Part shown: in pieces, positions 1 to 64,000 of the stretch
Numbering within the stretch: the first letter of the stretch is position 1
Layout: the number at the start of each line of letters is the position of its first letter
Source: Chlorokybus atmophyticus
Lineage: Eukaryota > Plantae > Mesostigma and Chlorokybus algae
Length of the DNA stretch: 64,000 nucleotides
Direction of reading: 5' to 3'
Assembly: GCA_009103225.1 (NCBI GenBank)
Contig: RHPI01001202.1
Coordinates: 305,206-369,205 of the forward strand
Made by a program: the position numbers and the translations under genes
The notes under the pieces: model-generated
The model's database searches: none
Seen by the model: the letters and a program-made list of their open reading frames with translations, nothing else
What the model was told of the DNA's origin: nothing

Positions 1-579
1 AAACGCCAATAAGCAGGGCATTTGCTCACGGTGAGAGCTTATTAAGATGTTAACAGCCACTGCAGCCGAATGTAACTACGGTTGCCTGCCGTACGGTACC
101 AAATTGCTGAGAGACAGCAATGATGTTTGATGTGTCACATCGTTTGCTGAACCATGTGACGCAGGCTGAGTCACCCACTTGGATGACTCCAACTGGCAGC
201 ACCAATACCAATACCGCAGTCTGGCGACAGGCGCGCGTTTTGTCGTTGCTAGCGAGCAGTGCCATTATTGCTGGCCGTGCCACCATTCTCGATTTTGGCA
301 CCAGCAGCAGTGCCAGGAGGAGGAGGAGGAGGGCAAGCCGCGGCGCGGAAAAGGCTGCCGCGCCCAGTAGAACAGTCAACATGTCAATTGAACGGCGAGA
401 AAGAGAACAAAAAACAACCAAGGCGTGGGCGGCAGTGACAGTGGGGGCATGGCTAGCAGGGGGTGGCGGCGGCGGCGGGGAGGTGGCGGCGGCGGGAGCG
501 GTGGTGAGATGGTCGTTGGTATTGGTGTGCGGGGCTTGTTGATGACTGTTTACGGGTGAGAAGACGGGGGCCGGTGTCA

Positions 580-3500
580 ATGTTGATGACGCGGGGGTTT
601 GAGGCGAGCGGTTGCAGCAGCAGCGGCAGCGGCGCCAAGCACGGCCGCCTGGCCTGCAAGGGCGTCGGCGAAGCTGCTGACGCTACCGCCGGCAGCGCCA
701 ACCACGCTGGGACGCGTCGGCGACGCCGCACCTCCGACGTCGACGGAGAAGCAATTCGTGGAGCAGGAGGACGAGCAGGAGGGGCACGAGCAATCCGAGC
801 AGAGGCAGGCTGCGATGACGACGGGGCGTCGTCGTCGTCCTCTAGCAGGAAGAGCAGCAGCCGGCCGCCCTCGCAAGATTACCAACAACGCCGTGGAGGA
901 GAGCGACTAGAAGGGTCGTCGTCTCATGGGCAAGAAGCTGGCAACGGCCTCGGCAACAACCTGCAGGAGGTCGCCGCCGCCATAGGGGCTGCTGCGGCGG
1001 CGGCTGAGCAGGACGTCACAGCGACAGCTGCCACGTCCGACGCACTTGCAGCCATGCCAGATGAACGCTTTGAGTGGCCGCTCGCTGCTCAGGTAACAGC
1101 TTTGCCTTTCATCTTTGCAGCTGTCAGCTTGCATGTACTTGCATGCATGCAGTTTGTGCTTGCTGCACATGTGTTAGGAACAGCCTATATGTCAACTCAG
1201 TTGGCGACAGTGTGGTCCCCTCATTGCATACACAGCCAAGCCAGCAAGCGATTGCACACAACTGTGTTGGTACGCACGCGTCAGTCTTCAGCTCATGCGT
1301 GAAGATTACTGTTTCTCCTTCCTCTAGCAAGAAGGGCTTGCAGCAGCTTTTTGCGCATGATGTTGACAACAAGTGCAAGAGGTTCTAGTTCAACAAGAAG
1401 GGTTTGCAGCAGGGTGCCCTGGTGTAATGCAATGGTTGTCTTGCATGCACGTGTCCATCTACAAGCGGCTCAATGTCAATGCAACACCAGCACGTGTAGT
1501 TTTCACAAGAGAAATCAGCTATGTGTGCTGCAATGCAGTTGTACAGGTGTTGGTTCGCACAGTCCCATGCAGCTCTCACTTACAAGCACCTGTTACATGT
1601 GAGTTGTGTGTATCGTCCATGAGTTCACTTGCAGAAGCCTGCAACTGAATGCAAACAGTCAGCAAGTTAACAGTTGTTAGGCTGTCTGCATGCATTGAGC
1701 CACACACTGTACTAATGAGTACTTTGTTGTGTTACAGCCGCACGGCGTAACTGTGGTAGTTGAGGAGCGCACTTTCAAGATCCTGTCGATGAGCAGCAAC
1801 ATACATGAGCTCGTGTGGGAGCGACCCGCTCCGCATGGAAATCCTTATGCCGGTTTAGGTCAGGACGCTCGCAGCCTTTTCACCCCTGCGGCAGCACCTC
1901 ACATTCAGAAAGCGATGGCCGCTTCCGATCTCAGCGTGTTCAACCCTATTGCCGTTTTCACTGCCAGCAGCGGCCGCCCCTTCTTTGCCATCCTTCATCG
2001 CATCCCAGCAGGTGTGTACTTTGGTGCTTGCATGCATGTGTGCACGCCTTCCAACTCTTGCCGGCTCTGTTGGTCAACATACCTTTGCAGGTGTTGTGAT
2101 GGACTTGGAGCCCATCAGCAACAACAGTCAATCGCTCGGCCCAGTGCAGGCGGGTGCACTCGCGTCGCACAGTCTAGCCGCCGATGCAATAAACCGGTTG
2201 CAGGCCATCAGGTCAAACACAGAAGGGCCCATCTGCAACGCAGTTGTTGAAGAAGTAAGCTTACCACTACTACTCCTGGTTCCCATTGCGTGCATAGCAG
2301 TGGAGGAGTGCTAGGTAGTAACAGCCAATAGGTCTTGTTGGCTTTAAGTGTTCTGTTGAGCAGTGCATTCATGCGATCTTCTTGACAGCCCAACATAACG
2401 TGTAACATGTTGTGACTGAGAGTCTGGATTGGTATCCGCAGGTGCGAGAGCTTACTGGCTATGATCGCGTGATGGCGTACACTTTTCAGAAGGACGGGTC
2501 GGGCCAAGTGGTGGCAGAGTCGGTGCGCGAGGATCTGGAGCCATACTTGGGGCTCAACTTCCCTGCCAGTGACATTCCCAAGGAGGCGAAGAAGCTGTTT
2601 CTCAGAAATCAGAGCCGGCTGATACCCGACTGCACCGCACACAACGTGCCGATGCTGTTGGCTCCTGACGCGCCTCCTGGCATATCGTTGGCGTGCAGCA
2701 CGCTGAGAGGCGTGATGGGCTGCCACAGGCAGTACATGCACAACATGGGCACGCGGGCTTCATTGGTCATGGCCGTTATTGTGCATCATCCGCGCATGGG
2801 CAGGAACACGACGATACATTCGAGCAAAGCTTCGAAGGGGCGGCGAGTGTGGGGACTCATTGTCTGCCATCACACCACGCCGAGGACAGTGTTGTACCCG
2901 CTGCGCGCGGCATGCCAGTTCCTCATGCAGGTGTTCGGACTGCAGCTGGATGCACAGCTCGTGCGTGCGGTGTTTGAGGCAGAGAAGGCGCTGCTACGAA
3001 CGCAAACCATCCTCTGCGACATGAGCCAACGGGAAGGACTCCCTGCGAGCGCCATCACAGAAGCTCCCTCCGCAGCAGAGCTGATAGCGTGCGACGGGGC
3101 TGGCCTCTGGCACACCGGACACTTCTACGGGACGGGCCTGGTGCCAACGGAGGAGCAAGCGCATTTGATGGTGTTGTGGATGCGCGGCGCGCATGGGGAC
3201 TCTGCCGGCCTTCGCACCGACAGCCTCGTGGATGCGGGGTTCCCCTCCGGCAAGGAACTACAGGAGGCCAGCATCGTGGGCATGGCAGCGTGTCGCGTGG
3301 GCATAGACAGCTACCTTATGTGGTTCAGAAGGCCTGTTGAGCAGGTTCGCCGCTGGAGAGGAGATCTCGCTGCCGTGGCCGTGCACGATGAGCTTCACAC
3401 CTTTCAAGTCGAGGAGGAGGGGCGGACTTATGTATGGGTTCGCAGCGGCCGCAGCGAGGCGTGGGCAGACAGGGAGCTCGATGCGATACATAGCTTGCAG

Positions 3501-5084
3501 CTGGTGCTGTACGAGGCGGCCGAGTCGGATGCACGTGGCCTTCGCCTGCGGCTCAAGGAGCTCTCCATCATGGCCAACGAGATGGTGCGGTTGGTTGAGA
3601 CGGCCTCGGCGCCCATCTTTGCGGTGGATACAGCGGGAAAGCTTACGGCCTGGAATGCGAAGGTCAGCCGCCTCGCGGCCCTGCCCTTTCAAGACGCCGT
3701 TGGGAGGCACCTCGTGGCGGACATTATGGCGGATGCCAACTCTCAGGCCCGCTGCGAGCGCATGGTGCAGTTGGCGTTGCGTGGGGAGGAGGTTGCTGAC
3801 GAAGAGTTGCAGCTGCGGCGGTTTGATAGCAGTGGTTTGGGCTCGGATGCACACCTTGTGCTCAAAGTCAACACGTGCGCCACACGTAACAGCCGCGGGG
3901 AGGTGGTGGGAGTGTGCTTCGTCGGCCAGGATATGACTCAGTACCGAAGAGTACTCGATCGCTATGTGTGCCGACAAGGAGACTACACGGCACTTGTACA
4001 CAATCCCTCCCCGCTTATCCCGCCACTGTTCGGCGTTGATGCCAATGCCTGCATCAGCGAGTGGAACCTCAACATGGCCTCCCTGTCCGGCTGGGCGAAG
4101 CAGGAAGTCGAGGGGCGCCCATGCAGGTCCGTGTTTTCGCATGACGTGAACGCTTTGTGTCGGCAGCCTGACCCGGAGGTGGCGGTCCGCTTTGAAGTGG
4201 CGGTGGCGAAAGCGCTGCATACTGGCCAAGACACGGCCGCCATGTCCTTCTCGTTCAAGCCGCGTGGCAAGGATACATTAAATGTTAGGTTGACAGTGTG
4301 CGCGCGTCAAGACCGCGGGGCCACTTGTCTGCTGCAGCATGTGAGTTCTGAGCTGGAAGAGCTTATGGAGCATCAGCGAGCTGAGGAGAAGGCGTGTGCG
4401 CTGCTCGTGCGCGAGGTGGCATATCTGCGCGATCAAGTTAAGCCTCCCATAGACGGCTTGCTTGCGGCCTGCCGGTCGCTGCCGAGGGTTCTCGTGTATG
4501 ACGACCAGAGGCAAGTTGCTCAAGTGGCGGAGTCCTGCGCGGCCCAGTTGAGCATGATTACACTGGACGACGCTAATGCGGGCGGCGTTCAACCCGTTAT
4601 TGGCATCGTCGCCAAGCCCTTTGATCTTCAAGACCTCGTTAATGCGGTCATCGCGCAGGCCATGGTTGGTGCGAGCTTACGCGGGCTTCACATCTCCTCC
4701 TCAGTCACGCTGGCCGCAAAACAGATTGGTTTGGTGCTCGGCGATGCCTTGCGATTGCAACAGGTGCTGGCGGATCTTGCACGAATCGCCGTTGAGCACA
4801 CCAGGGCCGGGTACGTGGAGGTTGGAGTTGATGCCACGCCTGAGGGCCAGGCTGCTTGCGTGGTGCTGCGGGTAGCGTACACGGGAAGACCGATCGCGCG
4901 CGACCTGCACAATATGCTGGTAGATAGCAACGGCATGCTTGATCGGCGGCGCTCCTTCTCGCAGGTGTCGCTCTGCCAGCAGCTCATTGTGCTGATGGGC
5001 GGGAAAGTGTTTTATGTCAGCGAGCCCACGGCCAAGGGATACAGCTTCAATGTCCAGATGACTTTCCCCATCGCGCAGCTATGA
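580..5084 (+). CDS. PHY: Phytochrome, streptophyte type but non-canonical (NTE-nPAS-GAF-PHY-PAS-PAS-HK-related). Proposed exons 580-1092, 1738-2011, 2091-2254, 2442-5084 (~1197 aa)
   Basis: GT-AG splices join in frame: ...PLAAQ|PHGVTVVVEE...LHRIPAG|VVMDLEP...AVVEE|VRELTGYDRVMAY. The GAF has ASDIP, LRGVMGCHRQY (bilin Cys-His) and WGLIVCHH with the plant-type insert. PHY ends ELDAIHSLQL, followed by two PAS domains (LVETASAPIFAVD; NPSPLIPPLFGVD) and an HK-related tail lacking the phospho-His. Exon 1 and the start codon are less certain than the rest. Confidence 0.95.
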
Positions 5085-6899
5085 GCACTGCACAGTTTTT
5101 CCCCAACACATAGCCTTGTATATTCCCTTTGGACAGTGACATTGTCACTGTACGGTGACAGACACTGTCTGGCATTGCGCCAGACCCTAGGCGGGCATGT
5201 CCGCTGCGTGTAGCTATAAGTTATTGTTAGTGCTGTTTCTTGCGACAAGGACGCAAGTTAATTGCATGCATAGGCTTGGACCTGACTAGTTGTACCATCA
5301 ACAACAAGAGTGCCGTTCTATGATAATTTGCAGTAAAGCTAGGCTAACAATAAACGCTGCATACTTAGGTTAAGTGTACATCATGATGCAGCTGTGCTGT
5401 CACCTAGCGGTAAATCAGACAAGATAGAACTGAACTGAACTTTGTCTTGATGGTCGGACACTAGCCAATAAGAAATAGAACTACTTGCTAAACTCGTGGG
5501 GAGAAAGGCAAACAATTCGACAAAGTGAAGTACAACTTGTACTTGATTGCCATGTTGTCATATGTGAAGATGATTACTTAGTCTCTAACGCATGATAGAT
5601 CAATATTGTATTGCATGGGTGCATCAGAATTCGGCGTGTATAGCTCCCACCATCTCAATCCAATCTAATCTTGATGCAACATAGAACGCCATTTTCGGTT
5701 TGTGTGTAGCATTGCGCTCGTACAAACAAAATTAACCAACGCGATTGCGACTCACACAACCACGCATTGACACTACAAACGGCATTAAAATGTTTTGCGG
5801 CATAATGATGATGCATAGAACTGCAAACGCAAGCATAGCTTCGATATTGTTTGCATTAGGTAATGCTCATCAACCACAACCTGTGAAGGCTGGTAACGCT
5901 CTTGATCTACGCATCGCCAACTGTTGACAACACTGATATTGATATTCATATGAAGATGTATCAACCGCATCGTTACGGGCACATTGTGCTATAGACAATA
6001 TTATTCACATGGTATAGAATTTACCTTGAACAACACACAACCAATGCACAAAGCTAAGATGATTGGTGTGCACGTTGTCCTTTTAACGAATGCCAAAGCC
6101 TGAATCTGCCCATGCTCTGTCATGCGTCATATGAGGGTTTAATTCTTGAGGTTTATTCTTGCGTCGCAGTGTTAAGTCGAGTCTAGCTAAGTTGTGAAGC
6201 CCTACCTTGACCTTCATGTACGCTTTTTACTGCCTTGAAATGTGCGTGTGCGTCAAGAAAGCCATGCAGTATGGTTTGTGTGTGTATACGGTGCGCGGAC
6301 ATACGTGATGCAAATGGATATGTGCACTCTGTTGCTGCATGATCAATATGCATGCACGCAATCATCAGCATAGCACACATACAACACTATATTACACCAG
6401 GCTATGTGTGTGTGTTCAATATATGCAATGCTGTGATGTGTGTGGCATGCTGGCACGTGCCTTGTACAAACATTCTTGCTTGCTTGCTTTCTGTAGCTCA
6501 TATGCGAGTTATGCCGTTTACATACGTGTTTGAGTGATCAAAGGTTTAAGTATGAATGACATGCACTGAGCACTTCGTCAGAAGGATTATGCAGTACAAT
6601 ATAGTGTGGTGAGGAGCTGACTCACGGGAATGCCATGTACATGACTGTGAAGGCTTCATCATCAGTGGTTACCCAGCATATAGTGCTTTTCAACATAAGA
6701 GCTGCGCAAAGCAAACTCAATGACATGCGTACATGGTTGTGTAGCGTGCTGTGCTGCTCTACCTCACGGTCATGCGGACTCAAACACAACCACACACGTC
6801 ACGCACATTATATACAGCGTACGCCACAGCGACGACCTCAACTGCACAGGTGGTGCCATGCTGACGTGGTGCATGCTGCATGCAAGCTAACCCTAACCT

Positions 6900-6945
6900 T
6901 AACGTCCAAGCGATGCTGCCTGGCGGCAGCATCGCTTGGACGTTA
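6900..6945. repeat. Perfect 21-bp inverted repeat with 4-nt loop
   Basis: taacgtccaagcgatgctgcc (6900-6920), loop tggc, ggcagcatcgcttggacgtta (6925-6945). Confidence 0.95.
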
Positions 6946-8255
6946 TGGCGGTACGTTGTAAGCGACTGCAGCGTGGGCGATGGTGGCGGTGTGGGGGGAG
7001 GGAAGGGAAGGGTGTTGGTCTGCTGCTGCTGTTGCTGCTGGGGTCCAAGGGCTGGCCGCTAACCCTGCGCCATTGTCCGGATGACTGACTGGGACATTTG
7101 CATGCTTGTGTGACTAACGGGGAAGGCGAGTAGTGTAGTAGTAGTGTAAATAGTATAGCGCGGTGGTGAATTAAATAAGTTTTTGTGTTTTGGCTATGTC
7201 TGGTGGGTGAATGTCACTGTGTGTGTGGTGATGCAGGACACCTCTTGCATGCGGCATATGAGGCATAACATCCAATAACATAGTTTTTACACACGCGGCA
7301 GCGTCACGCAGCATATACCCAATGATGTGCGTGACGTGGAATGCGGCGAGTGGAACTGCACTTAGGGTATAGCAATGAAGATCACAAGCAACAAGCAAAG
7401 CACAGCAAGCAGCAGGCAGCACATGGCACGAGAAGCTATTACAGCGGTCTAGCTATGGGGTTGGTTGTCTATGTGCCAATGCAGTAGACCCCAAGGCATC
7501 GGCAAGCAGGAGAGACGGGCGCAGCAGCGCTCACCACAGCGGTAGGTAAAACAATGAAGTAGAAACCAACCAGCCCGGAGATTTGTGTTTGACTGCGTGA
7601 TTGGTGAGTGTACATAAATCTCAAGAAGCTCTAGGCATGCAATAAATGCCTTGCATTCATTGTGTAGTGACTGTACTCTTGGCTAACATGTTATGTAAAC
7701 ATGGCATGTGTGACTTTGCATGCACGAATTCCGCACTCCTTTTAGACACTTCTCATATCAGCCCTTGCTCCCCTTCTGTGCACGCGCGCGGGCCCACGGA
7801 AACATATAAATATGTGCTAACGCACTTGCTAACATGCAATTCAACTCATTGCAATAACTGGGTGGTAGGCGGCAATGACGAGTGCCGCACAACCCAACAA
7901 ACGCGGCTACATCAGGAAGGTTATCATCATCTATACAAATACCACGTATAGACGCCCAACTTATTATTGTACTTCGTCCCTTATTGGTGCGCTAATGCAC
8001 TCCTTGTTATGCAGAAGCTGGAGAACCGTGGTGGGAAGCGTATCTACATGGTATTACTGGAGAACCGTGGGCGCCACGGAAAAGGGCAAGCAAGAAGTCG
8101 CTCAAAACCATAATGGCGAGCAACAGTCTCCCTGGCAGCTATAGACTGCACCGCTAAAATGAAACAGACTGAGTGAATGCAGCGTCCACTCCACACAGCT
8201 TCGGCGCTGATGTGGGAAGTTGGGACAGCCGGCAAAGCCACAATGAGCTGCGTAC

Positions 8256-10621
8256 TTAATACAGGGGCGTGCTCCCGCAGCAGTAGTATTCAAAAAAGAC
8301 TTGCTGAAGGACTTGGACCGCAGCATCCTTGATGGCTTTCCACAGCATGGCAACGCTGTCGTCTCTAAGGTCGTATCTCAACATCTTGACACCGTCCACT
8401 TCGGTGAGCGTCATGAACACAGGGCTGCTGGCATTGATTGCAGATGCAAGGGCGTGATTGAGGTCGCTTGCCCTGATACCTTGCCATTCTGCACCCACAA
8501 GGCCGAAAGTAACAACAGACGGGCACAGATTGCTCGCTGGTATGACACGGAATCGCGGGTCAGACTCAATGTGCGCTGTCAGCTTGTCTGTCTGGACTGC
8601 GGTCAGACAGAGAGCGGATTTGCTGTCTGGCGGGGCCAAGCATGCGTACAAGCTGGCTCTGATGGCCGCGACATCCAGGGCTTGGCCAATCAGAACAAAC
8701 TGCACTTTGGGTGGGTTGCCTTGCGGCCACTCGTCTTCCACAAAGTTGAATCTGCGCCGACCACTGAGCTGCAACAGGTACCTGCTGCCCTCCGCCACAT
8801 CAAACCACAGGAAGCCCTTTGCTCTGATGACCGATGGTGGCAAGTGATGTGCGATGAATTCCTGTAAATACAACGACCGTCAGAACCGGTATCAGGGTAT
8901 CAAGGCGAGACATGTGCCAGTCAACATTGAGACAACTGTGCCACCACGAACCTGAAAGCGTGCCAACACCAGTGGTCTGGTAGCACAAAATGACATAGAG
9001 ATCAGGCCGTCTTGTTCAAGGTGGTCGCCGTGGTGCATGTCGCCTTCATCAAAACTGTCATCGTGATGCTGATGATGGTGATGTCTCTCACAGGCGTTGC
9101 TGCACATGTGGGAGGCAAGGCCCCCCTCCTGCTCTTGCCAAGTATCCATGTCTTGCAGGTGTTGCACCACGGACTCCACTTCTTCGGCATGCAGCTGTTG
9201 GTTTTTTATGCAAGCACTCTGCGTTGCGGCTGTAGCAAGTATCGCAGCTAGTGGCGCCTGTCCGTAACTGCATCTGATGACAGCCGGCTGGCCTGCTACT
9301 GTTGCGTTGGGTGCCGTGAGTATGCACCTGAGAGCGTTCTCGACCTGCATATACACACAATGTTGTTTGTATACGCAGAGATAGTGTACAACTTGCAATG
9401 ATGTCATATTGCGCTGGATGCCTTGCAAGTTAATGCTAGGTACGTTTGCTGACCTCTGTGGTGCGTCTCCATGGTAGCAGGTCGACTTTGTTAAGCAGAA
9501 TAACATCTGCGCAAGTCAACTGACTTCGTGCAGCTGCACTCCCATAACATTCAGCGGAGAATGCCTGCGAACGAATCGCTTTGAGCAAGATCCTTGCGTG
9601 TAAGTGTGGTCCCTAACTAGCAACCTATCACGCATGCTCACCTCAGAGTCAACCACTGTCACGACATTTGCCAGCCACACGTATGCACGCATTGCGGTCA
9701 TGGCAAACGTCTTGATCAGCGGGAGAGGGTCGGTTACACCGCTTGTCTCGAGCACAACATGGTCGACTGCACCGTCAGCATTCTTCAGCACCTTTTCCAC
9801 AGCTGCCTGGCAAGCATCAACCAGGTTAGGTTTGTGCCAAGAGCGCAGATCAAGCGAACAGAGTGCCGACTCCAGTGTGCAATGCTACCTTTTCAAGCAA
9901 AAGGCAACACAATACCAACCTGCAAATCAGTGTTGATGGAACAGCACACGCAGCCATTTGTCAACTGCACCATGTCGGGCAGCTTGCCATTCTCTCCTTG
10001 CACGAGAGCACCATCGATATCGACGTCTCCAAACTCGTTCACCTGCACGGAATCAAATTCGACTGAGACATATGCACATGGTGTTTCAGAACAAGTGAGG
10101 CAGTAGTTATAGGCAGCGGACAGATACATACAGCATGCCTGACTGCATGGCTGCTTACCAGGACAGCAATCCTCAAGCCAGCGCTGTTGTGCAGCAAGCG
10201 GTTAAGCACGGTTGTTTTGCCACTTCCCAGAAAACCTGAGTTATCACACGGTCAGTGTCCGCACAATGCAAAACACCTACCAGCGTTCCACCACTTCACA
10301 CAATGCAACTCAAGCAAGCGCTAATACAGCTGCAAGCTAGGGTGCGCACAATTGCGGCATCAAGGCAATTGTCCCGCACGTTTGCGAAGGTGATCAACTT
10401 TGCAAGCTTGCACTTTGGCAAAATTGAGGCCACGGTTTTCAGCACGTACCAGACAGGATGGTGAGCGGCACGGCGCTCGGGCGTGTCCTCTCAGGTGCTC
10501 CCATGGCGGCGGGTCTGTCGCTGGGGTCGTTGATGTTGCTGGCTCCCCCAACCCCCCCAACTCTGCCTGTGGCGGCAGTGTTGCGGCTAGAAGAAGCTAA
10601 CCCAACATGTTGTTCGCGCAT
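8256..10621 (-). CDS. COG0523/CobW-family (ZNG1-like) metal-chaperone GTPase with His-rich linker, CobW_C domain and ~120-aa C-terminal extension. Exons 10621-10450, 10235-10159, 10042-9920, 9806-9642, 9564-9454, 9344-8952, 8861-8256 (548 aa)
   Basis: All introns are GT-AG and phases match. Motifs: VPLTILSG|FLGSGKTT (Walker A), VNEFGDVDID, NGCVCCS (CxCC), VLETSG, LLNKVD (NKxD), ERHHHHQHHDD, VIRAKGFLWF...QFVLIGQALD. The start Met could be 10621 or a later ATG. Confidence 0.93.
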
Positions 10622-13600
10622 ATGGGCATAGACGGAGACCTCCTGCCTCAAGCCTCACACAGCACATACACGCCACACCACCAGCGACGCAAGCACATTG
10701 AGGACAACAACAACACAGACGCCACGACGCAAGCCTTGCCCAACCCCAACTCTATCTTAGCCCCAGACCAACGCTAGCTGAAGCTTCGAGGCGCTTGGCG
10801 ACAGCAAAGCTAGCCTGCTCACAGGCAGGCTACGGGACTGCCTCTGCAACGACGGCGGCGGTGGCGGTGGCGTCGGCGGCAGGCAATTGCTCTTATACTG
10901 TGCTGCTACTGCTGCTAAGCAGCTTCCCCCAAAGCAGCACGGCACAACGATTGACTTAGACACCCCTACTCTTAGGGTCGCACAGGCGTAAGCCTATGTA
11001 GATGACGCGCCACAACAATTTTCATTGAGGCGCACCCCTTTTCACTTTTGTAGTTGGAGTCATTCAGGCTGCTTGGGGCCAATTCCGATCGCACCGTCTT
11101 TGGTCGGTTCGTAAGTCAGCAGTTGCATAGTGTGTCAAGCAAGGTTTTTTCGGCTCTGGTCGTGCAGATGTGACCTCCCGCATTCAACGCGACGTTATGA
11201 AAGAATTGGAGCCACGGAAGGCTAACGTTTGCAACCGCAGCGGTTGTGAACCGGGACCCGGTAATAATTGGGGAGCTGTTGCCGGTTGCAACTAGTTTCG
11301 TTGTTAACGTTGTAAGTGCATGCAGCATGATGCATGGCTGGGTTTTGCCGCCCAAAGTGCCACAAACGGCAGTCGCCAGGGGCAGCTGCGGTTTTCTGGT
11401 AAACATAAACTCTTGAAACGCCAAATTAACTCATGCAGTAGCGAGTTTCGAGTCAGTCCTCTGACAGCTTTTTGCAGTGGCTTGCGTCACCGTGGCGTGT
11501 TGTCACCATCCATGTGCCTGGGGACCGCCGGTAACTTTATCTAGGCCGCTGGACGTGGCTGAATATGGCCGGCGCTTTTCCCAATGACCAAGACTTGGCT
11601 CGGTAGTTGGGGAGGTGCGAGACCGGCCACAAGCGCGATAAAAGTCGCGTCGCTGTGGACGCTTTTAACCGCAGTTAGACCGGAGGAGCGGTTGTACCTG
11701 TCCTCCGTCGCGTTGCAACGCAGCACGGCATGGTCGCCGGTGTCAGTCGGTACCAACAGCGTAGACTTCAATGCGCTACACTGTAGGCTGATCGACGACA
11801 ACCGTTTAACACCGCCCTGCGCCATTGCCGTTGCAGCCATGCGGCAAGGCCCAGGATGCCTGCTACAGATTGCAGCGCAGTCTGGGACTCACATTAACAA
11901 TCTTTTCCGCGTTAGCTGCCGCAAGTTGTCAGTCTGCGCCCGGGTTGAGGTGACAAACATGTGACATGTGACAAACATTGAGAACACCAACCGATGGTCA
12001 GCTCTGGCCTGCCTCGGTGTACGCCGACAGGCGGCGATCCTACGCAAAATGCGTGTGCTCTGAGTGGCTGCTGCCAGTGGCAGCCACTCAGGTAAGGTGC
12101 TGGCAGCCTGCCCGAAGTGGCGGGCCGCAGCAGGTCGGCGACAAACTCGTCGCCAACGCCCGGTCGCACCCGACAATGCCATTTCATGTCAGCAGCCGGC
12201 TTGGCGCCTACGTGGCTGCACAACTTTTGCGCCGTGACTCACATACATGGTGGCCTAGCAATTATCCTTCTTCCCTTTTGATTACCTTTGGTAATACCCA
12301 AGGTAAGTCACATTGTATGGCATAACCAGCAAGGTGAGGAAGGCTTGCTTCCCGCGGCCAGCGGTCTATCGACCGTCGACCGTCAATTGTTCATCTCTAG
12401 CGTCGATGCAGACTCCTTGCCGACGTCGTCGCGTTTTTTGCCGCGTGATGACGCGTGTGCAGTTTCGTGTCGCATCACGCCGCCAGAGCTGCAGCTCCGC
12501 CTGTGTCAGTGCATCGACGGCGGCGGCGGCCGCCGGAGCAGGTAGAGGTGGAGCCCTACAGCTCCTGAACCAGCAAGGTGCCGGCGCAGCAACCACACCA
12601 CATCCACTAAGCCTGGCGAAGGTGCCTTGACGGGTGCGTGTTGCAGCTGTGTCGCGCCCTCTCGCCCCTCTCTCTCATGTTCCCTCGCTGCTATCTGTGT
12701 CTCTCTTTCTATGTGTTTCAGTCTGTGTGTACGCACCAGTCCGCAGCCTCCTCCCCTTCTCTGTTTCCCCGTGTGTGTGTGCAGCTTGTAACTTGTTGCA
12801 GTGCACATAACAACTGTATTGCCTTACATGTGCAGTGGGGGTGCAGACGAGCGGCTTCCAGAGCAGGGGGAGGTGGAGCAGGGGGAGTTTCTCTGTGACG
12901 TGTGTTCAGTGACAACAGTGTTGCGCCCCCTCCCTTCTTTTTCCCTCCCCCCTTTCTCTGCGTCTTCATGTGTGTGCGTTTCTCAGTATGTGTATGCCCC
13001 ACTCAGCAGCCTCTTGCCTCTTTGTCTCTGTCTCCTTTTGTATGTGTGCCCCTGAAAAAGCGGCCGAGCTAGGGGAGTGCCTGTTGGGTGTGTTCAGTGC
13101 CAGCAAGTGCAGGTGTTATAACTATACTTCAATCACAACAGGTCTTTCAACCCGTGACATATGCAGGTATCACCGCCACTTGTCCAGGTCCTTGTTGGTA
13201 TGATCTCGTGGTCTTTTGTTGCTTCCAAGCTGAGTGTTTGCAGCGGTGTTGTCTCCCCCCCACCCCACACCTCTCTCTCATTCTCTCTCTTCCTCTCTCT
13301 TTGTCCTCCTCCTGCAGTGCACTTTATCCATTGCCTTCTGTGTAAGTCTGTTTCCCCTCGGCAGTACAATCTGACATCTGCATTGTACACGCCTCCCTTA
13401 GCCCTCTGTCCCCCTCTATCCGATACTTTAAGCACTCATAATGAGATGAGACGCCAACTGATCATACTTCGTTTTGAACTAAGTCTTTTTACATTCCATT
13501 ATATGCAGGTGTTCCACATTGTGGTGATGATGGTACGCATCTCTGGGGGACCCGCCTTGAGCGGAGGGGTTCGTGTAAACCTCGCTTGGCTGTAGAAACT

Positions 13601-14351
13601 CATGAGGACGTCCCACATGCTTCCCTTTGTGTGAACTATCAGTTGGTTGGGGATGTATTGTTATTTATTGTTTGATCAACCTGTATCTTAGTTATCCCTC
13701 ATTGCAGCCATTTTTCTACACACAGGTGTTTGTGAACTTGATATTATTGTATGGCTATGTCTACATATTTATATGTCCTGTCTAATATGCTATCCCTTTT
13801 CAGCATTCCGGAAATCACAAGAAGTGCAGGCCCTCTATGAGAAGGTTGTTGAGGGAGTAAGAAGCCACGCCCGTCTCATTGCTGCATAGCGCCCAAAGCG
13901 TTTTAAACCCAATGGCGATCCATATCATTCAGTTACTCATCGTCATCAAGGTGTTATTGCCCTCATTGTCAGTGGCTCCCCTATGCTTGGCATTCACAAG
14001 CGTGCAAAGAACATCACGTTTGTTTGTGGTCACCCATATAATCGATGGTGGGAAGGTAGTAGTTGGTCATGCTCAGTGTGCACTGAACAAAGCTTTACAC
14101 CATCACATTCTACATGTGTATGCTTACTCCGCTTTGTACTGCACAGGGGTTTACACCATCACATTCTTTAGCACTTTAGCACTGCTGCTGCTTTTTATTG
14201 GTTCAGCGATTTGGATCGCGCACCGTGCGGGTATACATATACTGGTGGCAGCCGCATGAGCTTGGTCATGGCCCTTAGCAATCATTGTCGCACGGGTACG
14301 CTCGCACATGTCGCGGTTATATGAATGCACGATTCGACTGGTTCGAAACCA

Positions 14352-14470
14352 GACGTGTTTCTTTTTTCAGGGGAATATGTAGTGCTGCTTGATTGCAGCT
14401 CGTTCATTAACGACGTGTTTCTTTTTTAAAGAGAATATCGGGTGCTGCTTAATGCAGCTCGTCCATCAAC
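14352..14470. repeat. Two-copy ~60-bp tandem repeat
   Basis: gacgtgtttcttttt...gtgctgctt..tgcagctcgt.cat.aac begins at 14352 and again at 14412. Confidence 0.85.
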
Positions 14471-15043
14471 GGGGCATACTGGCATGTATACCGATACTTT
14501 GATGTAAGCATTGCATGGTTTCCTTAAAGCGATTACCCTTTCTGGCTTAAAGTGTCGTTACCACGTATGACGGGTGCAGACATGCAGGTATGTTTGTGAC
14601 ATGCACGCACATTTCTCCTTGTTTTCAGCGCTATTAATAGTGCATGTCATGTTCGGCTTCAGCTTGTTGCTGATTTTTTCTGTTTTTTGCTAGGCACGTG
14701 CGCTGTCGGAGCTGGAGTTCGCTCCGCGCGCAATCTCTTATCAGGCTGCTTAGCTCCCCCGACCTCTCTGCTGACAACGGCAAGCGCAATGTTAGCGAAA
14801 TCAGTCAGGCTTTTGAATTCAGGTTGAGTATGCTTATACCAATGTTGCATTTCACATGCATGCATTCGTGAATGTAATGATTTACTCGGGTTGCAGGACG
14901 GATGCATATGAATTTACCGCTGCACAATTTCGGCCCTTTGTTGCAGCTCACCTCTTTGAAGGGTGAGTTTGCTGTCATACGCTTACACACACATTTCGTA
15001 GCATTATGTCATATCATTAAAGTGGTTATTGTGTGCTAACTGT

Positions 15044-15077
<34 letters not shown>

Positions 15078-15915
15078 ACATTGTGTGATTAGTTGGGGGC
15101 ACATAGGCAGCCAACTTTTGCTTACTTCTCTGCAGCCGACATGTTGGCAATCATCAAAAAGTTCTTCAGAGCTTTTATTAAATTCAATGCTGATTTTAAT
15201 TTGTCTTCACATAACTCTGCGCGCCTCCAGCGGGCAAGTTGTTGCTTTTACACATTTCCTTCACGCATTGTCTTCATTTATATTTTGCAGATCGCAAGAT
15301 CTTCTGCTTGCCTTTCGGCAGCCAGAAATTTGTAACATCGCGGTTCACAGCATACGTAGTCTACCGCGCATCATAGCTGGCATTGCTGGTCCTCGAGATT
15401 GTCACAAAGTTTTTGTGCAACTATTGGTTCCGTGAGCACGACATTACAAAGTCATTAGCACGTATGTTTCGGAGGAACGTGTTGCGCAACCTGGCTTTCC
15501 GAAGGGCCATACCATCACCTTAGTGCATGCAACTTTGCTGACTCTGTTAGGTCTGATTTTCCTTTCCACGAGCATTGACTTGTTTGCGCTGACGCAAGCC
15601 GGCGGTCTTAATACTAGCAAACCAGATGTTGTCATTCCCGATGGTGTTGTAATGAGTTGCCGTTGCGGCCGCCTTCGACCGCCTCTAGAAGCTGCAGACA
15701 AAGAGAAGGACTTTCAAGTGCAATGCCTACAGTGTGTTAATGTCAGCTCTGCTTGCTGTGCTCTCTTTTACTGCCTGCTGAGTAGCGAATACCTCCTCAG
15801 ATGCTCTGCATGGTCCCATGGCTACTGCTATTGTTTGCAGCTAAGCAGACATGATACAAAAGGTTTCTTGTATCATGGGCGTCATGAAACTTGTCTGCCG
15901 CCAATGTCCGGTATT

Positions 15916-17154
15916 ACAATTGCCCACTTACGCTTTGATCACCAACATGATGTTCACTTGTCAACCCATTCATGCACCTGTAGGTCTTAGCAGCCTCACC
16001 GGCAGCAGTTGGTGGTCAAGCACTGGCAGTAGTGTCCTCATGTGCTTCAGCTGATGGTAGATGTTCCAGTCAGCCACCACAGCAGGTAGGCTTAGATAAC
16101 GCAGCCACCTTGCTTGATATCTGTTTTCATGTGTTCGGTAATGCAATTGCCCACTTGCGCTTTGTGACCACCAACATGATGTTCACTTGTCCACCCATAC
16201 GTGCACTTGCAGGTCTCAACAACCTTACCGGCAGCAGTTGTTGGTCAAGCACTGGCAATTGTGTCCTCACGTGCTTTAGCTGATGGTAGCAGTTCCAGTC
16301 AGCCACCACAGCAGGTAGGGTTGGATAACGCAGCCACCTTGCTTGATATCTATTTTCATGTGATGTGTTGCAAGCAGATGATAACAGCATCACTAAGCGC
16401 AAGCTTGCGCGCAAGCGCAAGCGCAAGTCCGCCTTCCCGGCTACTAAGAGCAAGAGTCCGGATCCTGTTCTTGATACGCAGGTAACATAACATGCCCATA
16501 TGTAAACTTCTTTAACGTATACTGTGTGCTTGTGTATTATTGCAGATACCACCTGTCAATGCCAAACTAACAAGCCAAAGCACAAGCGCAAGCCGAGATC
16601 TTGTGGAGCTCCGCCCCAGCTCCCCACTGATGAGAATAAAAGTCTGCATCCCGCTGTGAACATCAGGCGATTCCAGGTAACATAGAAAATGGCTCAGTTT
16701 TATCTCGCTCTCTCACTCTTCTCCCTCTCTCTTGTGCTTAACATGCTTCGTACTTGCAACACGTGTTTGTTGTTACACGAAGTAGGGAGTGCAAGCTGCG
16801 CAAAACGCAAGCGTCAGCGCAAGTCAAGAGGTCGTAAATGGCCGCAACACATTGAGCGGCGCATGAGATTGTGAGTTCTTGTGTAATACTTGTGTTATAA
16901 TGCATGCATATTGATGTGAAGTTCACAACAGCTTGACGGCGCATGCGTATCGGATCCAAGCAATGGATAAGTATATGGCGGTCTTGGTTGACGAGCTTCA
17001 GCGTGACATCACCAAGTTTGCTGTGTGCGCCACTTGCTTCGAGGCGGATCTCATGGATGTCATGATAGCGTGCTCGAAGTGCTGTGAGGTTCATTATCGC
17101 GAATGCGTTCGCGCGCGATAAGATGAAGTTTTCAGCTGCTCGAGGAAGTGCTGC
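15916..17154 (+). pseudogene. Degenerate multi-exon gene fragment: duplicated exon-intron unit, Lys/Arg-rich exons and a terminal PHD-like Cys cluster with an in-frame stop; possibly Helitron cargo
   Basis: Two 102-bp phase-0 exons (15984-16085, 16213-16314), each AG|...|GT. Basic exons RKLARKRKRK and KPKHKRKPR have inconsistent phases. CATC...CSKCCEVHYREC...*...CSRKC at 17026-17154. Confidence 0.45.
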
Positions 17155-18001
17155 GGCGGTCAGATAATATCATTAGCATTTCTAATGACGAATTCTCCCT
17201 TGCTCATATGTGTGTACAGGCGCGTTGGAATGTCGTACGCATCGATGATGATGAGGGAGTCAGGAATCTGAAACAGGAGTCTTGCAAAGATGACCAGTGC
17301 AATGCAGCTCACATAGTAAGGCTTGATGCATTTCACGCACACTTTATGTTTGTATGCGTCAACTTGTAAAGTGCATGTGTCACAACCTACGTATATCTAT
17401 TTTGTGACACGATGGTGAACAACAACGTGTATCATCTGCAACGGTTGTTAATGATTACACAAGTTGCATTGGTTTATGTCATGTCCGGATGCTGCAGGCA
17501 CTTGTTTATTCAATTGGCTGCTATAAAGAGGCAATGAGTGGTTACCAATGAGGTCCAATCACCTTCCCACAACGACTTTAGCTTGAGGTAAGCACAACGA
17601 GAGGTAGCTATGAGCACTGTGCCGGCAGCTTGCAATTGCATTTACTGATATCATGTCCAGATGCTGCAGGCACTTGTTCAATCAATTAGCTGCTACCAGG
17701 TTATGCAAATTCTAAAGTGTTTCTGACCAGCTTTAAGTCAAATTGAAGTGTGAGCGCAGCATATGCTTGCAAGTACAAACCAAGTGTTGAACACCTTGTT
17801 ATATTGCTCACACGTATGGTCAACAGTCAATGATATCAATTATATATATGTCCAATAATCAGTCAATCACCTGGCCCAATTGATATAGCGCCGACACATG
17901 TGCTTGAGAGTCTGTATGTTGATGGTGTACATACCCACCACCATTGTGGTTGCCAACAGGCCAATCACTGTTTCTGATATATCAATACGCATCCCTTGAC
18001 G

Positions 18002-18058
18002 CATTTGGTAAATTAGAGCAATTGCACAATCTATGCAATTGCTCTAATTTACCAAATG
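18002..18058. repeat. Perfect 25-bp inverted repeat with 7-nt loop
   Basis: catttggtaaattagagcaattgca + caatcta + tgcaattgctctaatttaccaaatg. Confidence 0.95.
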
Positions 18059-19925
18059 TTGTTCAACTTCGTCCATCCATTTAATGGCGACAGCTGTTTC
18101 AAAGCGCTGCCAGAATCTTGAACTCGAATACACCCAATCATTGCATGTGCCCGTGATGATGTTCATGTTTGGTTCAATGTGATCAGGATTTTCCATCACT
18201 TCTCACGGTGACGCCTCTCTTCATTAGAAACTCTATCTGTCGCAGGCGATAAATCGGACACTCGGCTTTCACCAGCAGATCTTCGGCTTGACACAGAGGT
18301 ATGAACTTGTTAATGCCTGGCATGGTGAAGTCTCGTGTGCAATAATGCATATGCGTACTGCAGGATTATCTTGCTAAACTACAGTGGAGCGTCTCTTGTC
18401 GAAGTCACTTGTGAACAGTTGACTGTCATATTGTACCAATCGATTTTGTTATATCACTATGACGAGATGTTGTAATAAAACTGACCCACGGAAGCGCTAT
18501 TTCTAATATGAGTGTCAATCATATCGAGTGGGTGGTGGGGGAGAGCATCCTCAGTTTATCACATTATACTCTCACCGGGTTCACTATATGCCTCTCACTA
18601 CACCCACATGTTATAATGTAACCGATCCACCGAAGCTATAGATTTAAATTAATTGTTGTGAAATTTGTACATGTTATGAGAATAGGTCAAGCTTCAGAAA
18701 CAATTTGTTTGTTATTGACTTGAAGCGCATTCAATCGTTATTTACTTGATAAGATTGAAAAGGGCATCATTACATTGAATAGTTGAATAAAGGTATATTT
18801 ATGGGCTTATGGTTAAACTGACAGTCAGGGTTTTATTTGACTGTTCTATGATTACTCACTCACGGGCATGTGTTGCGAAGCATAAGTATACCAGAAATGT
18901 ACCAGGTGGTAAGGTGAGTGTTATTGCAGCATTGGTATCTGATGGAAGGAGCTGGCGGGTGGGGTGTGGCATTGAGGATTGGTAGTTGCTAAGAGGAGGA
19001 AAAAGCTGCAACTGGAGGGTTCCGTGACGCGCTTTCAGCGCATTCAATTCTGCTCGGACTGTTTCCATCGAAGGTATAATGTTGAACACGAACAGAACCA
19101 AGCGTCATCGCGTTGCGCATATGAGAGCCCTGTCCTAACTTAATAGACACGTTGTGATGACAGCTTTTTGGTTATGTATTCAAGGCTTGTCGCTGAAGTG
19201 GATGGGTGTCACTAGCACATTCATCGATGGCATGGCATGCTGTGCTTTTTGTGGATTGACTCAGTTCGGATATTCGCCCACTTGTCTCAGTCAAGAAACC
19301 CATTGATCTCGTCGCCATTACTTGTACGGCAAATCGTACATGCAGCAATTCACAATCAGCAAGGTCAACAAGTACTATGTATGCAGCAATTGCAAAGACA
19401 AGAGCCATACTTTACGTGTCACTCATAATGTTTTTGCTTGCCCGCAATACGTTCGTGCCGTTCTCGACATACACCCTTTACATATGCAGTTGCTCAGTAT
19501 CATTGATGTTCATCTACGGTTACAACAACGCATACATAGGTTTTTGATAGGATGCAACCTCACGACATCTGTATTGGATGAGCCATGACTATCCTAAGAT
19601 AACACAAGTGGTCTTTATTTATCTGACATTCCTGCATCAATGCACACATTATCGAGTGAAAATGTTATATCAAATCACATCATACGACGTCACAAAACAA
19701 TGTTGGAATGTCCTCATCTACAACATGGTCTGCCAGTTTTGTCGCATTCAGCTGTCGAAAGCATTGTGCATGCACATCGCCAACGTGGGCCATTAAACAT
19801 ATTGACAAGCAATGTGGTGACAATGATACTATCTACCGTGATATCTGCCAACTCGGACGCTATTCTGCCACAATCGACGAAACCAACAGCAAAATGCGTA
19901 AACAATGCTGGAAACATTGTCTTAC

Positions 19926-20453
19926 TGTAACGGGAGCAATAATAATAGGGGTATTATTGCGACCTAGATAACACATTCTGTATGAATAAGTATTGAAATA
20001 TGCTTATTTATACCTCTTTTCTACAGTTGCTCGCTTATTAAAGGCTATGATGCTTTATCATAGCTTAAATAAGTACCAATGGGTGTAGAATCGCTTATTC
20101 AAGCCTATTTATTTGTCACATTTGATAAAATGTGATCACTATCTCGTTAGGTACCTTACGATAGGTATCTTTCATTAGGTGCCTTATCGATAGGTACCTT
20201 ATCTGAGCTGTAATTGGCTTACGCTAGATTTCCTAACTACCCTATCTGTAGGGTCGATGTCTAGTTGTGAGTTAATTATCGAGAGGTATATATTTAATAT
20301 ACTCTTGATATAAAAGGTCACATCAAACTGATGTGAGGGACTTTCATTTCTCTGCTCAGTGGCGGCCACGCCGTCGAAAGGCTTGTCATAGGCGGTGTGG
20401 GTGTTGGGGTAGAGGATTAAAGGGGCATCACCGGCGACGGTGGTGCTGTTACA
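19926..20453 (+). repeat. 5' LTR of chromovirus (528 bp)
   Basis: Aligns with 26385-26908 with roughly 40 differences by hand count (about 92-93% identity). Contains internal hairpins tcacattt-gat-aaaatgtga and tcacatc-aaact-gatgtga. Confidence 0.96.
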
Positions 20454-20454
20454 T

Positions 20455-20468
20455 TGGTATCCAGGAGC
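20455..20468 (+). other. Primer-binding site, tRNA-iMet-like (TGGTATC core, diverged 3' part)
   Basis: tggtatccaggagc starts 1 nt after the LTR end; the canonical plant iMet PBS is TGGTATCAGAGC. Confidence 0.75.
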
Positions 20469-21329
20469 TTGGGGGTGACGTGGGTACTTATAGGGGGCGG
20501 CGACCTGCTCTCGGCCAATCAGAAGGCGGTGGCGGCGGCCTCATATTCGTCCACGCAGCCCAAGCTTCAAGTTAGCTTCCCTGCGCTACCTCAACGTTGA
20601 AGCCACCCATCAAAGAGGCGACTTCTCCACGTGTGAGGTACCATCACACACGTCGGTGACTTGCCTGCTTGCCTGCTTGTCAGCTGCTTGCCAGGTGCTT
20701 GCCAGGTGCACGTGTGTACTTTTATGCACATCATTCAATGACTTGCCAGTGCATGAGTGCGGCTTGCTAGTGTGCCATCATTGCTTGTCACACTTGGTGC
20801 ACTATCTTTGCTTGCAGTGATTGCCTGTCATTGCATGCGGTGATTGCTTGTCATTGTGCTTGCTAGTGCATGTCACAGTTGGTCACTGTACGGCTTGCCT
20901 GTTGCATGTATGTGACGTACCTGTGACCTGCCAGCTGCTTTTTCGGGTCGCTTGACCCGGGTCCGCAAGTTCCGAACTAAGCTGTTCTAAAACCCTCCCC
21001 CTTTGGCTTCGGCCTGGAGATTGGGACTTGGTTAGAATAGTTTTAGGGAGGTTTTAGGACATTCTGTTCCCAAACACTGTTGGTCTGAAACCCTCCCCCT
21101 CTGGCTTCGACCTGGAGAGTGGGACTTGGTTGGGGACAACACAGGGCTAGGACATTCTGGTCCCACTTAGACTTGTTCTGTTTGGATTTGGACACTCCAG
21201 GTCCAACCTTTCCTTTTTGGGGACTGGTTGGGACTCTGTTTGGGACTTTTGGGGTCATTTTGATCATCTCGTTGAACTTGGTCCATTGGTGAGGTTCTCA
21301 CCATTCCATTTTGCCTGTTTTGTAGACAA

Positions 21330-22519
21330 ATGGAAGAGAACTCGGTGCCCACCTCAAAGGGGATAAGCTCGCAAAAAGAGCAATTACCCCGTGAAGAGGA
21401 GTTTCCATCTATGGAGGATGTTTCCAAGACGGATGATGCACTTGATGAGTCTCATCCTGGTAAGGATGTGGATGGCTTGGTGGAATCAGACGGGCCACCA
21501 TCACCACCATCATTCGTGCAGCCTGAAATCTCAATTCGCTTGACAAAACAGGAGTTGATGGAGAACTTTCTTGGCAACTATAATGAGGAGCCTTGTGAGG
21601 CGATTGTCTCGTTCGGCAACTTCCTCTTTCATGTGGCGAAAAAGATCTCAAAACTCACCACCTTTATCGGGCGAGATTGGGAGGGGTCGATGGGTGAAGG
21701 CAAACGTGTTTTGAACATGATTGAGCGCCTTCAACGCTCTGACAGTGGCCCACCTGTTCAGGCGCTTGCTCGTCCTACCGAGTTTGTTCCCAACAAGCAA
21801 ACAGAATTTTTGACTGGCTCGTAAAGCTGAGGCACTATGTTAACTCCCTTCACACTTCTGAGGAGGGGAAGTTGCATGTAGCAGAGTTGCTGATTTTAAA
21901 CGATGCTATGGCAGAGTGGTACCGCCGTAAGCAACGTGATACGAACCTCGGGCGGGAAGTGAATCGGTTGTGCTCTTTCATGGAGCAGCGCTATGGTGGC
22001 GCAGACCCTGCCCAGGTTGCTCGCAACCAGTTGCACAATCTGCGTCAAAACGGGCGTCCGGTTCAGCAGTATATCCAAGACTTCCAGTCTTTTGACAGCA
22101 AGATCAATGCTGGCAAACTACCCATCAGTGATGATGATTAGCTGGATATGTTCAGGCGTGGCTTAGACACAGATCTCGTGCAGCATGTAGCCGTCAACCC
22201 CGCGAGTTTGCAAGAGTGGGCCTCGACGGATTTACCAATGCTGATGCAGATGGTTGCTGCTGTGGACAGTGTGAAGCGCTCTCACGCAAACATGCAAACC
22301 ACAGCAAAAAAGGCAGCCCCGGCTTCAGCTGCAAAGCGCCCGGCCACTGACAACAAACCTTCTGTGAACAAGGCGAAAACATCTCAGCCTGCTGGCCCCT
22401 ACAGCGCGGCCAAATCCACCATCACCTGCAACTTCTGCAAGAAGACAGGTCATGGGGAGGCCAAGTGCTATGCAAAGCAGAATGCACAGAAGGCCAAGCA
22501 GCAGAAGGACAAAAAATAG
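21330..22519 (+). pseudogene. Chromovirus gag (frameshift near 21805, TAG at 22139-22141)
   Basis: ARNQLHNLRQNGRPVQQYIQDF (retrotransposon gag core) and CNFCKKTGHGEAKC zinc knuckle. Confidence 0.9.
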
Positions 22520-22522
22520 GAA

Positions 22523-22933
22523 TTGTCTGTGGTTGGTAGCTTACTCGAGCAGAACAACTTAAAAAACTCTGTACTTCTTAAAAAAGTTTCCTCTCTTTAT
22601 GATGTATCAGATGTATGGACTGATATGAGCACACCACCTGTGTTGACAAATGCAAACGGTTGTGTTTTAAACAATGTTCCATTCTCTAAATTGGTAACTG
22701 CTGTTAAGCACTTACACGAGTTGCAATTACAACATGCTGTTACTGCATGTGTAGTTATCCCTCGATATCATGGCCCGTGGTCGCGATTGTTACAAGGGGG
22801 AGAAGTAATTATGCAACTCTCACGCAAAGATACAGGAACTTCACCGTTACAAGTGATCTTTATCAAGCCTGCTACCAATCACGGCACTCAAACATTGGCT
22901 ACATTTAATGGTCACTCAGTGCCACTCAAATAG
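22523..22933 (+). pseudogene. N6-adenine DNA methyltransferase-like (NPPF-type) domain between gag and protease
   Basis: CVLNNVPFSKLVTAVKHL...TACVVIPRYHGPWSRLL resembles the Dam/DIRS-type pattern NPPF..i..vl.k...a.lvvP.w...W..lL. In frame with both gag and pol. Confidence 0.55.
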
Positions 22934-22951
22934 AGATTTGAGAGTCAACTT

Positions 22952-25900
22952 ATGGGCACACCATGTACAGCATTGATTGATACTGGTGCAAATCATAACT
23001 TTGTTGAACATGCTTGGGTGAAACGTAGTAACATACCTTTCACACCAGTCACGTCGTATGTACGTGCTGCTGGTTCCACCCTCCATGCAATTGGGGAGGT
23101 GAAGGGGCGTTTTGTTATTAACAGCCACAAGACTCGACCAGCTTTTATCGTGGTGAATATATGTATCCCCGGGGTGGATGTTGTTTTGGGTGAACAGTGG
23201 CACACCGCAGCAGGTTTGCAATTGGACTCTCGAGCAAATACGTGCACCCTTCGTAAGGGTAAACGTAAGATGACGTTAACCGCACCTGTACTCGCACGTA
23301 TTGCTCGCGACAATGTTCCGCTCCTCTATGCTATGCAACTAAAACGTTGCATGCGCGAACGTGAGGAAGTATATTTGATGCACTTACGACAGGTAGAAAC
23401 ACTTGTTGCACAAGCCGTAACTGACCCTGTGGTGCAATCACTTACGGAACAATACGCAGTTGTATTTCAGGATGAACTCCCGGAGTTGCCTCCTTATGGA
23501 AACATACATCATACCATTCTGTTAAAAGAGGGGGCAAAGCCACCTTGGCGGCCTATCTATAGGCTAAGTCCCTTAGAATACGCGAAAATGGAAAAACAGC
23601 TCAAAGAGTTATTGAACAAAGGTTTGATAACAAAGAGCATATCTCCTTTTAGTGCACCAATTTTGTTTGTGCCCAAAAAGAATGGCAAGCTACGCATGTG
23701 TATTGATTACCGTGCGTTGAACAAGGTAACTGTGAAAAACAGATTCCCTTTGCCTCAAATTGATGATTTGTTTGATAAGCTGTTAGGTGCAACAGTGTTC
23801 AGCACATAGGATTTGACCAGTGGGTATCATCAAATCAAAATCCACCCGTCAGATATACAAAAAACTGCATTTCGCACCCCACTAGGACACTTTAAGTATA
23901 AAGTGCTACCATTTGAGTTGACAAATGCACCAGCTACATTTAAGGCAGCAATGAACGCGGTATTTGCTGATGAATTGTACAAGTTTGTAATGGTATATCT
24001 TGACGACATTATTGTGTTCAGCAAAACCCGGGAGGAACACCACAAGCATGTGGAATTGGTTCTAGCTAAGTTACGCGAACACAAATTCTATGCCAACCTG
24101 TTCAAATGCAACTTTGCAAAGGATGAACTACCCTTTTTAGGGCATGTGATTGGCAAAGAACGATTGAAACCAGATCCTCAAAAGGTGTGTGCGGTGAAGG
24201 ATTGGCCACCACCCAATGATGTACATCAGTTACGTGCTTTCTTGGGGCTAGCCAATTATTTCCGCAAGTTCATGCGAGCATATTCCAGCATGGCAAATCC
24301 TTTAACATCTGTACTGAGAAAAGATGTTAAATTTGTGTGGACAGAGGCACACGAGGTTGCTTTTACACGCATTAAAAATGCATTAACACAAGCCCCTGTG
24401 TTAGCCTTCCCCGACCACACCAAGCCTTTTGTGGTGATAAGTTATGCTTCCACCATTGGGTGTGGGGCAGTCCTTCTACAGGATGACAGACCATGTGTAT
24501 ATGAAAGCAGAAAGTTCATTCCTGCTGAACGTAATTACACAACCACTGAGCAAAAATTGCTTGGGGTGGTGCACGCGCTGCGCACATGGCGTTGCTACTT
24601 GGAAGGTGTGAAGTTTTCAGTGATTACTGATCACAACCCGCTCACATTCTCATTACGCAACACAACCTGTCGAGGCGGCAAGCTAGGTGGAATGAATTCA
24701 TTTCTCGTTTCACTTTCACTTGGCAATACCGTCCCGGTCGCACCAATGTGGCGGATCCACTAAGTCGTAGCCCTGCTCTTTTTGCACTTACGCGCTCTTG
24801 AAGTATGCGTAATGTGCAACAGCCTGAAGATCCTTTCCTAAAGGAAGTGTCCACAGGTTTTAACTCAGATGATTGGTTTAACAGTCACACCAACTTGCAA
24901 CAGCTTACTGCTGTTAGCAATCTGTGGTATAAAGGGGAGCTAGTAGCAATTCCCAACTCGGGCGACTTGCGTAAGCAATGCTTACATTCAGTGCATGACC
25001 CGCCGTATGCTGGGCATTTGGGGAAACATAAAACACTCAAAGCGACGCAACAATTATACTGGTGGTCATCAATGTCAGCTGATGTGGATCAATATGTTCG
25101 CGCATGTGACGTGTCAACGTAATAAGCCACTACGACAAAAACAAGCGGGATTGCTTAAACCATTGGTAATTTCAAAGCAAAAGTGGGGTAGTGTCAGTAT
25201 GGATGTGATTACTGACCTACCTAAAACAGCAGCCAAATACACTGCTATTGTGGTTTTTATCGACCGTTTGACCAAAATGGTGCATTTTGCCCCGTGTTGC
25301 ACAACTGTAAGTGCACGGGACTTAGCACATTTATTTCTGTCCACGGTCTTTCGAGTTCACGGTGTACCGCGTGAGCTTATCACAGATATGTGCATCCTCG
25401 GTTTGTCTCCAAGTTTTGGAGAGAAGTCTGTAAGTTGTTTGGGGTAAAACAAAGCATGTCGATTGCTTTCCACCCGCAAACAGACGGACAAAGTGAGCGA
25501 GCAAATCAAATACTAGAGGAAATGCTTCGCCACTATGTGGCTCTTAACCATGCTGATTGCGACAGTCACTTGCCAATGGCAGAGTTTGTTGTGAACAACG
25601 CGTGGCAGGAAAGTGTAAAGGAAACCCCATTTTTCTTGAATTATGGGATTCGCCCGAACACACCAGCGTCATTGTGTGTACCTCGCAATGCCCTGACTGT
25701 ACCAGCGGCAAAGGAATTTGCCACTAATATGCAAGAAAATTTGGCTCGAGCCAAGCTATGTCTGTCAAGCACAGGCAAAAAGCTTATGCCGATACACATC
25801 GAAGAATGGCCACTTTCGATGTCGGCGTTTTGCTTAACGCAAATAACATAACCATCAAAGGTACGGGTGCTCGCAAGTTGCTGCCCCGATGGTTAGGTCC

Positions 25901-26237
25901 TTTCTCTATCACTCATAGAGTTGGTACGCACGCTTATCGACTGCAATTGCCCCCAAGTGTGCGTATACACAACGTGTTCCATGTGAACTTGTTAAAACCT
26001 TACCGCTCAGACGGTAAAACACAGCCTCCACCACCGCCAGTTGAGGTGGACAACGAGCTCGAATACGAGGTGGAAGCTATATTGAACCATAAGCTAAATA
26101 GTCGCAGACGCGCAACTCGCTATTTGGTGAAATGGAAAGGGTATGGCCCAGAACATAACAGTTGGGAGCCCGACAGGCATCTTAAGCACTGCCGCGAGTT
26201 GCCTCAAGCTTATTGGGATTCACGTCCTGTCCCATAA
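22952..26237 (+). pseudogene. Chromovirus pol: aspartic protease, RT, RNase H, integrase, chromodomain (stops and frameshifts)
   Basis: ALIDTGA; [11 protein letters not shown]; MVYLDDII; SYASTIGCGAVL; HDPPYAGH...RACD (HHCC); SMDVITDLP; PQTDGQSER; EYEVEAILNH...YLVKWKGYGPEHNSWEP. Confidence 0.95.
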
Positions 26238-26371
26238 ACTGTGGGCTTGGTTTTATGACAGACTGGCAGTGCAGTTTCATTACCACCCTGTCATTTCCTG
26301 CTATCTCACTGATTACAATTATACGAAATCAAGTCTGATCAACTTGAGTGCAACGAGGTCGTTGAAAACCT

Positions 26372-26908
26372 AAGTGGGGGGGAATGTAACGGGAGCAATA
26401 ATAATAGGGGTGTTATTGCTAACTAAATAACACATTCTGTATGAATAAATATCTAAATATGCTTATTTATACCTCTTTTCTATGGTTCCTCGCTCATTAT
26501 AGGCTATGTTGCTTTATCATAGCTTAAATAAGTCCCAATGGGTGTAGAACCGCTTATTCAAGCCTATTTAGTGTCACATGTGATAAAATGTGATCACTAT
26601 CTCGTTAGGTACCTTACGATAGGTATCTTTCAATAGGTACCTTATCGATAAGTACCTTATATGAGCTGTGATTGGCTCACGCTAGTTTTCCTAACTACCC
26701 AATCTGTAGGGTCGATGTCTAGTTGTGAGTTAAATCGGGAGGTATATATTTGATATACTCTTGATATAGAAGGTCACATCAAACTAATGTGAGGGACTTT
26801 CAGTTCTCTGCTCAGTGGCGGCCACGCCGCAAAAAGGCTTGTCATAGGCGGTGTGGGTGATGGGTAGAGGATTGAAGGGGCATCACCGGCGACGGTGGTG
26901 CTGTTACA
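26372..26908 (+). repeat. Polypurine tract (26372-26384) and 3' LTR (26385-26908, 524 bp)
   Basis: aagtgggggggaa immediately precedes TGTAACGGGAGC; the LTR ends GCTGTTACA followed by TSD CTTAC. Confidence 0.96.
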
Positions 26909-29900
26909 CTTACGGAATGGCTATCTTGTAGGGCGCACTTTGGAAACGAATATGTGGCTAGTGGCTTACCGCGTCCCTATTTCTTAGGTATGCAAATCAC
27001 TCTTGTATCAGCCCCGTTTTTATTTCCTCACAGTGTTCGGTATTACACTGGGCCTAGAACTTTACCTCAGTACCTTCGAAAACGCATGATGTCAGCATTC
27101 TCAGTGTTCACACTATACAAACCATATATTCTACTTATGTGTTAAATATGTCAAGCTGTTGTGATTACCAACCATTATAGAGAAGTGTGCCTGGAAAAGT
27201 CAATTGCAGAATATATATGAGGAAATTTTTAAGAGCCAATGAACAGGAGGTTATGCGTAATATACTTAAGTTTACAATACCGGGTAGTATGGCTGATACA
27301 CCTGCTTGGCATTGCAAATCTTTCTGATCTTATTGCAATGGTTAACAAGCTGGGTATGCCACACATGTTTTTGACATTACTTGCTGATAAAGTCAGCAAT
27401 ACGAGATGGCAAGAGATTAACAGTTCTGATGCATTTATCTCACGTGTTAATAATATATTTACATGGCGGGACACTCCTGTTGAATGTGCGAGATTGTTTG
27501 TAACACGCTTATACGCTTAAGTAAGGGAGTATATATTTGGTATATTATCTCACGAGACGAAATTGTTGGGACGCGTACTTGATTATGTGATTTCTCTAGA
27601 AGTTGAATATCGTGGTAGCGTACACGCACATATCATCTAATGGTTGCATGCTGATGATGTACAATACGTTTGTGACGAAATTTTAGCATGCATATCAGGC
27701 AAGCTCACAACCGCTGGTGTTGAACGTCCGCAAAGTTACACAACCAAAGCAGATGTTGTTTGATTTGGTCCAACGCAAGCAATTACATAAATGTGATGTT
27801 TTTGAATCAGGCTGCCGATCAAACAGTAAACCTTATTATTATGGTTTTCATTCGCTGTACCGCCTGTATTCGATCCATGCACACGACATTATCTATACTA
27901 TCGTTTAGACGAAGCTGATCTCAATGTTGTGCTGTATCACCCAGATATACTATTGCTATGGGGTGCTCATATGAATATTCAACGCATTATATATGATGCT
28001 TGATCTTACTATATTCTTAAGTTTGCAGTGAAGTGTGAACCAGTTGGACGACTCCATATACAACCAGATGATGCCAGAGATTTGGGTTTGCTTGGTCTGA
28101 GTGATAGTGAGTTACGGGTTGTATCTGCACAAGTGTTGTCAAGCCTTCTGTGGGACTTACTCACCGGGCCAGTAAGTCCCACAGAAGCAGCACTTTTGTG
28201 TTTAGAGATTTGCACAATTGATAAGAGTCGTACTATCTACGGGATCAACTCATCACCACCTGATATGCGATTAAAAACAATATCTGCTAGTTCTCAACCT
28301 CCTGTTCCATCGCTTGTGGATATATACTGTGCTCGGCCTCATGAGTTGATTGACATTACACTCTACTGCTATTTTAAACAGTACACATCGGGAAAAAAGG
28401 GCTTGGACAAGAAACGTGGAGAAGTTGATCGGTGTGGATTCCTTGGAAAGGGTCGTGCATCAATTGAAACAGCTGCTTCTTGTGCGATTCGAATTTTCAT
28501 CTAGCTTATCAGATGGAAGCATTTTTTTATAATTATCTTTTAAAACACATATGCTTTCGAAATGAATCCGAACTATTAAGCGCTAACAACCTGGATCGGT
28601 CATACCACATTGAATGTGTACTTCGTAGTTTCGTATCTTACAATGAAGAAGTTAAAAGATGTTGTACGCACCTACGCGGTGTACAATCTCCATAATGATG
28701 CACAGATACAGAAATTGTTAAGTCAAGTACATGAACGCATCAATGGTCGTAACCCACTGCAAGGTTCTGGAAGTGCATCACACAATCTCTATGTATTGAT
28801 TGTTGAATTCGTTGGATCCAATAAGTTATCTCAACGAATTTGCCCATCTTCAACATACGGCACATGTTGTGTTGACAGAAATTGTAATGGGTGTAGCAGG
28901 ATTACATATAACATGTGGACCACCTGGATGTGGGAAAACTTTCTTAACTCAGCATACTATCAATCAATATCGTTCACAAGGTGTTGTCTGTTCGGTAAAA
29001 GCCTCAACAAGAGCAGCAGCTTGTCGCTTGAGTACTAGTGCTAAGACTGTGCATACAGCCTCTGCAATCAACCCCAACCGTGTCTATCTTACACCCATTA
29101 CTTCTACAATCACAGTGTTTCAAGTATTGTCATAATGTCGCGTGTTCATTATTGATGAGATTTTAATGTTACTAGCAACGCTATTCAATTACATCATCAG
29201 CAAAAATACAACAGGTGCATAACGCTATTGGGCAATATTTAAAGTTTCACGAATTGTTACAGAACATTCAGGTAATCTTGATAGGAGACCTCAAACAGTT
29301 ACCACCCGTATGTTATCGCAGAACTGAAGATGTATGTATGACATGTTTATTGGTAATGCACATTTACTACGAACCGCTAAGGTGCATAACTTGAAGATAT
29401 CGATGCGTCACGCAACTGACTCCGATTTTAAATTGTTCCTCAACAAGATACAATTCAACACACCGATACAAGAGGACGTTGACGCAATACTCGGTACGTG
29501 CTACATCAATGAGAACACAGTTGAAGATCTGATATCAAGTGAAACCACAATACTATGTTCACATGTGGCTGATGTTAATGCATACAATACACTCAAACTT
29601 ACAAGACTGTTTTAAGCTTCATTGATCATAGATGTTCATGTACATTCCAATGCAAGGCACATTCTTGAGCTTCAACAATGGGTACAAGAACCGCGTTTTC
29701 ACGTTCTCACAAAGTTAGCCATTGGGGCAAAAGTTATGGTAATATATAATCTGAATGTCGAGGAAGGCGTGAGTAATTGAGTGTGTGGAACTGTGGCACA
29801 TCCACACATTGAAGGTGCTCAGGTTGTCAGTATTACAACCGCGTTGCCATCAGGTCATACTTAAATAAAAAAGAGTACTGTACAAAAAACGCATCCAATT

Positions 29901-30145
29901 GGTGTGACATATTACAGCGCACGTTTTCGGTAATATTGGGGTATGCATTGACAATACACAAGAGTCAGGGAGCTACACTATCGTCACACACTATACATGT
30001 GAAGGAAGCGTTTTGTCCAGGGTTGCGGTATGTTGCTTTATCTCGTGTCACACACAGATGGTTGCTTAACATTGTCGGAAAGCCTTCAGCATACGAGATG
30101 AAACCCATACCATGGAACATATAACTGCACTTACAGACATCCATC

Positions 30146-31264
30146 ATGACTTCCATTGACGAGCAATTGGATGACATCTTCAACACCATGAATAAGGACA
30201 TTGCCAGTCAAGTTCGGGTGCCCAAGAAAACCTTGTCTCAGAAGCAACGTGGTTCGCTGGATGGTGGAGGCATCGAGCCAACTGAGTATCAACATGACAA
30301 CCTCAACATGGAGGAACTCAACGTATTGTTTGACAAAGCGCGTGCTGATCATGATTGCTTTACAGCTGAGTCTGCCATAAACCCTGCGCCAGGTAATACT
30401 TTGCATTGTTGACTCTGTATTCTTTGGTTGACTCTTGTGCCATGTTAATTATTGTGGCGGCTAAACATGATCGCATTCTTGGTCACAGGTACCATAAAAT
30501 ACTTTCTACGTCGAGTCGGCGTCACCCTGAATGCCAACACCACTAGAGATGAAGCATATTCTGCTTGGTGGCGTCAATTTGCTTTGAAGCCATGGCAACT
30601 TTACGAGCTGGTAATTACATTCAAGCGCGCATTGCTCAGTGCAAAGCGATACACACAGAAAAGGCTGACAAGATTATCGAGGCATTATTGGAAGCCCAAA
30701 TGAAGGCTGAAGGTACTCAATTGTGTCCACATTCTCCTGATGATAATGTGCACAGCTGGTTCGCATGAATCAATATAAATCAGTACAATACCTTGCATAT
30801 AACATATACTGCAATCCGCAGGTCAACGTGCAGCGGAAGACGGCGACATTGGCGTGAACAATGGACAGTATACACCAGCAACACCCATTGCCGTTCCACC
30901 GACAAAAGGGCAAAAACTCAAAGTGAAATCCAACTACACTGTACCGAATTATCTTCAACTCTACCGGGAATTCCTACATCGGCCAAACCATAACGTAAAG
31001 CGGCGGCTGCAACAACACTTAAGAAACCCACCTAAACTACTGGCTCGCGATCTACAGCCAGGTGTACCACTTAATGAACAATGTACCATAGAGCATTTAC
31101 GCATGGTAGATAGTAAAATAGATGCTGATCGGGTAGAGGCGCATTATATCAAGGTTTATAATGCAATAGGCAACAGTGGCTACAGTACCTTGAGAGGTCG
31201 ATTAGGATTCGACAATAAGTTCTGGAAGTTATTGAGAACCTCAAAGTTAGGGACACAACAGTAG
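30146..31264 (+). pseudogene. Three-exon gene ending in a GIY-YIG endonuclease domain, directly downstream of and co-oriented with the Helitron helicase
   Basis: Introns at ~30393-30488 and ~30713-30821. An alternate frame reads LYRIIFNSTGNSYIGQT (~30939-30989); the main frame then reads NVKRRLQQH...ADRVEAHYIKVYNAIGNSGYSTL. Confidence 0.75.
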
Positions 31265-31336
31265 TATATAATTTTAATCAGAGTTTACCGAGTTAATACA
31301 ATTCAATGCTCATTTTCTTGATAAGTGTTTATATGC

Positions 31337-31595
<259 letters not shown>

Positions 31596-32405
31596 NCAAT
31601 ATACGTGTTACAAATCTGCACATGCAGACTAACATACGCACACTGCACTTACTAGCGAATATGAATGCCACATAGAACCCATCCCAATGCGCATATTACT
31701 ATACAACATATGCATGCTTCGCCGCACATGTCTTTAATGATTGAGCATCAACCACAGCAACTACTAACACACAATGTGCACTGCTACTGACTTGGACAAA
31801 CGTGCATACACAACACGTCCTGATCGTAGTTGACCATGGTTTCCCGCCACCGCCGACATCGCCGCTGAATGTTGCACCCGCATCAACTGCATGTGCCTGT
31901 GTCAAGGCACTGTTACAGACATCGGATATGTGTCACATGTCTGCGCAAGCACACGCATGCTCACACAAACACATATGACAGGGTGTGAAGCCACTGAAGC
32001 CATTGAGTGTCGTTGAGGGTGGTGTGTGTGCAGCATGGAGTGTACATAAAATGAGAGCGGTGGCGTGCAACTGTGCATGCAACTTGCAAATTACACACAC
32101 ATGGGCACATATGATATGTATATGACAATGTTGGCCTAATTAGCAGACACTGTGTGTCGTAGGCTGTATATGTGTGAATATACGCACTGTGGCTGGGTGG
32201 TGTGTTGAGGTTAACAGTGGATTCGAAGGGTGTGCAAACGCATAACCTGACAGGACATAACCTGCGAACATGCATGCCGCAGCGTGCGTGATGCGCTTCC
32301 GCGTACATGTGTATGGTTGGTGTGCATCATACAGTGTGCACCACTATGAGACGGCCAGGTGCGTGCAACTATTACTATGTCACATTTGCACATCCTGATG
32401 TCGTG

Positions 32406-32689
32406 CTCTATACACTGCATAAATCCGTTCACACACACTGGCAACTGCAATAGATTACACACACATGTAAACACCTTGTATAGTTATTATATATATTTAT
32501 ATTTAAATATATATATATTTACTTACTTATAACGGACACTAATCCCGCACACTGTTTCGTCTCTACGCACTGCATAAACCCGTTCACGCACACTGGCAAC
32601 TGCAAAGCATTACACACACATGTAAACACCCTGTATAGTCCACCACCGGTGACTTATAACGGACACCAATCCTAGACACTGTTTCGTCC
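32406..32689. repeat. Two-copy ~130-155-bp tandem duplication
   Basis: cactgcataaa.ccgttcac.cacactggcaactgcaa...ttacacacacatgtaaacacc.tgtatagt and acttataacggacac.aatcc...cactgtttcgtc each occur twice; copy 1 has an AT-rich expansion. Confidence 0.85.
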
Positions 32690-33735
32690 TGGTCCACCGC
32701 CACCATCACCGCCGCGACCGCTGCCTGCCGCTGTGTGTACCCTAGACGCACCGACGGGGAGCGGGGGGAGACTGACTATAGCAATAAATATAAAAGGCGC
32801 CGTTCGATCAAATACTAGATCGCACGATTGGAAGTCATGGGTCGCACGATGGTTCACGCATCTCATGGCGCCGCGACTCGCGACGTGGGTGCGCCGCGTT
32901 GCAGCACCCCCAGCTCACGACTGAGGCAAGCCTTCCCAATGAGTCATTAGGCCATACAAAGTAATATTGACCAGCTGATGCGTCAAATGCGTGCATGCGC
33001 ATGTGAACATGGACACTTATGACACGTCGTTGTATCGATACCTATTCATAACAGCCATATGCGCGCAGGGGCATTATGATCAAGATATCATGTGTTACCA
33101 TGTGTGTGTTGTTCCTTGCATCAGCAAAACCGGATAAAGTGTTCAATAAGTTTGCGGTATTATATTGTAACAGATATCAGGGTTCGGCGGCCCCGTAACC
33201 CCAATCCTTTTTGCCTGCGGCAGGCAAAGAGGATTAGGGAGGTTAGCATTATGCGGTATCGAGCCCAGCTCAGCAGTATCATATCATATGCATTAAAAAA
33301 CGACTTTGTAATAGTGTATGTATTACGGAACAATCTATGATGTATAGTGTGCGTATACATACATTAATATAAAGCCGCATTTGTACTTTGCATGAACATG
33401 TCTTTGATGCCATGGTACAGCTGCTGCGTGACATGCAGCGTGATGGGTATGCCATGACGCTCATGTTAGCTAAGTTGCGCGAGAAAATATTTCGTATATC
33501 ATGCCATGTGTATGAAGGAGATTACAGGAGGTTGTACGCGCAAGTGGCAACTTGCCACCTTGAAGGAGGTGCACGGCTCCTCGTTGAAGGTGCAGAGTTA
33601 ACACGGCACAGGTGAGTGAGGTAAGTGTCAGTACTCACGGTGTGGGGAGCAGTGCAACTGCTAGCACCATGAATCTATGTGTCTAGCCCTGATGGTAATC
33701 AATGCTTGACGTGTTGTGTGGTTGCGTATTGTGAC

Positions 33736-34348
33736 TGCTACGGATATGTATAGATCGTAACAAGCCTCACTCATGGCAGCGACTTTTACTGCCATTGCCT
33801 AGTAATCGGAACCCCCTTGGTTACACTGGTATCGAAGCTTGAGGTCATGGGTTTAATTCTCGTTGAGGATAGAGCACACGACAGTTTTTAAAGATCTAAT
33901 GGAAATATGACGCAAATGGGCGACTTGCCCTGGGCTGGACGTGGGTTCGCGACCCGCGCGCTGAGCTAGTTTGCCTCCAACCGCGTGAGCAGTTGCATAC
34001 GATAGCAGGTTGCGTCGTAAGACGGCGAGGGTGGCCAGTGTCAGGTCAGTAGAATATTGATTATATGGGCCGGTGCCGATAGATCGTGGGCGGATCGGTT
34101 GTAGGCGGCCGTGATCACAGCAACGCAGGCTAAACCCTCGAAAAAAAAAAACGACGGGTCAAGTTTGGAAGGAATGTTACGGATTTGTATAAATCGTACC
34201 AGGCCTCACTTATAGCAGCAACTTTTGCTGCCATAGCCTAGTGGTCGGAACTGTCACAGCCCACTCGACCACAAAAGACTTGGTGCTTTTACGATCGATT
34301 TGTGGTTACTGTATGTACTTTCCCGTTACAAGAACCCCCTTTGTTACA
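33736..34348 (+). mobile_element. TRIM (terminal-repeat retrotransposon in miniature) with 90-bp LTRs
   Basis: 5' LTR 33736-33825 (TGCTAC...GTTACA). PBS tggtatcgaagc at 33827. 349-bp non-coding interior. PPT ttggaaggaa 34165-34174. 3' LTR 34175-34251 plus 34336-34348, also 90 bp. Decayed TSD gtgac/atgat. Confidence 0.85.
34252..34330. mobile_element. 79-bp solo-LTR-like insertion inside the TRIM 3' LTR
   Basis: TGTCAC...GTTACA bounded by ggaac/agaac. Removing it plus one copy of the 5-mer restores the TRIM LTR to match the 5' LTR. Confidence 0.7.
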
Positions 34349-36157
34349 ATGATTAAATGTTGCTGAATGCTGAGTGTTGGTCTAAGTCCTAGTTGATGCT
34401 TGTGGTGCGGTGTGATTGTGTTATGTGTGACTAAGTATGACTGAGTGTGATTGAGTGTGGTTGAGTGCTAAGTGTGATTAAGTGTGGCTGAGTGCTGAGT
34501 GTGATTGAGTGCTGAGTACTTACTGCTTGGAGACACTTGCAGTATGAGACTCAGCGGCACTATGAGACTCCAAAAAATGTCCGTTTACAAAAAGACTGCG
34601 CGATACATCTGTGCAGAAGGACTGCAGCCGTTTTGCTGCGTCTATCCCTATCACTGCGGTGGCGGCGCTGCCGGCCACTCACAGCACTGCACAGCACCAG
34701 CATTCCCGCCTCGCCACACCCTATCTTGCTGCTGTTGCTGTGACCAGCTATTGCTGCGTTGCTACTAGCTTAGTAATGTCCCTGCTGCGAAAGACATCGC
34801 TTCTAACAGTGGCCTTCTTGTCCAGGTCGCCTTAACTGCTTGCTACCGTTTGCCTTGCCCTGCTTTGCCTACCTGCCATGCATTGCACATAGTCGCACGC
34901 ATTTAGCTTGCCTAGTTGCCCCGGCCCGTGGTAATTGTAGTTTGCTGGTGTGGCTGACTGAGTGTACAATCTATAACATGCAAGGATTGTGGCATACATG
35001 AAAATGTGACACTCACAAGCATGAGCAGTCTACGCACCACACCATGCAGCACTCATTAACCAACGGGCTGCTAACATAGCTGCTACCTACCTTCTCTACT
35101 GCCCATACCCCATTAGACATGCATGCATGCATGCGTGCGTCATCACCTGCACATGCACCTTGGTCAGCGGCCTTCTTGCAGCAGCAGCGGCCACACCAGC
35201 AGCAGGACTCAACGGACTCCCCCTCCCGCTTCATTTACGGCCCCGCCGCCATCTCCGCCAGCCTCCTATTGCTGTCTTGTCAACTGCCGGCTTAGGGTTT
35301 TGTTTGTCATGCCAAATACCTTCGCATGCCAGTCCTCCTCGAGCATGCATACATACAGCCCCAACCCTCGGCTACCAACATGAAGACCGCGCGCGCCCCA
35401 GCCTACTGCTAGCTACTTCGTACTTCATGTAGCATGTAGCTAGGGCTACTCTATAGACCTTTGTAGGAATCGTGTGTAGCTGATTAGTTAGGAATCTGTT
35501 ATTAGCTCATGTGCTATATCAAGTCTTAGGGAATTTTCATAGTATCATACGGCCTCGATGTGACCGTTGGCCTTGTGCCCGCGCGGCAATGCATAGTCAT
35601 GAGTTGACATGTATAAGTAGGAGGTTATGTCACTAGACTCGCTGGTGACACTGTGAGTGAGTACCAAGAGTAAAGACTCTGACTTTAGAGCTTGTGAAGC
35701 GACTTAAACTGTAAGCACATTGTCCTGGTTGCCAAGAACTGCCTTACTGCGTAAGACACAGTGTATGCTCTTGTGCGCTGTGCTTATTATTGCTGTGAGC
35801 TTGGCGGTCATGTGCTTGCTGCATCAGTCAGAGCGTAGCATCTCTGAGGTGCTTGTTCATTCACCTCACTTAATAGTGTATCACATCATCCACTCATGCA
35901 AAGCACTGTGTATACAGCATTGCCTATCGTAGTGGCTTGTTTACTCATAGTATCACCCTCTTTGCTCAATTGAGTGCGTCACATTCTGCATCAGATAGTG
36001 CGATTTGTATCTAGGGAAACATCTCTGTGCATTCGTTATCACTGTCATCACATAGTGCGCACACAAGCACTAGTATGGTGAGTGGTAGCAGCATCAAGAC
36101 AAATAGTAGAGCACAAACACTCTACCCTGCATACACTTTCACCTGTGGACTACCTGT

Positions 36158-37895
36158 ATGAGCAGGACCACCCTGTTCTCTCCAATAGACGAGGGTGACC
36201 TCAACAGCTGGAGCCTAACCTCCAATCTCACATACGAGCGGACCAGCGACGGGAGCAGCGATCGCAGCAGCAGAGGTTCGCACTCTGTCTCCGGCTTCAC
36301 TCCGTTCCGGTCTACTCCTCGTTGTCAAGCTTCCCTACTATCGCCCGACAGCGACAACTACGAGATGGAGTCCTCCAGCTCAACCACATCCCTGCACTTC
36401 TCCGTTCGTGCTGGCACCACCTCGCTTAACGAATTCATCATCAACTTGTATGCCAAGATGCGGCAGCAAGCTCTAAAAAACAAAAACTGGTTAGATGAGA
36501 TTTCTTTCCACATTGCTGCTGACGATCTGGATCATGAAGCACACGATGTCTGAAAGTCTGTTGCTAAACTGCATCGAGTTAATGGCTATGGCGAGCTTGC
36601 CAGCACTATAGCATCTGCATCACTGCACAGTTCAGCAGCCGTCACTCCACCTGCCACTCCAGCTGCAGCCATCGGTTTGTCCATAGCCGCAGCTATCGAG
36701 AGGGCGGAGGAGGAGGAGCCTGAGTTGGTGATCGTCAACCTGACCCTTGCAGGGATTGAGATTAAGATGGTCGCACGGCGGGCCCGGATCTTGGAACGTC
36801 CTGCTGCTATCTTTGAAGAACAACGAGCTGCAGCCGTTGAGGTGGGCACGCCTCTACCTGTACCTCTGGCAACACCTGGCTCTCGTGCGGAAGGCACTAC
36901 TTTCACTTTCAGGTCAGTTGCACGCGCACCAGTCATCACTGTAGGTGCTGCCATCTCTGACTCTCCACTCAAGGACATGTACGTTGCACTTCGTCGCACC
37001 TTCCCACCTCAAACCACTAGTAAAGTGAAGGAGCTGAGATGGTTTCGTCGCAAGCCCTATGAGAACCCTCTACGCCTGTACTCAAGACTGAAAGGGCTGT
37101 TGAAGGACACTGACTACCAGATCGTTAGTGATGAGGCTGCTGCAGTGGTGTATGTCAATGAGTTGGATGCCACCTTCAGCAAGTCGACAAGCCTGACCCT
37201 GAACTACACCAGGCCCCTTGGCTACATGCTCAAGGAAGCCTTTGAGACTGCACAAGCCATCCACAAGCACTTGGTGTATGAGAAGGCAGTGCTGGACACC
37301 AATCGCAACGCCTCACGGCCTGTAGCTAGCACAACTACTTGGCCACCTCGCCGCGAATGTGGCCGGGACGCTCCACCAGCACGCGACAAAAGGAAACGGT
37401 CAGCTCAAACTGCTTTGTCTGCCCCTATGCTCTGTCATCGCCGTGGGCGGCATGGACATTAAAAGGAGTGCACCGAGGAGTACTCAACTTTAATTTGCGA
37501 CCACTGTCACAAGACTAGTCGCTTGAAGTCAGTCTTCTGGCTCAGATTCCCCGAGTTTAGACCTGCCGACAACTACAGCAACAACACTGGAGGCCACAAC
37601 GGCAACAACTCTGGTGGCTACAACAGCAACAACACTGGAGGCCACAACGGCAACAACTCTGGTGGCATCCATAGCAACCACCTCGGAGGCCATAACAACA
37701 ACAAAAAATAGGCCAATGCTCGCAAGGAAGAGCAAGGCTACAGGGGCAAGAATTGTCCTCCTCAGCGTAAGGGACTGCAAGGACGTCCGCGCGCTGCTGC
37801 TGTTGCCGCAAAGGCTGTAGCCAACCCGCCAACTAATGACCATATTGCTGCCCTCATGACGCGTATGGCACGCTTGGAGGAAGACAAGAAGCGTT
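36158..37895 (+). pseudogene. gag of the DNMT-Ty3 element with zinc knuckles and Asn/Gly repeats
   Basis: ELRWFRRKPYENPLRLYSRLKGLL (gag core). Degenerate knuckles LCHRRGRHGH*KEC and ICDHCHKTSRLK. 42-bp repeats encode NNTGGHNGNNSGG (~37579-37690). Confidence 0.75.
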
Positions 37896-40105
37896 AGTAC
37901 CGCGCATGCTACTCTGCCTGATGGGTACCGATGGCTCCAAAGCGCGCGAGAGGCACGAGCACTTTGTCACGCGTTCAACCATCATGACGAGCACAAGGGG
38001 AAGCCGCAACATCGTCAGCAGCTACCTCCTTTGAAGCCATCAATGGTGCTGCTGCAGCAGCAACAGCCACACCGGCTACGACAACTCCGTCAACGTCAAT
38101 AGCAACTACTTCAGTTGCACCAGGAGTTGGTACGTCGGTGGGCACGGTGACGCCAACACTAGTGAGCACAATGGCGACAGCCACTGCTGTTACCGACTCT
38201 GCAGTAACGGATCGCACCGGTCCCGCTCTAGCTATGGGAGCACCTGTGTCAGCGAGCGTTAAGACCACTCTCGCGCCACCAACCGGCACTATCGCAATCA
38301 CTGCCAGTGCCATCATCGAGTCCGCTGCCACTCCAGCGACGCACGCAGCTATGTTGCCTGCCCTTGACGCCACTCAGGCTGTCCCGCGAGGTTAGCAAGT
38401 TGAGCGCGCATGGGAGACCATCATGCGTGGAGCATATCCCACTACCATTGCTTTTGGGCGAGGAGGAGAGTGCGCCACGCGCGTTGAACGCAATGATCGC
38501 GTTTCCCCCTTGCCTGAATAGCACACCCTGTCAGAGCAAACGCAGCGGCAACTAGAGGTTAACATCCTTGCCGGCACGGCGCCTCCCATGCGAGACCGCG
38601 TTTTTGTGGTCAGAACACCTGTTGTGCTGGAGTTGGCCCTGCAGCTGTTCCGGACTTTGCATGACAATATGCAGACCGCGCCACGCCAGCCCGCACAAGT
38701 CCGTCACGACTCTTACGAGCCAAGTCCGCTGAACACGTATCTAGACCGACAACCCAACGTGCAGCAGCACATCAGCAATGCAGCTGACATGCCTTGAGAT
38801 ACCGAAGCACTGAGCACCCTTACAACTCCTCGGCTTCACGAGCGTTACGCCGCTCTAGAACAAGCGTTCACCTGGTGGCAGGATCATACTGCAGCCAGCA
38901 ACGCACGAGCGCAAGCCCTTGCCGCTGCTCGTTGCGTTCCTCAACCAAAAATCGCTAGCCCATTGTCCAGCATGACACCTCTCTTCGTCAACACCAACAT
39001 TGACCAGGCGAGGGCGCTGGCCCAACAAACCTGGGGGTGATGGCCCCGCTGCCACGCGACTTGGTGAAAGATTTGCCTGACGATCAACGAGATCCAGGGA
39101 GAGGCTATCTTACACAACGGGATGGAGCAGGCTTACTTAAAGGATAGCAAGTTCGCAATGTCTTGTTGCGACAAGCAACCATGCTACATCGACAAGAAGG
39201 CATCGGCCTGAGACAAATGATGAGGATGCGAGAAGGTGGCAATACAACGCGAGCGAGACTAGTGACTTGGCTAGTCACCAATCACCCCGCAGTACCTTTG
39301 TCGGCATTTGTCACCAATTTGTGGTTGCATGGTTGGACGCCTTCCTTCGCTCGCTACGGTAAGCCTATGACGAGGTGGCGTCGGCAGCCACTAATACTTT
39401 ACGAGAAGGAGCTCAAGAGGTCATACTGAGGTTGCCATGAGTGGAAGCAGCGTGACGCATCGCGGCTGCTTATGAGCAGCATATCCAACAGTCAAAAATC
39501 TACCTTACTGTGCGTGCACGAGCAACAACGATGCTAGAAGTGGGGGTGGTTAATGACAGATGGGATGCCTACATGGCAGGCATTATAAGGGTTCCCACCA
39601 TCACCCACAACATAATAGCGCGGCTCATGCGCGCAGAGTATTTGCAGCCCATGCCTCAGAACCATTGCTGGGGTGATTTGGTCAGCAATCTAACAGCCAC
39701 ATGGGAAGGTACACTCGTCCGGGAGGCGGCTCATGCTGTACGCTAGACTTACATGGAGGAACATGCTGCACTGGAGGCGGGCCTACACACACCCGGTCCT
39801 ACAGGGTTTCCCCCACAGCTACTGGCCAGGCCGCCAGGTATGACCCCAGCCACACACAGGCGCAATCCCCTGCGCCACAACCAGCGCAGCCACAGGCAGC
39901 ACCGCCAAAACCCAGGCCCCAGCGAGTATACCAACAGCCAAGACCATGGCGGTTCGGGCCAGGCCGCGAACAAGGAGGTTTTTAAGACCCAGCCGGTTGA
40001 GGGGCGCTTGCCGCACCGCGCTCGACATCACCGGAGGAGACTGCCGCAGCAGCCACCTCTCGCAGACACTACCGATGATTCAAGCGTCTGCGCATCAACG
40101 CAGCT

Positions 40106-40430
40106 ATGATCGCCAACGCAGGAAAGCATGTTACCATCAACGGTCAAGCACCCAAGCGCGTGATGCTGGACTCTAAAGCTCGGTTTATCATCATCGGGCG
40201 CTACCTCGCACGCAACCTCAGCATCACCAGCGCTGAGCTGATGCCCTGCTGATACCTGCTCAACACAGCAACCGGCTGATGCGACAAGGTGATTGGCATC
40301 ACCAAGCAGGCCCTCCGCATTTGCTTGACAGGGTTGGACCCTTCCCACAGCACCGAGATCATACAGAAGTGTGTGGTCACCGACGCGCGATTCTTCAACC
40401 TGCTGCTGGGACAAGACTTTAACTTTTTGT
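40106..40430 (+). pseudogene. Retroviral-type aspartic protease (decayed)
   Basis: RVMLDSKA (LDSGA-like) and FNLLLGQDF. Confidence 0.7.
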
Positions 40431-40849
40431 TGGTATGGGGCCGAACTGCAAGACAGAGAGGGCACGGTTGCGTCCCCACTGAGATGAGGAGGATGGAGAG
40501 GTTCTGGGTTACCTACCTCTCGAGCTAGTGGCTCGCACTCGCTCTCACCAAAGGTCAGCTGCAGCAGCCACCTACAGGTCGGTTTCAACAACCACTGACA
40601 GGTCAGCTGCGGTGGTCACCCACAACCCTGATTGAGACTCTCATATACCATACAACGAGTTCCAAGAAGATGCCACTGAAGAAGTGGCCCACTAGAAACC
40701 ATCTGAACGCCGCTGAGGCGCACAGGTGGTCGCAAATCTACTACTGACCAGACCATGGCTCACTGCACGGTTCCCTCTCTACAAAGAAGCTGTAGTCCAA
40801 GAGCAACACCAGGTGGCCACTAGAGTAGTAGAATTTCACGTGTTCCGTC

Positions 40850-41830
40850 GACAACAAGGCATCACTGTGTTGGAACTATTTGGAGCTATAGATAGTAGCC
40901 TCCCCGCTATCCACAACACCGGCGCGACGGTCACCAAGTACTTCTACTGTGACCCTGATCCACACGCATAGATTGCCCTGAGCCACCACTTGCGCCACCT
41001 ACACCAATGCTACCCGCAGCTGCTGGCACTATCGGCACTACAAGGCAGTCAAAAGGCACTGCCACAGGACGTCCACTTAATCACTGCGGATCACCTCCGC
41101 GGAGGGCAACATCGACTTGCTGATAGCAGGATCGTAGTGTCAAGGACACGCCAGAGCAGGCAGAGGCCAAAGACTCGCTGATCCTCGCTCGCGACTGTTC
41201 TGAGAACTGATGCGTGTCATCAAAATCCTGCAGAGCAACCAGCTGTCCAAGCCTCTGGGATACATCATCAACAACGTGCACTCCAAGGACGATAAGCGCC
41301 ATCACGTGGCCAACAGCTTTTGATAGGTGTGTTCCTTGCTGGGGCATCCTCTCAAAATCAACGCAGCGCGTTATGGATCTCGTGCTCATTGCGTCCGCGC
41401 CAAATCGATCAATCTGGCCGCAGTGGAGGATCTCATCGCTGTTGAGCATCTGCATAGCAATCATCCACGCGATCTCACCATCGACACTGTCCTAGACCCT
41501 GGGCACATATCACAACCGATCACAAGACGCGATCACCAGCACTTCTACAAATGCAACCAGCCTGGTCAACCGCGCCTTGCGCTCCAAATTCTGGTGTCGT
41601 ACCCAGGTTCATACGCCTTCCGCAACAAAAGCGACGGCATGGTGTTGGATTCCAACACAAGCCGGCTGGAGAAACCCAATGCTCGTAAGCGCAAATGTGC
41701 CATGGTATTCTGTTCAGCCAATATATTAGGTTCCATGCTGACTGGCAGTCAGTAGTGTCAGTTATTAAGGCGCGCCATGGACTTGAACAGCATGGTGTGG
41801 TGGTTGGACATGTGCTTTGCTCTCCAGGAC
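40850..41830 (+). pseudogene. C5-cytosine DNA methyltransferase domain (DNMT3/DRM-like) within retrotransposon pol
   Basis: Motif I ITVLELFGAI (40861); motif IV IDLLIAGS*CQGHARAG (41111-41161); motif VI YIINNV (41261); motif VIII AARYGSRAHCVR; IX EKPNARKRKCAMVF; X QLLRRAMDLNSM. Confidence 0.85.
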
Positions 41831-42029
41831 CGCCATGTGTTCTTCGAGGAGCTCAAACACTTGGCGGGGGGGGGGNNNNNNNNNNNNNNNNNNNNNNNNN
41901 NNNNNNNNNNNNNNNNNNNNNNNNNNNNNNNNNNNNNNNNNNNNNNNNNNNNNNNNNNNNNNNNNNNNNNNNNNNNNNNNNNNNNNNNNNNNNNNNNNNN
42001 NNNNNNNNNNNGGGGGGCCTAATCGCGTT

Positions 42030-43360
42030 CAAGAGACCAAAGCGGCACACACTGCCCTCGAGATCGCCCACATGAAGAAGCAGGCAGCAGTCACTGTGGA
42101 GGACATTTCAGTGGTCGCCAATGCTACCTCCTGGTCCCATACCATCGGACCGCTATAGGCCAGACACAAGAATATCTCGAGGCTCTCCTCAACAAGTAAA
42201 GAAGCGAGTTCAGCTTTAATGTGAAGGAGCTGGGCAGCTGTTCAGTTTATTAGATCTAATAAACCGGTGTTTCGACGACAATACAGACTTTCCAAGTTGG
42301 AAGAAGACTTGGTGGGGCAGAGTTGCAAGGCTCTATTAGATGCAGGCCTGACCGAGGAGTTCACATCGGATTTGACGGCCGCGACCGTCATGCCCTCGAA
42401 GAAGGATTTTAGCAGGCAACTGAACAGATCGGCGTTTGTGCGGTAACTACCGCCCCCTCAACAACAAGACCAAGCAAGACAGGTATTCAATGCCTATTGT
42501 AGAAGGTATTGTTGATGATGTAAGAGACTGTACAGTATCCTGGACATGCGCCAAGGGTACAACCAGATCGCCAGCAAAGAGGAGGACAAGCACAAGACCT
42601 CTTTCTAGGATAATTGGCAGCTGTACCGGTGAAAGGTTATGCCCTTTTGGTAGAAGACGCTCTTGTCAACTTCCAGCGCGTCATGAACAAAGCCCTTTAG
42701 GGATAAGACTTCGGACGCTGCTACATCGACGACATCCTCATCTTCAGTCGCAGCAATGAGGAGCATTCAAGTACATCGAGGAGGTGCTACAGAGACTGAA
42801 GGAAGTAGGGATGACGGTGCACCCCGACAAGTGCACCTTTTTTACCCACGAGGTTCCTTACCTGGGGCACATGATTGTGCCCCACGGTGTGTATGTACAG
42901 CAGGCCAAGATGGAGGCACTGATGGCCATTCTTGCCTCCACAGATCTCACGCGACTGCGTGCTTTCCTCGGCCTTGCCAACTACTACAGACGGTTTGCCA
43001 AGGACCCCGCGAAGATCGCGCGGCCACTTAACGAGCTGCTGAGGAAAGACACGGAGTTCATATGAAAGGAGGCACAACAAGAGGCCTTCAATGAGCTGAA
43101 GCTCATACTCACCACAGCTCCCATTCTTCAGCGAATGTCTACGACAATCTGTGTGCAGGATGAAAGAGTCATTCACCCTGCACACAGATTGGAGCAAGCT
43201 CGGCATGGGAGCAGTGCTCGTGCAGCACAATGACAACAAGAAGGAGCGCGTAGTGTCGTATGCCAGCTGCAGCAACAACAGCGCTGAGGTCAACTACAGC
43301 AGCTACGAGGGGGAGTGTCTCGCCGCAGTATGGGCCAATTCCTTCTTCCGCCCCTTATAG
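42030..43360 (+). pseudogene. Reverse transcriptase and partial RNase H (truncated before integrase)
   Basis: CGNYRPLN; RCYIDDILIFS (~42716); YLGHMI; FLGLANYYRRF; LHTDWSKLGMGAVL; YSSYEGECLAAVW. Confidence 0.92.
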
Positions 43361-43659
43361 TTTTTTGATCATGCGTCTGTTATCACCGTCAGTATGATAG
43401 ACGGGTTATAATCATTGGTAAGTGAGAGCAAGCTAAGGGACTGGAAGTTGTGCTTGTGCCGTGCTTCATGATACTTTCATAAATAAAGATGGTCACAACG
43501 TATGAATAAGCAGAACCACGCTCCGTGGCATATCCCTCAGTTATGTGATGCGAATGCAATGTGTGCAGTGTTTATGGCGGACAATAGAATTACTTTTGGA
43601 TTTGCTTCACATTCAATTGATACCCTACTATGAACTTCACATTCAACAAGGGTTGTTTC

Positions 43660-45991
43660 TCATGAAGTCCTCACTCCGCACGATAGGTGAAAACCTTTTC
43701 TCTCAACTAAACTGCTGAGTTGTGAGATGCACACTTCAGATGAGACTCAGAAGGTCCTTACCATGCTTGTGAAGTAGCATTTCAAATCGGGCGCTCTTTC
43801 CTTGCTCTGTCTGCAATTGCGACTTGAGGTTTGCAATAGCTCGTTGTTTCTTATCTATGGTCTGTTGGACACGCTGCAGCACACCATCTAGCTCTTGAGC
43901 CTGTCCACAAGAAGCACAAGTTCAGTGCAAAAGGTGGTAAAGAACAATACCCTTGCCAGTTGAGTTGTGAGTACTTGTACCACTCATCGACAACCGTCTC
44001 ACCTGACTGGCTTGGAAGGCTTGCACCTCACATTGTCGTCCGGCACTTCGAGTGCATTCCGTCTTCAATGCGCAATCGAGCTGCCGCACATTTTCTTGCA
44101 AGCTTGCTAATAGTAAGTCTTTGTCACTTAGCTGCTGGGCATGCGCTCTGACCAATATTTCAGCTTCACGTTTCTGCAGTCCTCGGCAAGCGTCACCAAC
44201 CATACAATAACTTCGTAGCTGTGTCCCCCCCCCCCCCCNNNNNNNNNNNNNNNNNNNNNNNNNNNNNNNNNNNNNNNNNNNNNNNNNNNNNNNNNNNNNN
44301 NNNNNNNNNNNNNNNNNNNNNNNNNNNNNNNNNNNNNNNNNNNNNNNNNNNNNNNNNNNNNNNNNNNNNNNNNNNNNNNNNNNNNNNNNNNNNNNNNNNN
44401 NNNNNNNNNNNNNNNNNNNNNNNNNNNNNNNNNNNNNNNNNNNNNNNNNNNNNNNNNNNNNNNNNNNNNNNNNNNNNNNNNNNNNNNNNNNNNNNNNNNN
44501 NNNNNNNNNNCCCCCCCCGCGCCCCGCGCGTGGGCGCATATGTTTGCCAAAGTCGCTTATGTAACATGTAACAAACACACAAACATTGACTGTCTTCTGA
44601 CAAATGCTCGCAAATCGTATGCAAAGCGCCTGGAAAAAGGTTGCATGGACGCAATGACCATGCAACCAATGCAAGTAATCATGGCAAGACAGGCCTCTGA
44701 GGTGACATGTGAGCCACTTCAACGGCACAAGCTGGCAGGCAAGAAAACATAGTTTTGCAGCAGCATCCGTAGTTGGCTCGCTAGGTACAGAACTTCCTCA
44801 ATGCTAACCTGCGCTTGCAGTGCAGTTATCTGGTCCGCAATCTGCCCTTCGGCTTCTTGCAGGCGCCACTGCATCTTTTCTGCAGCACCTGCCACCGAAG
44901 TGCACCGTTCCTTCCATCCTTGCTCTGCAAGAAACAGCTGCAGCAGTACCCCAACAATTAATGACTACGCTCAGAAACACTGGACATGCAGCATTGCAAG
45001 TGCGCACCTCCTTGCAGTGCGCAGCATGCTCAGCACGCAACTGCTCGAGCTCGGTTGCATGACGCAATACCAACTCCTCCCCGGTGCTGCTGAGGGCTTG
45101 TGCATGCGCTTCTGCCTGTTCAAACCTTGCTTGCAACGCTTCAACCTGCTCACATTACCAGAACCTGACAACTTGCTTGCGACACACTTGTGAGAGGCTT
45201 GGTGATCACAATCAACAATGCATGCTGGTTGCAACGGCCAGACTTTTGTCTGCGCAACAGTGCTTGCTGCGCACCTGAAGACGGTGCTGAGCTTCCAACT
45301 CAGTGCCAGACTGTTGCGCTTGAGCCTCAAGCTGCTTTATGCGAGCAGTGAGACGTTCCACACGAGCATCGCATGCCTTCTTGTCCTTGGCGTGCTCAAC
45401 CCGCAGCTTGGCTGCACGCTCTCCAGCTTCTGCCAATGCCTGAGTTTTGCAACATGCATGGGCATGAGAAGCTGAGCTGAATGTAATACTGTCAACAGTT
45501 TGTGTTGCATTGGGATGCATGGCAGCTTCTGGGACGGAAACAGCTACGAACCTAAGGCTGCGCTTTGCGTTGCCTTTGAAGAAACAGCCAACTGATGTAC
45601 GTGCCTATTGACAGCTAGGGCACCAATAACTTCACTTAAAGCCGACCAGACACCATATCAGATGTGTTGCTAAAGCACCACTTCGCACTAGTGTTTAACA
45701 TTCATGCGAGCGCACCTGGCGCAAAGCAGCGGCAGTCTGCTCGTGTGCGTCCTTCTGCTCTGTCAGAGCCTGCTTCAGCTGCTCGACTGTGGTTGCCTCC
45801 ACAGCAGCTGCAGCCTACAAGATACAATTGATGTTGGCAGATGGCTTGACACGCCAGCTAAAAAAACAGCTTAAACAATATGGCAGCACAATCAGGATTA
45901 GCACCTGGCGAGCAGAGCTGGCCTCCTTCTGCTCCTGCTTCAGCGCCGTCACCCGCCTCTTCAACACCTCGTACTCCTCTACGCCTGTCAT
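43660..45991 (-). CDS. Multi-exon coiled-coil protein of unknown family (contains an assembly gap; ends uncertain)
   Basis: GT-AG-bounded heptad-rich exons: MTGVEEYEVLKRRVTALKQEQKEASSARQ; ALAEAGERAAKLRVEHAKDKKACDARVERL; LEQLRAEHAAHCKE; LQKREAEILVRAHAQQLSDK; AQELDGVLQRVQQTIDKKQRAIANLKSQLQ. Confidence 0.6.
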
Positions 45992-46855
45992 CTCCTCCTT
46001 CTCGCTTTCTCGCTTCCTCCTCCTCCTCCTGCTCCTCCTCCCCGTGAACCTCCTCCTCCGCAACAACTGTCTCACTGCTTGGCAACCCCACGTGTTGCTT
46101 GCGCAAGTGACGCACTGTGCGTCACGCACAGCAAGTGCGTTCTGCGTCGCGCGAAACGACAGGACAAAACAGCAAGTTTGTGTGAAAATTCAAGCATGCA
46201 AGACGTACCCGCCCTAATACTTGTGCTGGTAGGAGGGCGGCGATGGCGATGGCGGTGGCGGTGGCGGTGGATGGCCATGCGCTGGAGGGTCAATGAGAGC
46301 AACTGGTTGGTGCAGCTCGGCGCTTGCGGTCAGGCGAGGGCAAGGTCAGTGCTTTACAGGCCTTTCGCTGCAGCTTGGCCATCGTGGCATGGGCGCTCTG
46401 TAGCGCGGCACTGGAATTTTCTTCTTGAGGCAATTTCATGCTGTCGGCAGGTTATGAATAGTACACACAAGAAGCACTTAGGTGCAACATATTGCGTCCA
46501 CTCACTCTGTTTGTGCTCTCGGACATTGCAAAGCGGGTGCAAACTGGTGAAGAAAATATGGCACGCATTCAGTAGGGATCAGCGTTTTTGCGGCTAATAC
46601 CTACGTTGGCTGTTTGCCAAATATATATTCGGTCAGCAGCCTGCTACCAACTGTTCAATATGATTGCTTTGTGTGCGAAAACGCATATACAAGCAAGGAG
46701 CTCGTCATGTGTGTGTATTCCTGTACGCGGTTGGTTCACGTTGTGCTAGTTGCTGTATTCTCAAACATTGCTGGTAAAAACATGCCTCCATTGAGCATGT
46801 TGACAGCAGCTAGGGTTGAGACGGTCAATCACGTTTCGTGCAATGCTCTGCAGGC

Positions 46856-49800
46856 ATGGCGCACCTAAGGGACGTCATGGCAGAACGCCTGAACGCAAGT
46901 GATGTACCAGCAGTGGGATCGCAGCCGTCTTCACAGCAGAAACTCTCACAGTCCACAGATGGAACCGGCAGCCAGTCGCCCGGAGGCAGTCGGGTGGCAT
47001 TACCTGCTCCGGACTGGCTGCCTCAAGGCTTCACTGCATACCGCGTTACACGAGCTGGTGGCAAGTCTGCGGGCAGTTCTGACACGGTAAGAGCAGAGTC
47101 CATGTCCTTGCCGGTCAACAGGAAATTTTGATTTGCTGGTGTCATGCTTAGTACCAAACAATGTATGTGCGTTCTAGTGTCGTGGTGCAAGTGACCGCTA
47201 AACAACAAATTACATGTTGTCCTTTGTGTAGTATTACTACTCGCCAGCAGGGCACAAGCTGCGCAGCAAGCGTGAGGTGGTGGACTACGAGGACTGCCGA
47301 GTGAATGGTGTTGCTTACAAGCTGCGTCCATCGCCAATGAAGGCGAAGCCTCCGGCAAGTCCATCGCCAATGAAGGCCCAGCCTCCAGCAAGCCCATTAC
47401 CAATGGAGGCACATCCTCCGGCGTCACTTCAGCAAGCCACAGCTGCCTTGTCACCTGCTCCGTCACCTCTGCGTGCCAACCAGCCTAGACTTACGTCACC
47501 AAAATCGTCCGCGTCAAGAGCACAAGTGCGTATCTCAGTGTTGTTCTCAGACTTTTAGTTGGTGTTTACAATTCCCAACTTGTGCATACTGCAGCCTGCA
47601 GCAAATAAGCTACCAGCTGCGGCTAAGCAGTCTCATAGTGCACCCCAGCGTCAAATGCGTCTGGCTGCAGGAACGGTGCAGGTAAGCTGGCTTGTTGTGT
47701 AATCTCTGAACGTTGGCACCTTACTTGACTTCTCCGTTTGCCCCTTTTATTGAAGTCAACTGACTTGCTGCGCTCCGGCTATGTGTACGTTTTTGCACGC
47801 TGTGCAGGGGAAGAATGTGATAGTGTTGGACGATAGCTCTGACGAGGAAACAGACAGGCCGGCCTCATGCAGCCATGCTGATTCAACGCAGCCAGGACCA
47901 TCCAGTTCACAGGCTGCGGCTCCTGCTGGTGAGCTCTTGGCTGTTACCAACTTTTCATGAGCGGTATTGATGGCACCATGTTGGACAGTCAATGCAGACG
48001 GCAAAAGCCAAGTGCCACCTCAACGTAAGCTGCAATCCTTCTATGCAAGCCAGCCACGCCCGCTGGTACGTCAATGACATTCTCTTTATCACCACATACT
48101 CTCACATGTTTCATGCGGTTGTGTAATCCAGTCTTGCAGTCACCACCTTATGTAAACAGCTGGTTTTCTGCTTCATTGCGCTTGCCAGGGTAGCGTCGGG
48201 TCATCTCTAGTCGGCACTCAGCATGCTATACGTTTTGATGCCAACCGCACATCTCTATGAGCATGCTTTGACACGATGATAGCTGGTTTGGTATCCGCAA
48301 GCATGTGGCAACATGATTGTGTTAATGAAAGCTCTTGCCTGTTTGTGCAGTTGCCAAAGCCACCGGCGGCACCGCGACCAGCAGCGCAAAGTCAAGGGGT
48401 CAGTGGCACTTGTGCGTTTAGTGTTGATGCTCGTGGGATTGTGCAGGTCAGAACTGCCGCAAGTATGCTGCTAAGCACATGTCCGGCATGCAGGAGTTGA
48501 TGCACATGTTGCGTGAGAAAGTCGGCATCAACTTGGAGCTGCAGCGGCGGCAGCAGCTGTTGTATGAAGAGCAGCAAAGAAGGCAGAAAGAGGAGTCCGC
48601 CAGAGACGCGCTGGAGCGCCAACAGCAAGCTGAAAGTGAGAGGCAACGCCGTGTGTACGCTGAGCGGCAGAAAGCTTCACAAGCACAAGCGAGTGAACGC
48701 CAGCAAGAGCATCAGCTCAAGCTGAAGCAGATTGAGCAGGAAAGGTTGAGGAAAACGAAGGAAGTTGACGAGCGTCATCGGCAGGAGCAGACAAAGCAGG
48801 AACGCGACCGGCTGCAGAAGCTTGCAGAGGACCGCGAGCAGCAGCGACAAGAGCAAATGAATCAAGAACAACAGCGGCTCCAGAAACTTGCTGAGGACAG
48901 CGAACGGCAGCGACAAGAGCAAGTGAAGCAAGAACAACAACGGCTCCAGAAGCTTGCAGAGGACCGTGAGCGGCAGCGGCAGGAGCAGTTGGAGCGCGAG
49001 CGTGAGAGACAGAAGCGACAAGCAGAGTGGATCGAGCAGCAACGGATCCGAAAGGAAGAGCAGCGCATAAAGCAGGCACACGAGCTGCAGCAGGGTCGCA
49101 TGCGCACCAAAACTCATGTTCGCCAGGGCCCTGAAGACCTTGAACTGCCTGGTTGCGATGCCACACCGCCAAGTGTCACTGCTGTTCTGCCAGACATGCC
49201 AGCAGACATTGCCGGAGTGCTTCTTCAGGTGCGTTACTCTGAACATACTGAATCGGGTGGGTGCTAAGGTCAGTGCCTTCTGAAATCGGGATGAAGAGTG
49301 TTCGTGACCTAATGCTTGGGGAACCCAAATCAGCAATAAAGCCACCTGTTCAATTGAACAGGTGGCTTTATTGCTGATTACAAACGGAAACTTGTCCAGG
49401 AAGCTGCTGGTGGATGTACAGTGTTCAACGTTAATACAAGGTGGGCCTTTTCTGCAGGTCATACAAGTCTGTCGCCGATTTCAAGAGGCGCTTGACATGG
49501 ATAGCCCTCCAACGTTGACCACCCTACAGCAAGCGATGCTGTACCCTGAGAGGCCATCCAGTGCACTCGTGCTGCAAAATCTGCATGCAGCTTTGCTAAA
49601 GCCACTCCTCGCGGATGAACGCGCTGAGTGCGTGAGGTACTCTGAGATAGATGACGAGGACAAAGAAGACTACATGGTAGATGCTTGGTACGCATTCTGT
49701 TACTGGACCAGCCTTATTCAATTGGCATGTCAGGCTTGCCAAAATGAGTACGGGCTCTGGTTGAATATTGACTTCTGTGCAGGTGTCCACTCAACCTGTT

Positions 49801-51998
49801 GACATGGTCAGAGCTGGCTAGGCGTTATCTTCTTGTCAAGCTTAACAACGAGAAAGAGGTGTACTTTTACAAGCTCAAGTGCCTTTCGGGTGATGGTGGC
49901 TACATCTCTCGTTCAGCCGAGGGCCGTTCACGAGGAGTCTTTGCGAGCAGCATGGCATTGGCTCAGGCTGAACATCGCCTGATGCAATACATGCGGCCAG
50001 CACATGCTGCAGTAGCCGATGAGGAACTCCCTGCGTGGGCATCAGAGCTGCGAAAGGTACTTGTGCGAGGCAAGATTATCAAGTTCAAGCACATGCGAGG
50101 CAGATTGTTCAGTGGTAATGGTTGATGTGACACTGCTGGCAGGTTCCAGCAATCCCGTCCAATTGTGCTGACCTCATCAAACAAGCAGTGGAGGCGACAC
50201 TGGCTGCAGGTACACAACTGCCAGATGGCGTTGTCAATGGCAGTAGTAGTCGCATTGCTGCGGCCGCTGCATTGCACTGCCACCTGGTCGAGACGATCAT
50301 GTCAAGGTCATCCAGTCTACACTACAGTCTCAGCAGTGATTATGAACTGTGTTGATTCTCGCTGTGTACTTCATGCAGTAACAGTTTACAGCGTGGCTTT
50401 GATTGTGTTTGCAGAACCACCACAGCATGTACGCGGCACGTTGCGACATGCTGTGATGGATAGCATCTGTCGGGATTGTGCTGCAACCCCTTCCAAACAC
50501 TTGGCATTGCGTGTCTTGGACGCAGCACGAGTAGTGGCTAGCCAACCAGAAGCGTGTGCTCCATCCTTTCGTAAGCGAAGTGCAGATGACGCACAACCGC
50601 GAGACGGCAACTGGTTCCGGTACGCCTGGGCACGCGCATTTGCGTTTTTGTGCGCGCTCTAGTCGAGTTGGCATGGTCATTAGCGCTGACCCCTTTCTTC
50701 CAGGTTAATGCACAGATGTCGGTGCATCGTACGCGAACTCTCAAAGACATCCTATGGGTCCAAGTTTTGTGTCGTCGCTGACAGCAGGTTGGCTGAGTCA
50801 CCAAAGCACACATGCGTGTTGTTGCGTGGTTGCAGCAGCCTTTTCTCAGTGCTGGTTTCCCTGCAGCCCGTGTGACGTCACGCGACCAATGGACCTGCAG
50901 ACTGTTGATGCTAGACTACTTGCTGGCGCGTACAGCTCGTTGGAAGCGTTTAAGGATGATGTGCAGCTTATCTGGGACAACTGCCGTAATGTGGCACATG
51001 ATTGGAAGGAACACGGCGCTGCTTGTGAGAAATCCGAGGCGCTGTTTACTAAGTTGTTTAAAGAGCAGGTAATCATCCTTTGCTGTATGTGCTGACAGTC
51101 CCGCATCATGTCTCCCTTGGCCTAGAGCAGGTTGTTCACTCCCCATCGCTTGACTGTGTGGCTATGCAATGCAGGTGGAGCCCTTGCTTGCAAACAGCAA
51201 ACCAAAACAAGCTGCGCCAGCACCCATTGAAGACGATGTGCAGCTGCCGGACGCTTACTGGGAGGAAGAAGGCTGTAACATTTGTGGCTGGGACGATGAG
51301 AACACGCGCATGCTGGTGTGCGACAATAAAGACTGCAATAAGCAATACCATGCGCACTGCTTGCGGCCTCCCCTCTCCTGTATTCCTGAAGGGCAATGGT
51401 TGTGCCCAGACTGCACAGGCACTCCCCCACTGACTGAAGGTGACTTTGTTATAGTGGCCACTTTGGCACATAGGCTGCTTTGAATGACTGACTCCATAAT
51501 TTCAAGGCAAGGCGTTTTGCACTTAACACTTGTTGTTTTGGCAGAGAGCTCATTCGGTGCGGCAATGGTTGTTGGCGAAGAGGCTTGCCAGATGCGTCTC
51601 CAGCAGGCATTGTCCTTGGAGGGCAGTGAAGACTGCCTGCGCAGCGAGCCAGCACGCTTGAGGTGGCTGGCAGTATTACTCTGCCATTGTGATTATGCGC
51701 AGCTATCGCTCAGTCAGGTAAATGCTTCCAGTGCAGACACAAGAGCAAGGCCTCCAGTAATCTGCAGCATACGCTCTGCTGACACTTCATTGACAATGTG
51801 GTGCAGAGACTAGCTTTGACAAAGTGGATTTGCGACCAAGCGGTTGGCTCTGAGGTTGTGCATCTTCAAATCGATGACACGGCAGAAGCTGCCTTGAAGG
51901 TTGAGAAGGAGTTGCGAGACGCAGATGTGCAGCATCGGCGGTTTCTTGATGTACGTATTTGGCAGACACTCTGTCTTATCCACACATGAAAACAAACA

Positions 51999-52092
<94 letters not shown>

Positions 52093-53561
52093 NNNNNNNN
52101 NNNNNNNNNNNNNNNNNNNNNNNNNNNNNNNNNNNNNNNNNNNNNNNNNNNNNNNNNNNNNNNNNNNNNNNNNNNNNNNNNNNNNNNNNNNNNNNNNNNN
52201 NNNNNNNNNNNNNNNNNNNNNNNNNNNNNNNNNNNNNNNNNNNNNNNNNNNNNNNNNNNNNNNNNNNNNNGACCACCGCACGCACGCACGCACGCACAGA
52301 GCAATTGAAACACAATTGGTGACCAAGCTTGTTGTTCTTTCAGGATCTAGCTGGTAGGAGGCCAAGGCCTCATCCTCAGAAAAAGACGGAAGCCGTCTCA
52401 AAGGCAGTGCCCGAACCTGCAAAGTTGAACACTAGTTTGCCTTTTGAACAACGCGCCGCAAAGCGCACTGCTGCCGAAGAAGATTACAGGGCAAAAGTAT
52501 CTGAGTTGAGAGCCAGCCTAAGGGCTACAGAGGTACGACAGGTGCATCTTGGCAGCGACCGCTGGGAGAGTCAGTACTGGCTGCTTCTTGGTGAAGACTC
52601 TCAGCAGCTGCAGCTGTATGTTGAGCAAAGGGACAGCAAGCGCTCGTGTAATGGTGCTGAACCGTCTGTCGGATGCGAGGGGGCCACATTGCAGCCAACA
52701 CAGCAAGCGCTGTTGTCGCAGATTGAAGCGGCAGCTAAACTGCCCGGAGTTTGGGGTCAGTATTGCACCAAAGCACAGGTGGATGCGCTGCTTGCGTGGC
52801 TCAACCCCAGAGGGCGCAGGGAAGGCCCTCTGTATGAGGCGTTGCTGCAAATGAAAGACGAGTTGAAGAACACTTTGCCAGAGGATGAAGATATGGAGGA
52901 GGATGAACCCGTCGTGCAAAAGCGGCCCACGCGAAAGCGTGTAAACCTGGCGGTGGACGCGCTTAGCAAAGTGTTGAAAGCTAGCAGCACGCATGCCAAG
53001 ACTGCCCTGAAGTCTCGCGGGACGCCTTGTACTGAAGTGGCACTTCCAGATGAAGGCGATGGCAGTCCATGCATCTCAAAGGACCTACTTGTTGCAAGCC
53101 TACGTGCCGACTTACTGGACATTGAGGCAGCGCTACCAGACACTGCATACAGTGAGATTCTGGGCACGGCAGAGCGCCGTGCAGCGTGGCGCGTGATGGC
53201 CAGCGAGGCTAGCAAAGTTCAAGACTTGGGTTCTGCTCTTCTGCTGCTTGAGCAAATGATACTGCCGGAGAGGCTGCACCAGCGATGGCACCTTTGGATG
53301 AACATGGAAGGTCTTGCTAACGTCCCAACTGTTGCAGCCCTAGCATTGCGCTTGTATTCCCTTGATGCCAACCTAAGCTACAAGCAACCCAAGAAGAAGG
53401 CACCTGCGCGGCCAGCGCCAGCTAAAACAAACAAGAGGAGCGCACAGAAGCCGCCACCAACTCCGGAGATGGATGAAGCTGAGCTTTACGGTTTGCGTCG
53501 CAGCAAACGCCAAAAAAGGCCTGTGGCATATACCGACGATCTGTATCGTGATATGGAGTAG
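46856..53561 (+). CDS. MBD9-like chromatin reader: MBD, charged helical repeats, DDT, bromodomain, PHD, WHIM/WSD and conserved C-terminal domain (multi-exon)
   Basis: MBD LPQGFTAYRVTRAGGKSAGSSDT|YYYSPAGHKLRSKREVVDY (splice 47086/47232). DDT VLLQ|VIQVCRRFQEAL...NLHAALLKPLL. Bromo RPMDLQTVDARLLAGAY...FKDDVQLIWDNC. PHD CNICGWD...CDNKDCNKQYHAHCLRPPL...WLCPDC. LGSDRWESQYW; LLAWLNPRGRREGPLY; LLDIEAALP...LALRLYSLDA. Confidence 0.9.
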
Positions 53562-56500
53562 ACATGCAAAGTCTTGTGCACTTCCAGTCCATGAGCTGCA
53601 TTGCAATCATCTATGCATGCTCTGTACCTGATTGTTGGCAGTGTGGGCAAGATTGCTGCAGGCAGCAGGTTTGACAACTGTTTGCGTGTTGTCCGCCATC
53701 AACTGCTGCAGTCGTTATTGTGTAGCAGTTGCTGCATGTCACTTTGCAAGTCACTGACATGGCAAGCAGCCCTGTTTTGCCAGATCTGACTAGTAGCCAT
53801 GCCTGTGTTGATACGCGCACACTTGATTTGAGCATGATATGCGCTAGCTAGCGCAGTAGAAGTTGCATAGGGTATGCGTCATAGTCCCAAGACACACACA
53901 TATGCTCAGAGTGCAAACACAAGGCATAAACAAACAAGCTAACATGAACAAGCAAACACAATGATTCCACCTGGGGCCACCACCTAATTTACACCACACA
54001 TAGTGCCCTATGTGCTATGCAAGTGTTGCGCAGCAGGAGGAGGCAGCAGCCACCAATGGCATAACCGACCTGTGAATTACAGGCAGGAGGCGATGGGGAG
54101 TCTTTGATAGCGGAGCAGCGGTAGTGGCAGAAGCAAGGAGCGGCAAGACAAGTGCGGTGATGTGCAGTGCACACCTATGCTATGCCGCCCGCCCCACACG
54201 TCAACCATGCATGGTAGTCAGAGTCTGTTGTGCGCTTGCTAAATGCTACACAACTGTGAGCAATTAAACATGAGATTTAGGCCAATGTTACGTTCGTTGC
54301 TGTCATAATCTTATGGTCACTTTCCAACATGTCTAAGTATAGATATCTAATCTTAGTTAAGAAAGACACGTTACGGCACATCACCTTCAGGTAGGTGCAT
54401 ACGATAAAATCTCTTTGATTTTGTTATTGGATGGACACCATTCAGCCATGCTGCCTGTCACCATGCCTGTCTCACACACAACCACACAGCACTACCAGTA
54501 GCACACATGCTCGAGCGTATCATCCTTGAACTACTGCCGCGAGCGCAACGTCTGCCTCCGTGGTCAACGGCGCCGTCAGCAATGGCGCCCAGGTGTGACC
54601 AACACCGCTGCTGCTCTTCGCGCCATCCCCAACTCCTCGCGCTCGCTACGGTGCACGCGCCACGCGCTGGCGGAACAGCGTGGTGAAGCCACTCAATCGA
54701 TGCAAGTCCAGCACCAGAACAGCTACCGCTGGTCTCGAGGCGAGCTCGTACAGTAGATGAGAAGTTCTCATCAAGAGCCGTGTGAAAGTCATCGCCCAAT
54801 ATCCCATATGTCTCCGCTGCCATTGGCATAAAGGTATTTCAAGCTCTCAAGGGTGATTGTGGTACTTCCGCCGCCGCGGCGAAAAAATAGCCTAAGCGGC
54901 TTGCCCTCATCGGCCTAACTTGTGGCCCATCTTGCGCACTCATTGCAAGTTGAGATCATGACATCGAAGAGAATGCGGCTATCTGGTGCCGTCCCCCCCA
55001 ATAATATCAAGTCGATGCGTCGACGCATGGACTTTGTATTTCAACCACGGGGGCGACGCCGCTCTCATTGTTTGCTTGGCATGAAGCTCGTTTTCGCGCG
55101 GCTGATCACATACTAGTTGCCGGACTCACACATGATGGCACACACCTCGTTCCGCAGTGCCACTGTGTTGTGCATGTCAGTCGTCTCGTTATTCATCGAA
55201 CATTAAGTCATATTCAATTGTTTTTAATAAGTGCCCTCCGGCGTGAATGCCACACCATATACGCAGTATAAGATGTTGGCCAGCACAAGATGTGGGAGGC
55301 ATAGTAAGGTGCGCCTGGTTGTGTGTCTGTACACGCTTGCTAACATATGCAGTACGTGGAACAGTTTGCTTAGCAGTGCCGAGCTTCAAGCGTCTGCGCT
55401 GATCAACAGCAGCCAACTTGCGCTTCTTTCCACCCGTGATAGCGTTACTTTCGTGAAACTTGATTGTTGTATGCACCACGCTGATGTAATTCTATCGCTT
55501 GCGTGCCTCCGTGCGCGGCATCCCCGCGAACGACTAAGAAAAATGCAGCGCGCCTCCATCGGCGACAAGCGATAAATTGATCGCAGATCGTGCAAAGATT
55601 GAAAATAAGGACCACAAAGCAACACATAAACAGAGACACTGCTATGACATGTTAAAGCATACAGCTGCTGGACTTACAATATAAGCAGGTAGGCGTACAT
55701 GCACCCTCAAACTTGCCCCCATCCAGCATAGGTTATGTAACACCATCGATCCTCACATTCAAACACTATCTGTTTTGTGACTGTGCTTATTATCATGGGT
55801 CGAGTGCACATGCGAGACGTCACAGCTCAGCCGTGCATGTTGCATATGTCTGACCATGCTAAGGTGTGCGATTGTAGCCATACCAGTATGTATGTAAGTT
55901 GGTAAGAGAATGTTATAGTCTATAACTTGTATGTCCTCATGCGCGCTCATGCATATACCGGTAAGATTAATGTTTTCATGGAAGACACTTTCGCTTACCA
56001 ATCGTTAGGCTACAGTTTATAGAACCGCAATTGCACGGTTGTCCCTTACTCAGGGCGGTTTCAATTCTGACAATTGTCAGTACGGGTGCTAAGGGACGAC
56101 TGCTAACTCACTAACCCACTTACTTCCAGTTTCAAACTTGGAAGCTACAGCAGCACCCACTGTCAAGCACTCAGAGTGCCACCCCAGCGACGGAACTTCC
56201 GACACGCCTTGAGCACGTGACCTGAGCACTGCCTGACCGGCCGCAACCGCCCAGCGGTTACAAACGAACCGGAAGCCAGAACGCTGTCGACCGGAGTACA
56301 CGACATGATGATTTTCGGTAACGACAGAATCGATTTGGCATTGGAGGCGGATATCGGCAGTTGCGATGCGGTAGTCCTGCCTGCTTTGTCGCTGCGTATA
56401 CGCAGAGATCAGTGCGAGACCATCGACATCGCGTGTCTCCACACTGCGTCCGTGCCGGCGGTCGTTTTTATATTTTGGTGCCTTCCCTGCCGGCGGTTTC

Positions 56501-56921
56501 ATGTCGGTGATGTGGGTAACGTTACGTCCTCGCTTCTGTTCGTTTGTTAGGTGGCTGGTTTGGGCAGTACGTTCTGTGCTTGTGCTGCTCATCTCAGACA
56601 AGGAACGCAAGCGTGTCCTACAATGTTGCGGGCTTAGCAGCGGCGGCGGCGGCGGAGCAGGAGGCGGAGGAGGACGAGGACGAGGACGAGGCGGAGGTGG
56701 CCACGGGGTTGACGTAGGTGCTGGTTTTAATTAAGCGGTGGTAAGCCGCCGCCGGACCTAGGTTTGCGGCAATGACTGTAGCGATGAGGAGTTGATGGTT
56801 TAGCTCTACTTTGAGGAGGAGGAGGCGGCGGTGGTGGACGAGGAGGAGGAGAAGAGCGGCGGTGTATAGAACAGTGATGGCGTCATGTATCAAACTGTGT
56901 TTCAGTTGCAATTCACGGCCA

Positions 56922-63300
<6,379 letters not shown>

Positions 63301-64000
63301 AGTGTTGTACCATAAATGCACACATACGCACATACTTAGTTTGAGAGTATTACATGCGTACCTAGTTTTGCAAGAAAAAGTGTAAAGTCCTCTTCAGTAC
63401 TGTACAAACAGATGGTAACCGGCGCAGATGCTCAGTAGACCCCTACATCCCAATGAAGAGACCTTATTGGTATAACAGTCGGCGACGTTGGGTCGGGCAC
63501 AGTGTAGATTAAGTCGTAAAGAGATACATATAACAGAGTTAGCTGTTTATTGTTTGGGGTGGCGTACATTATGCGCCACCAGCTAGTACTTTTATGTACT
63601 CCTTGCTTTGTTACATACCGTCCTTCTGAAGGCGTATGACGTTAACATACCTTTTGCTGTTCTTACTTAAAATTAAGCTGCCTTTACGCGCTGCGTGTGC
63701 GTGAGCGTGTGTTTGTGTGTGCGCAGAGCAGATTGTCGTGTGCGTCCACACCAGCATGCTGTGCTCTGGCATAATCATGTTCAGGATATATGACGTGCTA
63801 TTAGACACACGCATGCAATGCATCACAACCACTCAAGCATTACATGCACACTAAAATAACAATTCACTGTTGTCACCACCAGGCTAATCTACTGCACTAA
63901 AATACCAGCTGGCCTTCCCCATTAGACATGCATGTACATATGTGTGTCTCTAATCAAACACAGTGCCAGTACAGCGCTTATGTGCTGGGCTAGTACCTTG

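What the first reader, a model, noticed from the sequence alone, without database searches (positions are those of the whole stretch)
3354..3464. Phytochrome with an intact bilin pocket but a completely replaced PHY tongue (PRxSF absent)
Seen: between the flanking tryptophans the segment WRGDLAAVAVHDELHTFQVEEEGRTYVWVRSGRSEAW has the same length (37 aa) as the plant consensus [37 protein letters not shown]. PRSSF aligns to VEEEG, WGG to WRG and FxE to YxW. The other two frames do not hide the motif. The GAF pocket residues are retained (DIP, R..I, LRGV, CH, QY, CHH). Established: the tongue Arg and Ser contact the DIP Asp and refold between Pr and Pfr. Inference: this receptor probably binds bilin but has altered or absent photoconversion (locked, fast-reverting, spectrally shifted or fluorescent), and may be a new functional phytochrome class.
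Basis: partly seen in the sequence, partly recalled or inferred. Interest (0 to 1): 0.78.

Follow-up and report, generated by a model that had tools for sequence, protein, structure and literature searches.

The report
Algal phytochrome lacking the PRxSF tongue
A transcribed red-light-receptor (phytochrome) gene of the alga Chlorokybus keeps every residue needed to hold its pigment but has lost the almost universal PRxSF "tongue" latch, and its one known ortholog has lost it too, so this is a natural test of what that latch is for.

Summary
It aligns without gaps to Arabidopsis phyB W563-W599, with VEEEG in place of PRSSF, WRG in place of WGG and YVW in place of FLE. No other reading frame hides the motif.

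The gene is Chlorokybus Chlat1/7288 (Chrsp58S06918, 1197 aa). Its CDS is 580-1089, 1735-2007, 2087-2254 and 2442-5084. Spliced RNA contigs from four runs in two studies confirm the gene model. In two of those runs the contig matches the window with zero differences across the tongue.

Among 120 streptophyte phytochromes, 118 carry PRxS[F/L]. The two exceptions are this protein and its only close relative, P0002 (about 50% identity, probably Spirotaenia minuta). The two form a fast-evolving sister pair inside the canonical Mesostigma/Chlorokybus phytochrome clade. The second Chlorokybus paralog has a normal PRKSF.

The bilin pocket is intact: DIP Asp, both propionate Arg residues, Cys-His, the Tyr residues and His. 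The tongue stem is conserved between the two orthologs, but the PRxSF positions are not.

My reading is a functional, bilin-binding paralog whose Asp-Arg/Ser latch was lost long ago. This predicts an altered photoproduct, most likely unstable or fast-reverting. Photochemistry was not tested. I class it as a new variant of a known kind.

The parts
515..5311 (+). Extent of the mRNA as covered by one spliced RNA contig (run X1, 3886 nt, 0 differences)
   Evidence: table 8
580..1089 (+). CDS exon 1 (residues 1-170): long Ala/Gly/Ser/Arg-rich N-terminal extension, plus the start of the PAS region with ERFEWPL where canonical phytochromes read QRMQRGG
   Evidence: In-frame indels between strains fall at 613-809 (table 4)
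1090..1734 (+). Intron 1 (GT..AG), spliced out in all four runs
   Evidence: table 5
1735..2007 (+). CDS exon 2 (PAS_2 domain)
2087..2254 (+). CDS exon 3 (end of PAS, knot, start of GAF). It is flanked by introns 2008-2086 and 2255-2441
2442..5084 (+). CDS exon 4 (residues 318-1197 plus stop; 881 codons): GAF, PHY, PAS-PAS and the HATPase_c-type kinase-related domain
2571..2579 (+). DIP motif (D361-I-P; phyB D307 equivalent), followed by KEAKK where canonical phytochromes read QASRF
2721..2726 (+). Chromophore-binding Cys-His (C411-H412; phyB C357-H358 equivalents)
2997..3527 (+). PHY domain (Pfam PF00360, residues 503-679). It scores only 76.7 bits, against 175-186 bits for the canonical Chlorokybus and Mesostigma proteins
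3354..3464 (+). PHY tongue, W622-W658 (phyB W563-W599 equivalent)
3354..3362 (+). WRG in place of W(G/A)G. The Arg sits at the phyB G564 position and is conserved in the ortholog P0002
3408..3422 (+). VEEEG at the positions of PRxSF (phyB P581-F585)
3426..3443 (+). TYVWVR exit strand. T is at the phyB A587 position and is shared with P0002. YVW replaces the (W/F/Y)xE motif
4740..5060 (+). HATPase_c-like domain of the kinase-related region (residues 1084-1190). No HisKA match lies upstream of it

Best explanation
This is an expressed, selectively maintained paralog of the canonical plant-type phytochrome, specific to the Chlorokybus/Spirotaenia lineage. It arose by duplication within the Mesostigma/Chlorokybus phytochrome clade and then evolved about four times faster than its canonical sister copy. 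It keeps everything needed to attach and hold a bilin covalently: Cys411-His, the DIP Asp, both propionate Arg residues, the gating Tyr residues and His459. It also keeps a folded PAS-GAF-PHY module with a hairpin-shaped tongue stem. What it has lost is the PRxSF latch. In other phytochromes the Arg of that motif salt-bridges the DIP Asp in Pr, and its Ser hydrogen-bonds the same Asp after the tongue refolds to a helix in Pfr. The inferred consequence is that the protein still binds phycocyanobilin and forms a red-absorbing dark state, but its photoproduct lacks the canonical stabilisation. The most likely outcome is an incompletely formed or fast-reverting Pfr-like state. The receptor would then report irradiance or temperature more than the red/far-red ratio, and might act together with the canonical paralog. 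Shown here: gene structure, transcription, loss of the motif, its sharing by the ortholog, the retained pocket and fold. Inferred only: bilin binding, the photocycle and the signalling role.
For: Sequence and alignment. The gene model equals P0001 exactly. Spliced RNA contigs occur in 4 runs from 2 studies, with 0 differences in X1 and X2 over 2442-5311. The two roughly 5%-diverged strains (X3, X4) have no frameshifting indel in the last exon. In the whole 1.84-billion-representative library only P0002 is a close relative, and it also lacks PRxSF. In the tree, P0001+P0002 are sisters (SH-aLRT 100) on a long stem inside the clade {Mesostigma Mv06169, Chlorokybus P0003}, and both of those carry PRxSF. 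Maintained new state: 26 of the 57 canonical-invariant positions changed in both orthologs carry the same derived residue, whereas the four conserved PRxSF positions (P, R, S, F) differ between the two. Between the orthologs, tongue entry is 59% identical, exit 53% and centre 0%. Pocket residues are kept in both orthologs. The AF2 model of residues 155-700 has pLDDT 87.6 with the tongue modelled as a hairpin. Its best structural matches are plant phyB/phyA photosensory modules, TM 0.81 to Pr structures and 0.75-0.77 to Pfr complexes. Role of the lost contacts, from the literature: S584 hydrogen-bonds D307 in phyB Pfr (PMC12098889). S584A/E/F and A587T speed dark reversion, while G564E and R582A slow it (PMC11379985). 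PHY-less phyB 1-450 bleaches without forming Pfr and reverts (PMC5651913).
Against: No spectroscopy, bilin-binding or signalling data exist for this protein. The substitutions point in opposite directions in phyB mutants: G564 and R582 changes stabilise Pfr, while S584 and A587 changes destabilise it, so the net photocycle cannot be predicted from sequence. Compensation is conceivable through the conserved Arg in WRG, the conserved Thr at the A587 position, or basic residues after DIP facing an acidic tongue tip. AF2 models this tongue with higher confidence than the canonical paralog's, so there is no sign that it is disordered. Selection on the tongue among Chlorokybus species could not be measured, because the variant rows for that region were not displayed. 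The organism of P0002 is inferred by elimination, not read from a record.
Confidence: 0.6

Rival explanations
1. Rewired but normal photoreceptor. The latch functions have moved to new positions, so red/far-red photoreversibility and tongue refolding are essentially preserved. Candidates are the conserved Arg of WRG on the strand opposite the old PRxSF reaching the DIP Asp in Pr, and the conserved Thr (phyB A587 position, one helical turn after S584) reaching it in a helical photoproduct. Alternatively, the new Lys/Arg residues after DIP could pair with the acidic tongue tip.
For: WRG and the Thr are shared derived states in both orthologs. The segment after DIP became basic in both (KEAKK and RPVQK), while the tongue tip carries an acidic cluster in both (VEEE and LEET). 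AF2 predicts a defined hairpin. PMC11379985 describes WGG as lying opposite PRxSF in the hairpin.
Against: No coordinates or distances were available to check any of these contacts. The acidic clusters align only if a gap is shifted. In phyB, A587T and changes at G564 themselves alter reversion strongly (PMC11379985), so a fully normal cycle would be surprising.
Confidence: 0.22
2. Light-blind pseudo-receptor. The protein no longer transduces light and survives as a scaffold or as a heterodimer partner modulating the canonical paralog, or it is drifting towards loss.
For: It has the highest rate of change of any streptophyte canonical-type phytochrome sampled: 31-34% of invariant photosensory positions are changed. 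The Pfam PHY score is halved and HisKA is no longer detected. The PRxSF positions are unconstrained between the orthologs.
Against: Every chromophore-contacting residue checked is conserved across two orthologs that are only about 50% identical, which is hard to explain without bilin binding. 26 shared derived residues indicate purifying selection after the shift. The gene is transcribed at the same order of magnitude as the canonical paralog in three runs, though this is a rough measure from contig k-mer depth. The ORF is open in four strains.
Confidence: 0.15
3. Artefact: an assembly error, compensated frameshift, inversion or unspliced mini-intron creates a false tongue sequence.
For: The segment has the same length as the canonical tongue but unrelated sequence, which is what a double frameshift would look like.
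Against: No alternative frame or strand encodes the motif. RNA contigs from two independent studies are identical to the genome and have no joint inside 2442-5311. An independent ortholog has the same state.
Confidence: 0.01

Closest known systems
Canonical 'Mesostigmatales PHY1/2' phytochromes (Li et al. 2015, PMC4525182; Wang et al. 2020, PMC7027972): Chlorokybus Chrsp23S03694 (P0003) and Mesostigma viride Mv06169 (P0122)
   Same: Same clade. Same PAS_2-GAF-PHY-PAS-PAS-HATPase_c architecture without a REC domain. Same bilin-pocket residues. 43-49% identity.
   Different: Those proteins carry W(A)G, PR(K/A)SF and F(L/Q)E in the tongue and a detectable HisKA. They differ from the streptophyte consensus at only 12-18% of invariant photosensory positions, against 34% here. 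Both papers list the Chlorokybus genes as canonical. In the main texts searched (and the one held Li 2015 supplement, searched only for taxon names), no mention of the tongue was found.
Arabidopsis phyB hairpin mutants (G564E, R582A, S584A/E/F, A587T)
   Same: The same positions are altered naturally here: G564 to R, R582 to E, S584 to E, F585 to G, A587 to T.
   Different: Those are single laboratory substitutions with measured reversion phenotypes (PMC11379985). Here all occur together, in an old natural lineage, with unknown net effect.
PHY-less or tongue-less photosensory fragments (for example phyB 1-450)
   Same: They lack the Asp-Ser/Arg latch. They bind bilin and form Pr, but bleach instead of forming a stable Pfr (PMC5651913).
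   Different: This protein keeps a complete, confidently folded PHY domain and the tongue stem.
Charophyte PHYX1 non-canonical phytochromes (Li et al. 2015)
   Same: The PHYX1-like representatives P0168, P0169 and P0180 also lack PRxSF.
   Different: They also lack DIP and the GAF Cys-His, sit far away in the tree, and are described as possibly not binding bilin (PMC4525182). The protein here keeps the whole pocket.

Membership tests
Canonical plant-type phytochrome (p-PHY) | N-terminal PAS_2-GAF-PHY photosensory tridomain | tested here: met
   Pfam PAS_2 74 bits, GAF 50 bits, PHY 77 bits, all above their cut-offs. AF2 pLDDT 87.6. Foldseek TM 0.81 to phyB 7rzw and 6tl4.
Canonical plant-type phytochrome (p-PHY) | GAF-domain Cys for the bilin thioether, plus the DIP Asp, His, Tyr and Arg pocket residues | tested here: met
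   C411-H412, D361-I-P, the R376 and R406 equivalents, Y330, Y415 and H459 align to phyB C357/H358, D307, R322, R352, Y276, Y361 and H403. Y303 is replaced by F.
Canonical plant-type phytochrome (p-PHY) | Tongue motifs W(G/A)G, PRxSF and (W/F/Y)xE | tested here: not met
   WRG, VEEEG and YVW occupy these positions. 118 of 120 relatives carry PRxS[F/L].
Canonical plant-type phytochrome (p-PHY) | C-terminal PAS-PAS plus a histidine-kinase-related domain, without a phospho-acceptor His and without REC | tested here: met
   Two PAS stretches and HATPase_c are found, and no REC. The H-box position reads AYLRDQVKPP with no His (direct reading). HisKA falls below detection, unlike in P0003.
Canonical plant-type phytochrome (p-PHY) | Phylogenetic placement within the streptophyte canonical clade | tested here: met
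   It sits inside the {Mesostigma, Chlorokybus} clade (SH-aLRT 99), which with the other canonical streptophyte phytochromes forms one clade (SH-aLRT 100). The branch is long and the amino-acid composition deviates.
Canonical plant-type phytochrome (p-PHY) | Red/far-red photoreversible Pr/Pfr cycle | not testable with these tools
   This needs recombinant holoprotein spectroscopy.
Charophyte PHYX1 | Absence of all conserved bilin-binding Cys residues, and non-canonical placement | tested here: not met
   The Cys-His and DIP are present. PHYX1-like representatives form a separate clade.

The most novel reading that the evidence does not exclude
The Chlorokybus/Spirotaenia lineage holds a distinct natural class of plant-type phytochrome. 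In it the universal Asp-Arg (Pr) / Asp-Ser (Pfr) tongue latch has been replaced by a different docking mode: an Arg on the entry strand (WRG), a basic patch after DIP facing an acidic tongue tip, and a remodelled N-terminal ERFxWPL motif. This would give a photocycle unlike Pr/Pfr switching, for example a very fast-reverting irradiance or temperature sensor, or a Pr-stabilised strongly fluorescent state. It would show that bilin photosensing and tongue refolding can be uncoupled in nature.
Probability: 0.35. Interest if true: 0.75.

Novelty: new variant of a known kind. Interest (0 to 1): 0.6.

Why it matters
The PRxSF motif is treated as the conserved coupling element between bilin isomerisation and the beta-to-alpha tongue refolding that drives phytochrome signalling from bacteria to plants. 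A natural lineage hundreds of millions of years old keeps the chromophore pocket and the PHY domain but discards that latch. It sits next to a canonical paralog in the same cell. This gives a ready-made comparison pair for two questions: what the latch is needed for (Pfr stability, thermal reversion, output coupling), and whether other docking solutions exist. It also bears on how the earliest-diverging streptophytes sense light, because published analyses count both Chlorokybus genes as canonical. It could also yield a naturally tuned scaffold, fast-reverting or fluorescent, for optogenetics.

Tried and rejected
(1) Hidden motif in another frame or on the other strand, a compensated frameshift or an inversion: none found.

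(2) A cryptic intron inside the tongue: RNA contigs are colinear across it.

(3) A word search restricted to the tongue region (P0001 residues 596-680) returned only the query itself. An 85-residue region is too short for a database of 5.8 billion sequences, so this says nothing about relatives.

(4) The look-up of encoding contigs for P0002 found no record. Its organism could only be inferred: its UniParc id UPI00067A5F85 falls in the same id range as P0168 (UPI00067A6B16), a PHYX1-like protein, which suggests the Li et al. 2015 submissions. Li et al. list Mesostigma, Chlorokybus 1 and 2, and Spirotaenia minuta. Mesostigma is accounted for by P0122.

(5) dN/dS in the tongue among Chlorokybus strains: read laying displayed only 40 of 292 variant rows, none in the tongue, and its cap is one call. 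The visible rows give 7 synonymous to 4 non-synonymous codon changes in the PAS exon, and many non-synonymous changes in the N-terminal extension.

(6) Reading AF2 confidence as evidence of tongue disorder: rejected. With the same alignment rows, the canonical paralog's tongue scores lower (pLDDT 47-56, no secondary structure) than this one (62-88, hairpin).

(7) Several other 'PRxSF-less' representatives turned out to be conservative variants (PKKSF, ARRSF, PHSSF), what look like truncated or mis-modelled plant genes (judged from the alignment only), or PHYX1-like proteins without a pocket.

Full report
**What is at the coordinates**

It lies inside an 890-codon ORF (2412-5084). Pfam reads this ORF as GAF, PHY, two PAS domains and HATPase_c, and an upstream ORF carries PAS_2. 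A search against solved structures aligns the ORF to Arabidopsis phyB (7rzw) at E = 6e-144. The tongue aligns without any gap: phyB W563-G-G corresponds to W-R-G, P581-R-S-S-F585 to V-E-E-E-G, and F588-L-E590 to Y-V-W, and the closing W599 is kept. No other frame or strand of 3300-3520 encodes PRxSF.

**Which gene, and is the sequence real**

The ORF is 100% identical to EukProt/JGI protein Chlat1/7288, Chrsp58S06918, of Chlorokybus atmophyticus (P0001, 1197 aa). Joining 580-1089, 1735-2007, 2087-2254 and 2442-5084 reproduces that protein exactly.

Four public runs from two studies hold contigs that skip exactly these three GT..AG introns. They are therefore transcript assemblies, and the gene is transcribed and spliced.
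- In X1 one 3886-nt contig covers 515-5311 with zero differences.
- In X2 (a 2013 run from the other study) a contig covers 2178-5314 with zero differences.
- The tongue sequence is thus confirmed from independent RNA data, and there is no joint inside it.
- X3 and X4 are about 5% diverged (141-145 differences over the last exon), which suggests other strains or species. They show no frameshifting indel in that exon. The only coding indels are in-frame and lie in the N-terminal extension.

The variant rows for the tongue itself were not displayed, so selection there could not be measured. The visible rows give 7 synonymous to 4 non-synonymous codon changes in the PAS exon.

Contigs of the second Chlorokybus phytochrome cross-match at 2721-2777. 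Their k-mer depths are roughly 1.6-1.9 times those of this gene. This is a rough sign that both paralogs are expressed at the same order of magnitude.

**How unusual the tongue is**

Among the 120 best hits (streptophyte algae to angiosperms), 118 carry PRxS[F/L] in an otherwise nearly invariant tongue. Of these, 116 match the strict W[GA]G..PRxSF pattern; P0029 (GGG, PRSSF present) and P0096 (PRSSL) are near-misses. The only two without the motif are this protein and P0002.

P0002 (1261 aa; 48% identity over the exon-4 query, 50% over the whole protein) is known only as UniParc UPI00067A5F85. An exhaustive HMMER pass over 1.84 billion cluster representatives found no other close relative. P0002 scores 1020 bits, and the next full-length phytochrome scores 707.

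Li et al. 2015 list four 'Mesostigmatales PHY1/2' sequences: Mesostigma viride, Chlorokybus 1 and 2, and Spirotaenia minuta. The 707-bit protein P0122 is Mesostigma viride Mv06169. By elimination P0002 is most probably the Spirotaenia minuta sequence. This is an inference.

The P0002 tongue reads WRGDRASILVHGDKLEETDKKNTFVEKVTGRSEEW.

**Phylogeny and pattern of change**

A maximum-likelihood tree was built from 37 rows and 1110 columns.
- P0001+P0002 are sisters (SH-aLRT 100) on a long stem (0.62), with long tips (0.94 and 0.67).
- They sit inside a clade (support 99) with the canonical Chlorokybus paralog P0003 (tip 0.40) and Mesostigma P0122.
- This clade and the clade of all other canonical streptophyte phytochromes together form one group with support 100.
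- Their position next to P0003, which would place the duplication after the Mesostigma split, has weaker support (81).

At 239 photosensory columns that are at least 94% conserved in 33 canonical phytochromes, P0003 differs at 28, Mesostigma at 42, P0001 at 81 and P0002 at 73.

Of the 57 positions changed in both orthologs, 26 carry the same derived residue. Examples are RGG to WPL in the QRGG motif, Y303F, F to K after DIP, and A587T and L to V in the tongue exit. This is the signature of an early shift followed by conservation, not decay.

Within the tongue the two orthologs are 59% identical in the entry (RWRGD.A..VH) and 53% in the exit (T[YF]V..V..GRSE.W). They are 0% identical over the 13 central residues that include the PRxSF positions. 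The only other equally unconserved window is a GAF surface loop. If a gap is shifted, an acidic element (VEEE versus LEET) can be aligned, but this may be chance.

The Pfam PHY score falls to 77 and 106 bits, against 175 and 186 bits in the canonical relatives. HisKA is no longer detected in either ortholog.

**The pocket and the fold**

Both orthologs keep the DIP Asp, the two propionate-binding Arg residues, Cys-His, the Tyr residues and the His-His. The Tyr at the phyB-303 position is Phe in both.

PHYX1-like representatives (P0168, P0169, P0180) lack DIP, Cys-His and PRxSF together. This matches Li et al.'s description of PHYX1 as lacking the conserved cysteines (PMC4525182).

An AlphaFold2 model of residues 155-700 has mean pLDDT 87.6. 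The tongue is modelled as follows:
- paired strands at residues 618-623 and 646-651;
- a short helix at 626-631;
- a less confident acidic tip, with pLDDT about 62.

The best structural matches are plant phyB and phyA photosensory modules. TM-scores are 0.81 to the Pr structures 7rzw and 6tl4, and 0.75-0.77 to the phyB-Pfr-PIF6 complexes.

As a control, the canonical paralog was folded with the same rows. Its tongue received lower confidence (47-56) and no secondary structure. Model confidence therefore gives no support to the idea that this tongue is disordered.

**Mechanism**

Established knowledge, as read in the papers:
- In phyB the hairpin covers the pocket in Pr. In Pfr it refolds to a helix in which S584 hydrogen-bonds D307 (PMC12098889).
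- S584A/E/F and A587T accelerate dark reversion, while G564E (about 450-fold) and R582A slow it (PMC11379985).
- A PHY-less fragment bleaches without forming Pfr and reverts in the dark (PMC5651913).

Here the equivalents of G564, R582, S584, F585 and A587 are all changed (to R, E, E, G and T). The PRxSF positions drift freely between the orthologs, while the pocket and the stem are held.

The best-supported reading is a bilin-binding receptor that has lost the state-specific Asp latch long ago. Its photoproduct is then expected to be poorly stabilised, either fast-reverting or incompletely formed. I give this reading 0.6. The direction of the effect cannot be derived from sequence, because the individual substitutions act in opposite senses in phyB.

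The main rival is compensation from new positions (0.22): the conserved Arg of WRG on the strand opposite PRxSF, the conserved Thr one helical turn after the old Ser, or a basic patch after DIP facing an acidic tip. A light-blind partner or scaffold gets 0.15, and it is disfavoured by the fully conserved pocket. An artefact is excluded.

**Comparison and novelty**

The gene is already known and annotated. Li et al. 2015 and Wang et al. 2020 both count the two Chlorokybus genes as canonical plant phytochromes. Text searches of the two papers found no mention of the tongue or of PRxSF; the held Li 2015 supplement was searched only for taxon names. Literature searches on PRxSF, tongue and algal phytochromes found mutagenesis and length-variation studies, but no natural Cys-bearing PAS-GAF-PHY phytochrome lacking the motif. 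That search covers open-access text only.

I class it as a new variant of a known kind. It meets every tested feature of a canonical plant-type phytochrome except the tongue motifs.

**Limits**

No photochemistry was measured. The organism of P0002 is inferred. Selection within the tongue among Chlorokybus species is unmeasured. No atomic distances could be read from the models.

Noticed in passing
P0003 (second Chlorokybus phytochrome, Chrsp23S03694), residues around the DIP motif: The canonical paralog reads TDTPQ where every other phytochrome in the alignment reads DIP or DVP. This is an Ile-to-Thr change inside the otherwise invariant DIP motif.
   Followed up: no
window 613-809 (exon 1, N-terminal extension): In-frame indels of 3, 9 and 12 nt, and many non-synonymous differences, separate the Chlorokybus strains or species in runs X3 and X4 from the window. 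The low-complexity N-terminal extension evolves much faster than the PAS exon.
   Followed up: partly
window 2721-2777: RNA contigs of the paralog P0003 cross-match this Cys-His region with 7 mismatches. Their k-mer depth is about 1.6-1.9 times that of this gene's contig in three runs, so both paralogs appear to be expressed at a similar order of magnitude.
   Followed up: partly
proteins P0168, P0169, P0180 (library representatives; P0168 = UniParc UPI00067A6B16): This is a separate eukaryotic phytochrome clade lacking DIP, the GAF Cys-His and PRxSF, with a shortened tongue starting W[IA]W. It matches the description of charophyte PHYX1.
   Followed up: partly
window 456-495: Several unrelated transcript contigs match this short GC-rich, GGC-repeat-like stretch upstream of the start codon and then run on into unlike sequence. 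It is probably a low-complexity repeat shared by many genes.
   Followed up: no
window 8300-8600, 22500-22900, 30900-31300: Earlier notes of the scan flag three features elsewhere in the window: a CobW-like GTPase fusion, a chromovirus with a methyltransferase-like insert, and a Helitron-linked GIY-YIG motif. None was examined here.
   Followed up: no

Follow-up and report, generated by a model that had tools for sequence, protein, structure and literature searches.

A gene on the minus strand of a 64,000-nucleotide stretch of Chlorokybus atmophyticus DNA (contig RHPI01001202.1; the whole stretch is called the window below, and positions are counted from its first letter) raises the question of what follows the CobW_C domain of a COG0523 GTPase and what this appended part might do. 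An earlier note on this DNA had claimed that a decarboxylase-like segment continues in the same exon after CobW_C. The open frame 8259-8861 on the minus strand bears this out: it encodes CobW_C (PF07683, E 2e-12, ORF residues 3-79) and then 126 residues up to the stop, it lies in the last exon, and no joint is seen there in the transcripts. Six further exons upstream on the minus strand encode the GTPase motifs of a COG0523 protein. The gene product is the C. atmophyticus protein jgi/Chlat1/7289 (eukprot; P0001, 548 aa). The seven exons, translated exon by exon, gave consecutive segments of P0001 with 0 mismatches, and the stored P0001 sequence was used as the input for the whole-protein analyses. 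The features of the gene are listed in Table 1.

Two transcript contigs of C. atmophyticus, derived from public runs of separate studies (2013 and 2021), match the window at 100% identity. Six GT..AG introns (on the coding strand) are spliced out in both. Since both contigs skip exactly the six GT-AG segments, they originated from spliced mRNA. Both contigs cover positions 8000-8860 in one piece, from CobW_C through the tail and the stop into the 3' UTR; one of them, X1, extends approximately 210 nt past 8000 according to its record length. The earlier note had considered transcripts that end after CobW_C, but the two spliced contigs run through the tail. In a third public run, small pieces spanning the intron borders were found unspliced, and these pieces are therefore genomic DNA. 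The gene is an expressed nuclear gene of this streptophyte alga.

Table 1. Features of the decarboxylase-tailed COG0523 gene in the window
Feature	Residues	Position	Strand	Basis or remark
Whole CDS, 7 exons		8256..10621	(-)	ATG 10619-10621, stop 8256-8258
Exons		10450-10621 (coding part), 10159-10235, 9920-10042, 9642-9806, 9454-9564, 8952-9344, 8256-8861	(-)	translations compared with P0001
G3E GTPase (cobW), exons 1-6	52-220	9333..10468	(-)	Pfam PF02492, E 4.5e-48
P-loop GFLGSGKT	58-65	split by intron 1, ends at 10213	(-)	motif read
CVCC	114-117	9941-9952	(-)	motif read
LETSG	143-147	9738-9752	(-)	motif read
NKVD	204-207	9481-9492	(-)	motif read
His-rich acidic linker between GTPase and CobW_C	304-324	9021..9083	(-)	predicted disordered
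CobW_C, interrupted by intron 8862-8951	332-422	8637..8999	(-)	Pfam PF07683, E 9.8e-16
Last exon: CobW_C end, short linker, decarboxylase-type small domain, Cys-Cys tail	348-548 + stop	8256..8861	(-)	
Small domain homologous to the C-terminus of group II (aromatic amino acid) PLP decarboxylases	428-541	8280..8621	(-)	profile, AF2, Foldseek, VIA-align
Terminal Cys-Cys	C541, C542	8277..8282	(-)	invariant in 13/13 tail sequences
3' UTR		8000..8255	(-)	unbroken cover by both transcript contigs

The body of the protein carries the features by which COG0523 proteins are recognized: Walker A GxxGxGKT, Walker B/ETSG, the guanine-specificity motif NKxD, the metal-binding motif CxCC, and CobW_C placed after a His-rich linker. 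In an alignment of 75 sequences (A4), which includes 65 cyanobacterial-type relatives without a tail, C114, C116 and C117 of the CxCC motif are invariant, and so is C421 at the end of CobW_C. Judging from these motifs, residues 1-422 are a complete COG0523 (G3E-family) GTPase, for which metallochaperone activity is predicted. The Pfam domains detected in the 548-aa protein were cobW and CobW_C and nothing else; PF00282, the PLP-binding large domain with the Schiff-base lysine, was absent from P0001 and from every orthologue in the Pfam analysis. Because this large domain is missing, decarboxylase chemistry is impossible, as the earlier note had maintained. The sole solved relative by sequence was E. 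coli YjiA, whose match was confined to the GTPase domain. In the full-length AF2 model (pLDDT 74, pTM 0.73), the tail was well ordered, and pLDDT fell below 50 at residues 282-320.

The protein scored below the NCBIfam cut-offs for CobW (TIGR02475, 168.5 vs 332.1 bits), ZigA (NF038288, 157 vs 600 bits) and the YjiA type (NF008578, 120.5 vs 361 bits). Since the scores are far under these cut-offs, it belongs to COG0523 but to none of the named subfamilies. The label ZNG1, which the earlier note had attached to it, should be dropped, and the label zinc is likewise not established. The tail-less relatives that scored highest among the matches listed came from cyanobacteria; these CobW-family proteins have 335-418 aa and 38-46% identity. 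Tail-less CobW proteins of the cyanobacterial type also filled the listing of a full-length profile search. The sequence comparison suggests that the COG0523 body may have been derived from the plastid ancestor. Residues 1-50 are predicted to be disordered and are variable or missing among the orthologues: the N-terminal extension is present only in Chlorokybus and the P0005 cluster, and the Pyramimonas and Tara copies begin a few residues before the P-loop. With the extension restricted in this way, plastid targeting was rejected as unsupported.

We then come to the residues beyond CobW_C. When the tail alone was scanned, Pfam returned only GIPC1_GH2 (E 0.19), which is irrelevant, and NCBIfam returned no match. 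As a single sequence searched against the PDB, the tail gave plant TyrDC/AADC on top with marginal E values (0.05-1.3), and the matches were on the last ~100 residues of these enzymes. With a profile of 13 tails, all nine PDB matches at E <=0.01 were group II aromatic-amino-acid decarboxylases, among them Catharanthus TDC (6eew, E 1.7e-11), an Arabidopsis enzyme (6eei, E 3.2e-9), poppy TyDC (6eem, E 2.4e-7), rice TDC (6khn, E 5.8e-6) and pig DOPA decarboxylase (1js3, residues 384-476, E 7.5e-5). The matches were collinear across the whole C-terminal domain in eight of the nine, and 6liu/8x0o matched over the second half. In the same profile search, bit scores fell from plant to animal enzymes, and no bacterial chain was matched. 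A suggestion from these scores is that the donor of the small domain was a plant-type AADC. The clusters of PF00282 and PF21391 were returned by a language-model feature search with the tail, which is an independent pointer. PF00282 itself spans mostly the large domain of group II decarboxylases.

The fold of the tail was predicted by AlphaFold2 from the subfamily alignment alone, with no templates. The model (pLDDT 82, pTM 0.77) has the topology helix-strand-strand-helix-strand-strand-helix. The four-stranded antiparallel sheet and three helices of the group II small domain are found in the tail, and they speak for homology of this domain only. In the Foldseek search with the model, the first 48 of the best 50 matches were group II decarboxylases (E ~3e-6, TM 0.62-0.69). 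VIA-align gave Z 13.7 with an rmsd of 1.9 Å over 108 residues against human AADC, and Z 10-12 against the more distant fold-type-I small domains of NifS, SPL and EctB. The ESM Atlas shape search returned decarboxylase clusters only, five with PF00282 and a sixth that is a 117-aa cluster named pyridoxal-dependent decarboxylase. Among the positions that the tail and the decarboxylases have in common are DxRF (D395, R397 and F398 in pig DDC), N428 and R447. The earlier note had let its reading stand or fall with similarity to a decarboxylase small domain, and the profile, Foldseek, VIA-align and ESM Atlas results all revealed this similarity; the range 8307-8591 that it had marked (residues 438-532) lies within the small domain. 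We are thus nearly certain that the tail is a homologue of the group II decarboxylase small domain and that the fusion architecture is real.

The last helix of the tail is extended by a hydrophobic stretch that ends in Cys-Cys, with the consensus VFFxxFCCGxR. This extension lies beyond the end of the decarboxylases, which do not have the F/Y-C-C motif. Invariance across all 13 tail sequences extends to 14 positions, among them DxRF, N, R and the terminal CC. Arg509 and Asp511 of the Chlorokybus protein are invariant. A terminal Cys-Cys was found in none of the 119 tail-less cyanobacterial-type relatives examined, which do have a Cys at the end of CobW_C (the C421 equivalent). The C-termini of the orthologues read CCG, CCGIR, CCGYR, CCDFR and CCGVP, and six residues follow the CC in Chlorokybus. 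The linker between CobW_C and the tail differs in length and composition among the orthologues. The invariant Cys-Cys had not appeared in the earlier note.

To find other carriers, an exhaustive HMMER search with the tail was performed against 1.84 billion representatives. Seven true relative clusters were obtained, and the complete ones all have cobW and CobW_C upstream; no other tail carriers were found among these representatives at E < 1e-3. The same architecture is present in P0003, P0004, P0005, P0006 (Pyramimonas parkeae, MMETSP0058) and P0009, and fragments of it in P0008 and P0012. Of the carriers with a name, Chlorokybus belongs to the Streptophyta and P. parkeae to the Chlorophyta, and the remaining carrier clusters are from marine metagenomes, those looked up being from Tara Oceans. 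On a Tara Oceans scaffold of 29 kb, an intron-free copy of the fusion lies beside AP2, LRR, FUT8-type and peptidase C69 genes; the AP2, LRR and FUT8-type neighbours and the lack of introns point to a compact picoeukaryote genome. The search for the same architecture elsewhere, which the earlier note had proposed, was thus successful in P. parkeae and several uncultured marine picoeukaryotes.

Four further HMMER matches (P0002, P0007, P0010 and P0011) were rejected because they arise from repeats or low complexity. Of these, P0002 is a protein with PKD/Ig repeats, and P0007 bears the name Rap guanine nucleotide exchange factor, and its best stretch covers 22 tail residues only. Word-index searches returned only P0001 itself with the tail region of P0001, and only P0001 and P0005 with a linker-to-end profile. 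In an unrooted tree, built quickly and with long branches, the branch separating the six fusion proteins from 65 cyanobacterial-type proteins had an SH-aLRT of 99%. This split agrees with the fusion having arisen once. In the ancestor shared by the members of a small green-algal subfamily, the C-terminus of a COG0523 protein may have gained a decarboxylase small domain of ~110 residues, and a new hydrophobic helix extension with the invariant Cys-Cys would have been added after the domain gain.

As for the function, we propose that the appended domain would be a non-catalytic accessory module, which confers partner specificity on the chaperone. The earlier note had suggested that the domain may recognise clients or mediate dimerisation. 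The Cys-Cys may provide a thiolate site on the tail that takes metal from the CxCC of the GTPase or hands it on, under GTP control. In AADC, Arg447 of the small domain contacts Phe80 of loop 1, and mutation of Arg447 hampers the apo-to-holo closure (PMC8003434). In the 13-tail profile, AADC Arg447 aligns with an invariant Arg of the tail. Because Arg447 touches loop 1 and its counterpart is invariant, the tail may possess a protein-protein contact surface that faces outwards, and for the same reason a partner-docking role is favoured. Since PLP decarboxylases are not metalloenzymes, the donor domain names no metal client by itself. The family is narrow (seven clusters among 1.84 billion representatives), which counts against the proposal. 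The residues common with decarboxylases could also be kept for folding alone, and the Cys-Cys could serve for lipid attachment or as a structural element and not bind metal. Docking of a partner by the domain combined with thiolate hand-off by the Cys-Cys, for which CBP1/ZNG3 and CCS offer parallels, is put forward here only tentatively, as a plausible role. The explanation as a whole, in which an expressed COG0523 GTPase has acquired a small domain and a Cys-Cys tail with this inferred role, is in our judgement probably the best one.

Four other explanations were weighed against partner docking, together with a variant in which the client is named. The tail might stem from faulty annotation or assembly, or be a functionless relic in decay; its narrow taxonomic range speaks for this and nothing else does. 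The tail and CobW_C are in one exon and one frame, two transcript assemblies from separate studies span the tail, 14 positions are invariant between streptophyte and chlorophyte-type algae, and the fold is predicted confidently. An artefact is excluded, and the explanation taken with the relic included hardly deserves credence. The Cys-Cys after a hydrophobic helix might otherwise carry lipid, through S-acylation or a Rab-like double prenylation, and so anchor the protein to a membrane, with the small domain as a spacer. The C-termini of the orthologues given above do look like CCX/CCXXX and are preceded by aromatics, and several orthologues are without an N-terminal targeting extension and hence probably cytosolic. 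However, the six residues past the CC in Chlorokybus give no fit to prenylation motifs, Rab geranylgeranylation requires the Rab fold and REP, and Cys pairs of metallochaperones are usually metal ligands. As lipidation would also leave the conservation of a whole folded domain unexplained, we consider it very unlikely. CaaX-type prenylation was rejected, the C-termini being inconsistent across the orthologues. That the domain is a small-molecule sensor (of an aromatic amino acid, an amine or PLP), which couples metal delivery to the amino-acid status, is less likely still. The domain does come from an amino-acid-metabolising enzyme, and bacterial ZigA, linked to histidine catabolism, gives a precedent for a COG0523 protein that is connected with amino-acid pools. 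However, no pocket-forming residues were identified in the tail, and the substrate and PLP sites of group II enzymes are in the large domain and the dimer interface, outside the small domain (PMC8003434).

The domain might also act within its own protein, with no external client: it would pack on the GTPase or CobW_C, or pair two chains, and thereby gate the CxCC or the GTPase cycle. The small domain of a decarboxylase does pack on the remainder of its own chain (PMC8003434), the tail has high pLDDT in the full-length model, the overall pTM of which is 0.73, and the hydrophobic VFFxxF extension is invariant. In contrast, the surface on which the decarboxylase domain packs (the large domain and loop 1) is missing from the fusion protein, the linker that joins CobW_C to the tail is variable among the orthologues, and the tail-less cyanobacterial relatives evidently work without the module. 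An intramolecular role is accordingly judged rather unlikely. In the variant of partner docking (client mimicry, or a Rosetta-stone relationship), the domain would substitute for its counterpart in a group II decarboxylase-like protein, or compete with that counterpart, and dock on the body of the enzyme; the Cys-Cys would then hand over or withdraw a metal. We regard this variant as improbable. If it were true, early green algae would have coupled the production of aromatic amines, aldehydes or histamine-like compounds directly to their Zn (or Co/Ni) status.

The earlier note had supposed that the fusion was undescribed, and no description of this architecture was found in the full-text papers searched on COG0523/CobW with decarboxylase, fusion, algae or chloroplast. 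A survey of plant and algal COG0523 proteins treats ZNG1, ZNG2, ZCP1 and 'cluster 4' and mentions no such tail (PMC10642216). The decarboxylase-tailed COG0523 protein is a real, expressed and conserved architecture that is apparently undescribed. At present, the database annotation of the Chlorokybus protein is cobW and CobW_C only. The fusion spans lineages across the streptophyte/chlorophyte split and is a clean case in which the small domain of a PLP enzyme is reused outside a PLP enzyme. Which clients most COG0523 metallochaperones serve is the central question of this family, and extra domains are rare handles on the choice of partners.

The cyanobacterial CobW proteins (for example, those of Acaryochloris and Leptolyngbya) are like the fusion protein in the GTPase and CobW_C body and in the Cys at the CobW_C end. 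They differ in that they end soon after CobW_C, and the small domain or the terminal Cys-Cys was found in 0/119 of them. The group II small domains (AADC/DDC, plant TDC/TyDC and HDC; PDB 6eew, 6eei, 1js3 and 3rch) resemble the fusion tail in sequence, in DxRF, N and R, and in fold. Unlike these enzymes, the fusion tail is without the N-terminal and large domains and is joined to a GTPase, and it has a subfamily-specific RxD motif, a WHG insertion and the 12-residue hydrophobic Cys-Cys extension. CCS, the copper chaperone of SOD1, contains a domain homologous to part of its client enzyme, followed by a short CXC tail for the metal hand-off. The fusion is likewise a predicted metallochaperone, whose enzyme-derived domain precedes a short cysteine motif at the C-terminus. 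However, the proteins, the metal and the fold are unrelated, and CCS mimics a known client, whereas the fusion mimics an enzyme class without metal dependence.

ZNG1 and ZNG2, the zinc-regulated metalloprotein activators of eukaryotes, possess the same COG0523 architecture with CxCC and the His-rich linker, and ZNG1 has a dedicated client-docking element (PMC10642216). This element, which docks on METAP1, is N-terminal in ZNG1, whereas the Chlorokybus protein has a folded C-terminal domain, and the top tail-less relatives of the latter among the matches listed are cyanobacterial and not of the ZNG type. CBP1/ZNG3 of Chlamydomonas has cobW and CobW_C with a C-terminal WW domain, which accompanies the binding of CCM1/CIA5 (PMC12891040). 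As with the fusion protein, CBP1/ZNG3 is a green-algal, lineage-restricted COG0523 protein with an extra C-terminal domain, which in CBP1/ZNG3 is an interaction domain (PMC12891040, PMC13368412). In contrast to its WW domain, the Chlorokybus protein carries a decarboxylase-type small domain and Cys-Cys; a Pfam scan detected no WW domain in the fusion protein, and the fold of the tail is different. CBP1/ZNG3 occurs in Chlorophyceae and Trebouxiophyceae, whereas the fusion occurs in Chlorokybus, Pyramimonas and marine picoeukaryotes. The CobW-WW protein, the only algal precedent found, led straight to CCM1/CIA5, and the decarboxylase-tailed fusion is a second such handle.

The gene, which encodes a COG0523 GTPase with a decarboxylase-type small-domain tail, has two in-frame ATG codons in the region of its N-terminal extension.

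Candidate start codons and N-terminal extension of the gene
Feature	Window position	Strand
First ATG (start of the database model)	10619-10621	minus
Second in-frame ATG (Met40, shortly before the P-loop)	10502-10504	minus
Region of the N-terminal extension with both candidate ATGs	10502-10621	minus

The orthologues from Pyramimonas and the Tara Oceans metagenomes start just a few residues ahead of the P-loop. The extension of 39-50 residues is therefore lineage-specific. Disorder was predicted for it by AF2. It may serve as a targeting peptide, or the start codon may have been called too far upstream.

With three marine metagenome orthologues (P0009, P0039 and P0043), the gene calls lack the P-loop and their first residues are MGNSVGLRIGVLVNDF. 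The N-terminal break lies near the sites of introns 1 and 2 in Chlorokybus. The P-loop of these proteins is probably encoded by a separate upstream exon, which was missed by prokaryote-style gene calling.

Pieces 100% identical to sequence within window 9278-10617 were detected in a 2018 sequencing run (X5) that carries another organism label. The pieces are unspliced and span the intron borders; they are genomic DNA of this strain, or of one nearly identical to it, filed under a different name. Downstream of the gene (window 5000-8000), the G+C content falls to 0.44-0.49 and only short ORFs are present (the longest, 108 aa). The 3′ UTR of the gene reaches into this region, down to about 7790.

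The match of the tail to P0002 (ENA metagenome, 2880 aa; E 1.6e-9) is false. P0002 is a giant PKD/Ig-repeat protein, and the E-value arose because eight weak repeat matches were summed. The case illustrates that multi-stretch E-values from phmmer are misleading for repeat proteins.

The last 25 residues of the tail-less, mostly cyanobacterial-type relatives (P0066-P0184) were inspected. In nearly all of them, a conserved Cys closes CobW_C, often as CxC (for example, ...CVCxPS...GKGFGK), at the position of C421 in the algal protein. The Cys or CxC may represent a thiol motif at the C-terminus of that COG0523 branch which has gone unremarked.
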